A stretch of 64,000 bases of DNA from an uncultured Gemmatimonadales bacterium (lineage in GTDB: Bacteria; Gemmatimonadota; Gemmatimonadetes; Gemmatimonadales; Gemmatimonadaceae). The notes under the pieces are model-generated. The model made no database searches. It was given only the letters and a program-made list of their open reading frames with translations, and had not been told where the DNA came from. The stretch lies in assembly GCA_963701965.1 (NCBI GenBank), contig OY969695.1, positions 2,528,001 to 2,592,000 of the forward strand, in the 5' to 3' direction. Shown piece by piece: positions 1 through 64,000 of the stretch (positions within the stretch are counted from its first letter, which is position 1; each line of letters opens with the position of its first letter). The translations under genes were made by a program, and so were the position numbers.

Positions 1-576
1 GACGAGTGACACGGACTCGCGGGTGGCGCCGACCAACTCGCACAACACGCGGTGCTGCGCGGGGTCGAGGACCATGCTGCCGTCCGGAGCCATGAACATG
101 CGCTGGCGCGCCATGCGCAGCAGCACGGACACGAGGCGCTGCTCGACGCTCAACGTGGCGAGCTCGCGCAGTTTGTCGAGCAGGCAAGCGTGCTCAGCCA
201 TTATTTGCCCGAGCAACGCGAATGCTTGGGGAGGACGTTCGCGGACAAAGGCCCGGAATCGAGAGCCGCTCAGGTGCAGTGTCTCGCTCTCGTCGTCGGC
301 GCGGGCGTCGGTGACGTATACAGCGCCGGGTCGGGCGCTGGCCGCGAGCCCCTCGGCGCCAAATGTTCCCCCGGCCGTGGCGACAGCCGGGATGAACCCT
401 CGACCGGCCTTCACGCGGGTGCGAAGTACGACGCGGCCCCGGACCACGACGAAGAGGCCATCTGCTGCTGCACCACGCTGATAGATATCGAAACCCGCGG
501 GCCACATCGCCCTGGCCCCATATCCGGCGACGGCGGCTAGCTCTTCGGCCGTCAGCCGAGCAGTCTCGTAGAGCAT
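1..576 (-). CDS. Crp/Fnr-family transcriptional regulator (3' end runs off the window; not in ORF track)
   Basis: Manual translation from ATG at 576: MLYETARLTAEELAAVAGYGARAMWPAGFDIYQRGAAADGLFVVVRGRV (cNMP-binding beta-roll) ... LSVEQRLVSVLLRMA ... LCELVGATRESVSLV (Crp HTH motif G.TRE.VS); no stop before position 1. Confidence 0.85.
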   Translation of the reverse strand, partial: MLYETARLTAEELAAVAGYGARAMWPAGFDIYQRGAAADGLFVVVRGRVVLRTRVKAGRGFIPAVATAGGTFGAEGLAASARPGAVYVTDARADDESETLHLSGSRFRAFVRERPPQAFALLGQIMAEHACLLDKLRELATLSVEQRLVSVLLRMARQRMFMAPDGSMVLDPAQHRVLCELVGATRESVSLV

Positions 577-662
577 AGGTAATCACCGGTGTAGCAATGT
601 CTGGGCCGTCTGGACTTTACTGGACTTTAGCTGTCGAGCCAGCTTCCTTTCTTAGACAGGTT

Positions 663-3325
663 ATGGAGTCCACGCCCACGCAGCTCCGGCCTTCGTTTGC
701 CTTGTTGGGCGCCGACGCCTTTCTCGCTGGGCGGCCGGCGACACCAGTGCAGTTGGCCCATGCTTGCCTGAAAGCCGGTTACAATGCGGCGGTGCCGGCG
801 AGTTGGGGCGATGAGTTGATCGCCGAGCGGTGCATCGAGCGGTTGGCTTCGCGGACGCTCGGACCGGCGGTATTCTGTGCATGTTCTTATGTGCGCGACC
901 GACTGCTGGCGCCGGGTCCGGACCTCGCGCCGTTCATGCTGTCGTTCGTGGCGCCACCCGTGGCCGCGGCGCGGTATCTGCGCCAGATCTACGCGGGACG
1001 GCCGATCGACATCACGTACGTCGGGGTGTGTCCGTCCGCCGACGACGAGTCGATCGATCGGCAGGTGGCGCCCAAGGCGTTTTTCGCCGAGCTGCGCGCG
1101 AAGGGGATCGTCCTCGCGCAGCAACCCACGGTGTTCAACTCGACGTTTGCGCCGGATCGGCGGCGGTGTCTGTCGCAGCCCGGTGGGCTCCCGACGCCTT
1201 CGCTGCTCGAGCGGCAGACGATCCCGCGCGATCTCGTGGAGATCGAGGGGTTCGAGTATGCGGCGGACTTGGCGCAGCATCTCATCCTGAATGAGCCGGT
1301 TCTCATAGATCTGGCTACGCGGTCGGGATGCGCGTGCAGCGGCGCGGCGATCGGCGTCACGCCGGCCGAGGCGCGGAACGGCGTGGTCGCCTTTGAGCCG
1401 CCCCGTTCGGCGCAGCCGATCGTGGAGCCCGACGTGCTCGTCGCCGTCGATCTGCCGATCACAGTTCCGGTGACGGACGACCGCGCGCCGATCGGCGACC
1501 GGCCCAAGAACGAGCGCGTGCCAATGGCGGATCGCGCGCCGGCCGAGCGGCTGGTGGCGGACCGCGCGCCGGAGCGCGCGTATCCCGCGGATCTGCCGGC
1601 GCCCCAGGATGACGCGCCCGGCGGGCGCGCGGCGCCGCGACCCGAGCCCGCCGTGCCGGCCGAGCGGGTGGTCGACGAGAACCCCGTGTTCGAGCGGCGC
1701 GGTGCCGAGCGCCGCACCGGTGACCGCCGGACGGCGGCGCAGCCGGCCGAGGACACTCAGGACTGGCCGGCGGATTGGTTGGCGACGGACGAGCTGGTGG
1801 CCCTTCCCGACCACCATGAGCCCTCACGGCCGCCGGCGCCCCGCGCGCCGTACGCCGAGACCCGACGCGAGGAGCGCCTCGACGCCCAGAGCGAAGAGCG
1901 CCTCCCGGTTTGGACCGAAGAGCACGTCGACGTCAGGAGCGGGCGCCGGCGCGAAGAGCGTCTCGAGGCCGAGACCGAAGAGCGCCTTCCCGTTTGGACC
2001 GAAGAGCACGTCGACGTCAGGAGCGAGCGCCGGCGCGAAGAGCGTCTCGAGGCCGAGACCGAAGAGCGCCTTCCCGTTTGGACCGAAGAGCACGTCGACG
2101 TCAGAAGCGAGCGCCGGCGCGAGCAGCGCCTCGAGGCCCACGCCGAAGAGCACATCGAAGTCAGGCGCGAAGATCGCCGCGAAGTCAGGCGCGAGCATCG
2201 CCGCGAAGTCGGACTCGAGGATCGCCGCGAAGTCGGGCGCGAAGACCGCGATGTCGGGCGCGAAGATCGCCGCGATGTCGGGCGCGAAGATCGCCGCATC
2301 AGGCGCAAGACCGCGGCGATGTCGGGCGCGAAGATCGCCGCAATGTCGGGCGCGAGGAGCGCCTCGAGGTTCGGTTCGATGAGCCGCGGGAGGCGCGGCC
2401 GTTCGACGCGACCTTCGACGTGCAGTTCGACAGTGCGTTCCGCTCGGCGTTCACCAGCGTGCCCGCACTTCCGATCGAACGCCAGGCGCCGACGTACGAG
2501 CTTCCCCCGGGAGTGGCCGACCGCGAAGTGGCGCTCGAAGTCTCGCGCCGCCGCCTGGCGGTGCCACGGGCCCGGAGCGCCGAAGGCCGGACATTGCCGC
2601 GCGCCTACGCGGTGCGCCGCGCGTTGACGCCGCCGACGGGCACGCCGATGATGCGCATCTCGCGCCGCAACTCCGCCGAGATCTCGCGTCCGGCGCCGGC
2701 GGCGCCAGTCGTCCCGGCCGACCTGCCGGCGCCCGCTCCGGCGCCGCGGCCGGCGCATCCGCCGGAGCCGTCGTACTACGCCACGATCCCCCTGACCGCG
2801 TTCGCCGCGAGCGGGGTGCTCTCAGCGGCGAGCCAGGGCGACACGGCTGTCACGCGCAAACGGTGGCAGCCCGACGCGATGCCATTGGCCACACTGCCGA
2901 TCGTGCCGAGCGACCGCGTGCCGAGCACGCCGGTCGCCCCGGGGACACCGGTCGCACCCGGCATGCGCGCGCCGAGCACGGAGCGCGTGGTGCCCGTCGC
3001 CACTTCGGTGGAGGCTCCGGTCCGTCGCCGCGCCCCGGCCACCAAACGGCGCGCCGCCGTCACGCCGCGCGGACTGGCCCGCCTCGGCTCGTGGCTCCGC
3101 CAGGTACGCCGCGCCTACATCATTGTCCTGATCGCGCTCGCGGCGTTGGCCACGATCGCGTCAGCCGCGATGCGCTACCTCGTCGGCGCCCCCGCGGTCG
3201 CCGCCGCCCAGCGCGCGCCGGCGCCCGCACCTCCGGACGCGGCGCCCACACCCGCTCCGACACCGAGCGCTGGGGTACCGGCGGATACCGTCACGGCCGC
3301 CGAGTACCCCCTCACCCAGTCGTAA
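663..3325 (+). CDS. Degenerate [FeFe]-hydrogenase large-subunit-like (Fe-S) domain protein with repetitive charged linker and C-terminal TM helix; apparent 1-bp deletion near 2306
   Basis: N-terminal PAVFCACSYV...APPVAAARYLR...ITYVGVCPSA...RSGCACSG resembles the Fe_hyd_lg_C motif order. The REDRRDVG repeat continues in the frame of ORF 1910..3325 after 2306, and that frame ends with hydrophobic IIVLIALAALATIASAAM. Confidence 0.6.
1865..2150 (+). repeat. 84-bp (28-aa) coding tandem repeat, about 3.3 copies
   Basis: TGGACCGAAGAGCAC recurs at 1911, 1995 and 2079; unit EERLPVWTEEHVDVRSERRREERLEAET. Confidence 0.9.
2160..2360 (+). repeat. Degenerate 24-bp (REDRRDVG) coding tandem repeat
   Basis: Repeated CGCGAAGATCGCCGCGATGTCGGG-like units. 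Confidence 0.8.
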
Positions 3326-3326
3326 C

Positions 3327-5475
3327 TCAGCGCAACGCCACCGTCGCGTCGCCGAGCGCGTGCGCGGCGGCAATGAAATGCGAAGCGAGATCGGCGATCT
3401 CGGCGTCCGTGAGCGACCGATCCCCTGTCCGAATCGCCTCGACGATGGACGGGAACGTGACGTTCGCGTACCCGTTATCCTCGTCCGCCGCGTAGATGAG
3501 ATTCCGCATCCACGGCCGCGTCCGCAGTCCGTTCGGCCGCGTCAACGCCCGCTCGACGCGGAGCAACGCGGCATTCGCCTTCCCGAACGCCGCCTCCGGC
3601 TCCCCGCTCTTCGTCAACGCCGCATCCCGCGCGGCGTTGAACGCGTGCGCGGCGCGGTCGAGCGTGTCGATGGCGGCGTTGAGCGGATCCAGTGAGACGG
3701 TGATGCCCTTGACCGTGCCAGTCTTGGCCAGCGCCGGCATCAACGCCCGCATGCTCCGCGCATATTCCACGTAGTCGTACGGCAGGATGTCCGCGTTCGC
3801 CAGCCGCAAGATCAGCGCGGCACCGACGCGCGCCGAGGCCGCGTGGTGCACATAGCCCGGATCCCCGAAGCGCGTCATCCAGTTGTAGTCGTCGTACGCC
3901 GAGTGGTAGACACCGGTGGGACCACCGAAGCCCCATTCGAGGATGGGGATGCCGAGGTGGTTGTAGAACCCGGCGAAATCGGAGCCGCCGCCGGGATCAC
4001 CGAACGTGGGCCCCTGGCTGTCGCTCGCGGCCGCCCGGCGCCCGTTGTGGACCCACGAATCGTAGACGGAACCCGAGTCGGGCGCGGGCACCGGCACTTC
4101 CTTGGCGATTTCGCGCAGCGTCTCGCGGAGTGACGGCGAGCCGGCAGCGCCAAACTGCGAGCCGCCCGCGGCGACGTCCTGATTGAAGTAGGCGACCGCG
4201 CCGTGCAACAGGCGCAACGAATCGTCCTCGACGTATTCGGTGGAGCCGATCACCCCCCATTCCTCGGCGTCCCAGGTCGCGAACACGATGGTGCGCTTGG
4301 GCTTTTGCCCGGCGCGCACCTGCGCCGCGATCGTCCGCGCGACTTCAAGCACCGACGTGGTGCCGCTGATGTTGTCCGAGGTGCCGGGGCCCCACGCGTC
4401 GCGATGGCCGCCAATCAAGATCATTTCATCCGGATACGTCGTCCCGCGAATCACGCCGAACGTGTCCCAGATGGTCTTGTATGCCGCCGCACCCGTATCC
4501 ACGGTGGCGGCGACACGGGCCCGCACCGGGCCCGGGCCCACGTGATAGCGGAATCCGAGCCCACCCTGCCAGGCGGCGGGCATGGCCACGTCGCGCGCCA
4601 CGCACGAGCTGCCCGGCGCGGCCTCACACGGCGCGCCGCGATCCCGCAAGCCGCGCAGCAGTTGCTCGGCGTTGCCGTAGGAGAGCGGCACGACGGGGAT
4701 GCGGGGAATCGCCATTCTGGTCGACCGGAACGCGCTTCGCGCCACGGACGCTCGGGTATCCGGGCGTGCTCGGGTCGCCGTCCTCGTTCATGACACTACC
4801 GCGTTGCACGCCCTGCGGCGGGCGCATCGGACCGCCCGGGTACACATCGCCGCGCGTGAATCCGTCGTCGGCGGGATCACTGTAGATGAGGAGCGCGACC
4901 GCGCCGTGCTTTTCGGCTTCGCGGGCTTTGATGCCCCGATACGACCGGCCATAGCGGGCGACGACGACCTTGCCCGCCACGGAGATCCCGATGGAGTCGA
5001 GATGCGCGTAGTCCTCGATCAAGCCGTAGTTCACGTAGATGACGTCGCCGCTGGCGTTGCCGCCGGCGCCGTAGCCGTTGAATACGGGGATCTGTGGATA
5101 CGCGCTCGACGTCGAGTCGCCCGGCACCGGTCCTTCGACGAGCGGGAGCTCCATCGAGTCCGGCGACGTGCGCCAGACGTGCACGGACTTGGGGTATGGC
5201 ATGTAGACGTCGTAGGCGCGGACGGACGCCTCGATGCCGTACTGCTTGAGGCGCTCGATCACGTAGTCGCGCGTCTTCGCTTGCTCGGGCGAGCCGGCCA
5301 TGTGCGGCACGCGGGACAGCGTACGGGAGATCGTGTCGGCGATGGCGGGATTCGGTTCCGCGATGGCGCGGGTCTCCAGGCGCTGTTCCGCGGCGGCATC
5401 GGACGGCGTGTAGCCGGGCATCTGCGCCCGCGCCACTGACGCCGCCAGCATCAATACACTAAGCGCCCATCGCAT
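3327..5475 (-). CDS. M28 family peptidase (glutamate carboxypeptidase II-like: PA + M28 + TfR-dimerisation), 1-bp frameshift near 4715
   Basis: Signal peptide, YVNYG..EDY, ARYG..YRG.K, YSDPADDG (ORF 4624..5475); GGHRDAW, WDAEEWG, SDFAGF, YHSAYD (ORF 3327..4745). Confidence 0.9.
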
Positions 5476-6085
5476 CGCGCACCCCCGTGATCACGAATTG
5501 CACGGCGACTGCCGCGAGGAGCAACCCCATGAGCCGGGTCACGATGCGAATGCCGGTGCGGCCGAGCCTTGCCATCAGGCGATCTCCAAGTCGAAGTGAA
5601 AGCCAGCACGCGAACGCGGTGAGCGCGATCGAGGCGTAGAGCACGGCCGATTGCGCGACTCCGCGCGCCTGGCCGGCGAGCACCATCACGGTCGAGATGG
5701 CGCCCGGGCCGGCCAGCATCGGCACGGCCAGCGGCGTCAGCGCGACGTCTTCCTTCTCCTGCCCCTCGACGATCTCGGCCGGGGTTTCCTGCGTCGTGCG
5801 CTGGCCGCGCAGCATGTCCATCGCCACCAGCCACAGAATGAAACCGCCGGCGATCCGGAACGCGGGCAGCGTGATACCGAACAAGTCGAAGATGTAGCGG
5901 CCCGCGGCGGCGAACACCGCCAGCAGGATGGCGGCGGCCACGCACGCCCGCGCCGCCGTCCGCGCGCGCCGGTCCGGCGCCTGTTCGCTCGTGATCACGA
6001 GATACGCCGGAATCGCCGCGATGGGATCGACGATGAACAGGACCGACGTGAATGTGATGAGAGCGAACTGGAAATACGCGCGCAC
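5459..6085 (-). CDS. MarC family inner membrane protein
   Basis: IVDPIAAIP, FRIAGG, PLAVPMLAGPGAIST, RLMGLLLAAVAVQF. Confidence 0.92.
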   Translation of the reverse strand: MRAYFQFALITFTSVLFIVDPIAAIPAYLVITSEQAPDRRARTAARACVAAAILLAVFAAAGRYIFDLFGITLPAFRIAGGFILWLVAMDMLRGQRTTQETPAEIVEGQEKEDVALTPLAVPMLAGPGAISTVMVLAGQARGVAQSAVLYASIALTAFACWLSLRLGDRLMARLGRTGIRIVTRLMGLLLAAVAVQFVITGVRDAMGA

Positions 6086-6235
6086 GCGGCAGGATAACCG
6101 ACCTGGGCGCCAGTCGGTAGCTCCGCGTCACACGGACACAGCCTGATCGTGTTATACCCGTGCCCCTGGGCAAATTGGACGACCCGGCGGTGGCATGCGA
6201 TCGATGCGGACGACGCGCAACATGCTGCCGATCCG

Positions 6236-7429
6236 CTACGCGTCGAGCTGACCGGCTTCGAGTCTGGCGAGCAGATCGAGCAGTCCGACGGCCTCCCACG
6301 ATTGATTGCGTTGCGAAGTCCCGAGGGGGGCGAGCACGCCGGCGTCTTGCAGCTGCCGCAACGCCTCGTAGATGGATGGCTTTGACCGGCTCGTTGCCGC
6401 GATGGCCACGGGCGCGGTGATCATGGGATGCGACGGGAGCACGTCAATGACCGCCCAAGCCGCCGCATCGGATCGCGGTGCCGACGGCGCATCCGCGAGT
6501 CGAGCGCGCCACCGGGCGCCGAGATCCTGTACGGCATTGAGGTAACTCAACGCCAGCCGCGACGCGCCGGTTGTCGCCGCGGCGAACTGCTCGATCCATT
6601 CGTTCGTCCCGTGCCCTCGGAATGCGGTAAGACCAGCGATATACCGGTCCCGCGCCGATGCCAAAAGCACGCTGATCGGTGGCACGTACGCGGGCGCCAC
6701 GCCGCGCCGGCGCAGGATCGCATGGATGAGGGCGCGGCCCGCGCGGCCATTGCCGTCGTGGAATGGGTGGATCGTCTCGAACTGCGCGTGGACCAAGGCT
6801 GCTTGGACGAGTGGTGGCAGCCGATCGTCGTTGATCGCGTCGCAGAGATCAGCCAGCAGCCTCGCGACGTGTTCGGGAGGCGGAGGGACGAAATCGGCCC
6901 CGCACGGGTTGTAGTCGTTGCCGCCGATCCAATTCTGCTCGGTCCGGATTTGCCCGGCAACGCGGGGCGATGCCTTGGCCATCAGCCGCTGATGGATCGC
7001 GATGATTTTGGTCACCGTGAAGGGCTCGGCAAGAGCCGCTTCATGAACTGCCAACTCCATGGCATCGATGTTCGCGAGGACTTCCTGCGCGGTGGGCCCG
7101 GCTTTCCTTCCCGCTTCCAGCCGGGCCTCCGCGCGCGCCAACTCGCGCACGCCGATTTGCATCCCCTCGATCTTCGAGGACGCGATGGACTCCGTACGGA
7201 GAAGCAACCGGGCGAGAGGGGTCAATGCCGGCCGCGCCTGATCGTTCAGGGTGCGAATGGCGGATTCAGCCTCGGATACCGCTCCGGCGACGTGAACGGG
7301 TATGTTCAGCGCCAAGTTCGAGAGCGGATCCGGGATAAAGGCCTCATAAGTACAAGCCTTCTTGTACTTTGCCGGCGCGTCGATCGCTGAGTCGTGTGGC
7401 CAGACCAACTTGACCTTGTGCCCCGCCAT
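6236..7429 (-). CDS. Fic family protein with N-terminal inhibitory motif and C-terminal HTH-like region
   Basis: Canonical HPFHDGNGRAGR; SSKIEG fits the (S/T)xxxE(G/N) inhibitory motif; RBS GGAGG upstream. Confidence 0.93.
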   Translation of the reverse strand: MAGHKVKLVWPHDSAIDAPAKYKKACTYEAFIPDPLSNLALNIPVHVAGAVSEAESAIRTLNDQARPALTPLARLLLRTESIASSKIEGMQIGVRELARAEARLEAGRKAGPTAQEVLANIDAMELAVHEAALAEPFTVTKIIAIHQRLMAKASPRVAGQIRTEQNWIGGNDYNPCGADFVPPPPEHVARLLADLCDAINDDRLPPLVQAALVHAQFETIHPFHDGNGRAGRALIHAILRRRGVAPAYVPPISVLLASARDRYIAGLTAFRGHGTNEWIEQFAAATTGASRLALSYLNAVQDLGARWRARLADAPSAPRSDAAAWAVIDVLPSHPMITAPVAIAATSRSKPSIYEALRQLQDAGVLAPLGTSQRNQSWEAVGLLDLLARLEAGQLDA

Positions 7430-7446
7430 CGGCCTCCCGTTGGGCT

Positions 7447-7517
7447 ATCCCTAACTAACCCGGCCTTCTTAGTTAGACTTACGACCCATCCCTAACTAAG
7501 CTACCGCCGCGAGTTAG
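7447..7517. promoter_or_regulatory. Two tandem palindromic operator-like sites upstream of fic
   Basis: CTAACTAA-N10-TTAGTTAG (7451-7476) and CTAACTAA-N10-CGAGTTAG (7492-7517); ATCCCTAACTAA repeated 41 bp apart. Confidence 0.6.
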
Positions 7518-7532
7518 CCCTACGAAAGGCCC

Positions 7533-8138
7533 CTACTCGTACTCCTCGAGCGCCGTGGCGATGGCCGAGCGGAGGCGCGCCTCGCGCGCGGGGCCCTCGG
7601 GGAGGTTGCCGGCGAGGCGCATCCATTGACGGACCATCTCGTCGGCCACGAACGCCGGCGATCGCCGCTGGAGGCCGAGGGCGGCGAGGGCCGTCTCGGC
7701 GAGGCGGCGGAGTGCGACCCGCGTCTCCGGATCCAGCGCCTCGAGCGTCGCCGGATCGCGCGGCACCGGCGGCGGCGTGCGGCGGCGGTTGCGGCGCGGG
7801 GCTTCGACGAGGGCGCGCAACGTCGCGAGGCGCACAATGAAGGCACCCGCGGTGTGCGCGTGCGCTTCGGCGATCACGCCCTGGCGGCGCAGCGCAGGCA
7901 AGAGGCGGGCGACCGCCTCGCGGACCACCGGGACGCCGCCAGGACTCCCCCGGCCGCGCCCGGTGATCACCAACACCTCCTCGCCCGGAAACGTGACCTG
8001 CCGCTCGCGCAGCCACGCCTCCGCCCGCCGGGCGGCGTCGTCGCCGCTCGGCAAGGCCAGCCGCAGGTTCAACGTCCGCGCCGGCCCGAACCGGGCCTCA
8101 TCGAACGCGCCTTGAACGCTACCGGGCGTCGGCGACAT
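7533..8138 (-). CDS. Smr-domain-like protein
   Basis: TLNLR...VLVITGRGRGSPGG..VR...GAFIV is Smr-like; start chosen at MSPTPG. Confidence 0.7.
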   Translation of the reverse strand: MSPTPGSVQGAFDEARFGPARTLNLRLALPSGDDAARRAEAWLRERQVTFPGEEVLVITGRGRGSPGGVPVVREAVARLLPALRRQGVIAEAHAHTAGAFIVRLATLRALVEAPRRNRRRTPPPVPRDPATLEALDPETRVALRRLAETALAALGLQRRSPAFVADEMVRQWMRLAGNLPEGPAREARLRSAIATALEEYE

Positions 8139-9735
8139 GCGTGGAACCCGCGCTCTCCGCGCGTAGCGCCTGGCGGAGCACATGCCCATCGAGCCGTTCC
8201 GACGGCGTCACGCCGAGCACGGACGCCAGCGTCGGCGCCATGTCGACCACGCGCGCGATCGTCGGGTACTGCCCCGGCTTGAACGGCGGCCCATAAAAGA
8301 GGATAGGCACGTGCGCATCGTAATCGTAGACCGACCCGTGCGACGCCGATCCCCCCGGCTCACCCCAATACCAGTACGGCTTGAGCGTGATGACCATCGC
8401 CGCCGGACTATCGTCGGGGAACATGTGGAACCACCGCCGCGCGACGAAGTCGCGCACCGTATCGCCCTGCGCGAGCGTCCGCACGAAATCCGCGCGCGCT
8501 ACGCCCGGCACCTTCTTCGCATTCGCCGCGAACGCCCGCATGAGCGAATCCGGATCCAGCCCGCCCGACTTGATCGCCCCCCGATCGAGATACAACACAC
8601 CCTCGGCGAATCGCCACGCCGTCGTGTCGACCCCGTGCCGCGGCAGCGCCTGCCGGATGTACTCGTTGAACCCCGCGAGATTCACATAGCCCGCGCCCGC
8701 GTTCGGGTATCGCCCCGAATGCACTTCGGGGAACGGCGCCACACCGTGGTCCGCCGTCAACGCGATCACCACCCGCGTCGAGTCCCGCAGCGTGAACAAC
8801 GTGTCGAGGAACGCGCCCAGATATTGATCCAGCCGCACGATCTGATCGTGCAGCTCCTTCGAGTCCGGGCCGTACCAATGCCCGATCGCGTCCGTCGTCG
8901 ACAAGGACACCGCCAACAAGTCCGGCTGCGGCCCCGTGCCCAACCGCATCGCGCGGAGCCCGCTCAACGCCACCTCGAGCGTGATCTGGTCCATCCACGG
9001 CGTCGTCGCCAACACCCGCGTCACCGTCGAGTCCTTCGGCATGCGATGCGGGAAGAGATAGTCCCGCCCGCCGCCCTCCACGATGTTGCTGTCCGGCTCC
9101 GGATACGCGCTGTCCGGTAACAACGGCTCCCACGACTTGCCAATGAACGACAGCGGAATGCGCTTGGCGTTGAACTCGCTGAGCCACGCCGGCAGCGTAT
9201 CCGCGTAATACGTGCTCGTCAGGAAGTTGCCGTTGGACGCGAACCACACGGCCATCTGATGCGCGCGCCCGAGCGGCAGGATCGCCGCGCGGTCCTTGCG
9301 CGAGACCGAAAGCGCGCGCGAGCGCCAGTCCTTGATGCGCATCCAATCGATCAGCGTGGACCCCCGAAAGCGGAACGGCGACGCGCCAGTGTCCGCCGCC
9401 CCCACGAGCGCCGCTTGATAGTCGAGCACGCCGGCCGCGTTCGCCACGATCCCGGTGTGCCGCGGAAAGCGGCCGGACAGGGTCGACGCATGACCCGGCG
9501 CCGTCTCCGTGATGGCGTGATCTTGAAACCCCTGCGTGAACACGGCGCCTCGGCGATATAACCGGCCGAGGCCGCCCGTGAGCTGCGGGAGAAAGCGCGT
9601 GAAGTAGTCGGCGCGCATCTGGTCGACCGTCAGAAACACGACCAGCGTGGGCGTGGGACCAGTCTGTGCCCCAGCCAACGTCGGGACCGCGAGCGCGGCA
9701 ACCGCCAACCAAAGCCTTCTCGACATGAGCGACAT
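8119..9735 (-). CDS. Alkaline phosphatase superfamily protein (PafA/PhoK-like), secreted
   Basis: VDQMRADY, TETAPGHA, SRKDRAAI, TDAIGH.YGP, TADHG, HGS.YDYD.HVP. Confidence 0.92.
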   Translation of the reverse strand: MSLMSRRLWLAVAALAVPTLAGAQTGPTPTLVVFLTVDQMRADYFTRFLPQLTGGLGRLYRRGAVFTQGFQDHAITETAPGHASTLSGRFPRHTGIVANAAGVLDYQAALVGAADTGASPFRFRGSTLIDWMRIKDWRSRALSVSRKDRAAILPLGRAHQMAVWFASNGNFLTSTYYADTLPAWLSEFNAKRIPLSFIGKSWEPLLPDSAYPEPDSNIVEGGGRDYLFPHRMPKDSTVTRVLATTPWMDQITLEVALSGLRAMRLGTGPQPDLLAVSLSTTDAIGHWYGPDSKELHDQIVRLDQYLGAFLDTLFTLRDSTRVVIALTADHGVAPFPEVHSGRYPNAGAGYVNLAGFNEYIRQALPRHGVDTTAWRFAEGVLYLDRGAIKSGGLDPDSLMRAFAANAKKVPGVARADFVRTLAQGDTVRDFVARRWFHMFPDDSPAAMVITLKPYWYWGEPGGSASHGSVYDYDAHVPILFYGPPFKPGQYPTIARVVDMAPTLASVLGVTPSERLDGHVLRQALRAESAGSTHVADAR

Positions 9736-9907
9736 GCAGCGAGATCGAAAGGAGTGAGCGTAAACGGCGGCGGGCAATGGCGACCACCCAATGCCCATGA
9801 CCGCAGGGAAGGTACCCGCTCCGGATGCCTACACGGATGCCCCCCGCGCGTGGGTATCCAGTGTGCAACGATGAACGGAGGACGGGAGCGCCCGACCAAC
9901 GCGACCA

Positions 9908-10047
9908 TTGTCCCCGACTTGGGACAACACGCGTGTTCTGCCGGGCACATCGCACCCGGCCACCAGATGAGCGCATCACGCTAACGCATGTGTTATCAAC
10001 GACTTAGTCGACCGACGCCAGCCCGGTGCCCACGGTACCGGCTGTGC
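9908..10047 (+). promoter_or_regulatory. Putative sigma54 promoter with upstream palindrome and IHF site
   Basis: TTGTCCC-N6-GGGACAA (9908-9927); TATCAACGACTTA matches WATCAAN4TTR (9994-10006); GG-N10-GC (10034-10047). Confidence 0.5.
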
Positions 10048-10092
10048 GTATGATGGGCCTGCAGCTTGGCACAACGACCCCGCGGAGGACTG

Positions 10093-10779
10093 ATGTCACG
10101 CCCGACCTTTGTGTTCGCGCTCCTGTTGCCGTTGGCGACCGCGTCGCTTGGCGCCCAGTACGTGGAGCGTCCCTACTATCGCATCCCTGGAGCGACGCTC
10201 CCGGCATTTCAGATCACGCCCTACGCCGGCTACATGGATTGGGGACGCTACGTCAACGGTCCGCTCGGATCGCACGTACCATTTGCCAACGGTCCCGTGC
10301 TCGGGGCACAGGCATCGCTGTCGCTGACCAGGTACTTCGCGTTCTACGGCGAGCTGGCCTACGCATACTCCAACATGGGGGGGTATGGGAACATCAACAA
10401 CCAGGGCTTTCTGAACAGCGCGAATTCCGGAGCGTGGATCTACGACGGCGGCATTCAACTGATGGCGCCGTTTCGCAGCGAAGATCGCCACTGGATCGTG
10501 CCCTTCGTCCAATTCGGCGCTGGCGGCATCAACTACCGGCTGAATGACGGGTTCAATCCCGAGAAATCCGACACGCGCTTTGCCTGGAACGGCGGCGTGG
10601 GACTCGACTACCATTTCACGCGGCAGGTCGGCGTGCGTCTCATGGCCAAGGACTACATCGCAATGTTCAATGTCCCCGGCGAGGTGTTCGTGACTCCGGG
10701 CGGGACATCGGTCCAAAGCACGAAGCAGACGAACAACAACAACTTCACCTTCAGCGCCGGTCTCAACATTGGCTTCTGA
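10093..10779 (+). CDS. Outer membrane beta-barrel protein
   Basis: RBS GGAGGA, signal peptide, alternating beta-strands, terminal Phe. Confidence 0.85.
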   Translation: MSRPTFVFALLLPLATASLGAQYVERPYYRIPGATLPAFQITPYAGYMDWGRYVNGPLGSHVPFANGPVLGAQASLSLTRYFAFYGELAYAYSNMGGYGNINNQGFLNSANSGAWIYDGGIQLMAPFRSEDRHWIVPFVQFGAGGINYRLNDGFNPEKSDTRFAWNGGVGLDYHFTRQVGVRLMAKDYIAMFNVPGEVFVTPGGTSVQSTKQTNNNNFTFSAGLNIGF

Positions 10780-10816
10780 GACGCAACGGCCCGCGCTCGA
10801 GCGCTGGCTGGCGCTC

Positions 10817-11083
10817 ATGAGCGAGCAGGAAGCGCGGAGCCTGTTGCGCGAGTGCGTCGATCGCTATCGGCGTCGACCGCGCGGCGAGCTGTTGCAGGCG
10901 TGCGAAGAGGGGCCGACCACGGTGGATGTCGCGGGGCGCTCGGGGGCGCACTACGCCATCGTGGTCCGCGTCATCTGCGATGACCCGATCGGCCGCGACG
11001 GGCCGATCCGCGTGATCGCGACAATCGGCGACGACCACCGGGCCCTCTCGGCGCTACGCGACGAGTTTACGCTCGCGCCGTAG
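10817..11083 (+). CDS. Small hypothetical protein
   Basis: Plausible codon usage; fills the gap between the OMP gene and argA. Confidence 0.55.
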   Translation: MSEQEARSLLRECVDRYRRRPRGELLQACEEGPTTVDVAGRSGAHYAIVVRVICDDPIGRDGPIRVIATIGDDHRALSALRDEFTLAP

Positions 11084-11551
11084 CGCCTCGTCGTCCAGCG
11101 CTTTCGAGACACAGATCTCGTCGCACGCCATCCGGCGCGGACACACGACGCAGTCCCGGCAGATCTTCTCCGGGTACCGGGCGCGATCGACGATCTCATA
11201 GCCCATGCCCTCGAAAAATCCGGGCTTGAGCGTCAACGCGAACACTTCCGTGATCCCGCGCGCGGACGCCAGCGCCTCCACACGGGCCACGAGCGCCCGC
11301 CCCACGCCCGTACCCTGGACGGTCCGGGCCACGGCCACCGAGCCGACCTCGGCGAGGGACGGCGCGTACTCCCGCAACGCGGCGCAACCGACGATCCGGC
11401 CGTGCCGGTCGGTCGCCACAATGAAATCGTCGAGCGCCATCGCGATGGCGTCGGGCGTCTTGGGCAACATCACGCGCTCGTCGGCATAGCCGTTGATGAG
11501 CGCCGAGACGCTGAGCACGTCGGCGGCGCGGGCGCGCCGGTACATGGTCAT
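11054..11551 (-). CDS. argA: Short GNAT-type N-acetylglutamate synthase
   Basis: GCAAL...LAEV.S.AV....QG.G.G...FALT...FF..GY...PEK..RDC..C; ATGA overlap with the argD stop. Confidence 0.75.
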   Translation of the reverse strand: MTMYRRARAADVLSVSALINGYADERVMLPKTPDAIAMALDDFIVATDRHGRIVGCAALREYAPSLAEVGSVAVARTVQGTGVGRALVARVEALASARGITEVFALTLKPGFFEGMGYEIVDRARYPEKICRDCVVCPRRMACDEICVSKALDDEALRRERKLVA

Positions 11552-12765
11552 GAGAGCGAAGCCTCCAAGCGCGACAGCCCTTCGGCCAGCTCGTCGCGAC
11601 TGATGATGAGCGGGGGCAGCAGCCGGACCGTATGGTCCCCGGCCGAACACACGAGCAGACCGAGCGCGCGGGCCCGGGCCACGACCTCGGCGGCGGGACG
11701 CACGACGTCGATGCCCCACATGAGACCCACCCCGCGGACCGCGCGCACATCGTCCCGGCGCGCCGCGAGATCGCGCAGCGCGCGGCCGAGCCACTCGCCG
11801 TGGGCACGGACGTTCGCGAGGAGCTCGGGATCGGCGAGCCGCTCGACGACGTAGCGGGCGACGGTCGCCACGAACGGCCCGCCGCCGAACGTCGTCCCGT
11901 GGTCGCCGGCTTGCACCGCACACGCGATCTCGGCCGACAAGAGCACCGCGCCCGCGGGCAGTCCGCCGGCGAGCGGCTTGGCGAGCGTCACGAGATCGGG
12001 CTCGATGCCCAGCGGCTCGTGCGCGAAGAGCCAGCCGGTGCGGCCCAGACCGCATTGGATCTCATCGAGAATGAGCGCCACGCGGCGTTCCCGGGTCAGA
12101 GCCCGCAGCTCCCGCAGAAAACCGGGATCGAGCACGCGGACGCCGCCCTCACCCTGCACGGGCTCCACGATCACCGCCGCGACCGTCTCGGCCTCGAGCA
12201 TCGTCTCCAGCTCGGCAATGTCCCGCTCGGCGACCGTGACGCCGCCCGCGAGCGGCCGGAAGGGCGCCCGATAGGATGGCCGGTCGGTGGCGGCCAGCGA
12301 CGCGAACAGACGCCCGTGGAACGCGCCGCGGAGGCCGATGATCTCGTGCTTCTGCGCCCCGCCTACCGTCCGCGCCCACCGGCGGGCGAACTTGAACGCG
12401 CCTTCGTTGGCCTCGGCGCCCGAGTTGCAAAAAAACACGCGGGCGGCGAACGAGTGCTCCACGAACCACTGGGCCAGGGACTCGCCGGGGTCGGACCGAT
12501 AGAGATTCGACACGTGCACCAGGCCTTCGGCGGCCGCGTGCATCACCTCGCGGAACCCCTCGTCCCCGTAGCCGAGGGCGTTCACGGCGATGCCGCTCGT
12601 GAAGTCGAGGTAGGCGTTGCCCTCGTCGTCGAACAACTCGACGCCGCTGCCGCGCACGATCCGCATCGGCGCGCGCTTGTACGTGCCGAGCAACGCCGCA
12701 TCGTCGGAGTGCAGGGCACCCGGACCCGTCAGGGGCAGCGAGAGAGGTAGCGAAATGGTCGTCAT
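11548..12765 (-). CDS. argD: Acetylornithine aminotransferase
   Basis: YLDFTSGIAVNALGY, NSGAEANEGA, EPVQGEGG, DEIQCGLGRTG, LAKPLAGG, HGTTFGG. Confidence 0.93.
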   Translation of the reverse strand: MTTISLPLSLPLTGPGALHSDDAALLGTYKRAPMRIVRGSGVELFDDEGNAYLDFTSGIAVNALGYGDEGFREVMHAAAEGLVHVSNLYRSDPGESLAQWFVEHSFAARVFFCNSGAEANEGAFKFARRWARTVGGAQKHEIIGLRGAFHGRLFASLAATDRPSYRAPFRPLAGGVTVAERDIAELETMLEAETVAAVIVEPVQGEGGVRVLDPGFLRELRALTRERRVALILDEIQCGLGRTGWLFAHEPLGIEPDLVTLAKPLAGGLPAGAVLLSAEIACAVQAGDHGTTFGGGPFVATVARYVVERLADPELLANVRAHGEWLGRALRDLAARRDDVRAVRGVGLMWGIDVVRPAAEVVARARALGLLVCSAGDHTVRLLPPLIISRDELAEGLSRLEASLS

Positions 12766-13496
12766 GAAAACGCTCCCGCGACGACGCGCGTGCCAGCGTG
12801 GGATTCGGTGAGCAGCGTGAGATCGCCGATGCGAACCGACGCGACGCCACCGTCCGCGGCCCGCGCCGCGGCGTCGACCTTGGCCCGCATCCCATCGGTG
12901 ATGTCCGGATCGTCCAGCGCGTCGGCGCCGATGACCGGCACCGGCGCCCCGTGGAGTCGCACGGCCGGCACGTCGGAGATGAGCAGAAGGGAGTCAGCGC
13001 CCAGCGCGATGGCGATCGCCGCCGCGGCATCGTCGCCGTTCACATTGAGTCCCGGGTGGGCCAATGGAGAGACGACAGGCAGGAGGCCGGACTCGAGGAG
13101 GAGCCGCAACACGGGCACGCGCACGGCGCGAATGGCGCCGACGGCGCCGAGCGCCCCGTCTTCGGCGACATCGGCGCTGAGCACGGCGGCATCTTCGCCG
13201 GAGAGGCCGAACGCGTCGACGCCGGCGGCCACCAGCGCCGCGACGAGACGCTTGTTGGCGAGCCCCGACAGCGCCATGCGCAGCCGATCGATGTCATTGG
13301 CCGCCGTGACCCGCCGCCCGCCGACGAATCGCGGCTCGACGCCCGCGGCCCGTTGCAGCGCCGAGACCTCGTCGCCGCCCCCGTGCACGACGACGAGCGC
13401 GCCCGCGCGCGCGCGGGCGGCGAGCGCGGACGCCAGTCGGGCGTCGGCCTGGGCGCGCCCGCCGACTTTGACGACGCACAGCGTGGCGATCGTCAT
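12762..13496 (-). CDS. argB: Acetylglutamate kinase
   Basis: VVKVGG, VVHGGG, GRRVT, NVNGD, ITDGMRAK. Confidence 0.93.
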   Translation of the reverse strand: MTIATLCVVKVGGRAQADARLASALAARARAGALVVVHGGGDEVSALQRAAGVEPRFVGGRRVTAANDIDRLRMALSGLANKRLVAALVAAGVDAFGLSGEDAAVLSADVAEDGALGAVGAIRAVRVPVLRLLLESGLLPVVSPLAHPGLNVNGDDAAAAIAIALGADSLLLISDVPAVRLHGAPVPVIGADALDDPDITDGMRAKVDAAARAADGGVASVRIGDLTLLTESHAGTRVVAGAFS

Positions 13497-14482
13497 CGGG
13501 GCAACCCCGCGGCTTCGTCGAGGCCGAGCAGCAGGTTCGCGTTCTGCAGGGCCTGTCCCGCCGCGCCTTTGAGGAGATTGTCGATGGCCGCGATGACGAC
13601 CACCGCGGGACGGCGCAGCCCCTCGGCCGGCGTCACGGCGATGGCCGCGACGTTCCGGTGGACCACGTCACGCAACGTCGGCGGCTGGTCGACGATCTCG
13701 ACGAAGGGTTCGCCCGCGTAGTACGCCGCGTACATGGCCGCGGCATCGGGCAACGCGTCCACCACGGGCACGGTAAGCGTGACGAGGATCCCGCGGGCGA
13801 CGGGCAGGAGATGCGGGGTGAAGACCAGATCGCAGTCGGCGCCGAGCCAGGCCAGGGCCGCGCGCATCTCGGCCAGATGCCGGTGCGTGTTGCCGACCGC
13901 ATACGCGCGGTAGTCCTCGGCCACTTCGCCGAACAGCAAATCGCGCCGCGGCGCGTTGCCCGCCCCGGTGACCCCGCTGGCCGCATCGACCGCCACCGTG
14001 GCTCCGGGCGCGATGACGCCGTTCGCCGCCAGCGGGGCCAGCGCCAGCAGCGTGGCCGTCGCATAGCAGCCCGGATTCGCGACCGTGCGGGCGCCGCGAA
14101 CCGCGGAGCGGATGGCCGGGCCCAACTCGGGCAGACCATAGGGGGCCGCCGCGTCGACCACCGCCCCGACCGCGGCCGACGGGCCCGGGCGGAGATCGGA
14201 TGACAAGTCGACGACCTTGGCCCCGGCCGCGCGGGCGCGGGCGACCGCGCCGCCCGACGCCCCGTGGGGCAGCGCGCTGAACACGAGCGCCACATTGCCC
14301 AACGGCGCGTCGGCGGCGCCGATGTACGTGAGCGCGCGGCCGGCGATGCGGACGCACTCGCCCTGGCGCTCGTGCGCCGCGGCGAACGCCAGCGTGAGCG
14401 CCGGATGGCGCGCCACCAGCGCGCACAACTCCCGCCCGGCATATCCACTGGCGCCGAGCACGCCCACAGGGTACTTATGCAC
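13493..14482 (-). CDS. argC: N-acetyl-gamma-glutamyl-phosphate reductase
   Basis: GVLGASGYAGREL, ANPGCYAT, SGVTGAG, HRHLAE, DNLLKGAAGQA; start at GTG 14482 (alternative GTG 14503). Confidence 0.93.
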   Translation of the reverse strand: MHKYPVGVLGASGYAGRELCALVARHPALTLAFAAAHERQGECVRIAGRALTYIGAADAPLGNVALVFSALPHGASGGAVARARAAGAKVVDLSSDLRPGPSAAVGAVVDAAAPYGLPELGPAIRSAVRGARTVANPGCYATATLLALAPLAANGVIAPGATVAVDAASGVTGAGNAPRRDLLFGEVAEDYRAYAVGNTHRHLAEMRAALAWLGADCDLVFTPHLLPVARGILVTLTVPVVDALPDAAAMYAAYYAGEPFVEIVDQPPTLRDVVHRNVAAIAVTPAEGLRRPAVVVIAAIDNLLKGAAGQALQNANLLLGLDEAAGLPR

Positions 14483-14517
14483 CTCTAATGCATAGTCTTG
14501 CACGACCCCTCCGTCAA
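14466..14517 (-). promoter_or_regulatory. argC promoter overlapped by an ARG box
   Basis: TTGACG (14517-14512), N17, TATGCA, N6, GTG; TGCA-N6-TGCA palindrome in 14487-14504 plus a second half-site 3 bp away. Confidence 0.6.
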
Positions 14518-14527
14518 TACACACGAC

Positions 14528-14557
14528 AAAAAAGCCGCCCCCGATACGGGAGCGGCT
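14528..14557 (-). terminator. Intrinsic terminator (putative attenuator) upstream of argC
   Basis: AGCCGCTCCCG-TAT-CGGGGGCGGCT followed by a T-run on the minus strand. Confidence 0.85.
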
Positions 14558-14582
14558 GTTGGGACTACGCGGTCGTCGACGT

Positions 14583-14684
14583 CTAGTGCACGACCCCCCA
14601 ATCAGCGCGCGCCCGCTCCGCGGAACGCGGGGCGAACGGTCGCGGCGAGGTCGGGCGCGGGCTAATAACTTGGACGTCGGCCAT
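14583..14684 (-). CDS. Putative 33-aa arg leader peptide MADVQVISPRPTSPRPFAPRSAERARADWGVVH
   Basis: TTGACA-N17-TACCTA-N6-ATG; stop codon lies in a hairpin loop just before the terminator; 5 Arg codons. Confidence 0.55.
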   Translation of the reverse strand: MADVQVISPRPTSPRPFAPRSAERARADWGVVH

Positions 14685-14730
14685 GCCCGATAGGTACCGT
14701 CCGCCGGCCGATCTGTCAACGGAGGTCAAA

Positions 14731-15198
14731 GTGGCTCACAAACAGGAGCGCCTGGCGACGATCCTGGAGTTGATCGCCGAGCAGCCCGTCGCCAGCCAGG
14801 AAGAATTGCGCGCGCTTTTGCGGCAGCGCGGGTGGTCGGTCACCCAATCGACACTGTCCCGTGACATGCAGGAGCTGCGGTTGGCCCGCGTATCGACCGA
14901 CGAAGGCGCGCGCTACCAGCGCGGCGATGTGTCGGCGCCCGACATTGGCGGCCGTCCAGCGCTGGCGGGTCTTTTGCCCCAACTGCTCACCCGACTCGAT
15001 GGCGTCCGCGAGCTGCTCGTGATCCACACGCCGCCGGGCGGAGCCCAGCCGGTGGCCCTGGCGATCGATCGCGAGGGGCACGCCGGCATTCTGGGGACCA
15101 TTGCGGGCGACGATACCATTCTCATCATTTGCCGCTCCAGCGAGGCGCGCGAGCGGCTGGCGCGGCGGTTGCGCACCCTGGCCGGGAAAGCGGGTTGA
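14731..15198 (+). CDS. argR: Arginine repressor
   Basis: SQEEL...TQSTLSRD..EL and GTIAGDDT; RBS GGAGG before GTG 14731. Confidence 0.95.
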   Translation: MAHKQERLATILELIAEQPVASQEELRALLRQRGWSVTQSTLSRDMQELRLARVSTDEGARYQRGDVSAPDIGGRPALAGLLPQLLTRLDGVRELLVIHTPPGGAQPVALAIDREGHAGILGTIAGDDTILIICRSSEARERLARRLRTLAGKAG

Positions 15199-15251
15199 CG
15201 CGGGAACTGCTTGCTGCTTAATTATGCGCTGCTTACGCATTTATTCCCATT
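15195..15251 (+). promoter_or_regulatory. argG promoter with ARG-box-like site(s)
   Basis: TTGACG at 15195; AT-rich GCTGCTTAATTATGCGCT (15213-15230) resembles TGCAT-N4-ATGCA; weaker second box 3 bp downstream. Confidence 0.45.
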
Positions 15252-15278
15252 GGCCCGTTCCCATCGCCCACGCCGATC

Positions 15279-16517
15279 ATGACTGCATCGCCCCTCTCGC
15301 CGACGTCCATCGTCCTCGCCTATTCCGGCGGGCTCGACACCTCGGTCATCGTGCCGTGGCTCAAGGAGCACTATCCGAACGCCCGCGTCACCTGCGTGGC
15401 CGCCGATATCGGCCAGGGTGACGAGCTGTCGGGCGTCCACGCCAAGGCGATGGCCTCCGGCGCCGACGCGTGCTACGTCGAGGACCTCCGCCGGGAGTTC
15501 GTCGAGGACTTCGTGTGGCCGACGTTGCGCGCCGGCGCCGTGTACGGCCGGAAGTATCTGCTGGGCACGTCCATGGCCCGGCCCCTCATCGCGCGGCGCC
15601 AGGTCGAGGTGGCGCGCCAGATCGGCGCCGATGCGCTGGCCCACGGGTGCACGGGCAAGGGCAACGATCAGGTCCGGTTCGAGCTGACCTACGCCGCCTT
15701 CGCGCCCGACCTGCCGGTGATCGCGCCGTGGCGGGAGTGGGACATCCGGAGTCGGGAGGACGCCATCGCCTACGCCAAGCGGCACGGCGTGCCGGTCACG
15801 GCCACGGTGGAGAAGATCTACTCCCGCGACCGGAACCTCTGGCACGTCTCCCACGAAGGTGGCGCGCTCGAGGATCCGAACACGGTGCCGGGCGCCGATG
15901 TGTTCCAGCTCACGGCCGACCCCGCCGCCGCTCCCGATGAGGCCGAGGATGTCACGATCGAATTCGAGGCGGGGACGCCGGTCGCGGTCGACGGGCGCGC
16001 GCTCGACCCCGTCGCGCTGGTAGCCGCGCTCAACGCCATCGGCGCGCGCCACGGCATCGGCCGCATCGACTTGGTCGAAGACCGCCTGGTCGGCATGAAG
16101 TCGCGCGGCGTGTACGAGACGCCGGGCGGGACGCTGCTCTACGCCGCGCATAGCGAACTGGAGCAGCTCACGCTCGACCGGCGCACGCTGGCCGCCAAAG
16201 ACCTCATCGCGCCGCGCTATGCCGACCTCGTATATGAAGGCCGCTGGTGGACCACGGAACGAGAGGCGTATGATGCATTCGTGGCCGTGACGCAGGCGCG
16301 GGTCTCCGGGACGATCACCTTGCGGCTGTTCAAGGGATCACTCGCCGTGGCCGGCCGGTCGAGCGACCAGGCGCTCTACGATGAACGGTTCGTCACGTTC
16401 GGGGAGGACGATGTGTACGAGCAGAGCGATGCGGCCGGGTTCATTCGGTTGTATGGCCTCTCGGCGCGCGTCCAAGCGCTCAAGGATCAGGAACGCACCG
16501 TGTTGGCCGGCGTCTAA
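15279..16517 (+). CDS. argG: Argininosuccinate synthase
   Basis: LAYSGGLDTS, HGCTGKGNDQVRFE, GMKSRGVYETP. Confidence 0.97.
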   Translation: MTASPLSPTSIVLAYSGGLDTSVIVPWLKEHYPNARVTCVAADIGQGDELSGVHAKAMASGADACYVEDLRREFVEDFVWPTLRAGAVYGRKYLLGTSMARPLIARRQVEVARQIGADALAHGCTGKGNDQVRFELTYAAFAPDLPVIAPWREWDIRSREDAIAYAKRHGVPVTATVEKIYSRDRNLWHVSHEGGALEDPNTVPGADVFQLTADPAAAPDEAEDVTIEFEAGTPVAVDGRALDPVALVAALNAIGARHGIGRIDLVEDRLVGMKSRGVYETPGGTLLYAAHSELEQLTLDRRTLAAKDLIAPRYADLVYEGRWWTTEREAYDAFVAVTQARVSGTITLRLFKGSLAVAGRSSDQALYDERFVTFGEDDVYEQSDAAGFIRLYGLSARVQALKDQERTVLAGV

Positions 16518-16529
16518 GGAGAAACCACC

Positions 16530-17990
16530 ATGTCCGACGAAACAGACACCGCCCGCGATCGCGCCCACCGCCTCTGGGGTGGACGGTTCGCCGGCGCCAG
16601 CGCCGCGGCGCTGGAGGCGCTCAACCGGTCCATCGACATCGATTTCCGTCTGTGGCCGTTCGACATCCAACTGTCGAAGGCGTGGGCGGTCGCGCTGTGG
16701 CAGGCGGGCGTCCTGACGCTCGACGAGAGCCGCCGCATGGAGTGGGGTCTGGACATCGTCGCCCAGCGCCTGGCCGCCGGCGCGCTGCCGGTGACGTCGG
16801 ACGAAGACGTGCACACGATGATCGACCGGATGTTGCAGAACGAGATCGGGGACTTGTCGGCCAAGCTGCACACGGGCCGGAGCCGGAACGATCAGGTCGC
16901 GACCGCGACGCGTCTCTGGTGTGCCGACGCGGCCGTCGGCCTCGGCGCGACGATTCGCACGTTGCAGGAGACGCTTCTCCGGCACGCCGAGGAGTTGGAC
17001 GAAACCTTGATGCCGGCCTACACGCATTTGCAGCGCGCCCAGCCGGTCGCCGCGGCCCATTGGTTGTTGGGCCACTTTTGGCCGCTCGATCGCGACCAGG
17101 CCCGCATCACGCAGGCGGGCCGTTCCGCGGTCGCCGCGCTGCCGTTGGGCTCCGGCGCGATCGCGGGCTGCGCCTATCCGGTGTCCCGCGTGCTGCTCAA
17201 AGAGAGCCTGGGGTTCACGGGGCTCACGGCCAACAGCATCGACGCCGTCGGCGACCGCGACTTCGTCGCCGAGTTGTTGTTCGCCCTCACGATGCTCGGA
17301 CTCCACCTGTCGCGGCTGGCTGAGGACTTCATTTTGTTCGGATCCAGCGAGTTCGGCTTCGTGCAGTTCGGCGACGCCTTCACGACCGGGTCCAGCATGA
17401 TGCCGCAGAAGCGGAACCCCGACGCGCTCGAGCTGTCCCGGGCGTCGAGCGCGCGCGTGCTCGGCGACCTCACGGCGCTCCTCACCACGCTCAAGGGACT
17501 CCCCAGCGGGTACAACAAGGACATGCAGGAGGACAAGCGCGCGTTGTTCGACGCGGTCGACACGATGCGCCTGGTCTTGCCGGCGGCGACCGGCGCCATT
17601 GGCGAGCTCACGTTTCGTCCGGACCGGATGCAGGCCGCGCTCTCCAGCACGATGATGGCGACCGACCTGGCCGACTATCTCGTCGGCAAGGGCGCGACAT
17701 TCCGGGACGCGCACCGGGCGGTCGGCGAGATCGTCCGCACGGCCGAAGTGCAGTGCGTCGGGTTGGATGATTTGCCACTGGAGACGTTCACCGCGGCCCA
17801 TCCGCTGTTCGGCGCCGACGTCGCCGCGGCGCTGTCGCCCCGCGCATCGGCCGCCCGCCGCGAGGTGCCGGGCGGGACGGGGCCGAACGCGCTTCGCGCC
17901 CAGCTGGACGCCGCCCGCCTCGCATTGCACCCGCCCTACGAGTCCGGCCGCGGTAACGACATCACGTCCCGATTGCAGGCGGTCGTGTAG
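16530..17990 (+). CDS. argH: Argininosuccinate lyase
   Basis: LWGGRF, HTGRSRNDQV, YTHLQRAQP, GSSMMPQKRNPD, YNKDMQEDK. Confidence 0.97.
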   Translation: MSDETDTARDRAHRLWGGRFAGASAAALEALNRSIDIDFRLWPFDIQLSKAWAVALWQAGVLTLDESRRMEWGLDIVAQRLAAGALPVTSDEDVHTMIDRMLQNEIGDLSAKLHTGRSRNDQVATATRLWCADAAVGLGATIRTLQETLLRHAEELDETLMPAYTHLQRAQPVAAAHWLLGHFWPLDRDQARITQAGRSAVAALPLGSGAIAGCAYPVSRVLLKESLGFTGLTANSIDAVGDRDFVAELLFALTMLGLHLSRLAEDFILFGSSEFGFVQFGDAFTTGSSMMPQKRNPDALELSRASSARVLGDLTALLTTLKGLPSGYNKDMQEDKRALFDAVDTMRLVLPAATGAIGELTFRPDRMQAALSSTMMATDLADYLVGKGATFRDAHRAVGEIVRTAEVQCVGLDDLPLETFTAAHPLFGADVAAALSPRASAARREVPGGTGPNALRAQLDAARLALHPPYESGRGNDITSRLQAVV

Positions 17991-19054
17991 CGGGCCTATT
18001 CCACCGCTGGGTGGCGCAAGATATTCGGTACGTGTCGATCGCCCTGGGGATAGGCGGATTTCAACCGCGCGCGCCGGACTCGGTGATCCACTCCGGATTT
18101 GGCGACTGCAAGGACAAGGCGACGCTCTTCGTGGCGGCGCTCCGTCTGCTGGGCATCGAGGCCTATCCGGTGCTGCTCAATGCCGGCGGCTGCGTGGACC
18201 GCGCGCTGCCCACCATTGGACAGTTCGACCACGCGATCGCCGCGATCAAGCAGGGGAGCTCCTACGAGTACACGGACCTGACGTCGAGCGTGACACCGCT
18301 CGGCGAGCTCCCTCTGCCCGATGAGGCGGAGTTCGGTCTCATCGTGCACACGGACGGACGGACGGAGCAGGTCACGCTTCCCTCCGCGGGACCGACCCCG
18401 TCGCTCGCCGAGACGTCCATCGTGGGGACGCTCGCGCCTGACGGGACGTTCGACGGGCACGTTGCCTTGCGGACTACCGGCACGGCGGCCGAGGCCATGC
18501 GCGGGCTCATGTCCCGCCCGCTCGATTCGACCCAGCGCGCGGCATTGGCGCGGGGGATGGCGCAAGCGATCTTCCCGGGCGCCGAGGCCGACAGTCTCGT
18601 CACATTCGATGGAAAGGACCTGTCGGCCGACGCCCGGATATCGCTACACGTCAAGAACGGCCGCGCGTCCACGTCGTCCGGCACGACCGACCTTCTGACG
18701 GTGCCGCTGTCGAACACGGGCGCGGCCAAGATCGCGACGCAACTCGAGGCGGCGACCGGCCCCCGCCGATACCCCATCAATGGCAACGGCGTGTTGGGAC
18801 GCGGCTCGTCTGTCGACGAGGTCCGCATCACGCTGCCGAGCGGTTGGCATGCCCGCCTGCCGGAGAGCATCACGGCGACGAGCCGGTTTGGTACCTACGA
18901 ATCCACGTATTCCCAGGACGGCAATGTGTTGACCCTCCACCGTCACTACGCATCAGGCAGCGGCGTGTCGCCAGCCTGGCGCCATGGTGAGCTGGAGGTG
19001 TGGCTTTCCCGCGTGGCAAAGGATCACCCAGCGGTCATCCTACTCGACCACTGA
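17991..19054 (+). pseudogene. 5'-truncated paralog of the downstream DUF3857/transglutaminase-like gene
   Basis: Matches the downstream gene from RAIHRWVAQDIRY onward (GDCKDK, FDHAI, YTDLT); lacks signal peptide and N-terminal domain; homology starts immediately after the argH stop. Confidence 0.7.
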
Positions 19055-19076
19055 GTTTTTTCGTATAGTAGGGCCC

Positions 19077-20993
19077 ATGCGATTTCTTTGGCTGGTGGCC
19101 GGCGCGCTCTGCTGCGCCGGCACGCTGGGCGCGCAGGACTCGATCTACAAGCTGGCCGTCGACAGCGCAAAGTTCCCCGAGCAGGGCACCGTCCTGCTGC
19201 TCGACGAGGGCGCGGTCACGGTCGAAGCCGACGGCCGACACACCGTGACGTATCACCAAGTCACGCAAATCCTGCGCGACCGCGCGGTCGCATCGCGGCG
19301 CGAGCAACGCCTCGTGTACGACCCGACGCACGAGAAGCTGACGATCAACTGGATCAAGGTCCTCAAGCCGACGGGCGAGGTCCTGAGCGACAAGCCGTCG
19401 CAGACCCAGGAATCCGACGTGCCCGCGGGTATGGTCGATCCGGTCTACCTGAACCGCAAAGTCCTGCGCGCGTCGCTGAGCGGCGTCGCGGTCGGTACGC
19501 TCATCGACTACTCCTATACGAGAGAGGAGCTGAAGCCATTCCGCACGGGCGATTTCTTCGACGTCTGGCGGGTCACGGCCGGCACCACCGTGCGCCGCTC
19601 CCGCTTCGTCGTCAATGCGCCGAAGGACATGAAGCTCATCATCGAGGAGCACAACCTTCCATTCACCCGGACCGAAACCACGGCCCACGGGCGCACGACG
19701 TACACGTGGGCCACATCCGAAGTCCCGTGGACCAAGGGCGAGATGTTCGCCGCGGACTCGAACACGGTCGCCGAGCTCGTCCGCATCGCGGCGCCGGGCG
19801 CGTGGTCCGACATCGGCCACTGGTACGCCGGGCTGGCGCGCGACCGGTATGCGCCAAGCGCGGCGCTGCGCGATACGGTGCGCGCGCTCGTGGCCCACGC
19901 CACGACGCTCAATGATTCGCTGCGCGCCATCCACCGGTGGGTGGCGCAGGACATTCGCTACGTGTCGCTCTCGCTGGGCATCGGGGGCTTTCAGCCGCGC
20001 TTCCCGGACACGGTGATGCGTACCGGCTTCGGGGATTGCAAGGACAAGGCGACGCTCTTCGTGGCCGCCCTCGGTGTGCTGGGCGTCGAGGCGTACCCGG
20101 TCCTGCTCAATGCCGGCGGCCGCGTGGATCGCTCCCTGCCGACCATCGGGCAATTCGATCACGCCATCGCCGCTATTCGGCGGAAAGGCGCGTACCAGTA
20201 TACGGACCTGACGTCGGGCGTGACGCCGTTCGGCGAGCTGCCGCTGGGGGACGAGTCGGAGTTTGGACTCGTCGTGCATGCCGATGGCCGCACGGAGGAG
20301 GTCACGCTTCCCTCAGACCCGCCCGGCGCGAATCGGCTGGAGAATCACCTGACGGGCACGCTCTCGCCGGATGGGATGTTCAACGGACGATTCGAGGAGC
20401 GGACGAGCGGCGCCGCGGCCGACGGCCTGCGCGGGGCCATGCGCCAGCGGCTCGATTCGACGCAGCGCGCCAACGGCATGCGGTCCCTGGCGCAAAGCAT
20501 CTTTCCCAATGCGCAGGGCGACAGTCTGGTCACGTTCGACGGCAAGGATCTTCAGGCCGCGCCGACGATCACCATGCGCATTCGCCACGGGCAAGCGTCG
20601 GTCTCCTCGGGCACCACCGACGTGCTCACCGTTCCGTTCCTGCATCAAATGGGAGCGGTGGGATCGACCGCCGACCAGCTGGCGACCGCGGGACCGCGGC
20701 ACTATCCGATCAATGCGGCCAAAATTTTGAGCACGCTCGATATGGTGTACAATGTGCGCATCACGCTGCCGCCCGGATGGCACGCGCGCCTGCCGAAAAG
20801 TGTCTCGGCGCCAAGCCCGTTCGGCTCCTACGAGTCGGCGTACAGCCAGGAGGGCGCCGATCTCGTGATCCACCATCGGCTGCACGGAGCCCAGGGCATC
20901 TTCGCTCCGGAACGGATCGATGACCTGATCGCATGGTTCCGCCTCATCGGCACGGATCGCGTGCAGGTCGTTTTGATTGACCACGGAGGGTAA
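19077..20993 (+). CDS. Secreted DUF3857 + transglutaminase-like domain protein
   Basis: Signal peptide; VGTLIDYSY; Cys-His-Asp triad motifs GDCKDK / FDHAI / YTDLT. Confidence 0.85.
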   Translation: MRFLWLVAGALCCAGTLGAQDSIYKLAVDSAKFPEQGTVLLLDEGAVTVEADGRHTVTYHQVTQILRDRAVASRREQRLVYDPTHEKLTINWIKVLKPTGEVLSDKPSQTQESDVPAGMVDPVYLNRKVLRASLSGVAVGTLIDYSYTREELKPFRTGDFFDVWRVTAGTTVRRSRFVVNAPKDMKLIIEEHNLPFTRTETTAHGRTTYTWATSEVPWTKGEMFAADSNTVAELVRIAAPGAWSDIGHWYAGLARDRYAPSAALRDTVRALVAHATTLNDSLRAIHRWVAQDIRYVSLSLGIGGFQPRFPDTVMRTGFGDCKDKATLFVAALGVLGVEAYPVLLNAGGRVDRSLPTIGQFDHAIAAIRRKGAYQYTDLTSGVTPFGELPLGDESEFGLVVHADGRTEEVTLPSDPPGANRLENHLTGTLSPDGMFNGRFEERTSGAAADGLRGAMRQRLDSTQRANGMRSLAQSIFPNAQGDSLVTFDGKDLQAAPTITMRIRHGQASVSSGTTDVLTVPFLHQMGAVGSTADQLATAGPRHYPINAAKILSTLDMVYNVRITLPPGWHARLPKSVSAPSPFGSYESAYSQEGADLVIHHRLHGAQGIFAPERIDDLIAWFRLIGTDRVQVVLIDHGG

Positions 20994-21032
20994 GCCAACA
21001 TTCCGACGTAATTCGGCGTATCACATTCGATA

Positions 21033-24000
21033 ATGTTGCGCGCCCTCGCCGTCGCCCTCGCCCTCCTACCGGCGACGCTCTTCGCACAAGTGGGCGTCAC
21101 GACGGACATCATCACGGGCCGCGTCACGTCACCCGACGGCCAGCCCATGCCGGGCGTCAGCGTGCGGGTCGTCTCGGCGGAGACCCAGATCGGACGCAAC
21201 GCGGTCACCAATAGCGACGGCCGCTACACGATCGTGTTCCCGGATGGCGGCGGCCAATACCGGGTCGAGGCCCGCTTCGTCGGATACCAACCGACGCGAC
21301 TCGTCATCGGCCGACAAGCCGACGAAGACCGGCTGGTCGCCGACATCAAGATGGGCACGGCGATCCCGGTCCTCTCCACCGTCACGACCACCGCGCGCCG
21401 AAACCAACCCCGCGGAGACGCCGGCGGCACGGGCCGGTTTCTCTCACCGCAGCAGATCGAAAAGCTGCCGATCGACGGCACGGACCCCAACGCGCTGGCC
21501 GCGCTCGCGCCCGGCGTCGTCGCACTCTCGGCGAGCGACACGACATCGTCCTCGTTCTCCGTCGCGGGCCAGCGGCCGACGTTGAACAGCGTCACGTTGG
21601 ATGGAACGACGTTCGCCGGATCGTCGATCCCGCAGGAAGCCGTGCGGAACACCCGGGTCATCACCAACACGTACGACGTCTCCCGCGGCCAATTCACCGG
21701 CGGCCAGGTGGCGTCGACCACCCGCGGCGGGACCAATGTCCCCGCCGGCTCGTTCAGCTACTACTTCCGCAATCCGGCGCTGGCCTACGGCGAACAGGGG
21801 CCCAGTGGGTTCAGCCAGATGCGCAACCAGAACCAACTGTCGGGCGGCATCGGCGGACCCATCATCCCCGACCATGTCTTCACGTTCAGCGCCGTCAACC
21901 TGAGCCGCCGCTCCAATGACCTGATCGACCTGGCAAACGAAGATCCGGCGCAGCTGGCCCAGATCGGCGTGCCCGCCGCCGCCGTCCGCAGCGCGCTGCT
22001 CCAACAAGGCGTCCCGTTTACATCGCCGCTCGTGCCCGACGACCGCGACGCCGACAATCTCACGGCCTTCGAGCGACTCGACTTCCTGATCGGCGACGAC
22101 AACTCGATCGTCTTGCGCGGCGATTTCCGGGGACGCTTGCAGGACGGCACGCGGGTGAGCCCCTATTCGCTGCCGACCGCGGGCGGGCACGTCGGCGGCG
22201 CCGGCGGCGGTGTGTTCCTGTCGTGGACGACGCATCTGCCCGGCAACTTCATCAATGAGCTGCGCACGTATGGCCAGCGGGACTACCAGTCCGCCGATCC
22301 CTATCTGAGCGGCGTCGCCGGTCGCATCAGCCTGGAGCCGGCCGCGGCGTCGGCCACGACGGGCATCACCACGGTGGGCTTCGGCGGCAACCCGGGTCTT
22401 CCGCAGAGCGGGTACAACGACCTCTGGGAATCCACCGACGAAGTCTCGTGGCTGTCGCCGCGCGGCGGCCATCGCGTGCGCCTCGGCCTCCTGGTCGATC
22501 TGGGCCGTTCGTCGCAGTTGTTCAATCAGGGCGTCAACGGCATCTACACGTACAACTCGCTGACAGCGTTCGCGCAGGACTCGGCGTCGACGTTCACGCG
22601 CACGTTCAACGCCAACGCCTATCACGCGAGCTCGGTCAGCGGAGCGGCATACCTGGGCGATACCTGGGTCCCCTGGTCACCGCTGCAACTCACGTACGGC
22701 GTGCGGGTCGAAGGCACGGACTATAGCGGCGCGCCCGCGGACAACGTCGAGGTCGCGAATCTGTTTGGACAGCGGACCGATATCTGGCCCACCGAGATCC
22801 ACGTCAGTCCGCGCGTCGGATTCACGTATCAGATCCGATCGGGCGCCGGCGGCCCACCGTCGGCGGTCATTCGCGGCGGGTACGGCGAGTTCCGCGCCAA
22901 CGCGCCCCTCTCGCTCTTCTCGTCCGCGCAGTCGGAGAATGGCGCGGCCAACGGCGAGACGCAGCTCATTTGCATCGGCCCGGACGTGCCGTTCAACCGC
23001 ACGACCGGCTGGGCGGGCTATCTCGACGGCACGACGCCGATCCCGACGACCTGCGCCAGCGGCGCGGGCAGCACGCCGGGCAGCGTTCCCTTGCGACAGG
23101 TCGCCGTGTTCGATCGCGACTTCGAGTCGCCGCGCGCTTGGCGGGGATCGCTCGGCATCCAGAAGCGGCTGCTCGACCGCTTGAATGGCTCCCTCGATCT
23201 CAGCTACGCGCGCGGCGTCGACTTGTTCGGCGTCACCGACGCCAACTTGAACACGTCGAATCCCGCCTTCGCGCTCCCCTACGAAGGCGGTCGCCCGGTC
23301 TACAGCAATTTGATCGACCCGACCACGGGCGCCGTCAGCTTCGCCGGGTCGCGGCGGTTCGGCCAGTACGGCCAGGTGTACGACATCAACTCGCGTCTGC
23401 AGTCGGACACGCGGCAGATGACGGTGTCGATCAACGGCTTCACGCTGCGGGGCATCGCCTATCAGTTCGCGTACACGTATCAGCAGGTCCGCGACCAGTC
23501 GTCATTCTCGGGTGGGTCGGCGCTGGTGGGGTTCGGCAATCCGACGACGGCGGGCAATCCCAACGCCGTCGGCTGGGGCCCGAGCGACCTGGGTCGCACG
23601 CACCAGTTCCTGACAACGGTCACCTGGCCGATCGTGCCGGCCCTCGAGCTCACGACCATCGCGCGCCTCACGTCCGGCACGCCGTTCACGCCGGCCGTGA
23701 GCCAGGATATCAACGGCAATGGCGCGCGCAACGACCGGGCGTTCGTCTTCAATCCGGCCGCCGTCGCGGGCACGCCGGACAGCGCGTTGGCAGGCCCAAT
23801 GCGGCAGTTGCTGGCGACGACATCGGGGCGCGTGCGCGACTGTCTGGAGAGCCAGATCGGGCAGGTGGCCGGCCGCAACAGCTGCCTCGGGCCGTGGACG
23901 CCGTCGTTCGACGTGCAACTCAACTATCGTCCGGCCTCTTTCGGCCTGCAACGGCGTCTCACGCTCTCCCTGCTCGCCGTCAATACGCTGACCGGGGTCG

Positions 24001-24671
24001 ACGAGTTGGTGCACGGGCCGAACCATCTCGCCGGATGGGGGCAGCCGTTCCCCCCGGATAACATCTTGCTCTACGTGCGGGGATTTTCCACGACGCCCCA
24101 GCCGCACTTCATCTACACGGTCAACCAGCATTTCGGGCAACCGTACAGCGCGTTCGGCGCCTACAGCGCGCCGTTCCAGCTGGTGTTCGAGGCGCGGTAC
24201 AGCTTCGGCGATGTGAGTCCGGACCAGTTGCGCGGGTTGCTGGGCGGCGGTGGCGGCAATCGCCGCGATCCCGGCGCGGGCGGGGCCGGCGCGGGCGGCG
24301 CGAATGGCGGCGCGATGTCGCTCGCCGATCAGGTCGCGGGGCGGTTTGCCGAGCGGTTTCCCAACACGTTCGATCAGATCCTGGCGCTCAAGGACACGCT
24401 GGCGCTCACGCCGGACCAGGTCGGGAAGCTCACGACCGCGTCCGACTCACTGAAGGAAGCGATCGGCGCGATGCGGGGGAAGGTGTCGACCGCGCTGGCC
24501 AAGCTCGGAAACAACCCGGACCCCGGCACGCTCATGTCGCTCATGCGACCGGAGTTGCTCGAGGCCCGCACCATGCGCCGCGCGGCGGTGGCCGCGGCGC
24601 AGGCGATCCTGACGCCCGATCAGTGGAAGAAAGTACCGGACGCGATTCGCACGACTACGGCTCGGCAGTGA
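21033..24671 (+). CDS. TonB-dependent receptor (carboxypeptidase-regulatory N-domain, Oar-like) with C-terminal LTXXQ-like helical extension
   Basis: ITGRVTSPDGQPMPG...TNSDGRY, ALAALAPGV, VTLDG, GQFTGG.V...TRGGTN, SPRVGF; tail LALTPDQ...ILTPDQW. Confidence 0.85.
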   Translation: MLRALAVALALLPATLFAQVGVTTDIITGRVTSPDGQPMPGVSVRVVSAETQIGRNAVTNSDGRYTIVFPDGGGQYRVEARFVGYQPTRLVIGRQADEDRLVADIKMGTAIPVLSTVTTTARRNQPRGDAGGTGRFLSPQQIEKLPIDGTDPNALAALAPGVVALSASDTTSSSFSVAGQRPTLNSVTLDGTTFAGSSIPQEAVRNTRVITNTYDVSRGQFTGGQVASTTRGGTNVPAGSFSYYFRNPALAYGEQGPSGFSQMRNQNQLSGGIGGPIIPDHVFTFSAVNLSRRSNDLIDLANEDPAQLAQIGVPAAAVRSALLQQGVPFTSPLVPDDRDADNLTAFERLDFLIGDDNSIVLRGDFRGRLQDGTRVSPYSLPTAGGHVGGAGGGVFLSWTTHLPGNFINELRTYGQRDYQSADPYLSGVAGRISLEPAAASATTGITTVGFGGNPGLPQSGYNDLWESTDEVSWLSPRGGHRVRLGLLVDLGRSSQLFNQGVNGIYTYNSLTAFAQDSASTFTRTFNANAYHASSVSGAAYLGDTWVPWSPLQLTYGVRVEGTDYSGAPADNVEVANLFGQRTDIWPTEIHVSPRVGFTYQIRSGAGGPPSAVIRGGYGEFRANAPLSLFSSAQSENGAANGETQLICIGPDVPFNRTTGWAGYLDGTTPIPTTCASGAGSTPGSVPLRQVAVFDRDFESPRAWRGSLGIQKRLLDRLNGSLDLSYARGVDLFGVTDANLNTSNPAFALPYEGGRPVYSNLIDPTTGAVSFAGSRRFGQYGQVYDINSRLQSDTRQMTVSINGFTLRGIAYQFAYTYQQVRDQSSFSGGSALVGFGNPTTAGNPNAVGWGPSDLGRTHQFLTTVTWPIVPALELTTIARLTSGTPFTPAVSQDINGNGARNDRAFVFNPAAVAGTPDSALAGPMRQLLATTSGRVRDCLESQIGQVAGRNSCLGPWTPSFDVQLNYRPASFGLQRRLTLSLLAVNTLTGVDELVHGPNHLAGWGQPFPPDNILLYVRGFSTTPQPHFIYTVNQHFGQPYSAFGAYSAPFQLVFEARYSFGDVSPDQLRGLLGGGGGNRRDPGAGGAGAGGANGGAMSLADQVAGRFAERFPNTFDQILALKDTLALTPDQVGKLTTASDSLKEAIGAMRGKVSTALAKLGNNPDPGTLMSLMRPELLEARTMRRAAVAAAQAILTPDQWKKVPDAIRTTTARQ

Positions 24672-25269
24672 CCGACGGGAATGTCACCCCGAAGATGATG
24701 GGCAGCATCGACGCGCCCGTGTGCGGCCCGAAGTAGTACTGATACCGCACTTCGGCGAAGAGGCCGATCCCAATGCCGGGCCCGACGCCGAAGAGCCGCC
24801 CGCGCAGGCCGGCGCCCCCGTCGATCCCGAAGTGGCTCCCGCTGACCGTCGGCGTGTTGGGCGTCGTGCAGTTGACGTTCGGGGGACAGGGCGGCGGAGT
24901 CGGGCGGATGTTGTCGTACGTGTGGTAGTACCCGGCGCCGGCCATGACGTACGGGGTGACGAGATACACGGGAAATGAGTAGATCGCGTTCGCCGAGATC
25001 GCCCAGATCTGGCGGGCTCCCAGCTCGCTGCTCGTATGATCGTACTCGTTATACAACCCGTCGACCCGGAGGCTCACCGGTGTGAACGGCGCGCGGACGT
25101 CGATCCCGATCAACCCGTTGAAGCCGACGGAGCCGGCGTTGGTGGCGAGGCGGCCAAAGGGAAAGGACGGGCCAATGCCTGCGTCGAGGGAAACCGGCCA
25201 TTGGGCCGCCGCGGGCCGCGCGAGCGCGGCGGCGGCGGCCAAGACGAACAGTGGACGTGCGTGCAGCAA
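24655..25269 (-). CDS. Outer membrane beta-barrel protein
   Basis: GGAG + TTG start, signal peptide, TPYVMAGAGYY, FAEVRYQY. Confidence 0.8.
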   Translation of the reverse strand: MLHARPLFVLAAAAALARPAAAQWPVSLDAGIGPSFPFGRLATNAGSVGFNGLIGIDVRAPFTPVSLRVDGLYNEYDHTSSELGARQIWAISANAIYSFPVYLVTPYVMAGAGYYHTYDNIRPTPPPCPPNVNCTTPNTPTVSGSHFGIDGGAGLRGRLFGVGPGIGIGLFAEVRYQYYFGPHTGASMLPIIFGVTFPSVTAEP

Positions 25270-25297
25270 AAGGACTCCGGGCCGTGAACTACCTTCA

Positions 25298-25846
25298 CTA
25301 CAACTGCACGCCAAAAGTCAGCGGGAAGAACTGGGTCGCCGTGTTTGGCGTGAAGACGTAGTGGTAGCGGATCTCGCCAAAGATCGAGAACAACTCTGGG
25401 ATCTTGACGCGCGCCCCGACACCGCCGTTGAGACCGAAGTGGCTGCCGCTCGCCCCAAGGGAGAAATTGCCGCCGCCGGACGCGAAGCTGACGTCGTTGT
25501 AGTAGTAGCCGAGTCCCAGAATAGCGTACGGCGTGACAACCGGTTCCGGGATCTGGAAAACGGCGTTCGCCGTCAGGCTCCATAGCTCGCTGTGTCCCTG
25601 GGCCGGATCCTTCACGCCAAAGTGGTTGAACATGCCGTCGAGACGGGCGCCGAAGGGGAGCAGGCCCGGATCGACGCCGACGAAGGCAAGGATGTTATAG
25701 CCGGTGTTGACGGCGTTGCCGAAATTCCCGGTAGCGAACGAGGGACCGCCGCCCGCGCCGATGGTCGGATTGAGCAACTGGGCGTGGGCCGTGGATGCGG
25801 CAAAGGCGAGGCCGCAGACGGCCAGACATAGACGGGCAATGCGCAT
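25298..25846 (-). CDS. Outer membrane beta-barrel protein (paralog of neighbour)
   Basis: Signal peptide, TPYAILGLGYY, GSHFGLNGGVG, FGEIRYHY. Confidence 0.85.
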   Translation of the reverse strand: MRIARLCLAVCGLAFAASTAHAQLLNPTIGAGGGPSFATGNFGNAVNTGYNILAFVGVDPGLLPFGARLDGMFNHFGVKDPAQGHSELWSLTANAVFQIPEPVVTPYAILGLGYYYNDVSFASGGGNFSLGASGSHFGLNGGVGARVKIPELFSIFGEIRYHYVFTPNTATQFFPLTFGVQL

Positions 25847-25984
25847 GGTGACGTGTCCTGCCGAAGAAGTGGTTACGGCTCAATTGAGCCACGCAACCGC
25901 CTCGAGGCGAGACCCGTGCCGGAACATGAACGGGGCGCCCGTTCCCAGGCGCCCCGTCCCCACTCGTGTGGTTGCCGGTGGTGC

Positions 25985-26200
25985 TTACCGGCCGCCAGCC
26001 TTCACGACGTTCTCAGCCGCGGGGCCTTTCTGGCCCTGCACGATGTCAAACTCCACCACATCACCCTCGGCCAACGACTTGAAGCCGTTGCCCTGAATGG
26101 CGCTGTAGTGAACGAAGCAGTCCTTCTGACCATTGTCCGGCGTGATGAAACCGAAACCCTTTGCGTCGTTGAACCACTTCACTTTCCCGGTGGTACGCAT
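25985..26200 (-). CDS. Cold-shock protein
   Basis: [31 protein letters not shown]. Confidence 0.97.
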
Positions 26201-26344
26201 TCCTACTCCTGAAAGAAAATTTGTCTAGGGAGCGGAACGTGCCGTACCCCGACAAAGCATTATGACGCGGGACCTAAGCCCCCCGCGACTGGACCGGCCG
26301 CATCCCCGTCGAATTCTGGACGGATTCTTGGCTTATAGCGCGCT

Positions 26345-26373
26345 AATATAGCGGAGCCAAGTGGTTCGGGCAA
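26345..26373 (-). promoter_or_regulatory. sigma70 promoter of the csp gene (5' UTR about 140 nt)
   Basis: TTGCCC-N17-TATATT. Confidence 0.6.
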
Positions 26374-26387
26374 GAGTCAATGATTAA

Positions 26388-26783
26388 TTAATACGGCGCC
26401 GTGGTCACCCCGTCGACGAAATATTCGGTCTCGCCGAAACAGGACGTCGGGATGCCCTTGTGCTGGCTATAGTGCAGGCCCACCCGCTTCCCGACCATCG
26501 CGTTGATGGCGCCCGCGATCGAGTCGTTGCGGACCGTGAACGCCCAGAGCTGCGGCGGCACCCCCGGTTGCGTCGTCATCGCCAGCTCGCCCTCCCAGGT
26601 CTTACATACCCAGCCCTTTTTCGAGAGCTTCTGGACGAAGCCCGCCCGCTCGCCCGCAGCATACGAAAACCCGAGCGCGGACAGTGTATAGAGTGTGAAA
26701 CCAACAATCGGCAGGACGACGATCACCAAAATGGCGATCAACTTCCAGTTGGTTTTCTTCTTGACCGGCACCGCCGTCGCCAT
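26388..26783 (-). CDS. Conserved hypothetical membrane-anchored protein
   Basis: N-terminal TM; GERAG.VQKLSKKGW.CKTWEGEL...CFGETEYF. Confidence 0.8.
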   Translation of the reverse strand: MATAVPVKKKTNWKLIAILVIVVLPIVGFTLYTLSALGFSYAAGERAGFVQKLSKKGWVCKTWEGELAMTTQPGVPPQLWAFTVRNDSIAGAINAMVGKRVGLHYSQHKGIPTSCFGETEYFVDGVTTAPY

Positions 26784-26798
26784 GATCGCCTCGCGTTG

Positions 26799-26858
26799 GA
26801 TCCCGGCCCGACCGGGATCAGTTCAACCGACCTCGGATCGCGCGACGCGAAGCGGCGC
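26799..26858 (+). repeat. Intergenic copy of the palindromic element found in hisH
   Basis: 52/60 identity by manual alignment to 41769-41828. Confidence 0.85.
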
Positions 26859-26903
26859 CCGCGTCCCGAGTCTGAAAAGTCAGCCCCACGTTAACTTTCC
26901 CGC

Positions 26904-28134
26904 ATGCCTCTCGCCAGCCGCCGTCAGACGGTAACCGCCTCCGTGGGCGGTGTCGCGATCGGATCCGCGCACCCGATCGTCGTGCAATCCATGACCAACA
27001 CCGATACTGCCAATGCCGCCGCCACCGCGGAACAGGTGGTCGCGCTCGCCCGGGCGGGCTCGCAGCTGGTGCGGATTACGGTCAACAACGAGGAGGCCGC
27101 GGCAGCGGTTTCCGGGATCGCCGAACGGGTCGCCGACCTCGGGGTCACCGTCCCGCTCGTCGGCGACTTCCACTACAACGGCCACCTGCTGCTCGCCAAA
27201 TACCCGGCCTGCGCCCGCGCGCTGGCCAAGTACCGCATCAACCCGGGCAACGTCGGCGGCAAACGCCGCGACGAGCACTTCCGGCAAATCGTCGAGATCG
27301 CGCTCGACAACGACAAACCGGTCCGGATCGGCGTGAACTGGGGATCCCTCGACCAGGATCTCCTCACCACCATGATGGATGAGAACGCCGGGCGCAGCGA
27401 GCCGCTCGAATGCGCGCGACGTCATGATCGAGGCCATGATCGAAAGCGGCCTCCGCTCGGCCACCCTCGCCGAATCCGTGGGCCTTGGCCACGACCGCAT
27501 CCTCATCTCGGCCAAGGTGAGCCTGGTGCCGGACCTGGTCGACGTCTACCGCCGTCTGGCGCCCCGCTGCGACTATCCGCTCCACTTGGGACTCACCGAG
27601 GCGGGACTGGGCACCAAAGGGGTGGTCGGATCCAGCGCGGCGCTCGCGATCCTGCTCGGCGAAGGCATCGGCGACACGATCCGGGTCTCCCTCACCCCGC
27701 GCCCGAACGGGGATCGCACCGAAGAGGTCATTGTCGCCCAACAGATCCTGCAGTCGCTCGGTCTCCGCAACTTCACGCCGCAAGTCACGGCGTGTCCGGG
27801 CTGCGGGCGCACGACATCGACCTTCTTTCAGCACATGGCCGAGGACATCCAAACCTATCTGCGCGAGCAAATGCCGGTGTGGCGGGAACAACATCCCGGG
27901 GTCGAGACCATGCGGGTCGCGGTCATGGGATGCGTGGTCAATGGCCCGGGCGAATCCAAGCATGCCAACATCGGCATCTCGCTCCCCGGCACGTTCGAGG
28001 AGCCGAAAGCCCCGGTCTACGTCGACGGCAAACTGGTCGTGACGCTGCGCGGCGAAGGCATCGTGCCGGAGTTTCTGGCCATTCTCGAGGACTACGTCGC
28101 CCGGACGTACCCTGCCGCGATGCCGGTCGCGTGA
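26904..28134 (+). CDS. ispG: HMBPP synthase (GcpE), 1-bp frameshift near 27409
   Basis: [26 protein letters not shown]; after the shift [34 protein letters not shown]. Confidence 0.93.
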
Positions 28135-28856
28135 TCGTCGCGCTCGCTCTTGTCTTCCAAGGACACGTAGGCGCCATCAGCGGGAGCGTGCAGGACACGA
28201 CGGGCGCGCCGCAGCGCGACGCCGCCGTCGAAGTCGTCGGGCTCACGATCTCGGCGCGCACCGACTCCGCTGGCCGATATCGTTTGAACGGCGTGCCCAC
28301 GGGCGCGCAGATCGTGCACGTAGGCCACATCGCGCAACGGGTCACCGTGGTGGCGGACACGGTGGTCGGCGCGTTCTTTTTGGTCCACGAGGTCACCGCC
28401 CCGCACGCGATCTGGAACGGCTGCCAACCGTACCGGACGTGCGCGCTGTTGCGCTACGTGGCGACGTTCAAACAGCACACGATCCCCGCGGGCATCGGGG
28501 TCATCCGCGACGCGGCGACCTGGAACGGATTCCTGGCGCGCTACGCGACAGGGCCGAACGAGAGCATCCGACGCAATGTGATCGACTGGTCGAAGGAGAT
28601 GCTGGTCGTCGTGAGCTACGGCGCCGACACGCAAATGCTGGACCAAGGGGACGGCATCAACCGCGTCGAACGGCATCCCGACCGGCTGACCGTCCTCCTC
28701 GGACCGGACTCGCTCAATGGCCCGAGTCCACTCGGCGCTAATGGTTGGGTGCCCGCCACCGCTATCGCGGTCCCGCGCACGACGCTCCCCATCGAATACC
28801 GCGCCGTGCTGGCCTCGACGCACATCCCGCCGACAGTCGACTGGTCACGGCAGTGA
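28131..28856 (+). CDS. Carboxypeptidase-regulatory-like domain protein
   Basis: GTGA overlap with the ispG stop; [12 protein letters not shown]...[11 protein letters not shown]. Confidence 0.7.
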
Positions 28857-29933
28857 TGCCGGCGGTGATGCCGGCGGTGATGCCGGCAGTGATGCCGGCA
28901 GTGATGCGATGAAGTCGACGAGATAATTCTTCCACACCGCGGCCAGGGTATGCGTCCCGTGCCCGCGGGTCTGGTCGCTCAACGGCAACAGCACGTATTT
29001 CGCGTGGGGCACGCGGGCGATCAGGGGCTCGATGGCTCCAAGCTCGGGGGGATTGACGGCGTCGTCGGCCGAGTTGATGGCCAGCACTGGCGCGGTGATC
29101 CGCTCCAGATCGGCGGAAGGATCGTAGTCGCGCGAGGCGTCGAGCTGATAGATCAAATCGTTGGCGTCGTCGGCCGCCATACGCGTCTTGACGATCGCGT
29201 TGATCGCGCTGTCGGCGGCGTCGCGCGTCGGTCCGGCCTTCTGTAGCACCAGCGGACTGGATGCCATGATGGACAGGATCCCCATCGCGGCGGTGTAGCC
29301 GGGGGGCTGGCTCCGATACTCGCCGCCCTGGTAAGCGGGGTCGTTCCGGATGGCGTCTATCGCCATCCGCCGCCACATGCGATTGCGCCCCGCGATCTGG
29401 ATAGGCTGACAAGCGAGGGGCACGAGCCCGTCGGCGAACGTGGGATACCGCTCGGCCCACATCCAGCTGTGCATGCAACCCATCGACGTACCCATGATGA
29501 GGTACAGGTGGCGCACGTGCAGGCCGTCGGTCACCAGCCGGTACTCGGCGTCCACCATGTCGGCGTAACCGTAGTGCGGAAACTTGGCGTGCCACCCGTC
29601 GCTGGGTTTGCTCGAGGCGCCGTGGCCGATATCGTCGGGCAGGATCACGAAGAAGCGCGTCGTGTCCAATGGCTGGCCGGCGCCAAACAGCTGCCCGGCG
29701 AAAACGGGACTCATGAACTGGGCGCCCGAGCCGGATGTCCCGTGCATGATCAACACGGCCTTTCCGGTGGACGGGCCGAGGGTGCGATAGTGGATCCGCA
29801 AGGCGGGGAGGCGCTCGCCGTCGGCGAATCGGAAATCGTGGATCGTATAGTCGGCGCCCTGGGCGCTCTGGGCGCTGAGCCGCGACGCGGCCAAGGCGAA
29901 ACCCCACACGGCGACGGCGCGCCAAGCGAGCAT
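28845..29933 (-). CDS. Secreted alpha/beta hydrolase (MetX-like fold)
   Basis: [23 protein letters not shown] nucleophile elbow, RGHGTH. Confidence 0.88.
28849..28907. repeat. 12-bp tandem repeat (about 5 copies) at the convergent gene junction
   Basis: GGC(A/G)GTGATGCC units; encode AS(L/P)P repeats at the hydrolase C-terminus. Confidence 0.9.
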
Positions 29934-29974
29934 GTGATCTCCCGGGTAGAGGAACGGATATAAGTTGCAGCATC

Positions 29975-30997
29975 ATGCGCGACCGCGTAATGCGCGCGAT
30001 GCTGCTGGAGGCGCCGCGCCAGCCGCTCCACATGGTCGAGTGGGCGGAGCCGACGCCCCTCGATGGGCAGATCCTGATCCACGTGCGGGCGTGCGGCGTC
30101 TGCCGGACGGATGTGCACATCGTCGACGGCGAGCTGCCGAACCCGGCGGTGCCTTTGATCATCGGCCACCAGATCGTAGGAACAGTCGCGGCCCGTGGCC
30201 CGGGCGCCGAGCGGTTCGAGATCGGGGCGCGGGTGGGCGTGCCGTGGCTGGGGTGGACGGACGAGACGTGCCGCTACTGCCGGAGCGGCCGCGAGAACCT
30301 GTGCCCGAATGCCCGCTTCACGGGCTACACGATCAATGGGGGCTACGCGGACGCGGTCACCGCCGATGAGCGCTATGCGGTCGCGATTCCCGACGACTTC
30401 ACGGACACGCAGGCGGCGCCGTTGCTGTGCGCGGGACTGATCGGATACCGCGCCTTGATGGCGGCGGGCGACGCGCGGCGGGTGGGCTTCTACGGGTTCG
30501 GGGCCTCGGCGCACCTCATCGCCCAGGTGGCGCGCTACCAGGGCCGCGAGGTGTACGCATTCACGCGCCCGGGCGATACGACGACGCAAGCGTTCGCCAA
30601 GAGTCTGGGCGCCGCGTGGGCGGGGGACTCGGACACGATGCCGCCTGAGCGGCTGGATGCGGCGATTCTGTTCGCGCCCGTGGGCGCGCTGGTGCCGACG
30701 GCGCTGCGCGCCGTGGACCGGGGCGGGGTGGTGGTGAGCGCGGGCATCCACATGTCGGCCATCCCGTCGTTTCCGTACGCGTTGCTGTGGGAGGAACGGT
30801 CGATCCGGTCGATCGCGAATCTCACGCGACGGGACGCCGAGGAATTCATGGCGCTGGCGCCGCGCGTGCCGGTGCGGCCAACGGTGACGTCGTACCCGCT
30901 GGCCCACGCCAACCGCGCGCTCGCCGATCTGCGCGCGGGCCGCGTGCGTGGTGCCGCGGTGCTCGTCATGTCCGGCACGCCGCGCTTGACACGGTGA
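29975..30997 (+). CDS. Zinc-dependent alcohol dehydrogenase family protein
   Basis: CGVCRTD.H, GHQIVG, C..C..G.ENLC, APLLCAG, GFGASAH. Confidence 0.92.
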   Translation: MRDRVMRAMLLEAPRQPLHMVEWAEPTPLDGQILIHVRACGVCRTDVHIVDGELPNPAVPLIIGHQIVGTVAARGPGAERFEIGARVGVPWLGWTDETCRYCRSGRENLCPNARFTGYTINGGYADAVTADERYAVAIPDDFTDTQAAPLLCAGLIGYRALMAAGDARRVGFYGFGASAHLIAQVARYQGREVYAFTRPGDTTTQAFAKSLGAAWAGDSDTMPPERLDAAILFAPVGALVPTALRAVDRGGVVVSAGIHMSAIPSFPYALLWEERSIRSIANLTRRDAEEFMALAPRVPVRPTVTSYPLAHANRALADLRAGRVRGAAVLVMSGTPRLTR

Positions 30998-31167
30998 GCG
31001 ACCGTACCTACCGGCAGCGCACCGGCATCCCCGCGTCCCTCGTGGTGGTGGGCTTGGCCGCGAACGATTTCACGATCGCGGATGCGGACGATCCCGCGAT
31101 GCTCGACGTCGTGGGTCTCGATACCACCACGCCGCAGATGATCGCGTCGTTCATGACCGACGGCTGA
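30994..31167 (+). pseudogene. C-terminal remnant (57 aa) of a Ro60/TROVE-vWA protein
   Basis: YRQRTGIPASLVVVGLAANDFTIADADDPAMLDVVGLDTTTPQMIASF matches the Ro60 C-terminal pattern YR..GI.A.L.V.G...N.FTIAD.DD..MLD..G.D...P..I..F (recognised by eye). Confidence 0.75.
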
Positions 31168-31248
31168 CAACGAAAGAGCCCCGGGAGAAATTCCCCGGGG
31201 CTCTTGTCGTTCGTATGGCGGTGGAACCGCCACGGCCGTCTCGCAAGC
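31168..31248 (-). ncRNA. Putative small RNA 1, antisense to the anticodon arm of the adjacent tRNA
   Basis: TTGACG-N16-TAAAAT promoter (31283-31256); 5' GCTTGCGAGACGGCCGTG is 17/18 complementary to tRNA C23-C40; internal hairpin; terminator hairpin 31174-31205. Confidence 0.7.
31174..31205. terminator. Probable bidirectional terminator
   Basis: AAGAGCCCCGGG...CCCGGGGCTCTT stem with short T-rich tails on both strands. Confidence 0.75.
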
Positions 31249-31321
31249 ACTTTCAATTTTATATGATTCCACGCCAGCGTCAACGCTGCGGATTACCGAA
31301 TTCTACGATTGCCAACTAGCG

Positions 31322-31405
31322 TACCCGGGACGGGATTCGAACCCGCACGCCCTTGCGGGCAGCCGCTTGCGAGACGGCTGTGTCTACCAGTTCCACCACC
31401 CGGGC
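31322..31405 (-). tRNA. Atypical tRNA: Leu-type (class II) body with Ala anticodon CGC
   Basis: GCCCGGG TG GTGG AACTGGTAG ACAC A GCCGT CTCGCAA GCGGC T GCCC GCAA GGGC GT GCGGG TTCGAAT CCCGT CCCGGGT A; full cloverleaf, long variable arm, A15/U48, A73, C3-G70; CCA not encoded. Confidence 0.92.
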
Positions 31406-31481
31406 ACCGTTCACGCTCGGCGAAAACTGGATGGTGCGACACAGATTCATCGCAAGTGCTGCGCGACTAGCTGGCGGCGAA

Positions 31482-31513
31482 CAATGTATCGACCCGATGC
31501 GATTCGCGCATCG
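31482..31513 (-). promoter_or_regulatory. Putative promoter of the tRNA precursor with palindrome over -35
   Basis: CGATGCG-N5-CGCATCG palindrome (31495-31513); ATGCGC-N17-TACATT. Confidence 0.65.
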
Positions 31514-31539
31514 TTGTATTTCGCACATCATCATGACCA

Positions 31540-31594
31540 ACAACGAAAGAGCCCCGAGGGACATCCCCCGGGGCTCCACAGCAGTCTCGCACGC
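31540..31594 (-). ncRNA. Putative small RNA 2, antisense to the anticodon arm of the adjacent tRNA
   Basis: 5' GCGTGCGAGACTGCTGTG is 16/18 complementary to tRNA C23-C40; followed directly by terminator 31549-31576, which shares a 17-nt tail with sRNA 1. Confidence 0.65.
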
Positions 31595-31599
31595 ACCCG

Positions 31600-31631
31600 C
31601 AATGTATCGGCACGATGCGATTCGCGCATCG
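31600..31631 (-). promoter_or_regulatory. Duplicate promoter block for sRNA 2
   Basis: 30/32 identical to 31482-31513. Confidence 0.65.
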
Positions 31632-31645
31632 GTGAATGTCACACG

Positions 31646-32269
31646 TCAGCGCGCGGCGACCTCGGCCCCGCGGCGTTCGACATCGTCCGTGGCGAGGCGC
31701 AGCTCGGCGAGGATCGGTGCGGTGAATCCGACCTCGGCGAGGCGATCGCTGAGCTCCCGGTAGTAGCGAATCGTGCCTTCGCGCCCGCGCAACGTCCGCG
31801 TCCAGATGGTCTCGGGATAGTCGGTGCGCCGGAGATCGGCGAGGATGGTGCCGATGCTGTGCAGCGCGTCGGCCGCGCCGACCCAGCGCGAGGCGTCAGT
31901 CGCGATGGCCAGTCGCGTGACGACATCGCGCTTGCGCTCATCGGGCGAGAGCTCGACACCGTTGTCATCCGTCCGCCGCTCCGTCACGGCCAGCGCGATC
32001 TCGAGAACGCTCTGGCCGAACTTGGCGCCGATCCAATCATCGAGCTCTTCGCGCGTGAATCCGTCGCGCACGGACCCTTCCACGACGCCATGCAGGATGC
32101 CGGCGAGCACCGTGTCCTCCGGCTGGCCATATCGCGTGAGAATGACCGCGACATTCGCCGGCCGGGTCAGATACGGCAGAGCCGTACCCTTCCGCACCTG
32201 GGTATCGTGATGTTTCGCCGCAAAGGCGAACGCGTGATTGATGCGGTCGGAGTAGCCGGAAATAGTCAA
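31646..32269 (-). CDS. HD-domain protein (RelA/SpoT-hydrolase / Mesh1-like) with degenerate metal site
   Basis: AFAFAAKHH..Q.RKGT..PYL.RP..VA, AGILHGVVEG (HD to HG, ED to EG), VTE; TTG start assumed. Confidence 0.75.
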   Translation of the reverse strand: MTISGYSDRINHAFAFAAKHHDTQVRKGTALPYLTRPANVAVILTRYGQPEDTVLAGILHGVVEGSVRDGFTREELDDWIGAKFGQSVLEIALAVTERRTDDNGVELSPDERKRDVVTRLAIATDASRWVGAADALHSIGTILADLRRTDYPETIWTRTLRGREGTIRYYRELSDRLAEVGFTAPILAELRLATDDVERRGAEVAAR

Positions 32270-32354
32270 CGCAGACGCCGAAACGAGAGGGCCAGGGTCG
32301 TCGAAGATCGCCAGACGCGAGCCCCCGAGCAAGGGCTTCGGCCCAGTTGGTCCG

Positions 32355-32804
32355 TTACACGTATTGATTCACGACCGCGATGAACCGGGCGTGGAGCGCG
32401 AGCAGCGCCGTGCCCTGCACTATTATTCCAAGTCCGGCGCCGATGCCCCCGGCCCGGCGTCCTTGCGTCAGCACGACGGTCGCCAGCACGAGCGTCAACC
32501 CCGCGGCGGCGAAGCCAATGTCCAGACCGCTCTCCAGCCACAGGAGACGGCTGAGGCGTGCGGCGGCGCCCAGATCGCGGAGTGCGAGCCCATGTAGACG
32601 GCGCGCCGCCACGGCCAGTTCGACGGCGCCCCAAGCAAGCGTTTGGAACGCGAACCCCTGCAAGAGCGGCGAATGCCCCTGACGCCGGCGCAATACCGCC
32701 AGCGACGCGAGGACCGCCGTCCCGGCGACGATGGAGATCAGCGCCCACAGCGCGAGTCGCACCAGGTGCGCGCGCTCAGCGAGGAGTAAGGTGTCCGCCC
32801 ACAT
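32355..32804 (-). CDS. Hypothetical membrane protein (about 4 TM)
   Basis: Four hydrophobic segments; W...GLD.G motif. Confidence 0.7.
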   Translation of the reverse strand: MWADTLLLAERAHLVRLALWALISIVAGTAVLASLAVLRRRQGHSPLLQGFAFQTLAWGAVELAVAARRLHGLALRDLGAAARLSRLLWLESGLDIGFAAAGLTLVLATVVLTQGRRAGGIGAGLGIIVQGTALLALHARFIAVVNQYV

Positions 32805-34461
32805 GCCGCCTAAAGTAGCCGATCCGACGTTTCAGGAATGGGCCGAGACGGCCGACGCGATCCGCGCCACGACCAAGCGCCTCGAAAAATCCGCCCTGTT
32901 GGAGCACTACTGCGCCGCGCTGCACGGCACCCCGCTGGCGATCGCCGCGCGATTCTTCTCCGGCATCGTGTTCGCCAGGCACGACATGCGCACGACGAAC
33001 GTCGGCGGCACCATCATCTGGCGCGCCCTCGCCGCGCTCACCGGACACCCTCCGGATGAACTGGGCGCCCGCTATCTCGCCCACGGCGATCTCGGCGACC
33101 TGGCCGGCGAGCTGCTGGCCGACCGCGCGCCGAGTGGCATCACGCTCGTCGCGCTCGCCGAGTGGTTCGCGCGGCTCGCCGCGGCCCCCGGCACCAACGC
33201 CCGCCGCGCAATGATCGCCGAACAACTCGGCGCCCTGGGCGGACTGGAGGCCCGGTTCGTCATCAAGCTCCTCGGCGGCGAGCTGCGCATCGGGCTCAAG
33301 GAAGCGCAGGTGGAGGAGGCGCTGGCCCGCGCGTTCGCGCAGACCCTGGGCACCGTGCGCCGCGCCAACCTGCTCCGCGGAGACATCGGCGAAGTGGCGC
33401 AACTCGCCCGCGACGGTCTCTTGGAGACGGCGGTCCTGACGCTGTTTCATCCCATTGGATTCATGCTCGCCCAACCGCTGGCCACCGCCGATGAAATCTT
33501 GGCCACGCTGCCCGCGCCGTTCGCGATCGAGCACAAATACGATGGGATCCGCGCCCAAGCTCACGTGGGCGCCGATCGCGTCGTGCTCTTCTCCCGCACC
33601 TTGGATGACGTGTCACGGGGATATCCCGAAGTCATCGCGGCGCTGTCGCGCGTGCCGTCCGGTCTCGTGCTCGACGGCGAATTGATCGCCTATGATTCGG
33701 ACAATGCGGACGACCCAACACGCGCGCTCCCGTTCCTCGCATTACAGAAAAGGTTGGGCCGCAAATCGCCCGGCGCGACGCTGCTGCAAGAAGTCCCCGT
33801 CGCTCTCGTCGTCTTCGACATCCTGGCCGCGGACGGCGCGCTCGTCATCGACGAGCCATACACCGCGCGGCGCCAACGCCTGGAGGCCATGACCTGGCCG
33901 CCGCCCACGCTCCGCCTGGCACCCGTGATCGTCGCGCAAACCGTCGAAGAGGTCGACGCGGCATTCCGTGACGCGCGAGCGACCGGCAACGAAGGGTTGG
34001 TCGCCAAGGATCGGGCATCGACCTATACCCCCGGCCGCCGCGGCAAAACGTGGATCAAGCTCAAACGCGCCGAGCATACGCTCAATGTGGTGGTGACCGC
34101 CGTCGAGCGCGGACACGGGCGGCGTCGCGACGTGCTCTCCGATTATACATTTGCCGTGCGCGCTTCCGACACGGACCCGACGTTGCTCGACGTCGGCAAG
34201 GCGTACAACGGTCTCACCGACGCGGAGATCGCGGCGATGACGAAACGATTCGAAGACCTCACCATCACGCGGCGCGGCGGGTACCATGTCGTCCAACCCG
34301 AGGTCGTACTGGAAGTCACGTTCGACATCGTGCAGCCGTCGGACCGGCACGCCGCCGGCTACGCCCTGAGGTTTCCGCGCATCGTGCGCATTCGGGACGA
34401 TAAGCCCGTCGCCGAGATCGACACCCTCGATCGCGTGCGCGCGCTAGCGGCGGCGCTCTGA
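32803..34461 (+). CDS. ATP-dependent DNA ligase (LigB-like)
   Basis: EHKYDGIR, LDGEL, VFDIL, EGLVAK, YTPGRRG..WIKLK, LRFPR..RIR.DK. Confidence 0.95.
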   Translation: MPPKVADPTFQEWAETADAIRATTKRLEKSALLEHYCAALHGTPLAIAARFFSGIVFARHDMRTTNVGGTIIWRALAALTGHPPDELGARYLAHGDLGDLAGELLADRAPSGITLVALAEWFARLAAAPGTNARRAMIAEQLGALGGLEARFVIKLLGGELRIGLKEAQVEEALARAFAQTLGTVRRANLLRGDIGEVAQLARDGLLETAVLTLFHPIGFMLAQPLATADEILATLPAPFAIEHKYDGIRAQAHVGADRVVLFSRTLDDVSRGYPEVIAALSRVPSGLVLDGELIAYDSDNADDPTRALPFLALQKRLGRKSPGATLLQEVPVALVVFDILAADGALVIDEPYTARRQRLEAMTWPPPTLRLAPVIVAQTVEEVDAAFRDARATGNEGLVAKDRASTYTPGRRGKTWIKLKRAEHTLNVVVTAVERGHGRRRDVLSDYTFAVRASDTDPTLLDVGKAYNGLTDAEIAAMTKRFEDLTITRRGGYHVVQPEVVLEVTFDIVQPSDRHAAGYALRFPRIVRIRDDKPVAEIDTLDRVRALAAAL

Positions 34462-34952
34462 TGGACGGCGCATCGCGGTTCGCGGTGCGGCTGGCCACGG
34501 CCGCCGACGCCGACGTCATCGCCCGGCACCGGGCCGGGATGTTCCGGGACATGGGCTCCCTCCGCGCCGATGCGTTCGACGCGCTCGTCGCCGCGTCGCG
34601 CACGTATCTCGCGCAGGCGATCTCACGCGGCACCTATCGCGGTTGGCTCGCCGCGCCGGTCGATCGCCCGGACAACATCCTGTCCGGAGCCGGGGTCCAT
34701 ATTCGGGACATCCTGCCCCGACCCGACCGGGCCGGCGGCCTCATGGCCGGCCCCGAGGCGCTCGTGGTCAATGTCTATACCGACCACGGCTGGCGCCGCT
34801 TGGGTCTGGCCGAGATGCTCATGCGCCACATCATCGAGTGGTCGGAGACCAACGGGATCCAGCGCATGGTGCTGCACGCCTCGGACGCCGGCCGGAGCCT
34901 CTATATGCGGCTCGGGTTCAGCCCGACGAACGAGATGCGATACAATCCCTGA
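34461..34952 (+). CDS. GNAT family acetyltransferase
   Basis: NVYT...WRRLGLA, LHASDAGR.LY..LGF. Confidence 0.9.
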   Translation: MDGASRFAVRLATAADADVIARHRAGMFRDMGSLRADAFDALVAASRTYLAQAISRGTYRGWLAAPVDRPDNILSGAGVHIRDILPRPDRAGGLMAGPEALVVNVYTDHGWRRLGLAEMLMRHIIEWSETNGIQRMVLHASDAGRSLYMRLGFSPTNEMRYNP

Positions 34953-35041
34953 ACAAACCTGAACAAACCCGTTGGGCGTCGGTGGTGTCATACCGGTAAC
35001 CACAACAGTTGGAGCACGCTGTGTTACCGATTGACAATCAC

Positions 35042-35647
35042 ATGCTGCGCGCCGCGCTCGTTGGCGCGCTGTTCGGACCGGCCGACACCATCGATCAGCT
35101 GATCGACCAGAAAATTCCGGTGCAACCGGGGGAGCGGCTCGTCATCGGGCTGGGCACCGGAGGCGCGGTCGAGATTATCGGATGGCACGAGCCGGCCGTG
35201 TCGGTCGTGGCCGCCTTGCGGGACGGCGCCTGTCCCGACGGCCGGATGACCGTATCGCGGGAGAACGGTACCGTGTCGGTGACGTCGACGTTGCCGGACG
35301 GCGCGGGCCATCGCGTGTGCGCCGTGCCCGATGTCATCGCGATCAAGGTCCCCGATCACTTCGACGTCTCGATCGAGTCGAATGGCGGCGGCGTGACCAT
35401 CGCGGGCGTGTCGGGACGGATCGAAGGCACGACAAACGGCGGGAACGTGTCGCTGGCCCGCCTGGACGGACGCGTACATCTCACCACCATGGGGGGCGAC
35501 GTCGCCGTGACGGCATCGCATCTCGAGGGATCCGTGCATACGCTGAGCGGCCACGTCACGTTCACGGACGTCTCGGGCGGCGTGCACGGCGTGTCGGACT
35601 CCGACGGAGGGGACGTTACGGGCGGGGCGACAGGCGGCCACGGCTGA
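35042..35647 (+). CDS. DUF4097-like beta-repeat protein
   Basis: Repeated T.GG.V.....G units; start uncertain. Confidence 0.65.
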   Translation: MLRAALVGALFGPADTIDQLIDQKIPVQPGERLVIGLGTGGAVEIIGWHEPAVSVVAALRDGACPDGRMTVSRENGTVSVTSTLPDGAGHRVCAVPDVIAIKVPDHFDVSIESNGGGVTIAGVSGRIEGTTNGGNVSLARLDGRVHLTTMGGDVAVTASHLEGSVHTLSGHVTFTDVSGGVHGVSDSDGGDVTGGATGGHG

Positions 35648-37220
35648 CCGGCCGGTTCACGCGGTGGGGCGCCACGGGAGCAGCGTCGGCGTCCCAGAGG
35701 ACCACGCCAGCGAGGCGCATGCCGGACGCGCGCAAACTCTCGGCCGACGCCGCGAGGCGGGCCAGCGTGGTGTACGCGATGCGCGCGCAGAGCACGGCGG
35801 CCGACCCCGGCAACACGCTCTGGGGACCCACTTGCGACACGCCCTCCGGCGCCACGACGATCATGATGTCGTAGCGACGGGCCAGCCGCGTGAGATCATC
35901 GCGCAACACCGGGCCGGCGGCCGCCGGCGGATGACTGTCCGGCACGCGCTCGCTGCCCGCGGGAATCACATCCAGTCCCCGTTCGCGCCCGATCGTCACC
36001 GTCGTGATCGCATCGGCCCAAGCGACCATTCCGCCGAGGACATCGGCGACGCCCGGCGCCAACCGCGCCCCCACGATGCTGGTCGCCGACGCGGCGTCGT
36101 GCTCGGCGTCGACGAGGAGCGTGCTCCGCGAGTCATAGACCGCCGCGACCGCGATGTTCGCCGCGACCGTGGCCACGATCTCCGCTTCCTCACCGGCGAC
36201 GGTAACTATAGGCAGCTCGGCCTCGACGCGCGTGTTGACGAGATCGAGATACAGAAGTCGATATTGCGCCGACGTCGCGTCGATGAGCGGAGACAGCGCG
36301 CGATCCGTACTGCGGCGCGAGCGCTCGGGATTGGGCTTGGGCAGCGCCAGCACGGCCAGCGTGCGCGTCCCGGTCAACCGCTCGGCCTCGCCACCGTCGG
36401 CGACCCGCGGCTGCCGCGCCTCCTGCGCGAAGGTCACGGCGAAGCCAATGGCGGCGCCCAGCACGAGCGCGGCGGCCAGCAGCGCGATCGGCGGCGCACT
36501 GACGTTGGCCAGCTCACGCGCCCGCTCGACGCGCTGATCGAGCGCGGCGATGCGAACGCGCCCCGCCGCCACGCCCGCCCGCGCCACGGAATCCGCGGCC
36601 AGCAACGAGTCGAGCTTGACGTGGGCGCGCAGGGTTTCCGCCGCGACCACCGGCGCCGACGGGAGCGAGCCGCCGAGCACCGCCAGCTGCGCGCGCAACG
36701 CGCTGCGCTTGTCATCGCCAATGGCCACCAGCGAGCGCCCGATGGCGTTGAGCCGCGCGGTCAGCGCCACGAAGATCGGGTCCACGCCGCCCGCGCTGCC
36801 GAACGCCTCGCGCGCGCGTTGAATGTCGCCGAGCGAGTCGAGGAGGATGGGGACGCGCGGGTCGGCGCGCAGCGGATGGGTGGCCGCCAACGCGCGGTAC
36901 GACGCGGGGAGCGGCGACAGCTCGACGCGACCCAGCGCCCGCGTCAGCTCGCCGAGCGCGGCCGCCAGCGAGTCACGGCGCGCGGACAGCGCCGGCGCCA
37001 GCGTATCGGCCGCCGCGAGACGCAGGGCCCGCGCCCGCGAGCGAGCCAGGGCCGAGTCCGCGGCCGCCACGGCCGCGGCGCTCGAATCCGCGCGCCGCAA
37101 TAATCCGGTCGTGTCCGGATACTCCCCCGGCCGGGGAAGGAGGAGGCGCGCACTGCGCGTGGTTTGCCGCGGGATGAACGCCAGCGCGACGAGCGCGGTC
37201 ACGAAGACCGCGAGACTCAC
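35616..37220 (-). CDS. Membrane protein with coiled region and degenerate CpsD/CapB (BY-kinase-like) domain
   Basis: TM-helical-TM, then VAANIA...TLLVDAE...PGVADVL...LDVIPAG...L...YDIMIV, RLAGVVL; Walker A absent. Confidence 0.65.
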   Translation of the reverse strand: MSLAVFVTALVALAFIPRQTTRSARLLLPRPGEYPDTTGLLRRADSSAAAVAAADSALARSRARALRLAAADTLAPALSARRDSLAAALGELTRALGRVELSPLPASYRALAATHPLRADPRVPILLDSLGDIQRAREAFGSAGGVDPIFVALTARLNAIGRSLVAIGDDKRSALRAQLAVLGGSLPSAPVVAAETLRAHVKLDSLLAADSVARAGVAAGRVRIAALDQRVERARELANVSAPPIALLAAALVLGAAIGFAVTFAQEARQPRVADGGEAERLTGTRTLAVLALPKPNPERSRRSTDRALSPLIDATSAQYRLLYLDLVNTRVEAELPIVTVAGEEAEIVATVAANIAVAAVYDSRSTLLVDAEHDAASATSIVGARLAPGVADVLGGMVAWADAITTVTIGRERGLDVIPAGSERVPDSHPPAAAGPVLRDDLTRLARRYDIMIVVAPEGVSQVGPQSVLPGSAAVLCARIAYTTLARLAASAESLRASGMRLAGVVLWDADAAPVAPHRVNRPVSRGRLSPRP

Positions 37221-37331
37221 CCCCCGATGCGCAGCGGGCGGCGGAGCGCGTTACGCGCTCGCGCCGCCAGCCATCGGGGCAGCGGAATGTTCGAGGAAAC
37301 GGGGAGCGAAGCGCCCAGTTGCCCCTTCCGG

Positions 37332-37856
37332 CTACTGGACGGTGATCGTCCCCCGCATGCCCAGCGCCAAATGCGGCGTGCAGTAGTACGAGTACTTGCC
37401 CGGCTTCACACCCGCGAACGACACCGTGTACGTGTCATTCGGATTGATGAGGAGCGGTCCGATGAGCGGAGACGTGGTGTGCGGCATGTTCGCCCCCAGC
37501 TGCGACGCCGTCCCGGCGGGAATGCTGTCCGACCAGAACGACACGTTGTGCGGGCCGCCGGTGACGTTGGTCCACTTCACGCCATCGCCAACCTTGATCG
37601 TGATGTTCATCGGGTCTTCCCGATACCCCTGCGCGTCGCCCACCATCTTGACCTCGACGGTCTTGCCGGTGATCGCGGCGACCGCACCAGCCGCGCCTGC
37701 CGGAGCCGCGCCGCCTGGCGCGGGAGCCGGGGCCGCCGCCGCGGCCGCGGTGTCGGTCTTGGCGGCGGCGTTGTCGCCCGCGCCTTTGTCACCGCCACCA
37801 CACGCGCCGAGCGCCGCCGCCGCGGTTGCCGCGAGGATCAGCCCGTAAATCCGCAT
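37332..37856 (-). CDS. Plastocyanin/azurin-family blue copper lipoprotein
   Basis: Lipobox ALGAC; PHNV and YYCTPHLALGM (His/Cys/His/Met ligands). Confidence 0.93.
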   Translation of the reverse strand: MRIYGLILAATAAAALGACGGGDKGAGDNAAAKTDTAAAAAAPAPAPGGAAPAGAAGAVAAITGKTVEVKMVGDAQGYREDPMNITIKVGDGVKWTNVTGGPHNVSFWSDSIPAGTASQLGANMPHTTSPLIGPLLINPNDTYTVSFAGVKPGKYSYYCTPHLALGMRGTITVQ

Positions 37857-37900
37857 GTCACAACCTCCAATATCGTTCACGTTTAATGATCGCCTTAGCC

Positions 37901-37934
37901 TTGTGAAGTTATTCACAAAGTGGCCCAATTTCAA
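37901..37934 (-). promoter_or_regulatory. Promoter of the cupredoxin gene overlapped by a Rex-type operator
   Basis: TTGTGAA-GTTA-TTCACAA (37901-37918); TTGAAA-N17-TAACTT on the minus strand. Confidence 0.7.
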
Positions 37935-37962
37935 TCTGGATCGCCTCTGACGCCGTATCACA

Positions 37963-37991
37963 TTGACGTGTCACCACGTGCGCTCTAGCTT
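37963..37991 (+). promoter_or_regulatory. his operon promoter (leaderless start at the leader ATG)
   Basis: TTGACG-N17-TAGCTT-N7-ATG. Confidence 0.7.
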
Positions 37992-37998
37992 GGTTCCC

Positions 37999-38091
37999 AT
38001 GTCTACCGCACGGCGTCACCACCATCATGCGCAGCACAGCCATGGCCCGACGGGCCCTGGTGTTCGCTCGCGTGCCTGCTCGGTGGTGTAG
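37999..38091 (+). CDS. hisL: his leader peptide MSTARRHHHHAQHSHGPTGPGVRSRACSVV
   Basis: 6 His codons (4 consecutive) upstream of a terminator and hisG. Confidence 0.88.
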   Translation: MSTARRHHHHAQHSHGPTGPGVRSRACSVV

Positions 38092-38118
38092 CGCCGGATT
38101 ACGCGACAGTCGAACCCC

Positions 38119-38148
38119 AAGGCCCGTCCGAATGGACGGGCCTTTTTT
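38119..38148 (+). terminator. his attenuator terminator
   Basis: GGCCCGTCC-GAAT-GGACGGGCC-TTTTTT; GACGGGCC at 38049-38056 can pair with its 5' arm. Confidence 0.9.
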
Positions 38149-38174
38149 GTTGGCGTACTCTCGAACCCGTTCTC

Positions 38175-39032
38175 ATGCTTCGCATTGCCCTTCCCAACAA
38201 AGGCCGTCTCGCCAATGAGGCGCGCGCGCTGTTCGCCAATGCCGGACTCGGGGTCCGCGGCGGCAACGACCGCGCCCTCACGGCCTCGCTCGGCGGCGAG
38301 TTTCAAGCGCTGTTCGTCCGCGCCCAAGATGTCGCCGAGTTCGTCGCCGACGGCGCCGCGGACGCCGGTGTCACCGGGTGGGACCTGGTCGCCGAGTCGG
38401 AACGCACGCTGGACACGCTGCTCGATCTCGAGTTCGGGCGCTGCCGCCTCGTCGTGGCGTCGCACGAAGACAGCGGAATCGCATCGCTCGACGACATGGC
38501 GCACACATCCCCGCGCGTGGCCACGGTCTTCCCCCGACTGACGCGGCGCTTCTTCGATGGAACGGGCTATCCGGTGACGATCGTCCCGGTGTCCGGCGCC
38601 GCCGAGGTCGCGCCCCACTTGGGGATCGCCGATATCGTCGTGGATCTGACGTCGAGCGGGTCGACACTCAAGGTGAACGGGCTGCGCGAGCTGGCCACGA
38701 TCCTCGACTCGACGGCGCGACTCATCGCCGCCCCGGCGGCCGGCGCGCGGCGCCGCGGCCTCGACGAGCTGTGCACGGCGCTCGATTCGGTCGTGCGAGG
38801 ACGCTCGGCGCGCTATCTCATGGCCAACGTGCCACGCGCGGCGTTGGACCGCGTGACCGCCGTCCTGCCGGGCCTCAACGGGCCCACGGTCATCGACATC
38901 CAGAACGGTCACACGATGGTCGCGGTGCACGCGGTCGTTCCCGCCGACGGCATCTATCGCACCATCGGTGCCCTCAAGGCGCTCGGCGCCGAAGGCGTGC
39001 TCGTGACCCGCATCGAGCGGCTGATGCCATGA
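38175..39032 (+). CDS. hisG: ATP phosphoribosyltransferase (long form)
   Basis: LRIALPNKGRL, DAGVTGWD, IVDLTSSGSTL..NGL. Confidence 0.96.
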   Translation: MLRIALPNKGRLANEARALFANAGLGVRGGNDRALTASLGGEFQALFVRAQDVAEFVADGAADAGVTGWDLVAESERTLDTLLDLEFGRCRLVVASHEDSGIASLDDMAHTSPRVATVFPRLTRRFFDGTGYPVTIVPVSGAAEVAPHLGIADIVVDLTSSGSTLKVNGLRELATILDSTARLIAAPAAGARRRGLDELCTALDSVVRGRSARYLMANVPRAALDRVTAVLPGLNGPTVIDIQNGHTMVAVHAVVPADGIYRTIGALKALGAEGVLVTRIERLMP

Positions 39033-40297
39033 CGGTCTTCTCCTGCATCGGCTCGATCGCCGCGGGCGCGTCGGCGCTCGGCGATCGTTCCACGTCGGCC
39101 AATGACGCCATCCGAACCGAGACCGCCGCCATCATCGCCCGCGTGCGGCGCGATGGCGACGAGGCGCTCCGCGCGTTGGCGCGCACACTGGATGGCGTGG
39201 AGCTCGAGGCGCTCGAGGTGCCGCGCCGGGCGTGGGATGCGGCGCTGGCATCGACGAGTCCGGCGCTGTATCAGGCCATGGAGCGGGCGATTCGGAACAT
39301 CGAGCGCGCGCATCAGGCTTTTCGTCCCGTGGGCAGCGAGATCGAGACGGAGCCCGGCGTGACGGTCGGCCGGCGTCCCGACGCATTACATCGCGTCGGC
39401 GTGTACGCGCCGGGCGGGCGCGCGACGTATCCCAGCAGCCTGTTGATGGGCGCAATTCCGGCCCGGGTGGCCGGCGTCCGGGAGGTGATCGTGTGCTCGC
39501 CTCGTCCATCGTCCGCCATCCTCGCCGCTGCCGCGCTCGCCGGCGTCGATCGCGTGTTCGCCGTCGGCGGCGCCGGCGCGATCGCGGCGATGGCGTACGG
39601 GACGGAGACCGTTCCCCGCGTCGATCGCATCGTCGGTCCCGGCAACGCCTACGTGGCCGAGGCCAAGCTGCAACTCGCCGGCGTGGTCGCCAGCGAGGCG
39701 CCGGCGGGCCCGAGCGAGCTCCTCGTCATCGCCGACGCCACCGCCAGTCCGGATGGGATCGCCCGCGAGGTCCTGGCCCAGGCCGAGCACGATCCACGTG
39801 CCGCCGTCGTCGTGGTGGGGATCGGAAGCCCAGTGACCAGTCGGATCGGCGACGCCGTGGCCGCGATGATCGCGGGCGCCGAGCGCCGGTCGATCATCGC
39901 CGAGGCGCTGGCGACGCGCGGCGCGCTGCTCGTGGCCGAAAACGTCGGAGAGGCCGTGCAGTTCGCGAATACCTGGGCGCCCGAGCATCTCCTGCTGGCG
40001 ATCGCCGAGCCAATGGCCGCGCTCGGCGACGTCCGGAACGCCGGCACGGTGTTTCTCGGCGAGTCCAGTTCGGTCGCGTTCGGGGACTATGTCACGGGCG
40101 CGAATCACGTCCTTCCAACGGGCGGGCTTGCGCGTTCGTACAACGGTCTGTCAACGTCCGATTTCGTGCGGTGGACGACCTATCAGCGGGTTGACCCGGA
40201 AGCGGCGGCTCGTCTGGCGCTGGACACATCTGTGTTCGCCGAGGCCGAACGTCTCACCGCGCACGCCGCCGCGGCGCGCGCATGGGAGAAACGATGA
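39029..40297 (+). CDS. hisD: Histidinol dehydrogenase
   Basis: GVYAPGG, IVGPGNAYV, AGPSE, QAEHDP, APEHL, GDY..GANHVLPT. Confidence 0.96.
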   Translation: MTVFSCIGSIAAGASALGDRSTSANDAIRTETAAIIARVRRDGDEALRALARTLDGVELEALEVPRRAWDAALASTSPALYQAMERAIRNIERAHQAFRPVGSEIETEPGVTVGRRPDALHRVGVYAPGGRATYPSSLLMGAIPARVAGVREVIVCSPRPSSAILAAAALAGVDRVFAVGGAGAIAAMAYGTETVPRVDRIVGPGNAYVAEAKLQLAGVVASEAPAGPSELLVIADATASPDGIAREVLAQAEHDPRAAVVVVGIGSPVTSRIGDAVAAMIAGAERRSIIAEALATRGALLVAENVGEAVQFANTWAPEHLLLAIAEPMAALGDVRNAGTVFLGESSSVAFGDYVTGANHVLPTGGLARSYNGLSTSDFVRWTTYQRVDPEAAARLALDTSVFAEAERLTAHAAAARAWEKR

Positions 40298-41328
40298 GAG
40301 CCGCCTATCGCGACGTCGCGCTCTATGTCAACGAGAAACCGCCGTGCCCGGTCGACCTCAGCGACAATACGAACCTGTGGGGGATGCCGCCCGCCGCGGC
40401 CGAGGCGGCAGCGCGCGCGGCGGTAGCGTCCACGCGGTATCCGACGGTTTACGCCGGGGCGCTCAAACGGGCGATTGCCGAGTACCTCGGCGTCACGCCC
40501 GACATGATCGTCACTGGCTGCGGGTCGGACAATGTGCTGGACTCGGCCATCCGGGCCCTGGCCGAGCCGGGAGACCGGTTCGCGCATCCGGACCCGACGT
40601 TCCCGATGGCGGCGACATTCGCGCGCATGAATGCCCTGGAGCCCATCGGCGTGCCACTGACGGCGGGATGGGACGCCAACGCCGCCGCTTTTCTCGACAC
40701 CGGCGCGCGCCTCACCTACCTCTGCTCGCCCAACAATCCGAACGGCGGTGCGTTCTCCCGCGACGCCGTGGCGGATGTGGTCGCCGGTGCGGCCGGAGTC
40801 GTCGTGATCGACGAAGCCTATGGTGAGTTCGCCGACCGGTATGACATCGATCTTCTTGCGCGCTCGGATCGCCTCGTCATCGTGCGGACTCTGTCCAAGG
40901 CGTTCGGGCTCGCGGGCCTCCGCATCGGCTACGCCGTTGGCACGCCGGCGCTCGTGGCCGAGATCGAGAAGTCGCGTGGTCCCTACAAGGTCAACGTCGT
41001 CGCCGAGCGCGCGGCCGTGGCCGCGCTGACGGAAGACCTGGAATGGGTGTCGGCCCGGATCGCCGAAGTCCGCCAGAACCGGCGGCGCTTCGCGGCGGCC
41101 GCGGCGGCGATCGGCCCATATGATCCGTTGCCCACGGATGCCAACTTTGTGCTGCTCCGGATCACGGAGCTCGACCTGGGAAGCCGCGAGGTCGCGCTGC
41201 GGTTGCGCCAGCGCGGCATCGCTGTGAGGCCGTATACAGGTCTGTCCGGGATCGGGGAGGCGGTGCGTGTCACGATCGGACCGTGGGACCTGATGGAAGA
41301 GTGCCTCGCGGCGCTGGGGAGTGCCTGA
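40294..41328 (+). CDS. hisC: Histidinol-phosphate aminotransferase
   Basis: CSPNNPNG, DEAYGEF, RTLSKAFGLAGLRIGY. Confidence 0.95.
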   Translation: MRAAYRDVALYVNEKPPCPVDLSDNTNLWGMPPAAAEAAARAAVASTRYPTVYAGALKRAIAEYLGVTPDMIVTGCGSDNVLDSAIRALAEPGDRFAHPDPTFPMAATFARMNALEPIGVPLTAGWDANAAAFLDTGARLTYLCSPNNPNGGAFSRDAVADVVAGAAGVVVIDEAYGEFADRYDIDLLARSDRLVIVRTLSKAFGLAGLRIGYAVGTPALVAEIEKSRGPYKVNVVAERAAVAALTEDLEWVSARIAEVRQNRRRFAAAAAAIGPYDPLPTDANFVLLRITELDLGSREVALRLRQRGIAVRPYTGLSGIGEAVRVTIGPWDLMEECLAALGSA

Positions 41329-41330
41329 AC

Positions 41331-42059
41331 GTGCGCGTCTCCGTGTTCGATTACGGCGCCGGCAACTTGCACTCGTTGTGCAAGGCGCTCGAGGCGCCCG
41401 GGATCTCGGTGGGGATCGAGACCGACCCGATGCAAGCGCTCGCCGCCGACGCGCTCGTCCTGCCCGGCGTCGGCGCATTTCCCACCGCCGCCGAGCGGCT
41501 GGCGCCCGGCCGGCTGGCCGTCGCCGATGCGCTGGCCTCGGGGATGCCATGCCTGGCGATCTGTCTCGGGATGCAGCTCTTGTTCGACGACAGCGAGGAA
41601 GGCGAGGGTGAGGGCCTGAGCGTGATTGCCGGCCAGGTCACGCGGCTGGTGTCCCGCCGCGTGCCCCATATCGGCTGGAGCGCGTTGGAGCTCGCGGAGC
41701 GGGAGGATCCCGGCTCAGCCGGGATCAGTCCAACCGACCCCGGATCTCGCGACGCGGCGCGGCGCAGGGATCCCGGCGCAGCCGGGATCAGTCCAACCGA
41801 CCCCGGATCTCGCGACGCGGAGCGTCGCAGAGATCCTTTGTTCGTCGCGTCGGGGTTGGACGTCGCGTATTTCGCCCACAGCTATGCGTGCCGGCCGTCG
41901 GACGCCAAGCTCGTGACCGCGTGGACCACGGAGGGCGATGATCGTTTCGCGGCGGCGATCCGTTGGCGCAACGTCTTGGGAGTCCAGTTTCATCCCGAGA
42001 AGAGCTCGGCGGCTGGCGTGCGATTCGTGCGCGGATTTCTGGCGCGGGCGGCGGCGTGA
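41331..42059 (+). CDS. hisH: IGP synthase glutaminase subunit with 42-aa repeat insertion
   Basis: DYGAGNL.S, LPGVGAF, ICLGMQ, PHIGW, YFAHSY, QFHPEKS. Confidence 0.95.
   Translation: MRVSVFDYGAGNLHSLCKALEAPGISVGIETDPMQALAADALVLPGVGAFPTAAERLAPGRLAVADALASGMPCLAICLGMQLLFDDSEEGEGEGLSVIAGQVTRLVSRRVPHIGWSALELAEREDPGSAGISPTDPGSRDAARRRDPGAAGISPTDPGSRDAERRRDPLFVASGLDVAYFAHSYACRPSDAKLVTAWTTEGDDRFAAAIRWRNVLGVQFHPEKSSAAGVRFVRGFLARAAA
41706..41836 (+). repeat. Two tandem 63-bp palindromic elements inserted in frame in hisH
   Basis: GATCC at 41706, 41769 and 41832; each unit has a GATCCCGGC-N3-GCCGGGATC hairpin and a GCGACGC-N3-GCG(T/G)CGC hairpin. Confidence 0.92.
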
Positions 42060-42769
42060 TTGTGCTACCGGCGGTCGACCTGCGCGGCGGCGCCTGCGTC
42101 CAGCTCATCGGCGGATCGTACGATCACGAGCGCATTCGCCTGAGCGATCCGGGTGCGGTCGCCCGGACGTGGCAGGACGTGGGATTCCGACAGCTGCACT
42201 GTGTCGATCTCGACGCGGCCACGGGCCGGGGATCGAATGAGGGCGTCGTTCGCGAGATTCTCTCGATCACCGACTTCGAGGTCCAGGTGGGCGGCGGGGT
42301 CCGCGACGATGGACGCATCGAGGATCTTCTCGCGGACGGTGCCCGCCGCGTGATCGTGGGCACGCGCGCGCTCGAGGACGGGGCGTGGCTGGATGAGATG
42401 GCGGCGCGATTCCCGGACGAGCTGATCGTGGCGGCCGACGTGTTCGACCGGCGGGTCGTGACCCGCGGATGGACGCGCGCGCTGCCGGTCGACATTCTCG
42501 ACGCGATCGAAGAGTTGAACGCGCTGCCGTTGGCGGGGATCCTGGTGACGGCGGTCCACCGCGAGGGACAGCTCCAAGGCACGGACCTGCCACTCATGGA
42601 AGACGTCGCCGAAGCCGCGGCCTATCCCGTGTACGCGGCGGGCGGCATCACGACGGTGCACGATCTCCGGGCCTTGGCCAGTCGTGGCGTGGCCGCCGCG
42701 ATCATCGGCACGGCCCTCTATACCGGCGCGATCGACCCCCACGCCACCGCAGCGGAGTTTGGCGAATGA
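42056..42769 (+). CDS. hisA: ProFAR isomerase
   Basis: LPAVDLRGGACVQL, LHCVDLDAA, QVGGGVR, YAAGGI. Confidence 0.95.
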   Translation: MIVLPAVDLRGGACVQLIGGSYDHERIRLSDPGAVARTWQDVGFRQLHCVDLDAATGRGSNEGVVREILSITDFEVQVGGGVRDDGRIEDLLADGARRVIVGTRALEDGAWLDEMAARFPDELIVAADVFDRRVVTRGWTRALPVDILDAIEELNALPLAGILVTAVHREGQLQGTDLPLMEDVAEAAAYPVYAAGGITTVHDLRALASRGVAAAIIGTALYTGAIDPHATAAEFGE

Positions 42770-43299
42770 CCACTGTCACGCGCGAGACCAAGGAAACCCG
42801 GATCCAAGTCCGGATCGAGAAGGCCCGCCCCGGTGCCGTGGAGGTCAGCGCGGTCACCGGCGAACCGTTCCTGGACCACATGTTGGTGACGTTCGCCCAC
42901 TACGCGGCGCTCAACCTGCACATGACGGCGGCGGGGGATCTGCGGCATCACCTGATCGAGGATACGGCGATCGCGATCGGGCAAGCGATCGCGCTCGTCG
43001 CGCCGCCGGGCGCGGCCCGCTACGCGGATCGCACGATCCCGATGGACGACGCCCTGGTGCAGGTGGCGCTCGATGTCGGCGGGCGGCCGTACTACGACGG
43101 CAAGGTGCCGAGCGCGCTCTACAATCATTGGTTCCGCTCCTTCGCCGACAACGCCCGCAGCACGCTCCACGTGCGCGTGCTGCGGGGGCACGACCGGCAT
43201 CACATTGTCGAGGCGGCGTTCAAAGCATTGGGACTGGCGCTGCGCGACGCGCTCGTGGATACCGGCGCCGTCATGAGCATCAAGGGTGCCGTGCAGTGA
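42766..43299 (+). CDS. hisB: Imidazoleglycerol-phosphate dehydratase
   Basis: RETKET, FLDHML, HHLIED, PMDDAL, HHIVEAAFKA. Confidence 0.95.
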   Translation: MTTVTRETKETRIQVRIEKARPGAVEVSAVTGEPFLDHMLVTFAHYAALNLHMTAAGDLRHHLIEDTAIAIGQAIALVAPPGAARYADRTIPMDDALVQVALDVGGRPYYDGKVPSALYNHWFRSFADNARSTLHVRVLRGHDRHHIVEAAFKALGLALRDALVDTGAVMSIKGAVQ

Positions 43300-44069
43300 T
43301 GCGTCGCATCATCGTGTGTCTCGACGTTGATGCCGGGCGGGTCGTCAAAGGCGTGCAATTCGAGGCGTTGCGCGATGTCGGCGATCCCGCGTCGCTCGCC
43401 GAGCGCTACGAGGCGGACGGGGCCGACGAGATCGTCTTTCTCGACATCTCGGCGTCGGCCGAGGGGCGGGCGACATTGCTCGACGTGGCCCGCCGGACGG
43501 CGGAGCGACTCTTCGTGCCGCTGACGATCGGTGGCGGCATTCGATCGGCCGACGACGTCGGCCGGGCGCTGCGCTCGGGGGCCGACAAGGTCAGCATCAA
43601 CTCCGCCGCCGTGGAGCGGCCGGTCGTCCTCGGCGAGGTGGCCGAGCGATTCGGATCGCAGTGCGTGGTGGCCAGTATCGACGCGAAATACGACGAGACG
43701 TTCGCCGCCGACGGACGTCCGCCGTGGCGCGTGTACGTCCACGGCGGACGCACGCCGACGGGCCTCGACGCGGTAGGATGGGCGCGCATGTGCGTGACGG
43801 CGGGCGCCGGCGAGATCCTGCTCACGAGTATCGATCGCGATGGGGCGCGCACGGGGTACGATTTGGCGTTGACGGCGGCGGTCACGGCCGCGGTCGATGT
43901 GCCGGTGATCGCGTCCGGCGGCGCGGGGAATCCCGAGGACGTGTGCCAGGTGCTGAGCGAGGCGCAGGCGGACGCCGCGCTCGTCGCCGGCATCGTGCAC
44001 GATGGGGTCACCACGGTCGGTGCCATCAAAGCCGCCGTCGCTTCCGCGGGGATCCCATGCCGGCGATGA
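43299..44069 (+). CDS. hisF: IGP synthase cyclase subunit
   Basis: RIIVCLDV..GRVVKG, FLDISA, GADKVSINS, GEILLTSIDRDG, IASGGAG. Confidence 0.96.
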   Translation: MRRIIVCLDVDAGRVVKGVQFEALRDVGDPASLAERYEADGADEIVFLDISASAEGRATLLDVARRTAERLFVPLTIGGGIRSADDVGRALRSGADKVSINSAAVERPVVLGEVAERFGSQCVVASIDAKYDETFAADGRPPWRVYVHGGRTPTGLDAVGWARMCVTAGAGEILLTSIDRDGARTGYDLALTAAVTAAVDVPVIASGGAGNPEDVCQVLSEAQADAALVAGIVHDGVTTVGAIKAAVASAGIPCRR

Positions 44070-44826
44070 GCCTGCTGCACGCGGTCGCCGAGCTGGCGCA
44101 GCTCGTTGGTGATACGGCGCTCCAACACTTCGGCAACGCCGATCTCGCGGTGGAGACCAAGGCGGACGGGTCGCCGGTGACGATCGCGGACCGGAACGCC
44201 GAGGCAAAAGCCCGCGAGTGGTTGGCGCGGCGGTTCCCCGACGACGGCATCATCGGCGAGGAGTTCGGCGCCGAGCGGTCCGGGGCGCGGCGGCGTTGGA
44301 TCATTGATCCCATCGACGGCACGAAATCTTTCGTGCGCGGCGTGCCGCTGTGGGCGACGCTCATCGCCGTCGCCGAGGAGGACACCGTGCTGGCGGGCGC
44401 CGTTCACTGCGCCGCGGCGGGCGAGTTGGTCGCGGCCGCGCTGGGCGAGGGCGCGTGGTGGAACGGCTCCCGGTGCGCCGTGTCGTCGGTCGCCAATGTG
44501 GCGCAGGCGACGATGTTGACGAGCGGCGATCGGTTCGACGGGTATCCCGAGCGCCGGGCGCGGTGGACGACGTTCACGGATGCCGCCGCGGTGTACCGGA
44601 CCTGGGGCAATGGATTCGGTTACCTGATGGTCGCCACGGGGCGCGCCGAAGTCATGGCCGACAGCGCCCTGCAACCGTGGGATGCGGCGGCGCCGTACGC
44701 GATCGTCACCGAGGCCGGCGGCCAGTTTGTGTCGTGGGCCGGAGTGGATACGGCGTTCGGCGGAAACGGGATCGCCACCAACATGGCGCTGGCGCCCGCG
44801 GTGCGCGCGGCGTTGCTGGATCGGTG

Positions 44827-44827
<1 letters not shown>
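44066..44827 (+). CDS. hisN: Histidinol-phosphatase (inositol monophosphatase family)
   Basis: SPVTIAD, GEE, IIDPIDGTKSF, WDAAA; position within the his operon. Confidence 0.85.
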
Positions 44828-47958
<3,131 letters not shown>

Positions 47959-47965
47959 CGGCGCG

Positions 47966-49148
47966 TCAGCGCTTGAGGCGCTTCATGCCGTTGCCCCACA
48001 ACAGGCCGATCCGGGCCGAGATCGCGGCGTAGAGCATCGCCATCCCGATGCCCTGCGCGAATGTCCCGGCGCTTTCCGTCGGTCCCCAGAACACGTATCG
48101 CCAAGGGCCGAGCGGCTGGTTGTACTCCCACTGGTCGGCCGCGAAGAAATAATTGCGGGCGGCCGGTGTGAGCATGAAGTCCGCGAAGAACCACTCGACG
48201 GCCAGGAGCACGGCGACGAACGCCACCCCGAGGACGGCCGCGAGCTGCCAGTCGCGCCCCGGCCCGATCCGGCGCATCAGTACATCGATGACGACGGCCG
48301 GGACGACGAGGAGCAGCGGAAAGAACGGCGGCACCATGTGCGTGACGAGAATGGTAGATCGGCGCCAGCTTGGGCGTGGCCGGAAACGCCTCCAACGTCC
48401 ACATCATGATGAGCACGATACCCATGTAGATCGCCGCCGTGACGGTGGCCGGCCATTTGAGCCGTCCGGCCCGCGCGAACGCGATCAAAAAGATGGGAAA
48501 CACGGCGCCCAGCACCTTGTAGGCGGACGCCGCGTGCATGCGGTTGGGCGCCGCCGCGTATTGCATGATCAGCGTCGCGATCATGGTGATGAGGATCCCG
48601 CCGGCCAGCGCGTAGCTCAGCGCGTATGGGCGCACATCATCGTCCTTGGCGCGATTCTGCGCCGCCAGCGCCATGAGCATGGCGCCGACCTGGACGGCGA
48701 CCATGCCGGTCGCCAGCACCATGTGCGGCGGGCTCACGATCTTGACGTCGAGCCCGTACGCGTTGTGCCACCAGTCGTCGAACGGTGCCGACGTGATCAT
48801 GAGGAGGGTGCCCCAAATGCACACCCAGGCGCCCAGCGGTCCGCGAAATCCCCAGAACCGCACGGTCGAGGCGCGGTCGGCGACCGAGCCGGCAAACGTC
48901 GTGCGGAGCACCAGCCAGCCGCAGGACAAGCCGGCGACCGAGGCGCCAAGCTGCTCCTCGAGATGCGGCAGGGTCCAGAACGTGTCGCGTCCCACGGTGC
49001 GGTGCCACGAGATGTCCCAGATGAGACCCGTGACAATGCACAGCGAGGAGAACATCACGGCCGCCATCGTCCACGTAAGATCGGACGCGGCAACCCGTTC
49101 CAATGCGTCGGCGCGGTAGGTCGGACCCGCGGCAAGAGTCGTCGCCAT
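47966..49148 (-). CDS. Multi-pass membrane protein, 1-bp frameshift near 48350
   Basis: WDISWH...GRDTFW..PH, PFDDWWH..YGLD..I.SPPH; continues in ORF 47966..48337. Confidence 0.75.
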
Positions 49149-49194
49149 GCGATAAATGTTGCGACCGTCGCCCGGCAGCACCAGACTGTATGCA

Positions 49195-50082
49195 ATGCTC
49201 CTGCGCAATGTCTCCGATACTGCGCGCTGGGTCGCCATGTACCGGGCACTCGAGTCGGAACGTCCGGACGCGATCTTTCGCGATCCGTTCGCCCGCCGGC
49301 TCGCGGGCGAGCGGGGCGCCGAAGTGGTGCGTACGGTGCCGGGCGCGAAGCAGCTGTCGTGGCCAATGGTGGTGCGGACGGCGGTATTGGACGAGCTGAT
49401 CCAGCGTGCCGTGGCGCGCGATGGCGTCGATCTCGTGCTCAATCTCGCGGCGGGCCTCGACGCCCGACCGTACCGGCTCGCGCTGCCGCCGTCGCTCCGG
49501 TGGGTGGACGTCGACCTTCCCGAGATCCTCGCCTACAAACAGGAGATGATGAAAGGCGAGCGGCCGGCCTGCGCCCTGGAGACGATTCCGACGGATCTGG
49601 CCGACGCGGCGGCGCGCCGGGCCCTGTTCGAGCAGATCAACGCCCAAGGGCGGCGCGTGTTCGTGGTCTCGGAGGGTCTGCTCGTCTATCTCACGCGCGA
49701 GCAGGTGACGGCGCTGGCGAAGGACCTTCGCGCCGAGCCGACGTTCGAGTGGTGGGCGTTCGACCTGGCGTCGCGGGGTGTGCTGCACATGATGCAGAAG
49801 CGGTGGCAGCCGCATCTCGGCGGCGACGCCCGCATGCAATTCGCCCCAGCCGAAGGCACGGGGTTCTTCACGGCGCTCGGCTGGTGGGTGAGCGAGTTCC
49901 GGCTCACGATGACCGAGGCGCGCCGCCTGCACCGGCAAATGCGCCTGGCGTGGCTCTTCCGCCTGTTCGGCGTCCTCGACGCCCGGCGGCCACAGGAGAA
50001 ATCCCTGTGGCGCACCGGCGTGGTCTTGCTTCAGAACCCCGTGACGGCGGCGCGCGCGAGCTTGGTGGTATCGCCGACGTAG
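49195..50082 (+). CDS. SAM-dependent methyltransferase (LCM/YktD-like)
   Basis: TARWVA.YRA.E, FRDPFA, LAAGLDARPYRL, SEGLLVYL. Confidence 0.9.
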   Translation: MLLRNVSDTARWVAMYRALESERPDAIFRDPFARRLAGERGAEVVRTVPGAKQLSWPMVVRTAVLDELIQRAVARDGVDLVLNLAAGLDARPYRLALPPSLRWVDVDLPEILAYKQEMMKGERPACALETIPTDLADAAARRALFEQINAQGRRVFVVSEGLLVYLTREQVTALAKDLRAEPTFEWWAFDLASRGVLHMMQKRWQPHLGGDARMQFAPAEGTGFFTALGWWVSEFRLTMTEARRLHRQMRLAWLFRLFGVLDARRPQEKSLWRTGVVLLQNPVTAARASLVVSPT

Positions 50083-51333
50083 GCGAACGCGATGTCGCTC
50101 ATGTAGCGCTGCGTCACGCGGCGCACATCCTCGTTCGTGACCTGGCGGAGCTCGGCCACGAAGCGGTCCGCGACGCGGTAGTCGCCCCGATACAGCTCGG
50201 CCCGGGCCAGGAAGTTCGCCTGGTCGGCGGTGGTTTCGTTGTCGAGAAAGTATTCGGTGATGAATTGCTGCACGAGCCGCTCCAGCGCGTCGGGATCGAC
50301 GAGATTCCGCTTGAGAATGGGCGATCTCCGTGTGCATGATCTCGAGCACGGAGTCCGGTGAGCCGGTGGTGACGTACAGGCCGCCCTCGGCCAGTGCGCG
50401 TTCGACGAACGGGGCGTTGACGGCGTACGACAGGTTCCGCTTATCGCGCACTTCGGAAAAGAGGCGGCCGGAGAGGACGGCGGTGGCGACGCGCAGGGCC
50501 TGATAATCCGGACTGGTGGCCGCCGGGCCCTCGTAGTAACCCAGCAGGTAGTTCGTGGGCAACTCCCGCGGGACGGCGCGCAGCGTACTCGTGCGGGGGG
50601 GGGTCGGCGGCGCGGCGGGCAGCGTCCACTTGTAGGTGCCGAGCGGCAGGCCGGCCAGCGTGCGGGAGATGAGACGCTCCATTCGAGCACGATCGACGTC
50701 GCCCACCACGACGATCAGCATCCGCGAGCGGACCATCTGGGTCGCTTGGAAGTCGGCGAGTTGCCGGCGTGTGAGCGCGGCGATCGAGCGCTCGGTGCCG
50801 CCGACGGAGCGGCTGTACGGATGGCCCGCGTACGCCGCGCTATCGGCGAGATAGTCGACGAGGGCATCCGGGCTGTCCTGCCGTTGCCGGATCGCCGACG
50901 TGTACTGCGTACGGATCAACTCAATGTCGGCGCCGTCGAGGGTCGGGTACATCAAGCGGTCGGCCAGCACGACCCAGGTGGAGTCGAAAGTCTCCGGGGT
51001 CGCCCGCACGCCGATGGACGTCCAATCGGCCGTAGGGTCGACCACAATCGAAGTGCCCAACCGGGCCATCGTCCGGCGGAGCAACGCGCGGGGGAAGTGC
51101 TTGGTGCCGCGGTCGGAGACGTCGAGCAGAAACGGCTCGATCCCCGCGGTCGCGTCAGTCTCCTCGCGCGCGCCGCCCAACAGATACACGTCGGCGGTCG
51201 CCACACCGGCCAATGTCGAATGCCGCAGGATCACCGGGATCCCGGCGACGACGAATCGCGACGTCGCCGTGTCGGGCGCCGCCGGGCCCGACGGGCCAGC
51301 GAGCGCGGTCAATAGCGCGATGGCCCGGATCAT
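50031..51333 (-). CDS. M16 peptidase non-catalytic partner subunit, 1-bp frameshift near 50317
   Basis: Signal peptide MIRAIALL, HPY.....GT, VVVGDV, SGRLF.EVR.KR.LSY; no HXXEH. Confidence 0.85.
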
Positions 51334-52727
51334 TGGTTGGTGTGTCCGGCCAACAAGTCGGCGTCCGTCAAGCTGATGGTCCGGCGGTCTTCGGGGGAGA
51401 TGAGCACGCCGGTGACGTGGGGCTTGCCGACAATGTATCGCCGGGTATAGTCGGCGAGATCCCCGGTCGTCCGCGCCGCCATGTTGTCGACATACCCCAT
51501 GTAGTACTCGAGATTCGCCACCGCCCACCAAAACCCGATCGTGTGGGTGTAGCCGGACGTCCGCTCGCGCCCGAACGCGGACGACACCGTGCGTTGGGCC
51601 TTGGACTCGGCCAGTTCCTCGTTGGAGACGTATTCGGCGTCCGCGAAGTGCGAGATCTCGTCCTCGAGCGCCGCCAGCGCCGGCCGCAGCTTCGCGGGCG
51701 AGGTCTGCCCGCTGATGGTGATCGGCCCTTTGTTGTCCAACGTGTAGTAGTTCACGACGACCCCTTCCCACAGCCCGCTGTCGACCAGCCGGCGCTGGAG
51801 ACGCGACCCGGGCTGGTTGGCGATGTCGGAGAACACGTCCGCCGCATACGTGGCGTTGGGATCCTTCCTGACGCTGGGTCCCTGCCACTGCACCTCGACC
51901 GTGATCGCGCTCACGGGCGCCTCGGCGATCACGCTCTGACTGCCGTCGAGGGCCGAAATCTCGGGCACCGGATCGGCGACGAACGGATCGGCGCCCCGCG
52001 CCCACCCGCGAAACGCGCTATCGGCCAACGCCACGGCCCGCGCCGGATTGACGTCCCCGGTGACGAGCAGCGCGGAGTTGTTCGGGACGTAGTACCGCCG
52101 TTGAATCTCCCGCATCTGCTCGGGCGTCACACCCCGCACCACGTCGCGATCGCCAATGACGTTTTTCCGGCTGAAGTTGCCCGGATACAGCTTCTTGGCC
52201 ATGGCCTGGTCGAGCGCGAAGAAGGGACTAGCCTCCTGCCGGTCGTACTCGCCCAGGACGACCTCTTTCTCCCGGGCCAACTCCGACGGCAGGAAGAGCG
52301 GGGCCTCGACCGCGGCCGCCAGGAACCGCATGCCCGCGGCCAGACTGTCCGACGGCAGCGTCAAGTAATAGTTGACGCGCTCCTCGGTCGTGGTGCCGTT
52401 GAAGACCGCGCCCAGGTCCGCCGCCCGGTCCACGAACGCCCCCGGCTCCGGGTAGGTGGCGTTGGCCTTGAAGAACATGTGCTCGTACATGTGCGCCAAC
52501 CCCGCGTAGGGCGGCGTCTGGGTGAACGAGCCGTTCTTCACGTCGATCTCGATCGTCGCCAGGGGGACGCCATGGTTCTCCACGACGATCACTTCCAGGC
52601 CGTTATCGAGCACCCGCCGTTGGATGGTCTTCTCCAACTCGGCGCGCTGGGCGCCTGCCGGCGCCGCGGACACTATCAGCATCATGCTGGCGGCCCATGC
52701 GGTCCACCGGCATTTTCCTGTTCGCAT
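51330..52727 (-). CDS. M16 family zinc peptidase
   Basis: LDNGL.V, GLAHMYEHMFF (HXXEH), YYVPNN..L.VTGD; start could be 52686. Confidence 0.92.
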   Translation of the reverse strand: MRTGKCRWTAWAASMMLIVSAAPAGAQRAELEKTIQRRVLDNGLEVIVVENHGVPLATIEIDVKNGSFTQTPPYAGLAHMYEHMFFKANATYPEPGAFVDRAADLGAVFNGTTTEERVNYYLTLPSDSLAAGMRFLAAAVEAPLFLPSELAREKEVVLGEYDRQEASPFFALDQAMAKKLYPGNFSRKNVIGDRDVVRGVTPEQMREIQRRYYVPNNSALLVTGDVNPARAVALADSAFRGWARGADPFVADPVPEISALDGSQSVIAEAPVSAITVEVQWQGPSVRKDPNATYAADVFSDIANQPGSRLQRRLVDSGLWEGVVVNYYTLDNKGPITISGQTSPAKLRPALAALEDEISHFADAEYVSNEELAESKAQRTVSSAFGRERTSGYTHTIGFWWAVANLEYYMGYVDNMAARTTGDLADYTRRYIVGKPHVTGVLISPEDRRTISLTDADLLAGHTNQ

Positions 52728-53667
52728 GATCGATCCTGAACATCTCGAGTCCTTGGCCGCCCGCCTCGATCCGCGCCGCCTCAAGCGCGGTGAGCCGTTG
52801 GCTCCCTACACGACGTTCCGCATCGGCGGACCCGCCGATCTCTTTTACGATGCTACGTCGGCCGACGATCTCGCAAATGCGGTGCTCGCCGCCCGGACTG
52901 CCGGTGTCCCCTACTTCATACTCGGACTGGGCGCGAACGTTCTCATCGGAGACGGTGGCGTGCGCGGCCTGGTCATCCATAACGTCGCCGATCGCGCGAC
53001 GTTCGGCGAGGATGGGCGCCTGTGGACCGAGAGCGGCGCCGTCCTCGGCCGGCTGATCCCCCAGGCCGTGGCCCGGGGATGGTCGGGACTGGAGCACTAC
53101 GTCGGCATCCCGACGACCGTTGGGGGCGCGATCTGGCAAAACCTGCACTTTTTATCGCCCGCCCCGGCGCGCGAACGGACCATGTTCATCGCCGAGGTGT
53201 TTGCCTCCTGCGAGCTGTTGACCGCGGATGGCGGGCGCTGCATCGCCGACCGCGCCGCCATGCAGTTCGGCTATGACACCAGCGTCTTGCACTATCAGCG
53301 ACACACGGTGCTGTCGGTGACGTTTCAGCTGGCGGCGGGCGACATCGCGGCCATGCACAAGGTCATGCAGGAGAACCTGAGCTGGCGCGGGGCGAAACAC
53401 CCGTGGCTCGAGTACCACCCGAGCGCCGGGTCGATCTTCAAGAAAATCGAGGGCGTCGGCGCCGGACGGCTCATCGAGCAGGCGGGGCTCAAAGGCTATC
53501 GGGTCGGCGACGCGCAGATCTCGCACATCCACGCCAACATCATGGTCAACCTGGGGCAGGCCACGGCCCGCGACGTCCGCACCCTCATCGCCACTGCCCA
53601 GGACGCGGTCGAGCGTCAGTCGGGCCATCGCCTGGAGCCGGAGATCGGCTTCATCGGGGACTTCTAA
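52726..53667 (+). CDS. murB: UDP-N-acetylenolpyruvoylglucosamine reductase
   Basis: YTTFRIGGPA, LG.GANVL, GIP.TVGGA, PSAGSIFK, S..HAN..VN.G, LEPEI. Confidence 0.92.
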   Translation: MIDPEHLESLAARLDPRRLKRGEPLAPYTTFRIGGPADLFYDATSADDLANAVLAARTAGVPYFILGLGANVLIGDGGVRGLVIHNVADRATFGEDGRLWTESGAVLGRLIPQAVARGWSGLEHYVGIPTTVGGAIWQNLHFLSPAPARERTMFIAEVFASCELLTADGGRCIADRAAMQFGYDTSVLHYQRHTVLSVTFQLAAGDIAAMHKVMQENLSWRGAKHPWLEYHPSAGSIFKKIEGVGAGRLIEQAGLKGYRVGDAQISHIHANIMVNLGQATARDVRTLIATAQDAVERQSGHRLEPEIGFIGDF

Positions 53668-54436
53668 GACGGCGACACGCAGAAGGGCGGGGACGACGGC
53701 CGGAGGCACGTACTGGCAGGCGAGCCACCAGGCGCGCTATAGCCTGCTATTCGCGCTCCCGCTGCTCGCGGCCTACGAAGCGCTGGTGGTGATCCTGTCG
53801 CACGGCCCCGCGTCCGGGGTGCGGAACGGCGCCGACGTGATCCTCCAGCAGGCGGTGTACGCCATCGCCGGCCCCTATGAGCCGATCGTGTTCGGCGTGG
53901 CGGTGCTCGGCCTGGCAGGGTGGCTGGTCGCGCGCGACCTGCGCCGGCACCGGGGTCCGCTGCGCGGGTGGATCTTCGCCGCGATGCTGGCCGAGTCGGC
54001 CGTACTGGCCGCGGCGTTCGGCGCGGTGGTGGGGACCATCACGGCCGATCTGCTGCACCTGACCCGCCACAGCATGATGATCGGTGGCGGACCGCTGGCC
54101 CAGTCCTCCTTAGGCACGCGCGTGATGCTCTCGCTGGGCGCCGGGATCTACGAGGAGCTCCTGTTCCGCGTCCTGATCGCGGGCGCCATCTCCGTCGCGG
54201 GGCAACGCCTCCTCGGCTGGAGCGCGCGCTTGGCCGGCGTCGTCGCCGTTCTCGTCTCGGCGTTCGTGTTCGCCGCGTGTCACTACATCGGTCCCTACGG
54301 CGACCCGCTCCGCCTGGACTCGTTCGTCTACCGCCTGATCGGCGGTGTCGCTTTCAGCGCGCTGTATCTGGTGCGTGGGTTCGGCATCACCGCCTGGACC
54401 CACGCCCTCTACGACTTGCTGGTGCTCGCGCTGTAG
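53660..54436 (+). CDS. CPBP (Abi/CAAX) intramembrane glutamic protease; start uncertain
   Basis: AGIYEELLFR, FAACHY, HALYD; frame is open upstream of GTG 53786 (YWQAS..RYSLLFALPLL). Confidence 0.8.
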   Translation, partial: TSKTATRRRAGTTAGGTYWQASHQARYSLLFALPLLAAYEALVVILSHGPASGVRNGADVILQQAVYAIAGPYEPIVFGVAVLGLAGWLVARDLRRHRGPLRGWIFAAMLAESAVLAAAFGAVVGTITADLLHLTRHSMMIGGGPLAQSSLGTRVMLSLGAGIYEELLFRVLIAGAISVAGQRLLGWSARLAGVVAVLVSAFVFAACHYIGPYGDPLRLDSFVYRLIGGVAFSALYLVRGFGITAWTHALYDLLVLAL

Positions 54437-55101
54437 GGCAGGGCGCAGGGCTGGTCGTAAGGCAGCGTCACGACCACGTGCAGCGCGTCGGTATTAGCGA
54501 AGCGAATTTGCTCGGCGCGGCAAAAGGGATTGGCCGCGTGGAACGCGCCGTCTTCGCCCGCCAGGATCCACGACGCCGGAATCACGCCGCGCGAGGCGTC
54601 GGCGTAGGCGGCCATCTTGCTGGCCAGATCGGAGAACGGCGCGGGATCGCGCACGACGCACTCGTACGTCGCCACCGAGTCACCCGGCGAAAACCGGCAG
54701 GAGTCGGTGCTGTCCGCGGCACCGGTGAGCTGGAGATGGGCGTCGTAGAAGTTCGAGCGCGTGACGTCCGCCGGCATGGTCCCGCTATCCATGACGATGG
54801 TCCAATAGTCCGAGCGGTTGTTCGCGCTGCTCAACAGCGAGCCCAGCGCGACCGCGAACTGGTTCTTGATCGCCTGCCGCGCGTGATCCATGCGGTCGAA
54901 CCGGTCTTCGATGGCGCCCGCCACTTCGGTGGCAGCGGCCACGGCCTTGTGCCGCACGCGCGCCATCGGCGTGGGTGCGGGGGCGCTCGGCTGCACCGCC
55001 GCGGGCAACGCCTTGGCGGTCTCTTTCTTGTCTCCCTGGCAGGCCGTCGAAGCAAGCGCCGCCAGGGAGATGATGACCACGGGAACCGAAAAACGCCTCA
55101 T
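54409..55101 (-). CDS. Hypothetical lipoprotein
   Basis: MRRFSVPVVIISLAALASTAC lipoprotein-like signal. Confidence 0.65.
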   Translation of the reverse strand: MRRFSVPVVIISLAALASTACQGDKKETAKALPAAVQPSAPAPTPMARVRHKAVAAATEVAGAIEDRFDRMDHARQAIKNQFAVALGSLLSSANNRSDYWTIVMDSGTMPADVTRSNFYDAHLQLTGAADSTDSCRFSPGDSVATYECVVRDPAPFSDLASKMAAYADASRGVIPASWILAGEDGAFHAANPFCRAEQIRFANTDALHVVVTLPYDQPCALPYSASTSKS

Positions 55102-55121
55102 ATGATACCGCCCAATATACG

Positions 55122-57116
55122 CTACCAAATCTGCGGCCGCTCGGATTCCGGACGCACCATCGGATCGCCCACCTTGCAGTGAAACGCCTGTGCAAACTGC
55201 GGCATGTTCGAGAGCGGTCCGTTCACGCGCCACCGGCCCGGTGAGTGCGGATCGGTGATGGCCAACTGCCGGGCGAACTCCGGTCTGGTACTCTCCCGCC
55301 AGGCTTGTGCCACGGCGAGGAAGAACCGCTGTTCCGGCGTGAAACCCGCGATCGTATCGCGCGGCTGGTTCGCGTACACATGCTCCATCGCCGTATAAGC
55401 GATGGTGATACCCCCCAGATCCGCTATGTTCTCGCTGAGCGTGAGCCGGCCGTTCACGTGGACGCTGTCGACGGCGATGTAGCCGCTGTACTGCTCAGCC
55501 ACCATGTTCGCCCGCTGGTCGAACGCCTGCGCGTCGGCCGGCGTCCACCAGTCGCGCAGATTCCCTTGGGCGTCGGATTTGCGCCCCTGGTCGTCGAACC
55601 CGTGCGTCATCTCGTGTCCGATGACGTACCCGATGCCCCCGTAATTCGTGGCATCGTCGGCCTGGGGATCGAAGAACGGCGGCTGCAGAATCCCGGCCGG
55701 GAAGACGATCTCGTTCATTGAGCCATTGTAATAGGCGTTGACCGTCGGCGGGGTCATCGTCCATTCCGTCCGGTCGACCTTGTCCGCCAGCTTGCTCAGC
55801 CGGCGGTGCACCTCGAACTCTCGCGCGGCGAGCACGTTCTGGATGAACGGCCGGCGCGAAATGGTGAGTGACGAGTAGTCACGCCACTTGTCGGGATAGC
55901 CGATCTTGTTGGCGAACGCCGCCAGCTTCACGATCGCCGCCTTGCGGGTCTCCGGACTCATCCAGGCGAGCGTCGTCAGATCGTTCTTGAGCGTCTCCTC
56001 CATGTTGTGGACGAGGGCCAGCGCGCGCGCCTTGGCCTCGGGCGGGAACGCTCTCGCCACGAATGCCCTACCCAGGTCATCCCCCAACCCCTGGTCGGTC
56101 GCTTGGACGCAACGCTGCCACCGCGGCAACATCTCCGGCGTGCCCGTCAGGGCCTGCTGCATCCTGAAGTTCTCGTTGACGAACGACGAATCCAGCCAGG
56201 GCGCGGCGCTGCTCAGGAAATGCCAGCGGAGATACGCCCGCCACAGCGCGATCGGCTCGTGTTGCACGAGGCTATCGACCGCGGTCAGGAATCGCGGCTG
56301 CATCACAATGACGTCGGCGATTTTCGGGGCCTGCAGGTCGGTCAGCCACGTGCGCCACTCAAGGTGCGGCGCCAGGGAGTCGGCGGCCGCGAGCGACATC
56401 TTGTGATACGTGTTGTACGGGTCGCGCCGCTCGACACGCGTCATCGACGCGTAGGCGAGGGCGGTCTCCAACGCCAGAATGCTGTCCGCCTCACCGCGCG
56501 CGGCCGCCGGTTGCACCCCGCCCAAGGTCAGGATGCGCGCCACGTGGGCGGCGTACGCCGCACGGGTCTTCGCCGACGCCGAGTCGGTCTTCGTGTAGTA
56601 ATCGCGATCGGGGAGCCCGATGCCACCTTGCGAGAGATAGAGCGCTTCGCGCGTGCTCTCCTTGCGATCCTGGTTGACGATGAGCGCCACGGGCACGCCA
56701 ATGCCATAGCCCTGCAGGCGCGCGATCTCCGCGCGCAGACCGGTTTGGGTCGTGACGGCGTCGATGTGATTCAGCTCGTCCTCGATCGGCTTGATCCCCG
56801 CCGCATCGGCGCCCGTGGAATCCGTGCACGTCGCGTAGTACGTACCGAGCTTGGTCGGCGTCGGCGAGGCCGCGGCCTGGTCCAACACGTCGTGCAGGAT
56901 GGCGCGATTGCGTTCCTGCATTTCGGCGAACGCGCCCCAGCGGGGGAACGCGGCGGGAATCGGCGTGCGCGCCCGCCAACCGCCCGTCGCGAACTGATAG
57001 AAGTCCTGGCAGGGCGCGCAGGTCGTATCCAGGTTGCTCCGATCGACCCCGTGCGTTTGGGCAACGGCGCGCGCGGAGCAGAAGAGGAGCCCGCAGATCA
57101 CGGCGAGACGTTTCAT
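55122..57116 (-). CDS. M13 family metallopeptidase
   Basis: PCQDFYQFA.G.W, KIGYPD.W, VNAYY, GHEMTHGFDDQG, ENIADLGG. Confidence 0.96.
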   Translation of the reverse strand: MKRLAVICGLLFCSARAVAQTHGVDRSNLDTTCAPCQDFYQFATGGWRARTPIPAAFPRWGAFAEMQERNRAILHDVLDQAAASPTPTKLGTYYATCTDSTGADAAGIKPIEDELNHIDAVTTQTGLRAEIARLQGYGIGVPVALIVNQDRKESTREALYLSQGGIGLPDRDYYTKTDSASAKTRAAYAAHVARILTLGGVQPAAARGEADSILALETALAYASMTRVERRDPYNTYHKMSLAAADSLAPHLEWRTWLTDLQAPKIADVIVMQPRFLTAVDSLVQHEPIALWRAYLRWHFLSSAAPWLDSSFVNENFRMQQALTGTPEMLPRWQRCVQATDQGLGDDLGRAFVARAFPPEAKARALALVHNMEETLKNDLTTLAWMSPETRKAAIVKLAAFANKIGYPDKWRDYSSLTISRRPFIQNVLAAREFEVHRRLSKLADKVDRTEWTMTPPTVNAYYNGSMNEIVFPAGILQPPFFDPQADDATNYGGIGYVIGHEMTHGFDDQGRKSDAQGNLRDWWTPADAQAFDQRANMVAEQYSGYIAVDSVHVNGRLTLSENIADLGGITIAYTAMEHVYANQPRDTIAGFTPEQRFFLAVAQAWRESTRPEFARQLAITDPHSPGRWRVNGPLSNMPQFAQAFHCKVGDPMVRPESERPQIW

Positions 57117-57661
57117 TAGGGATACCCGTTGGCGCGAACGGTGTCGGCGAGCGCCCGCAGGGCCGCCGAGTGAGGGTACAGCCGAAGACCGCGGGCGACG
57201 ATGTCGCTGGCTCGCGGCGGAAGTCCGACGGCGATGGCCTCCGACGCCGCGGCCCGGAACGTCTCCTCGGGCGGATTGGGCGCCGCGAGCAAGGAGTCGT
57301 AGCGCACGCTCGCGGTGTCGCGGACGGCGCGGAAGTGGAGCAGCCGGTCGTCGTTGGGATGGCGCTTGATGGCGTACTGCATGAGCATGCGCGCGTTGCT
57401 CATGTACCCCTGCTCTACCAGCAGATTCGCCAGGGAGACGATCGCGTCGACGTTGTCCTTGTCCAAATTCACGGCGTGTTCGTAGTCGAGACGGGCGCTG
57501 TCGGCCTGCCCCGCGGCGAGCGCGGCCTTTCCGCGCGCGTAGTAGTCCTTGGCCTTTGCCACGCGCGTCGCGCTGTCCATGGGCGGGGGAGATTGGCCAT
57601 AGGTCGGCCGGCTCCCCAGGAGAGCAGCACACACGCTCAGCGCGCAGATCAAGAGTCTCAC
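57116..57661 (-). CDS. Secreted TPR-like protein
   Basis: Signal peptide; YYARG.AAL...A..DY..A..LD. Confidence 0.7.
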   Translation of the reverse strand: MRLLICALSVCAALLGSRPTYGQSPPPMDSATRVAKAKDYYARGKAALAAGQADSARLDYEHAVNLDKDNVDAIVSLANLLVEQGYMSNARMLMQYAIKRHPNDDRLLHFRAVRDTASVRYDSLLAAPNPPEETFRAAASEAIAVGLPPRASDIVARGLRLYPHSAALRALADTVRANGYP

Positions 57662-57668
57662 GTGAACC

Positions 57669-59611
<1,943 letters not shown>

Positions 59612-59615
<4 letters not shown>

Positions 59616-59959
59616 TTGGGCATCCAGTCGCGCCAGGTATCCTCGGCGGCACCGACGGTCAGCTTGCTTTGCCAGCGCACGAGCGGGGTGCGAAGCAGCA
59701 TGGGGTCCTCGACGAGCCGCTCGAGCCACCGGGCGTCCGAATATCGCGCGCTGGAGAGTCCGAGGTCGGCATAGCGCCGCCCGTCGCGGTCAATGAGCGC
59801 GCCAAGGCCGAACTTCTGCGCAAATCGCGTGAGCTCGCCCGGCGAGGCGGCGCGCTCGACGAGGTCCACGAAGTGGGTCTTGATGCGCCGTTCCGAGAAA
59901 AACCGCAGGGCCTTGCGGGTGTTCGCGCACTTCTTTGTCCCGAAAACCTGAACTTCCAT
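59612..59959 (-). CDS. ArsC/Spx/MgsR family protein
   Basis: FG..KC..TRKA.RFF, P.LLRTPLVR. Confidence 0.85.
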
Positions 59960-59982
59960 ACGACCAAATGTATGGTTCGTGA

Positions 59983-60996
59983 ATGAGCGGAATCGAGTAC
60001 CGACCGGCCTGGTGGCTCCCGGGACCGCACGTCCCCACGCTCTGGGGACGGTTCATGCGCCGGCCCACGCCGGTGCCGACGCGCCGCGAGCAGTGGGAGA
60101 CGCCCGACGGCAATGTGCTGGACGTGGAACGGGTCGACGCGGCGCCGGACCGCCCGCGGCTCGTGTTGTTGCATGGCCTCGAGGGCACGATCCGCTCGCA
60201 CTACGCGCGGGGTATGCTCGCCGAAGCCTGGGGGCGGGGATGGGGTGTGGACTTTTTGCTGTTTCGATCGTGCGGCGGGACGCTCAACCGGACCCGCCGT
60301 TTCTATCACTCGGGCGATACGGCGGATCTGGCGTTGGTGGTGGGCCGGGTGATCGAGGAGTTTCCCGCGGCGCCCGTGGTGTTGGCGGGGTTCTCGCTCG
60401 GCGGCAATGTCTTGCTCAAGTGGTTGGCCGAGCGCGGGGACGTGCTGCCGGCGGCGGTGCGGGCGGCGGCCGCGGTGTCGGTGCCTTTTGATCTGGCGCG
60501 CGGCGCCCGGCACATCGATCAGGGATTCGCGCGTGTGTACCAGGCGCACTTCGTGGCGTCGCTCAAGCGTAAAGTGCGCGAGAAGCTGGAGCGATTTCCG
60601 GACTTGGTCGATCGGGCGAAGCTGGACGCGGTGCGGTCGATCTACGAGTTCGACGAGCTATTGACCGCGCCGCTGCATGGGTTCGCCGGAGCGGAGGACT
60701 ATTACGCGCGATCGAGCGCGTTGCGACGGCTGCCGGCCGTGCGGTTGCCGACGTTGTTGCTGAGCGCGGTCGACGACCCTTTCTTGCCGGCGAACGTGCT
60801 CGATGAGGTGCGCGCGCTGGCGGAATCAAACCCGGCGCTCGAGGTCGAGTTCGTGGAGCGCGGCGGACACGTGGGGTTCGTGAGCGGCGCCGTGCCGTGG
60901 CGGCCGATCTACTACGCCGAGCGGCGCGTCACGGCGTTTTTGGCGTCAGCCTTGTCGCGCCAGCGCGGTGAGCACGCGGGCGCGCTCGGTGTCTGA
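59983..60996 (+). CDS. YheT-like alpha/beta hydrolase
   Basis: HGLEG, FRSC.G, YHSG.T.D, GFSLGGN, DDPF, GGHVGF. Confidence 0.92.
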   Translation: MSGIEYRPAWWLPGPHVPTLWGRFMRRPTPVPTRREQWETPDGNVLDVERVDAAPDRPRLVLLHGLEGTIRSHYARGMLAEAWGRGWGVDFLLFRSCGGTLNRTRRFYHSGDTADLALVVGRVIEEFPAAPVVLAGFSLGGNVLLKWLAERGDVLPAAVRAAAAVSVPFDLARGARHIDQGFARVYQAHFVASLKRKVREKLERFPDLVDRAKLDAVRSIYEFDELLTAPLHGFAGAEDYYARSSALRRLPAVRLPTLLLSAVDDPFLPANVLDEVRALAESNPALEVEFVERGGHVGFVSGAVPWRPIYYAERRVTAFLASALSRQRGEHAGALGV

Positions 60997-61902
60997 GGCG
61001 ATCGTCCGCGCCGCCGCGATGTAGGCGGCGCGCACGGCATCATCGGGGGCGCCGCGGCCGGCAATGGCGATGAGGACACGGGCCTTCTCGTGGTCGCCGG
61101 CCAAGGCCTGCGCGGAGGCGATCGTGGCCAGCGCGAGCTCGTCGGATCCGGCGCCGCTGGCCGGTCCGGCGCTGATCGTCGCGAGCAGCACCCGGCTGCG
61201 GGGATAATCGCTGGTCATGGCCGCGACGGCGTGGAAATAGGCGTCGCGATCGGAAGCCGACGTCCAGTCCATGTGCGGGGCGGCCGCGATCAGGAGCTGG
61301 GCGCGCTCGTCGTCGGACGTCATGGTGCCGGCAATGATAGCGACCTGGCGGGCGCCGTCGGCATCGAGGGTCGGCGTGGCCGCGAACAGCTTCATGAGAT
61401 AGATGTGCTTGGCGCCGTCCGACGCCGCGGCGACGTCGTCGAGCACGGCGGATGGGCCGCCGGCGGCCATGAGCTGTGGGAAGCGCACGTCGACCAGAGC
61501 GCCGCTGGCGTGGTCCACCTGCAGGAGCAGACCAGCGAACCAACCCTCGGCCTCGGCGTCCCACAGGTGCGCGGCGCCGTCGATCGTGTAAATGCGATCG
61601 ATCATCGCATCCGTCGCATTCGTCATCGGGCGGAGTTGGACGCGCCGCGTGTGGCCGCCGGATTGTTCGGTGACGTCGACCGACCCGCCCGGTTGGAGAT
61701 CGGCGACGTCGGTGGCATCGGGGGTGAACGTGACGGTCCCGACCGTCGTCACATCCACGCGACAGCGGGGGGTGGCCCACAGGAGATGCCAGCGGGGGCC
61801 GTCGGCATCGGTGTGCACCGAGAGGTGTCGTTCACTGTGCCAGCTCCCAGCCCCAAACTGGCACGCGGTCAGAATCGCGGTGGCAACGGGAAGGGCGAGC
61901 AT
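60946..61902 (-). CDS. Hypothetical lipoprotein with helical SD.E.ARVL repeats
   Basis: ILTAC lipobox; repeats resemble the C-terminus of the upstream M56 protein. Confidence 0.65.
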   Translation of the reverse strand: MLALPVATAILTACQFGAGSWHSERHLSVHTDADGPRWHLLWATPRCRVDVTTVGTVTFTPDATDVADLQPGGSVDVTEQSGGHTRRVQLRPMTNATDAMIDRIYTIDGAAHLWDAEAEGWFAGLLLQVDHASGALVDVRFPQLMAAGGPSAVLDDVAAASDGAKHIYLMKLFAATPTLDADGARQVAIIAGTMTSDDERAQLLIAAAPHMDWTSASDRDAYFHAVAAMTSDYPRSRVLLATISAGPASGAGSDELALATIASAQALAGDHEKARVLIAIAGRGAPDDAVRAAYIAAARTIASDTERARVLTALARQG

Positions 61903-61925
61903 CGGGGCACCCGGTTCAGGTCATG

Positions 61926-64000
61926 TCACTCGGACACGGTCGTGAGGCAGATCTTGAAGTCGCGCTGCACGGATTCGTTGGTCATCCAGCCGCCGCGCAC
62001 GAGGGCGCGGAGAACGCGCACTTTGTCGTCGGTGGAGCTGAGCTTGGACGTAGAGCCAATGGCGGCGCGGGCGACGGTGAGGGCGCCGTCGGGATGACCG
62101 GCGGAGCGGGCCCGGGCCTCGCCGAGTACGGCGAGGAGCACGCCGGCGCGGTCCGTGTTGGAGGTCATCGTGTTGGTGGCCGCGAAGAACTCGTGGCGCA
62201 CGTCGGCGTTGGTCAGGGGGTCGAGGCCGGCGACGGTGCGGAGGACCAGGCCCTTGTCGGCGTCGGACGACATCATCGTCGCGGAGCGGAGGATCCCGGT
62301 GACCGTCGCGGCGTCGCGGGAGCCGCGGCCGAGGAGGCCGAGGAGAACGCGGCGGCGCTCGGTATCCGACGAGATGGTGTTGGTCGCGGTGAAGAACGCG
62401 CGACGCAGGGTGTCGGAGCTGCAGTAGTGTTGGGCGATCTCGAGCAGGACCGAGCGTTTGGTCGCGTCCGAGGCGATCGTGGCGACTTCGGCGGCGACAT
62501 CGGCCAGTAGTACGTCCTTTGTGGCCTTGTGGCGCGCTATTAGCTGTATACTGTCGCGATGAAGGCTCGCTAACGTGAACGTCGCCTCAACCGGGCTGAG
62601 GACGATCGTGGCGGGCTGCGGGCGCGCTACGGCGGCTTCCATCGGGTGGACCGACGCCAGGGCGAAGACCACGGTGCTGGCGGCGGCGACCGTGGTGGCG
62701 ATGCGGCGGCGACCAATGGGGTCGCGGCGCACGGCCCGATCGAGGATCGCCAGCAAGCGGCCCTCGATCTCGGTCCGGCGGGCCATCGCCAGGGCGGCGG
62801 CCGCGGGGGCGGCGGCGCCGCTCAGCGTCTGGACCAGCTCCAGCAGGTCGCCCGCGTAGCGCGACGGGCGGGCGCCGGCGCCGAGTACCAGATCGTCGCA
62901 GGCGCGTTCGCGTTCTTGGCGCATGTGGGTGGCGGCTAGCCAGGCGAGGGGGTGGTACCAGAACAGGGCGACCGCGAGTTGGCCCACGATGTGGGTCAGC
63001 ACGTCGTAGCGGTGCACATGCGCGAGCTCGTGTGTCAGCACGAGCGTCCGCCGTTCCTCATCCCACTCCGCGGCATCGGCCGGCAGGATCACCAGCGGGC
63101 GCAGGATCCCGCACGTCACCGGCACCGAGCCCGCCGCGCCGATCCGGATCGAGACCGGGCGCCGGAGGCCGAGGCCGTGCGAGATCCGCTCGGCGAGAGC
63201 CGCCCAATGCGGCTCGGCCGGGCGGGCGCGCCGGACGATCGCCCTGAGGCGCGTGATCCCCATCAGGAGGCGCGCGATGACGGCGGCGGTCCCCAGGATC
63301 TGGAACAGGATCCAGAGGCGGGACAGGAACCCGGCGAGGCGAACGGTGCCGGCGCCCGACAGCGCCAGCGGCACGTCGCCCTCTTCGCGCAGAGCTTCGC
63401 GGCCCGCGCTTCGCGCGGCCGCGGCGCGCCTTCCGACGCGCGCGGCATCCGCGTGGGCGAGCACGCGTGGTGCGTTGCTCGTGCCGCCCGGACCATCGCT
63501 CGTGGCGTTGCTCAGCGCCTTGCTCGTGCTATTGCTGGTGACGTCACTCGCAGCGTTGGTCACGGCGCCGCTGATGACGTTACTCGTGGCGTCGCCCGTG
63601 CCATAACTGGTGGCGTTGCTCACCACCTCGCTCGTGCTATTGCTCGTCGCGTTACTCGTGGCGTTGCTCATAGCGTCGCTCGCGACGTTACTCGCGGCTG
63701 CGTTACTTGCAGCTGCGTTACTTGCAGCTGCGTTACTTGCAGCTGCGTTGCTTGCAGCTGCGTTACTTGCAACTGCGTTGCTTGCAACTGCGTTGCTTGC
63801 AACTGCGTTGCTTGCAGCTGCGTTACTTGCAGTCGCGTTACTTGCAACTGCGTTGCTTGCAACTGCGTTACTTGCAGCTGCGTTACTTGCAGCCGCGTTA
63901 CTTGCAGCCGCGTTACTTGCAGCCGCGTTGCTTGCAGCCGCGTTGCTTGCAGCCGCGTTGCTTGCAGCCGCGTTGCTTGCAGCCGCGTTGCTTGCAGCCG
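61926..64000 (-). CDS. M56 (BlaR1-like) metallopeptidase with long repeat linker; 5' end off window
   Basis: RPLVILP, LTHELAHV.R.D, WYHPLAW, ERERACDD.V; frame stays open through the repeat to the window edge. Confidence 0.92.
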   Translation of the reverse strand, partial: AASNAAASNAAASNAAASNAAASNAAASNAAASNAAASNAAASNAVASNAVASNATASNAAASNAVASNAVASNAVASNAAASNAAASNAAASNAAASNAAASNVASDAMSNATSNATSNSTSEVVSNATSYGTGDATSNVISGAVTNAASDVTSNSTSKALSNATSDGPGGTSNAPRVLAHADAARVGRRAAAARSAGREALREEGDVPLALSGAGTVRLAGFLSRLWILFQILGTAAVIARLLMGITRLRAIVRRARPAEPHWAALAERISHGLGLRRPVSIRIGAAGSVPVTCGILRPLVILPADAAEWDEERRTLVLTHELAHVHRYDVLTHIVGQLAVALFWYHPLAWLAATHMRQERERACDDLVLGAGARPSRYAGDLLELVQTLSGAAAPAAAALAMARRTEIEGRLLAILDRAVRRDPIGRRRIATTVAAASTVVFALASVHPMEAAVARPQPATIVLSPVEATFTLASLHRDSIQLIARHKATKDVLLADVAAEVATIASDATKRSVLLEIAQHYCSSDTLRRAFFTATNTISSDTERRRVLLGLLGRGSRDAATVTGILRSATMMSSDADKGLVLRTVAGLDPLTNADVRHEFFAATNTMTSNTDRAGVLLAVLGEARARSAGHPDGALTVARAAIGSTSKLSSTDDKVRVLRALVRGGWMTNESVQRDFKICLTTVSE
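63697..64000. repeat. 15-bp tandem repeat (about 20 copies, continues off window) encoding ASNAA
   Basis: GCTGCGTTACTTGCA units with few variants; degenerate SNAT units at about 63470-63690. Confidence 0.95.

Follow-up and report, generated by a model that had tools for sequence, protein, structure and literature searches.

A leucine-bodied tRNA with a CGC anticodon and its anti-anticodon small RNA: a candidate RNA-only toxin-antitoxin module in Gemmatimonadota

The tRNA, its leader and two predicted small RNAs

The window, that is the whole 64,000-nt stretch of Gemmatimonadales DNA analysed here, contains a single tRNA according to both ARAGORN and Rfam, encoded on the minus strand with the anticodon CGC. 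It belongs to a compact module whose parts all lie on one strand without overlap and which includes a leader, a trailer and two predicted small RNAs, sRNA1 downstream and sRNA2 upstream (Table 1). The module has no plausible coding frame of its own, and Rfam matches at the locus were to tRNA only. An earlier note on this DNA had described a tRNA bracketed by two small RNA genes, and all of its elements were located on the minus strand as it claimed. The neighbouring Ro60 remnant converges on the sRNA1 terminator and is the sole Ro60 copy in the genome; genome G405 carries an intact Ro60 at the equivalent site.

Table 1. Coordinates of the module and of its two neighbours in the window
Feature	Position	Strand	Remarks
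HD-domain gene, upstream neighbour	31646-32332	minus	Pfam HD_4; orthologues in 5/5 same-genus genomes
Promoter-like element of sRNA2, inside a palindrome	31631-31601	minus	-35 at 31629, 17 bp, -10 ending 31601
Predicted sRNA2	31595-31540	minus	Tract 31594-31577 (16/18) leading directly into terminator hairpin
Promoter-like element of leader-tRNA transcript (putative)	31513-31483	minus	19-bp palindrome, possible operator
5' leader	31476-31406	minus	Predicted fold
Leader segment	31475-31467	minus	Predicted to pair with 3' trailer
Leader segment	31461-31419	minus	Imperfect inverted copy of tRNA 5' half
Leucine-bodied type II tRNA, anticodon CGC	31405-31322	minus	Anticodon at 31371-31369; 7/5 cloverleaf; CCA not encoded
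3' trailer	31319-31311	minus	Closes precursor with leader 5' end (predicted fold)
sRNA1 sigma70-type promoter	31283-31256	minus	10/12 consensus bases, 16-bp spacer
Predicted sRNA1, candidate cognate antitoxin	31250-31167	minus	Fold z = -5.08; predicted binding -21.1 kcal/mol
sRNA1 anti-anticodon tract, free 5' tail	31248-31231	minus	17/18 bases, 14 contiguous
sRNA1 hairpin with anti-D-arm sequence	31233-31215	minus	Predicted fold
sRNA1 terminator hairpin	31205-31174	minus	Predicted fold
Ro60/TROVE C-terminal remnant	30994-31167	plus	Pfam vWA_Ro60 E 2.8e-17; neighbour outside the module

The tRNA has a 7-bp acceptor stem, a 5-bp T stem and C3:G70 rather than G3:U70. It carries the complete leucine identity set (A73, A15:U48, G18G19, A20a and a long variable arm); in E. 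coli, leucine identity is conferred by A73, A15-U48, G18G19 and A20a, and the anticodon plays no part (PMC9976931). When the anticodon was masked and the sequence compared with the ordinary tRNAs of the genome, the five best matches were all leucine tRNAs (scores 53-61), against 27.5-32.5 for alanine tRNAs. Many ordinary tRNAs of the same genome likewise lack an encoded CCA. ARAGORN with a lowered threshold returned 3498 calls, which were noise.

GCG, described as visibly abundant in the earlier note, ranks first among the codons of the genome, with a share of 6.57% when 793,125 codons from 1557 long frames are counted. When three genes of the window were aligned with five same-genus loci, GCG was conserved as GCG in 105 of 215 columns, and the 110 non-GCG columns held other alanine codons 49 times and leucine codons 6 times. 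Ordinary tRNA-Ala(CGC) and tRNA-Ala(UGC) are both encoded in the genome. Since GCG is exchanged with other alanine codons and rarely with those of leucine, it appears to be still read as alanine, and a leucine-bodied tRNA(CGC) would therefore miscode. The miscoding premise of the earlier note thus holds on the leucine identity elements of the tRNA.

Downstream of the tRNA, at a distance of 73 nt, lie the promoter, tract and hairpin of sRNA1, an arrangement that is conserved. The tracts of both small RNAs align to tRNA bases 24-41 (23-40 in the standard numbering) and begin 7 nt (sRNA1) and 6 nt (sRNA2) past their -10 hexamers, and these spacings, like the numbers of paired bases given in Table 1 (17/18 with 14 contiguous for sRNA1 and 16/18 for sRNA2), agree with those first reported. 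The complementarity of sRNA1 spans tRNA bases 6-41 and thus includes the D-arm. A search of both strands of the 5.1-Mb genome with the 18-mer found a 17/18 match once, at sRNA1, and a 16/18 match twice, at sRNA2 and at an unrelated site; on a generous estimate, a 17/18 match would arise next to the gene by chance with a probability of 7e-5. The predicted binding energy of sRNA1 reaches -21.1 kcal/mol with its cognate tRNA, compared with -2.7 to -9.4 kcal/mol for four other tRNAs. Its predicted free 5' tail followed by hairpins (z -5.08) bears out the Sok-like layout proposed for it. The three promoters and two terminators of the original description are present as elements, although a consensus scan flags just the promoter of sRNA1 and the terminator of sRNA2; the sRNA2 and tRNA promoters have a poor -35 box and the U-tails of the terminators are weak.

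The promoter region of sRNA2 consists of a 49-nt direct repeat, 86% identical to 31482-31530, which holds the tRNA promoter. The 17-nt terminator tail common to sRNA1 and sRNA2, noted earlier and read directly in the sequence, lies within a 37-nt repeat that is 89% identical; sRNA2 is a copy of the tRNA promoter fused to a copy of the sRNA1 tract and terminator. Its predicted binding to the mature tRNA amounts to just -6.2 kcal/mol. sRNA2 is probably a duplication relic or an orphan antitoxin, and the simplest origin would be a tandem duplication of the module followed by the deletion of one leader-tRNA. Of the two bracketing sRNAs originally proposed, both tracts exist at this locus, but the unit conserved in the family, as judged from sequence, is a leader-tRNA with one downstream antisense gene.

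The leader is predicted to sequester the tRNA. The expected number of leader-tRNA pairs is 23.1 against a shuffle mean of 5.0, with none of 30 shuffles as high, and the predicted precursor contains no cloverleaf; the z-score of the whole fold is only -1.42. In this window sRNA1 is predicted to bind the precursor at -11.1 kcal/mol, compared with -21.1 kcal/mol for the mature tRNA. Of the 28 family loci defined below, 20 have 20 or more predicted leader-tRNA pairs, a level that at most 1 in 30 leader shuffles matches, and in the other 8 the fold is not present within a span of 85 nt. Ordinary leucine and serine tRNAs (n=8) gave at most 3.6 such pairs and none was sequestered. Leaders discriminate poorly between tRNAs, the cognate one ranking 6.5 of 28 at the median, and the sRNA is predicted to bind the precursor less well than the mature tRNA by at least 5 kcal/mol in only 9 of 29 loci. 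A strict leader pattern matched 1 of 401 genomes of the phylum, namely this genome alone, in a sample that included no genome of the same genus. The tRNA-pairing leader, the D-arm complementarity of sRNA1, two paralogues and the Ro60 remnant go beyond the earlier note.

Small parts of a homologous locus, L007, occur in 24 metatranscriptome runs, and the 4 inspected show mostly the neighbouring TonB-domain gene. In these 4 runs, one 202-nt contig with a depth of 2, which may be DNA, covers both L007 sRNA cassettes and crosses a predicted terminator. As contigs reveal neither ends nor strand, these matches count neither way.

Anticodon and antisense change together in the family

The genome encodes two further leucine-bodied odd tRNAs, one with the anticodon GAC (C1:2795461-2795545) and one with CGC (C1:2804589-2804673). 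The anticodon stems of these tRNAs differ, and the tract downstream of each paralogue fits its own arm (16-16.5) better than those of the others (7-10.5). Among 62 ARAGORN calls in the genome, a downstream antisense tract was found for three (score 16.5; next best 11), which are the three leucine-bodied odd tRNAs.

Homologous loci were searched with patterns built on the tRNA alone, from which the antisense was excluded, and matches were obtained at 7 loci in relatives, 11 viral loci, 59 genome loci and 9 metagenome loci. Of the leucine identity elements, the D-loop part was included in the search patterns; the genome scan made no demand on A73 or U48. Any anticodon was allowed by the metagenome pattern, and none of its 9 loci has a leucine anticodon; being exact, the patterns miss divergent members. 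Family membership was assigned to 28 loci, either by phylum from the handle or record title or, for unlabelled metagenome loci, by the tRNA-plus-trailer pattern. The comparison set comprised 51 other loci, one further locus having no flank, and 9 duplicate loci, L070 (9 nt of flank), L009, L013, L113 and re-fetches were removed before counting.

With the anticodon masked, the best downstream 18-mer contained the exact anti-anticodon at 24 of 28 family loci and at 1 of 51 others. Four loci missed. Two of them, L060 and L092, do match when read directly, with an offset and a 1-nt gap, respectively; L064 has its cognate cassette further along an array; and the sRNA of L010 targets the variable arm instead of the anticodon. 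The loci L122 (CGC), L124 (CAC) and L159 (GTC), found once the rule of matching anticodon and antisense had been set, all follow it. At least 12 contiguous pairs across the own anticodon were present at 29 of 31 Gemmatimonadota-type loci (28 of 30 without L067, whose genome is flagged unpublished), compared with 1 of 74 other rows, duplicates included. The ordinary leucine tRNAs of the same genomes showed an antisense tract in none of 14 cases. The lone positive of the first comparison set, L054, comes from a contig of 3 kb with the label Propionibacteriaceae, is very similar to L051 and is possibly mis-binned.

The 31 distinct family loci carry 12 anticodons corresponding to 9 amino acids. 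In an alignment of tract and tRNA for 13 chosen contiguous loci, 96.6% of the cells pair, a value reached by none of 500 shuffles, while slid controls gave 30-36%, and a compensatory change on both sides was found in 13 of 18 pairs; these loci share ancestry, so that the counts overstate independence and the shuffle result is not a probability. In the 12 core columns the departures comprise 5 G-U pairs and 0 mismatches, which fits RNA pairing. Covariation of anticodon and antisense in homologues, the check proposed in the earlier note, was passed strongly. Anticodon and antisense also switch together among loci at the same site, and do so at several separate chromosomal sites, beside a radical-SAM gene (CGC, CGG, AGG), mutS (CTC, CGC, GAC, CAC) or ruvB (GCC, GTC) and at the HD/Ro60 site (CGC, GGA).

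Cloverleaf and promoter are conserved too. The family cloverleaf is 98.1% paired, with compensatory changes; A73 and A15:U48 occur at 28 of 28 loci and G3:U70 at none, U33 in a canonical 7-nt loop at 27 and a purine at position 37 at all 28, and CCA is not encoded at 27. A sigma70-like element precedes the tract at 28 of 28 loci, with TTG in all of them and a 17-bp spacer in 25, and its mean score is 11.7 as against 8.1 (sd 1.2) in shuffles, consensus bases and a 17-bp spacer being rewarded in both. At the level of the sequence, the RNA module is real, conserved and covarying, and its function we infer.

Extra antisense cassettes were seen at 8 of 31 loci when 300-700 nt of flank were viewed. 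The second cassette of L122 corresponds to its own arm except in the anticodon loop (anti-AGG), L064 has three cassettes with the cognate one third in the array (17/18), L030 and L056 each carry one extra cassette upstream, one cassette each of L007 and L092 targets the D-arm, and the second cassette of L088 was identified by eye. Several match other anticodons, including absent ones. They look like immunity kept against former or foreign variants, and may provide a route for a safe anticodon switch in which the antidote duplicates before the tRNA changes. In a loose genome-wide promoter-plus-terminator scan, whose 42 matches were mostly noise with unreliable anticodon labels and were left out of the counts, no orphan cassette was recognised away from the three genome loci.

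The module is present in 4 of 5 same-genus genomes and, patchily, in 4 of 161 genomes of the taxonomic family. In the order Pirellulales 2 of 151 genomes match, and only one (L046/G419) has promoter, tract and terminator, its tract being imperfect at the anticodon. On viral contigs a cognate tract was found in 0 of 11 and 0 of 23 rows; 25 plasmid records match the tRNA part only, and the 3 inspected have leucine anticodons. Similar leucine-type odd tRNAs occur with no antisense partner in all 11 and all 23 viral rows and in most other genomes, which indicates that such tRNAs are not necessarily always lethal. The neighbours of the family loci are varied chromosomal genes, often DNA-repair genes. 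Integrase, transposase, plasmid, cas and protein toxin-antitoxin families were not found in 8 + 37 neighbouring frames (37 of 66 candidates), nor was a Rfam CRISPR repeat at the gathering score within the window. Given the lack of mobile genes among the scanned neighbours and the chromosomal sites shared in the genus, classical plasmid addiction is unsupported.

A candidate toxin-antitoxin mechanism and its rivals

We think it probable that the locus is an RNA-only toxin-antitoxin module with a miscoding tRNA as its toxin. In full-length hok mRNA, a 5'-3' stem closes the molecule and slow 3' processing opens it, also allowing the binding of Sok (PMC9841398). In a comparable manner, a weak promoter would yield a leader-tRNA-trailer precursor, in which the leader is predicted to pair with the tRNA 5' half and with the trailer, leaving the cloverleaf unformed; this precursor would constitute a latent store, like full-length hok mRNA. 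Slow 3' trimming would permit the cloverleaf to form, and RNase P and CCA addition would then produce the mature tRNA, which LeuRS should charge with leucine because this enzyme disregards the anticodon. The free 5' tail of sRNA1 would seed on the 7-nt anticodon loop and zip into the D-arm, and this pairing would block decoding and probably trigger decay of the duplex. If sRNA transcription ended, for which locus loss, phage shut-off and stress are candidate triggers, the stored precursor could mature unopposed, and proteome-wide Ala-to-Leu errors could lead to growth arrest.

The toxicity of the leucine-bodied tRNA is suggested by analogy. Expression of natural allo-tRNAs of the serine type was lethal to E. 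coli (PMC5389517). The toxicity of three tRNA-ProX in E. coli varied and was lowest for the alanine-reading one (PMC10404621), a warning that alanine codons may tolerate substitution. The extra cassettes against other anticodons fit a turnover of toxin and immunity. We propose more tentatively, and with somewhat less than even confidence, a protein-free and programmable toxin-immunity system in which the leucine body would be the warhead, the anticodon the address, the leader a time fuse and the tandem cassettes a record of immunity, miscoding killing or stalling the cell once transcription stops, for instance upon phage take-over. Phage exclusion is a property of hok/Sok-like modules.

The anatomy and the covariation would equally be expected of a regulated mistranslation switch, in which the tRNA miscodes at a tolerated, stress-useful level and the sRNA and the leader set the dose. 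Chromosomal sites common within the genus and often near DNA-repair genes agree with such a switch, as does the increased carbenicillin tolerance that mistranslation by tRNA-ProX gave to E. coli (PMC10404621). However, a benefit should favour one substitution, while the anticodons represent 9 amino acids and change within a single site, and cassettes against absent anticodons and a patchy presence (4/161) suit conflict better than physiology; we rate this explanation as unlikely. A still smaller chance, of the order of a long shot, is given to a tRNA that does not decode and, as a tRNA-shaped decoy or sink, would occupy anticodon nucleases, LeuRS, EF-Tu or a modification enzyme, its availability being set by the sRNA. 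It would accord with the CCA left unencoded at 27 of 28 loci, with the cassettes directed against the D-arm at two loci and the variable arm at one, and with those allo-tRNAs that are translation-inactive yet lie near toxin-antitoxin genes (PMC5389517), but ordinary tRNAs here often lack an encoded CCA too, the candidate antitoxin is centred on the anticodon, and the family retains all leucine identity elements together with an anticodon loop of the canonical 7 nt (U33 in 27/28, purine 37 in 28/28).

Leader and sRNA both repeat the tRNA 5' half in inverted form and could be a by-product at the DNA level, an inverted duplication homogenised by template switching or gene conversion and devoid of RNA function. 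Inverted repeats of this kind can homogenise. Yet the copy always begins a few bases past a promoter that is conserved, with a terminator-like hairpin behind it, the departures in the core columns are G-U only, and adjacent duplicated cassettes retain old anticodons instead of being homogenised, which makes this origin very improbable in our judgement. We give even less credit to a Y RNA, a YrlA-like tRNA mimic of the adjacent Ro60 gene: the Ro60 remnant adjoins the module here and is intact in G405, the ends form a 5'-3' closing stem and 6 of 30 leaders contain a GNCGAAN0-1G motif, but the module lies on the strand opposite Ro60 with the normal D-anticodon-V-T order, the motif is missing from this leader, none of the 14 Rfam matches with E values up to 10 is to a Y RNA family, and among the scanned neighbours Ro60 is found at this one site only. 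A reassignment of GCG from alanine to leucine in the lineage, to which the two leucine-type CGC tRNAs of the genome could point, is largely refuted and scarcely deserves credence, as ordinary tRNA-Ala(CGC) and tRNA-Ala(UGC) are present, GCG aligns with other alanine codons far more often than with leucine codons (49 and 6 of 110 non-GCG columns) and the relatives carry 11 other anticodons. A modification-guide reading was rejected, the antisense partner being an independent cassette; to our knowledge, box C/D motifs are not expected in bacteria.

Relation to known systems and significance

Type VIII toxin-antitoxin systems combine an RNA toxin with an RNA antitoxin, and creTA and SdsR-RyeA are the two validated kinds (PMC10767807). 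As in this type, both presumed partners of our module would be RNAs, encoded within ~200 bp, translation would be the target of the toxin, and cognate RNA-RNA specificity is found in sequence and predicted energy. Unlike in its members, the role of toxin would fall to a tRNA, and that of antidote to the RNA of a gene that lies on the same strand without overlap and is complementary to the anticodon arm. In creTA, a mini-ORF lets CreT sequester host tRNA, and CreA represses transcription with the help of a CRISPR effector; here, an adjacent CRISPR-Cas with a repeat-flanked creA guide was not found, there being no cas gene among the scanned neighbours. In SdsR-RyeA the partners overlap on opposite strands (PMC10767807, PMC8501985). 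The module resembles hok/Sok in its predicted 5'-3' closing stem, which would hold the transcript inactive until processing-dependent refolding (PMC9841398), and in a predicted antitoxin RNA of small size whose 5' tail is free and which ends in a terminator hairpin. It differs from hok/Sok in having no toxin peptide or mRNA, an antitoxin that is not cis-antisense, a tRNA anticodon loop as target and no plasmid context seen here.

On the side of the tRNA, allo-tRNAs are natural missense tRNAs with very diverse anticodons that are toxic in E. coli, and a link to toxin-antitoxin systems was suggested by Mukai et al. (PMC5389517). They have an 8/4 or 9/3 fold, serine or alanine identity and G73 or U73 and lie near protein toxin-antitoxin genes (PMC5389517), unlike the tRNA(CGC) described here, which is 7/5, A73 and leucine-type; the words "antisense", "complementary" and "leader" are absent from the main text of that article, whose supplements may show relevant flanks. 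Likewise, a single tRNA-ProX body occurs with several non-cognate anticodons and causes mistranslation and toxicity in E. coli, but it has proline identity and a dedicated synthetase and occurs in Streptomyces and Kitasatospora (PMC10404621); "antisense" and "toxin" do not appear in the text of this article, nor in that of a 2024 review of mistranslating tRNAs (PMC11415595). Sequestration of a bacterial tRNA by a base-pairing RNA is known for tRNA-LysT/tRNA-ArgU, which are two ordinary tRNAs with no dedicated antisense gene and no miscoding (bioRxiv 10.64898/2026.09.02.748885). YrlA is a tRNA-like module near Ro60 with paired ends, whose permuted arms (T before D), location on the Ro60 strand and Ro-binding motif have no counterpart here (PMC4201824). 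In the literature covered, mainly main texts and abstracts of openly available papers, no anti-anticodon sRNA gene paired with its cognate tRNA gene was found. RNA-only type VIII systems and toxic missense tRNAs are each known; their combination through an anti-anticodon RNA was not found in this literature. The module would work like hok/Sok and, if toxic, fall in type VIII, sharing no part with the named members.

Irrespective of its function, the module defines a gene family whose dedicated sRNA cassettes co-evolve base for base with the anticodon of a tRNA, a mode of tRNA control for which no description turned up in the searches. Neither protein-based nor Rfam annotation reveals it, and its tRNA is mis-called as Ala, Val, Glu and others. 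Chimeric tRNAs are recognised yet poorly understood (PMC4987944), and the module offers a testable reason for their persistence, a question open for allo-tRNAs and tRNA-ProX. With a size of ~300 bp and many natural orthogonal pairs, it may also find use as a small switch with which to control mistranslation or achieve containment. If the tRNA is toxic, the family would constitute a protein-free toxin-antitoxin system that attacks the genetic code itself.

Surroundings of the module in the window

The module (a leucine-bodied, putatively miscoding tRNA with its leader and the downstream predicted anti-anticodon sRNA1) lies beside a Ro60/TROVE gene that is reduced to its last 57 codons and abuts, as a fusion, the end of an alcohol dehydrogenase gene; at the equivalent site, genome G405 carries an intact Ro60. 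A 19-bp palindrome, a possible operator, overlaps the -35 element of the tRNA promoter, and a copy overlaps that of the second, upstream cassette, sRNA2.

DNA-repair genes adjoin several modules, in the window and at loci L001, L002, L007 and L096. They encode an Ada-like protein (a label from a frame read by eye rather than a scan), a radical SAM protein with HhH, MutS, RuvB and an ATP-dependent ligase. This proximity may reflect chance or a shared stress regulon. Elsewhere in the window, a hisH-like frame contains a tandem repeat of about 20 residues, and an ispG-like coding sequence, labeled from frames read by eye, is seemingly broken across two frames, apparently by a frameshift or a sequencing error.

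Positions of the features discussed (bare coordinates, window; C1, contig of the window's own genome)
Feature	Position	Strand
ispG-like sequence	26904-28134 (start 26904; second frame 27379-28134)	
Ro60/TROVE remnant	30994-31167	+
Palindrome, tRNA promoter	31495-31513	
Palindrome, sRNA2 promoter	31613-31631	
DNA-repair genes	32731-34461	
Repeat in hisH-like frame	41600-41800	
Atypical ARAGORN calls	C1:724830, 1395854, 2017354, 2356307, 2506819, 2680778, 4722293	
tRNA-Val(GAC)-like copy	C1:1809504	
L007 D-arm cassette	L007:1750-1790	
L046 (Pirellulales)	G419:C2:1565974	

Other tRNA-like genes

Seven ARAGORN calls in the window's genome do not show the usual features of a tRNA and seem to be false positives arising in GC-rich DNA. 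C1:1809504 resembles a degenerate copy of tRNA-Val(GAC). Long-arm tRNA-like genes with stop-reading TTA or CTA anticodons, possible natural nonsense suppressors, occur in several Proteobacteria and Clostridia genomes, in one group of loci (L035, L037, L039, L040, L047, L048, L059, L065, L069, L072, L083) and a second (L027, L028, L077, L081).

Leucine-type tRNAs and antisense tracts elsewhere

The near-identical viral loci L022 and L024 differ in the anticodon loop of their leucine-type tRNAs (AGC versus TCC); the antisense partner is absent at both, and the pair is a case of an anticodon diversified without an antidote. Glycine anticodons (GCC, TCC) recur on leucine-type tRNAs of viral contigs (L133, L134, L144, L145, L147, L149, L151, L152). 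L046 combines a leucine-type tRNA(GTC), a strong promoter, a terminator and a tract directed at the variable and anticodon arms, and is a candidate member beyond Gemmatimonadota. L007 and L092 carry second cassettes antisense to the D-arm, which would also closely match the D-arm of the ordinary host tRNA-Leu and may cross-react with it.

Follow-up and report, generated by a model that had tools for sequence, protein, structure and literature searches.

Several described RNA systems come close to the locus analysed here, and the following account of them draws on parts of the articles cited. In hok, the full-length RNA is closed by pairing of its 5' and 3' ends, the nascent RNA adopts a metastable fold, and slow maturation of the 3' end is followed by antisense attack (PMC9841398). 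SdsR, a repressor of mRNAs, and RyeA are encoded by the opposite strands of a single locus (PMC8610362). CreA works by way of CRISPR Cascade, and what CreT sequesters is tRNA (PMC8501985). The tRNA-ProX of Streptomyces and Kitasatospora is toxic in E. coli (PMC10404621, PMC11415595). Bacterial LeuRS recognises A73, the tertiary core and how the variable arm is oriented, and it tolerates changes of the anticodon (PMC2377443).

The window, a stretch of 64,000 nt from an uncultured Gemmatimonadales bacterium, contains a cassette whose order is a weak -10 box/promoter, an antisense leader of about 70 nt, a tRNA, a trailer, a TTGAC-type sigma-70 promoter, an antisense sRNA and a terminator hairpin. 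Judged from sequence, it is rather probable that this cassette is a mistranslating-tRNA toxin held off by a co-transcriptional leader trap together with an antisense antitoxin, following the logic of hok/Sok. The features of the locus are as follows:

30994..31167, plus strand: 3'-end remnant of rsr (Ro60), its last 57 codons, convergent with the cassette (vWA_Ro60 match, 2.8e-17); a mark of the insertion site, not a functional part
31165..31250, minus strand: predicted antisense sRNA A, about 85 nt (inverted repeats, duplex prediction)
31256..31283, minus strand: sigma-70-type promoter of the antisense sRNA, TTGACG-16-TAAAAT, 10/12 (promoter scan, 1 found vs 0.2 expected)
31311..31320, minus strand: trailer closing a 9-bp terminal helix with the 5' end of the leader (folding, pairing tests)
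31321..31405, minus strand: tRNA with a Leu-type body and the Ala anticodon CGC, no encoded CCA (tRNA call and Rfam)
31406..31475, minus strand: leader of 70 nt, which repeats the 5' half of the tRNA in antisense, colinearly and in degenerate form (pairing, alignment, swap tests)
31483..31530, minus strand: predicted promoter of the tRNA precursor, with a TACATT box (31488-83) and a 19-bp palindrome (31495-31513) over the -35 region, possibly an operator (inferred from sequence and the 49-nt repeat D1)
31540..31648, minus strand: orphan second unit with a copy of the tRNA promoter (31600-31648), antisense copy C (31577-31594, 16/18 complementary) and a terminator (31548-31577) (repeats D1, D2, D3, I3)

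The orphan unit is probably the relic of a duplicated cassette which has lost its tRNA. Elsewhere in the window, ispG/gcpE (26904-28134, plus strand) is seemingly split over two frames, the GcpE match of the second ORF being limited to model positions 139-342, which may reflect a frameshift or an assembly error.

Two further tRNAs of this kind (GAC and CGC), with an identical layout, are present elsewhere in the genome, and additional cassettes were collected from two samplings. The first combined a DNA search of 61 relatives with a pattern scan, and 120 of about 540 matching stretches were examined; 20 of these were titled Gemmatimonadota and comprised 12 new intact cassettes, 3 known ones, 4 interrupted or truncated ones and 1 cut by the end of its locus. 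The resulting 31 intact cassettes, 3 of them added by hand, gave a first set of 27 once near-identical leaders had been removed, and the controls were 19 ordinary tRNA-Leu genes taken from these loci and from this genome. The second sampling used a cassette pattern, blind to anticodons with a central A, which matches 23 of 401 Gemmatimonadota genomes. It yielded 30 loci, of which 4 were already in the first sampling and 3 were set aside as broken (one of these, L306, is probably a register slip). The held-out set consists of 18 non-redundant loci from the remaining 23, and includes two TGG tRNAs without a cassette.

Nine anticodons occur among 43 cassettes, and the eight found in the first set read codons which rank 1, 2, 4, 5, 7, 10, 11 and 31 in this genome. 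Broken family tRNAs are also seen, either interrupted (L061, L072, L110), truncated (L068, L305) or, at L022, deleted while promoter and terminator persist. The patchy, multi-copy spread, taken together with these broken tRNAs, would fit a costly gene. The interruption in L061 (2000-2130) and L072 (2000-2150), both on the plus strand, consists of some 60 nt of structured sequence inserted into the T loop, with leader and antisense kept, and may represent inactivation or a further lock. At L109 and L301, a tRNA with the anticodon GCG appears intact and the antisense is degenerate, a point against the toxin-antitoxin reading. DNA/RNA repair genes, including an ATP-dependent ligase, neighbour the cassette at L282, L283, L029, L006, L037 and in the window (32731-34461), a list counted without a background rate.

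Outside the phylum, 31 Leu-like tRNAs with other anticodons show no antisense and for that reason were not counted as family. On viral contigs (121 of about 220 matching stretches), antisense was found in 0/32 of the non-Leu tRNA-like rows scored. Leu-like tRNAs whose anticodon is that of Ala, Asp or Pro, and whose very long variable arm measures 26-31 nt, occur without antisense in other phyla (L049, L052, L098, L101, L132, L135, L146), possibly as a second family, and Saccharibacteria have tRNAs with a Leu-type D arm, a long variable arm, A73 and the anticodon ACC (Gly) (L041, L114, L136). Within the same phylum, two Leu-body TGG (Pro) tRNAs (L290, L302) share another context, with an upstream hairpin and a downstream small ORF, and have no antisense.

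The tRNA at 31321..31405 is labelled tRNA-Ala(CGC) by ARAGORN, and a separate ordinary tRNA-Ala(CGC) gene is present in the same genome. Its D arm, long variable arm and A73 are those of the tRNA-Leu genes of this genome, and its Leu-type body carries U8, A14, A15, U48, G18G19, A20a, the long variable arm, A73 and C3-G70. The features of tRNA-Leu identity (A73, U8-A14, A15-U48, G18/G19 and the long variable arm) are present in the window tRNA and in the family. The G3-U70 pair of tRNA-Ala identity was found in 0/31 family tRNAs. An Rfam scan returned a single match, to the tRNA family (50.7 bits, full, positions 1-71, canonical arm order), and no Y RNA family. The anticodon loop has 7 nt, with U33 in 29/31 and a purine at position 37 in 31/31 family tRNAs, and 19 of the 25 cloverleaf pairs show two-sided changes among 22 homologues. 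Since the Leu identity elements are present and LeuRS tolerates anticodon changes, the window tRNA is predicted to be charged with leucine and to insert it at GCG (Ala) codons; GCG ranks first among the codons in a set of 1604 long ORFs from this genome.

Downstream of the tRNA, the putative antisense sRNA region carries the strongest signal in the cassette, far above that of the leader. The original prediction, which dealt with the precursor, had passed over its much stronger antisense block at 31217-31248. The predicted sRNA A begins with a 5' toehold against the anticodon loop, continues with a block complementary to the anticodon arm (17/18 nt) and an 11-nt D-arm block, and ends in a terminator-like hairpin (31174-31205) with a U run; its duplex with the tRNA is predicted at -58 kcal/mol with about 33 pairs. 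A TTGAC-like -35 element lies downstream of the tRNA in 26/27 cassettes. The downstream region best matches the anticodon arm of its own tRNA in 22/27 first-set and 14/18 held-out cassettes and in 1/19 ordinary tRNA-Leu genes. Duplexes of -20 kcal/mol or below are predicted for 24/28 family tRNAs, 0/28 Leu tRNAs and 0/63 of the remaining Leu-like tRNAs, which come from other phyla and from viruses. Two cassettes (L002, L004) have more promoter-plus-antisense repeats after the first sRNA, 150-250 nt downstream of the tRNA, resembling small antidote arrays and comparable to the orphan copy at 31540-31648.

The leader was originally described as carrying four colinear blocks complementary to the tRNA, and all four are found on the minus strand: GCAGC (31458-62) pairs with 31359-63, CTTGCGA (31450-56) with the anticodon loop (31366-72), CTGTGTC (31438-44) with 31378-84 and CCAGTT (31425-30) with the D loop (31387-92). 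The pairing of the precursor ends is likewise real, joining 31467-75 to 31311-19 over 9 bp with one G-U. Local alignment of the reverse-complemented leader with tRNA nt 1-52 gives a score of 38.5, a value reached by 6/5000 random genome segments, and the 29.6 expected leader-tRNA pairs are reached by 3/200 leader shuffles. The duplex energy of -50.0 is reached by 50/1000 shuffles, and for the whole 165-mer the folding z is -1.9, with 7/200 shuffles as stable. Scoring by the longest exact match did not separate family leaders from controls, and duplex, alignment and swap tests were used instead.

Across the family, colinear antisense scores are 31.6 in the first set and 29.9 in the held-out set vs 24.1 in controls (p 9e-5 and 0.002, a significance inflated by kinship). 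Leaders pair better with their own anticodon arm than with swapped ones, both in the first set (-17.8 vs -15.6, p 2e-4) and in the held-out set (-17.3 vs -15.2, p 8e-4), although cassette kinship overstates both p values, and leader and trailer ends behave in the same manner (-13.1 vs -10.2 and -11.7 vs -10.1, respectively). In both sets, cognate preference was not significant in far-upstream DNA or in tRNA-Leu controls. The own anticodon arm is ranked first by the leader in just 3/27 first-set and 0/18 held-out cases. Among 22 aligned precursors of the 31, the leader block facing the D arm is 89% paired, and one position in this helix is U-A in 10 sequences, C-G in 7, U-G in 4 and unpaired in 1; in the blocks that face the anticodon arm, pairing is only 51%. 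The last bases of the leader lengthen the acceptor stem by U-1:A73 and G-2:C74 pairs, and the -2:74 pair occurs in 20/27 first-set and 14/18 held-out cassettes and in 1/19 controls. These comparisons support the view that leader complementarity is kept across about 45 cassettes and changes along with the tRNA. A GUCGCAG-like motif (31433-31440, minus strand, and homologous leaders) is conserved; the rod leaves it unpaired, and the leader's own hairpin loops it out. It shows complementarity to the anticodon loop in GCG members (4/6) and resembles the Y RNA motif.

It had further been proposed that the precursor folds into an inert rod which excludes the cloverleaf, in the manner of hok fold-back inhibition. 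For the 165-mer, the rod is predicted at -73.9 kcal/mol and the forced cloverleaf at -70.9; the ensemble gap is 4.8 kcal/mol, and 3.7 for the tRNA alone, which leaves a net leader effect of about 1.1 in a model without tRNA tertiary contacts. A stable rod is predicted for 17/27 first-set and 5/18 held-out cassettes and for 6/19 ordinary tRNA-Leu controls, with median energy gaps between rod and cloverleaf of 2.65, 0.22 and 0.95 kcal/mol, respectively. Many leaders pair internally and so leave the cloverleaf, and RNAalifold on 22 precursors returned the cloverleaf with zero leader pairs. During transcription, predictions for the nascent window RNA put the rod first as soon as the D arm appears, and in stepwise folding the leader holds 11 to 26 tRNA pairs from emergence of the D arm until past the trailer. 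The nascent leader and 5' half form at least 18 pairs in 22/27 first-set and 9/18 held-out cassettes and in 5/19 controls. The proposal thus stands as a predicted co-transcriptional fold-back with conserved leader complementarity, whereas the equilibrium rod, which was not replicated in the held-out set and is preferred by only about 1 kcal/mol net in the window, is not a general feature. The reading that suits the leader best is that of a kinetic trap which can also form a self-hairpin as its alternative fold, rather than a permanent rod.

A primary transcript of 165 nt, as originally proposed, was not confirmed. Its 5' end at 31475 is a prediction, the TACATT box at 31488-83 being unscored by the promoter scan, and no terminator-like site was found at 31311, after the trailer. 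Hexamers of the -10 type resembling TACATT directly precede the terminal helix in several homologues. The palindrome at 31495-31513 has two copies in the entire genome, both at the promoter repeat of this locus, and so points to no regulon. Because there is no terminator after 31311, the primary RNA is probably about 310 nt long, carrying the antisense in cis and ending at the hairpin 31174-31205. In such read-through RNAs, the leader or the 3' antisense pairs with the tRNA core in 26/27 cassettes (controls 5/19), and the acceptor stem is favoured in 0/27 (controls 5/19).

The weakness of the leader signal compared with that of the sRNA bears on a reading in which the antisense sRNA is the sole control and the leader is a decaying relic, devoid of inhibitory role, of the inverted duplication that built the cassette. 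The rod found in just 5/18 held-out cassettes, and the leaders which self-fold and leave the cloverleaf, also speak in its favour. Yet three families retain the D-arm block and the end pairing, both of which change together with the tRNA, and a neutral relic should not retain the U-A/C-G switch or the -2:74 pair; a relic is distinctly unlikely. The palindrome that covers the tRNA promoter's -35 region may in turn suggest a host-controlled switch rather than an addiction module, one which would produce a tuned burst of Leu misincorporation under stress, possibly after DNA damage. Such a switch, while unlikely, would agree with the repair genes that are nearest neighbours at several independent sites (Ada, rSAM_link_UDG, MutS, UvrA, rsr-rtcB) and with a report that E. 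coli survives DNA damage better with the help of mistranslation (PMC7082066). At many sites, however, the neighbours are unrelated, the repair-neighbour count stands without a background rate, and the patchy spread (23/401) with frequent breakage is more like that of a selfish element.

A tRNA acting outside translation, as a decoy, an uncharged signal or nuclease bait whose level is merely set by the leader and the sRNA, is very improbable in view of the full Leu identity set, the conserved U33 (29/31) and purine 37 (31/31), the 7-nt loop, the covarying stems and the choice of anticodons that target the commonest codons. Precedents exist, as some allo-tRNAs are inactive in translation (PMC5389517) and the authors of the tRNA-ProX study leave non-translational roles open (PMC10404621). 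The original prediction had offered, as its alternative, that the end-paired stem is a Y-RNA-like helix bound by Ro60, and the surroundings lend this some colour: an rsr remnant adjoins the cassette, GUCGCAG, the conserved motif of the leader, is similar to the GNCGAAN0-1G motif of Y RNAs, and in three relatives the cassette lies between intact rsr and rtcB. In these relatives the cassette is nevertheless on the strand opposite to rsr, and most cassettes are far from rsr. In a fourth relative the tRNA has been lost at the rsr site, and a fifth has rsr without the cassette. The exact motif occurs in 3/31 leaders and is absent from the window. TROVE domains match 5/61 genomes, with none in the present 95%-complete single-contig genome and none in five carriers of the cassette (G000, G007, G038, G046, G054), and no Rfam Y RNA family matches. 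A bacterial Y RNA would have the motif near its 5' end, a Ro60 gene on the same strand within 4 kb and a permuted tRNA-like domain with the T arm before the D arm; the window has only a remnant, on the opposite strand, and the canonical arm order. A Ro60 ligand is hence scarcely credible here, and the rsr site reads as one insertion site among many.

The preferred reading remains that of a mistranslating tRNA restrained by its leader trap and by the antisense sRNA. The leader, transcribed first, would trap the D arm and the anticodon arm at the moment of their emergence and keep an RNase P substrate from forming during transcription, and with no terminator past the trailer a read-through RNA of about 310 nt would bear the antisense block in cis. 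Trimming of the 3' end to the terminal helix would produce the 165-nt form, in which rod and cloverleaf are nearly balanced and refolding is slow, and the U-1:A73 and G-2:C74 pairs would delay maturation further. In this form, the rod would conceal the anticodon loop from the sRNA, and the cloverleaf would expose it. Once opened or mature, the tRNA would show this loop to the abundant sRNA and be destroyed or sequestered. When synthesis of the sRNA stops, or the palindrome-bearing upstream promoter is induced, mature tRNA would be released and charged by LeuRS, leading to Leu-for-Ala mistranslation at the commonest codon.

Sequence comparison brings together Leu identity elements, an intact cloverleaf, a cognate-specific antisense, a weaker cognate-specific pairing of leader and ends, patchy multi-copy spread and broken tRNAs. 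The odds lean slightly towards an all-RNA toxin-antitoxin family, in which the toxin is a code-breaking tRNA within a self-locking precursor and is disarmed by an anticodon-matched antisense, and in which swaps of anticodon and antidote yield orthogonal pairs, several per genome, directed against the commonest codons. If this is correct, a working tRNA would serve as a toxin, an antisense RNA would target a tRNA and a tRNA precursor would block its own folding. Bacteria or their selfish elements would then keep a switchable mistranslation of abundant codons, and the debated benefit of mistranslation would become directly testable by a natural on/off system. The 'extra' Ala, Val, Arg and Asp tRNAs mis-annotated in Gemmatimonadota genomes would be explained, and compact, orthogonal control parts made only of RNA would be at hand. 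A full-text literature search, whose scope left out most subscription papers and supplements so that a prior mention is possible, did not find a description of the cassette or an earlier example of any of these three things: a working tRNA as toxin, an antisense RNA against a tRNA, or a precursor that hinders its own folding.

Comparison with the known systems, based on parts of the articles cited, places the cassette close to several of them. Y RNAs of the YrlA/Yrn1 type (PMC4201824) similarly have paired ends around a tRNA-like part, and some copies lie beside rsr; the cassette, unlike them, has a complete canonical tRNA, lies on the opposite strand, mostly lacks the motif and is found for the most part in carriers in which Ro60 was not found. 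Allo-tRNAs (PMC5389517, PMC7609411) share the diverse anticodons on one body, mistranslation and a proposed link to toxin-antitoxin loci. They have an 8/4 or 9/3 fold and Ser or Ala identity, in contrast to the Leu identity and canonical 7/5 acceptor/T branch of the window tRNA, which sets it outside that group, and the word 'antisense' is absent from the main texts of both articles. The tRNA-ProX (PMC10404621, PMC11415595) is, like the cassette tRNA, a natural bacterial tRNA with one identity and another anticodon. It combines a Pro body with a dedicated, adjacent ProRSx, whereas the cassette has a Leu body, nine anticodons and predicted RNA-based control. Its Leu body, and a scan of 47 + 8 + 11 neighbouring ORFs without a synthetase, separate the cassette from tRNA-ProX; the words 'leader' and 'antisense' are absent from the main text of PMC10404621.

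With the type VIII systems SdsR-RyeA (PMC8610362) and CreTA (PMC8501985), the cassette shares a proposed RNA toxin and RNA antitoxin, and its antitoxin RNA is complementary to the toxin RNA, as is typical of this type (the cognate match being best in 22/27 and 14/18 cassettes). As far as the parts of these articles go, neither toxin is itself a tRNA, as that of the cassette would be. The likeness to hok/Sok (PMC9841398) covers four points, all of them predicted for the cassette: long-distance 5'-3' pairing, inhibition by a fold that arises during transcription, activation through maturation of the 3' end and antisense attack on the active form. The proposed toxin of the cassette differs from that of hok/Sok in being a tRNA and not a peptide, so that folding and processing of the cloverleaf would be blocked rather than ribosome binding, and the antisense gene is an inverted copy located downstream on the same strand. 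Type I systems require a small-protein toxin mRNA, and the antisense target here is a tRNA. In its predicted working, the cassette thus resembles hok/Sok and the type VIII systems, and as tested it belongs to neither.

Follow-up and report, generated by a model that had tools for sequence, protein, structure and literature searches.

Type I toxin-antitoxin systems of the hok/sok kind bring together a self-masked primary transcript, a strong antisense promoter and a single-stranded 5' seed, and they occur as multicopy pairs scattered over the chromosome, without cross-reaction. For type VIII systems, TADB 3.0 names only two validated kinds, CreTA and SdsR-RyeA (PMC10767807). A separate body of work concerns tRNAs whose body and anticodon disagree; in E. 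coli these cause arrest or death (PMC5389517; PMC10404621). They include the allo-tRNAs, which have an 8/4 or 9/3 fold, a long D stem with a tetraloop, mostly Ser identity and G73 or U73, and for which a link to toxin-antitoxin loci has been suggested, with protein toxin-antitoxin genes located nearby (PMC5389517). They also include the Streptomyces tRNA-ProX group, which is characterised by a Pro body, A33, A34, A15-A48, an adjacent ProRSx and three anticodons, and is toxic in E. coli (PMC10404621, PMC11415595). For tRNA-Leu the determinants in E. coli are A73, A15-U48, G18G19 and A20a, the anticodon being dispensable (PMC9976931), and an engineered, anticodon-swapped E. coli tRNA-Leu inserts Leu (PMC12269064). 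What is to be made, then, of a cassette in which a Leu tRNA body, an Ala anticodon and a small RNA complementary to that anticodon are found together? The cassette described here is probably an RNA-only toxin-antitoxin pair, in which a mistranslating Leu-type tRNA is the toxin and an anticodon-matched antisense RNA is the antidote.

The window, that is the whole 64,000-nucleotide stretch analysed, carries the predicted toxin at 31322-31405 on the reverse strand (anticodon 31371-31369). ARAGORN calls it tRNA-Ala(CGC) at 31321-31405(-), and Rfam RF00005 matches 31322-31405(-) with 50.7 bits, covering the whole model. The sequence reads as a canonical 7/5 fold with acceptor pairs G1.U72, C2-G71, C3-G70 and C4-G69, together with A15/U48, G18G19, U20, A20a and A73, a 4 bp variable arm with a GCAA loop, an anticodon loop CU-CGC-AA and a U31.G39 wobble in the anticodon stem; the CCA end is not encoded. 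The bacterial tRNA-Leu identity set (A73, A15-U48, G18G19, A20a, long variable region) is complete, and the bacterial tRNA-Ala set (G3.U70, G2-C71, G4-C69, G20) is absent from this tRNA, where C3-G70, C2-G71, C4-G69 and U20 are found in its place. On the intact cloverleaf with Leu identity elements and anticodon CGC, which had been proposed in the earlier note, ARAGORN, the full-model Rfam match and the reading of the sequence agree, and the missing AlaRS element to which that note pointed is missing throughout the family, with G3.U70 in 0/77 copies and U48 in 77/77, neither of them imposed by the search. The closest normal tRNAs of the genome are the Leu isoacceptors, with alignment scores of 22-38, the scores for the others being 23 and 10 for Ser, 3 for Ala and 1 for Tyr. 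Since CGC is two changes away from any Leu anticodon, simple drift does not account for it. The genome has one leuS gene above the family cut-off, and the identity elements support the view that this Leu-bodied tRNA is not an AlaRS substrate and would need no new synthetase to place Leu at GCG.

Downstream on the same strand is a predicted antisense small RNA of ~85 nt (31165-31251(-)), the putative antitoxin, the ends of which are inferred from a promoter and a terminator. The sigma-70-type promoter (31256-31283(-); TTGACG, 16 nt, TAAAAT; 10/12 match) is, at 31283-31256(-), the sole promoter called in a scan of 30900-32400, where shuffled sequence gave a mean of 0.3. An unpaired 5' seed (31248-31231) is complementary to the anticodon loop and 5' stem of the CGC tRNA at 17/18 positions, and the hairpin that follows (~31233-31215) could, in the cofold, unzip onto the D arm. 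The predicted gain upon cofolding is -19.2 kcal/mol with the CGC Leu-body tRNA versus -5.9 kcal/mol with the normal tRNA-Ala(CGC). A terminator-like, GC-rich hairpin with a U-rich tail ends the cassette (31176-31203(-)); this copy is itself uncalled by the terminator scan but has 89% identity to the scan-called terminator hairpin at 31540-31576. The fold of 31160-31660(-) has z = -9.2 against 100 shuffles, and tracts with at least 11 Watson-Crick pairs occur in 0/232 shuffled downstream regions. T-box-like sensing was rejected by reasoning, from the duplex of 14-20+ bp and the invasion of the stem.

Upstream, the candidate tRNA promoter (31483-31512(-); ATGCGC, 17 nt, TACATT) is weak and non-consensus, was read from the sequence and is uncalled by the scan. 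Between it and the tRNA lies a predicted 5' leader (31406-31479(-), start site inferred) which, in a fold of 31308-31479, pairs through 31424-31442 with the D arm, through 31450-31459 with the anticodon loop and through 31466-31475 with a 3' trailer (31311-31320(-)) that closes a long precursor hairpin. With ~75 nt of leader paired in this way, the precursor is predicted to form a long rod. A leader-tRNA duplex with z < -2 is found in 44/62 family loci versus 5/18 true Leu tRNAs, and the mean anticodon pairing in the family folds is 0.93. One fold of the read-through transcript from the window, taken at full length, departs from this mean: its leader is paired with the antisense portion, which leaves the cloverleaf free. 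Such folds are indicative only, because energy models recover the T and D arms poorly even in true Leu tRNAs. A palindrome at 31496-31512 overlaps the candidate promoter, and the form GATGCG-N5-CGCATC has four sites in the genome: 31496-31512 and 31614-31630 of the window, G000:C1:1458577 and 3637982. Its place over both cassette promoters makes it a possible operator; the most enriched upstream 6-mer class is AACGATG (16/87 loci), and a regulon search with the palindrome and an AACGATG-based pattern (19 matches, mostly coding) found no regulator. The second of these promoters belongs to an orphan antisense unit (31548-31630(-), recognised from repeats and the terminator scan), composed of a duplicate of the tRNA promoter with its palindrome (31601-31630), a two-mismatch complement of the anticodon arm (31577-31594; 16/18) and a terminator (31548-31577). 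Among the genome's 62 ARAGORN calls the CGC tRNA is its best partner, with a cofold gain of only -6.3 kcal/mol. The unit resembles a tandem duplicate that has lost its tRNA, or else a spare antidote.

Is this arrangement peculiar to one locus? Relatives were gathered by similarity search, by a pattern search of GTDB (119 of ~140 loci) and from viral contigs (28), metagenomes (119 of ~350) and 401 genomes of the phylum; since the search patterns themselves required A15, G18G19 and A20a, these positions do not count as independent evidence from the family. The true-Leu control L026 came from G012, which is also one genome in the tallies, and no conclusion rests on G012. Among the matches listed, the first set gave 168 parsed tRNAs, including 67 non-Leu copies in the Gemmatimonadota group, 65 of which had enough flank. 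A duplex of at least 11 nt over the anticodon is present, among the matches listed, in 59/65 of these, in 0/26 true Leu tRNAs and in 7/72 non-Leu copies from other sources. By eye, the six failures of this strict test (6/65) comprise two with G.U at the anticodon, one with a degenerate or shifted partner, one with a non-matching partner and two with none nearby. The motif TTG-N16-18-NANNNT stands 2-8 nt before the duplex in 65/65 family loci as against 0/156 control positions, and A73, not imposed by the search, is found in 65/65 family copies; G51-C63 is found in 67/77.

The match at the anticodon itself was judged in a blind register, set from the promoter and from positions outside 34-36 so as to avoid circularity. 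Of 71 rows 68 had a promoter and 62 scored at least 8/11, and in 61 of these 62 the facing triplet is the exact anti-anticodon, the remaining one being off by one G.U; in 10,000 permutations the mean number of matches was 9.7 and the maximum 22. In a held-out test on 20 of the 36 C/T-pattern phylum matches, 16 were parsed and 15 were exact, including 12/12 new loci. The antisense RNAs are specific for their own tRNAs: duplex energies run from -34.8 kcal/mol for the cognate pair to -19.5 for the same anticodon at another locus and -14.2 for another anticodon, and the cognate antisense is the best partner in 59/65 family loci. The anticodon and the antisense also change together between near-identical cassettes, as in L003 (CGC) and L325 (CGG), which are 97% identical outside the arm, and in another pair that is 92% identical outside it. 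At the MutS/TonB locus the anticodons are CGC, CTC and CAC. A tree built with the anticodon arm removed (73 rows, 139 columns) is poorly resolved, and only its starred clades, which mix up to five anticodons, are used, because the 39 anticodon changes on the tree have no shuffle control. Kin are non-independent in these covariation counts, yet in the sequences compared the anticodon switches recur. Two loci (L143 and L130) have an anticodon one base off the antisense match with G.U pairing retained, and are possible snapshots of a specificity switch.

Totals over all collections were taken from tRNAs with at least six acceptor pairs, A73 and 120 nt of flank. Among the matches listed there are 208 non-Leu tRNAs, 85 of which have a same-strand partner targeted to the anticodon, covering 16 anticodons and with a promoter in 81; the rest, among the matches listed, divide into 10 with a same-strand variable-arm partner, 8 convergent, 1 with another match and 104 with no partner within 200 nt. 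The same partner criteria pass 0/24 Leu tRNAs and 0/232 shuffles. Partnered copies come from named Gemmatimonadota, Planctomycetota, Acidobacteriota and Saccharibacteria records and one Propionibacteriaceae bin, the anticodon-arm cassettes being mostly from Gemmatimonadota. In the phylum sample 24/401 genomes match the C/T-ending anticodon pattern, with 1-4 copies, and 11 matches fit the A/G-ending pattern, 6 of which are GCG copies with partners; all phylum matches are in the window's order, and the exact patterns miss variants (L037, L335, one Longimicrobiales record). The partnerless anticodons are mainly TGG, TTA, TCA, TGA, AGG and CTA, mostly from metagenome contigs, and the loci include L197-L200, L207, L180, L184 and L196 in addition to many metagenome loci; they are probably separate families, some of them stop suppressors. 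Other layouts were also observed. In L055, L070, L071, L082 and L121 (Planctomycetota and a viral contig) and in L037 the layout is tandem, but it is the variable arm, with the 3' anticodon stem, that the small RNA targets. In L080 and L085 (Saccharibacteria), L296 and L243 the layout is convergent, with the antisense coming from the opposite strand; in L080 and L085 it runs into a bidirectional terminator shared by the two RNAs, and the anticodon of these copies is ACC (Gly). Finally, L038 (~6590-6720, G001) has behind its first unit a second promoter-RNA-terminator unit, which matches the D arm and not the anticodon; it may be a broad antidote, one that could also touch normal Leu tRNAs.

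The host is likely to belong to Gemmatimonadota, judging by the named carriers of similar cassettes. Its genome (5.1 Mb, 67% GC) encodes six normal tRNAs for Leu (CAA twice, GAG, TAG, CAG, TAA), normal Ala tRNAs GGC, TGC and CGC, and three Leu-body tRNAs with foreign anticodons (CGC, CGC, GAC). The two further cassettes, with anticodons GAC and CGC, lie 9 kb apart at G000:C1:2795461-2795545(-) and 2804589-2804673(+) (L031), and each has its own distinct, non-cross-matching antisense tract behind its own promoter. When all 62 ARAGORN calls are compared, the best-pairing tRNA for every one of these antisense RNAs is its own. The top five codons in 2,252 long ORFs of the genome are GCG, GCC, GGC, CGC and GTC. 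Among the matches listed, the commonest partnered anticodons are CGC (21), GAC (13), GCG (12), GTC (7), CAC (5) and GGC (5), counts that form an uneven census because C/T-ending patterns were searched in GTDB and A/G-ending ones only in the phylum sample, viruses and metagenomes. The target codons rank 1-5 in host usage, and the cassette anticodons are biased to the commonest host codons.

How might such a cassette work? In the proposed mechanism the weak promoter would yield a precursor in which the leader masks the D arm and anticodon, slowing maturation, and the strong sigma-70 promoter would provide an excess of the short antisense RNA. The free 5' end of the antisense would invade the anticodon loop and unzip towards the D arm (~30 bp), and the resulting duplex would block decoding and probably trigger decay. 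Were the antisense supply to stop, because the cassette is lost or because phage or stress shuts off transcription, the tRNA, as the more stable of the two, would mature and be leucylated by the host's ordinary synthetase, with Leu then placed at GCG, proteome-wide Ala-to-Leu substitution and growth arrest. Release on host shut-off is a feature of type III toxin-antitoxin systems, to which this proposal is parallel. Swaps of the anticodon arm with compensating antisense changes would give rise to new specificities that do not cross-neutralise, several per genome. The substitution tolerated best in PMC10404621 was Ala-to-Pro, so Ala-to-Leu may be mild. Synthetases that read the anticodon could compete for the copies with Val, Thr, Arg and Gly anticodons (Table 1 of PMC9976931), the CGC copy being exempt. 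A broader reading, towards which the balance tips only slightly, is of a widespread class of RNA-only toxin-antitoxin systems whose toxin acts as a programmable code corrupter: a Leu chassis retargeted to the most-used codons, each version with its own anti-anticodon RNA, with at least 16 specificities reached by anticodon swapping, other layouts (variable-arm, convergent) in several phyla, and release on shut-off leading to abortive infection by mistranslation.

The neighbourhood of the cassettes bears on whether a toxin is the right description. Among the 85 nearest ORFs of 44 loci, which were mechanically picked and include some shadows, there is no conserved protein partner, and only 5/85 of these ORFs match PADLOC, one of them across most of its length. 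The plasmid and phage collections matched the tRNA body alone and at no point reached 80% coverage of the cassette; of the 28 pattern matches in viral contigs 12 passed the filters, 0 of which have an anticodon-targeted and 2 a variable-arm partner. Three soil sequencing runs gave only short pieces against the window, mostly of other tRNAs, and left the cassette uncovered. The usual addiction and defence contexts are weak, given the lack of a full cassette in plasmids and phages and the 5/85 PADLOC matches. For the same reasons, no full plasmid or phage match and rare defence neighbours, regulated adaptive mistranslation stays a live, if unlikely, rival: here the antisense would be a rheostat, stress would release sub-lethal, beneficial Leu misincorporation, and the cassette would be a domesticated device and not a toxin. 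The chromosomal intergenic sites with few defence or mobile neighbours are in keeping with such a role, as is the persistence of the cassette at orthologous loci within the genus; the palindrome over the tRNA promoter could serve as its operator, and mistranslation by tRNA-ProX has been linked in discussion to higher carbenicillin tolerance (PMC10404621). However, a useful substitution would be expected to be conserved, and the targets vary, and do so even within a single locus; they span codons for Ala, Val, Asp, Glu, Gly, Thr, Arg, Ser and Pro. The one-to-one antisense specificity, the orphan antisense copies and the patchy multicopy presence fit a toxin-immunity race better. Two observations from the surroundings stand apart from this question: priming of a reverse transcriptase by a tRNA half was rejected, there being no RT among the 85 neighbouring ORFs, and the gene at 26904-28134(+), which by its motifs looks like ispG, appears to change reading frame near 27380 and so to be split in two, perhaps through a frameshift or an error in the assembly.

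A more doubtful alternative retains the silencing antisense but has the tRNA act without inserting Leu, either by stalling ribosomes at common codons when uncharged or poorly delivered, by titrating LeuRS or EF-Tu, or as a decoy for tRNA-cutting enzymes. Some allo-tRNAs are inactive in translation yet lethal (PMC5389517), and the CGC tRNA has the wobbles G1.U72 and U31.G39, with non-Watson-Crick 31:39 pairs in 18/77 family copies. Against this, the 31:39 pair is not Watson-Crick in 5/24 true Leu tRNAs in the same count (four listed classes), A73, U48 and intact acceptor stems are retained along with the G51-C63 pair of most copies (67/77), and an anticodon-swapped tRNA-Leu is active in E. coli (PMC12269064).

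The position of the cassette in congeneric genomes, between the 3' end of Ro60 and rtcB, suggests another reading, namely that it is a component of a Ro60/RtcB RNA-repair locus, either Y-RNA-like or a substrate. At this one locus four genomes have three anticodons (the window CGC, G005 GGA, G001 and G004 GGC), and in G004 the antisense is shifted onto the variable arm. Joint loss is seen in G003, where a single deletion removed the leader, tRNA and antisense and kept the promoter and terminator; G002 has no match to the cassette in 12 kb. In the window Ro60 is a 57-codon 3'-end remnant (30994-31167(+); PF25045, E 2.8e-17), no TROVE domain was found in the genome, and G005 has a full-length Ro60 at the corresponding place with an rtcB that looks internally truncated. 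The HD_4 domain gene (31646-32332(-); PF13328) is a synteny marker outside the cassette, with orthologues in 5/5 congeneric genomes, none directly beside a cassette, and the window lacks the genes that separate it from the cassette in G005, the cassette being intact. The repair-locus reading is very improbable: Ro60 or RtcB flank only 1/44 of the neighbour-scanned loci, a separate YrlA-like RNA lies upstream of Ro60, and the two parts come apart, with a Ro60 remnant beside an intact cassette in the window and Ro60 without a cassette in G003. A Y RNA was also rejected directly, as there is no YrlA (RF02553) match on the cassette, the weak YrlA matches being upstream of Ro60 in L037 and L041.

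Finally, the genetic code was assessed from 74 protein alignments to relatives (some ORFs from G012), using only columns with differing codons. Across 1,246 GCG columns Ala makes up 47.7% and Leu 2.3%, compared with 51.1% Ala and 2.7% Leu for GCC and 69% Leu for CTG; GCG thus aligns like GCC and unlike CTG, and the code is not reassigned, GCG still being Ala. A sequencing error, a pseudogene in decay with an inverted duplication that arose by chance, or a change of GCG to Leu in the code is hardly credible, even though the window has no independent read cover and a two-base change from CAG is possible in principle, given the family-wide covariation and promoters, the three copies in the genome, the GCC-like alignment of GCG and the presence of a normal tRNA-Ala(CGC). 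The earlier note had likewise held an error to be unlikely, and the covariation, promoters and three copies bear it out. The three tracts complementary to the loop on which it relied are real (31450-31459 in the leader, 31231-31248 downstream and 31577-31594 in the upstream copy), but the role it gave them was too narrow, as one is the predicted antisense RNA and another the predicted masking leader. It is this that makes the tRNA probably off by default and not a constitutive recoder; GCG behaves as Ala in the genome, and Ala-to-Leu is only one of 16 anticodon states in the family.

With the toxin-antitoxin reading preferred, what would be its significance? If true, it would describe a toxin made of an ordinary-looking tRNA, silenced through its anticodon by a dedicated small RNA, and sense-codon mistranslation used as a switchable weapon or addiction device. 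It would account for bacteria keeping tRNA genes in which body and anticodon disagree, a question open for allo-tRNAs, and it would mean that genome annotation files cassette tRNAs as harmless Ala, Val or Asp tRNAs. The cassette spans ~350 nt in all, host enzymes suffice for it, and it would provide a natural, sequence-specific way of switching off engineered tRNAs that mistranslate or swap codes. On the sequence evidence this is a real family, far from chance, in which every mismatched tRNA is matched by an anti-anticodon RNA of its own; the literature searched, which included few subscription papers, gave no description of Leu-body tRNAs with matched antisense RNAs.

Among described mismatched tRNAs, the cassette shares with Streptomyces tRNA-ProX (tRNA-ProA/N/T) natural dual identity, switched anticodons and a patchy distribution (PMC10404621, PMC11415595). 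It differs in having a Leu body, U33, C34, A15-U48, 16 anticodons, a matched antisense RNA and no synthetase neighbour, ProRS being absent from the 7 window ORFs and 85 neighbouring ORFs; the word 'antisense' has 0 occurrences in either of the tRNA-ProX texts (PMC10404621, PMC11415595). With the allo-tRNAs it shares a long variable arm and diverse non-cognate anticodons, those of the allo-tRNAs giving lethal mistranslation in E. coli (PMC5389517), but its tRNA has the canonical 7/5 fold, a Leu-type D loop and A73. The excerpted text on allo-tRNAs describes no antisense partner, and irregular 7/5 tRNAs in its supplements could bear on novelty (PMC5389517). Engineered, anticodon-swapped tRNA-Leu resembles the proposed toxin in its Leu body, foreign anticodon and use of the host LeuRS, but is synthetic, made for freed Ser codons and has no natural silencing RNA (PMC12269064). 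The tRNA-LysT/tRNA-ArgU heterodimer is similar in that an RNA sequesters a tRNA by base pairing, but consists of two housekeeping tRNAs, with no dedicated small RNA and no mismatched identity (bioRxiv 10.64898/2026.09.02.748885).

Among toxin-antitoxin systems, the layout parallels type I (hok/sok) in its masking, antisense promoter, seed and non-cross-reacting copies, but type I makes a toxic peptide and targets an mRNA, whereas the cassette is without a peptide and targets a tRNA. As in type VIII (CreTA, SdsR-RyeA), both partners are RNA and their genes lie side by side, and at the level of sequence the adjacency and matching of that type are seen in the promoter, covarying complement and terminator. 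CreT sequesters a tRNA and CreA works via CRISPR-Cas, whereas in the cassette the predicted toxin is the tRNA itself, and no Cas families are among the Pfam or PADLOC matches of the 85 nearest ORFs. SdsR and RyeA are on opposite strands, whereas the cassette is tandem on the same strand in the window and 95 loci and convergent in 8 others. Unlike either of these, the predicted antitoxin would pair directly with the anticodon arm of the toxin, its promoter standing in tandem on the same strand. Should the two RNAs prove to be toxin and antitoxin, the cassette would formally fall under type VIII, with a mechanism unlike that of the two validated members.
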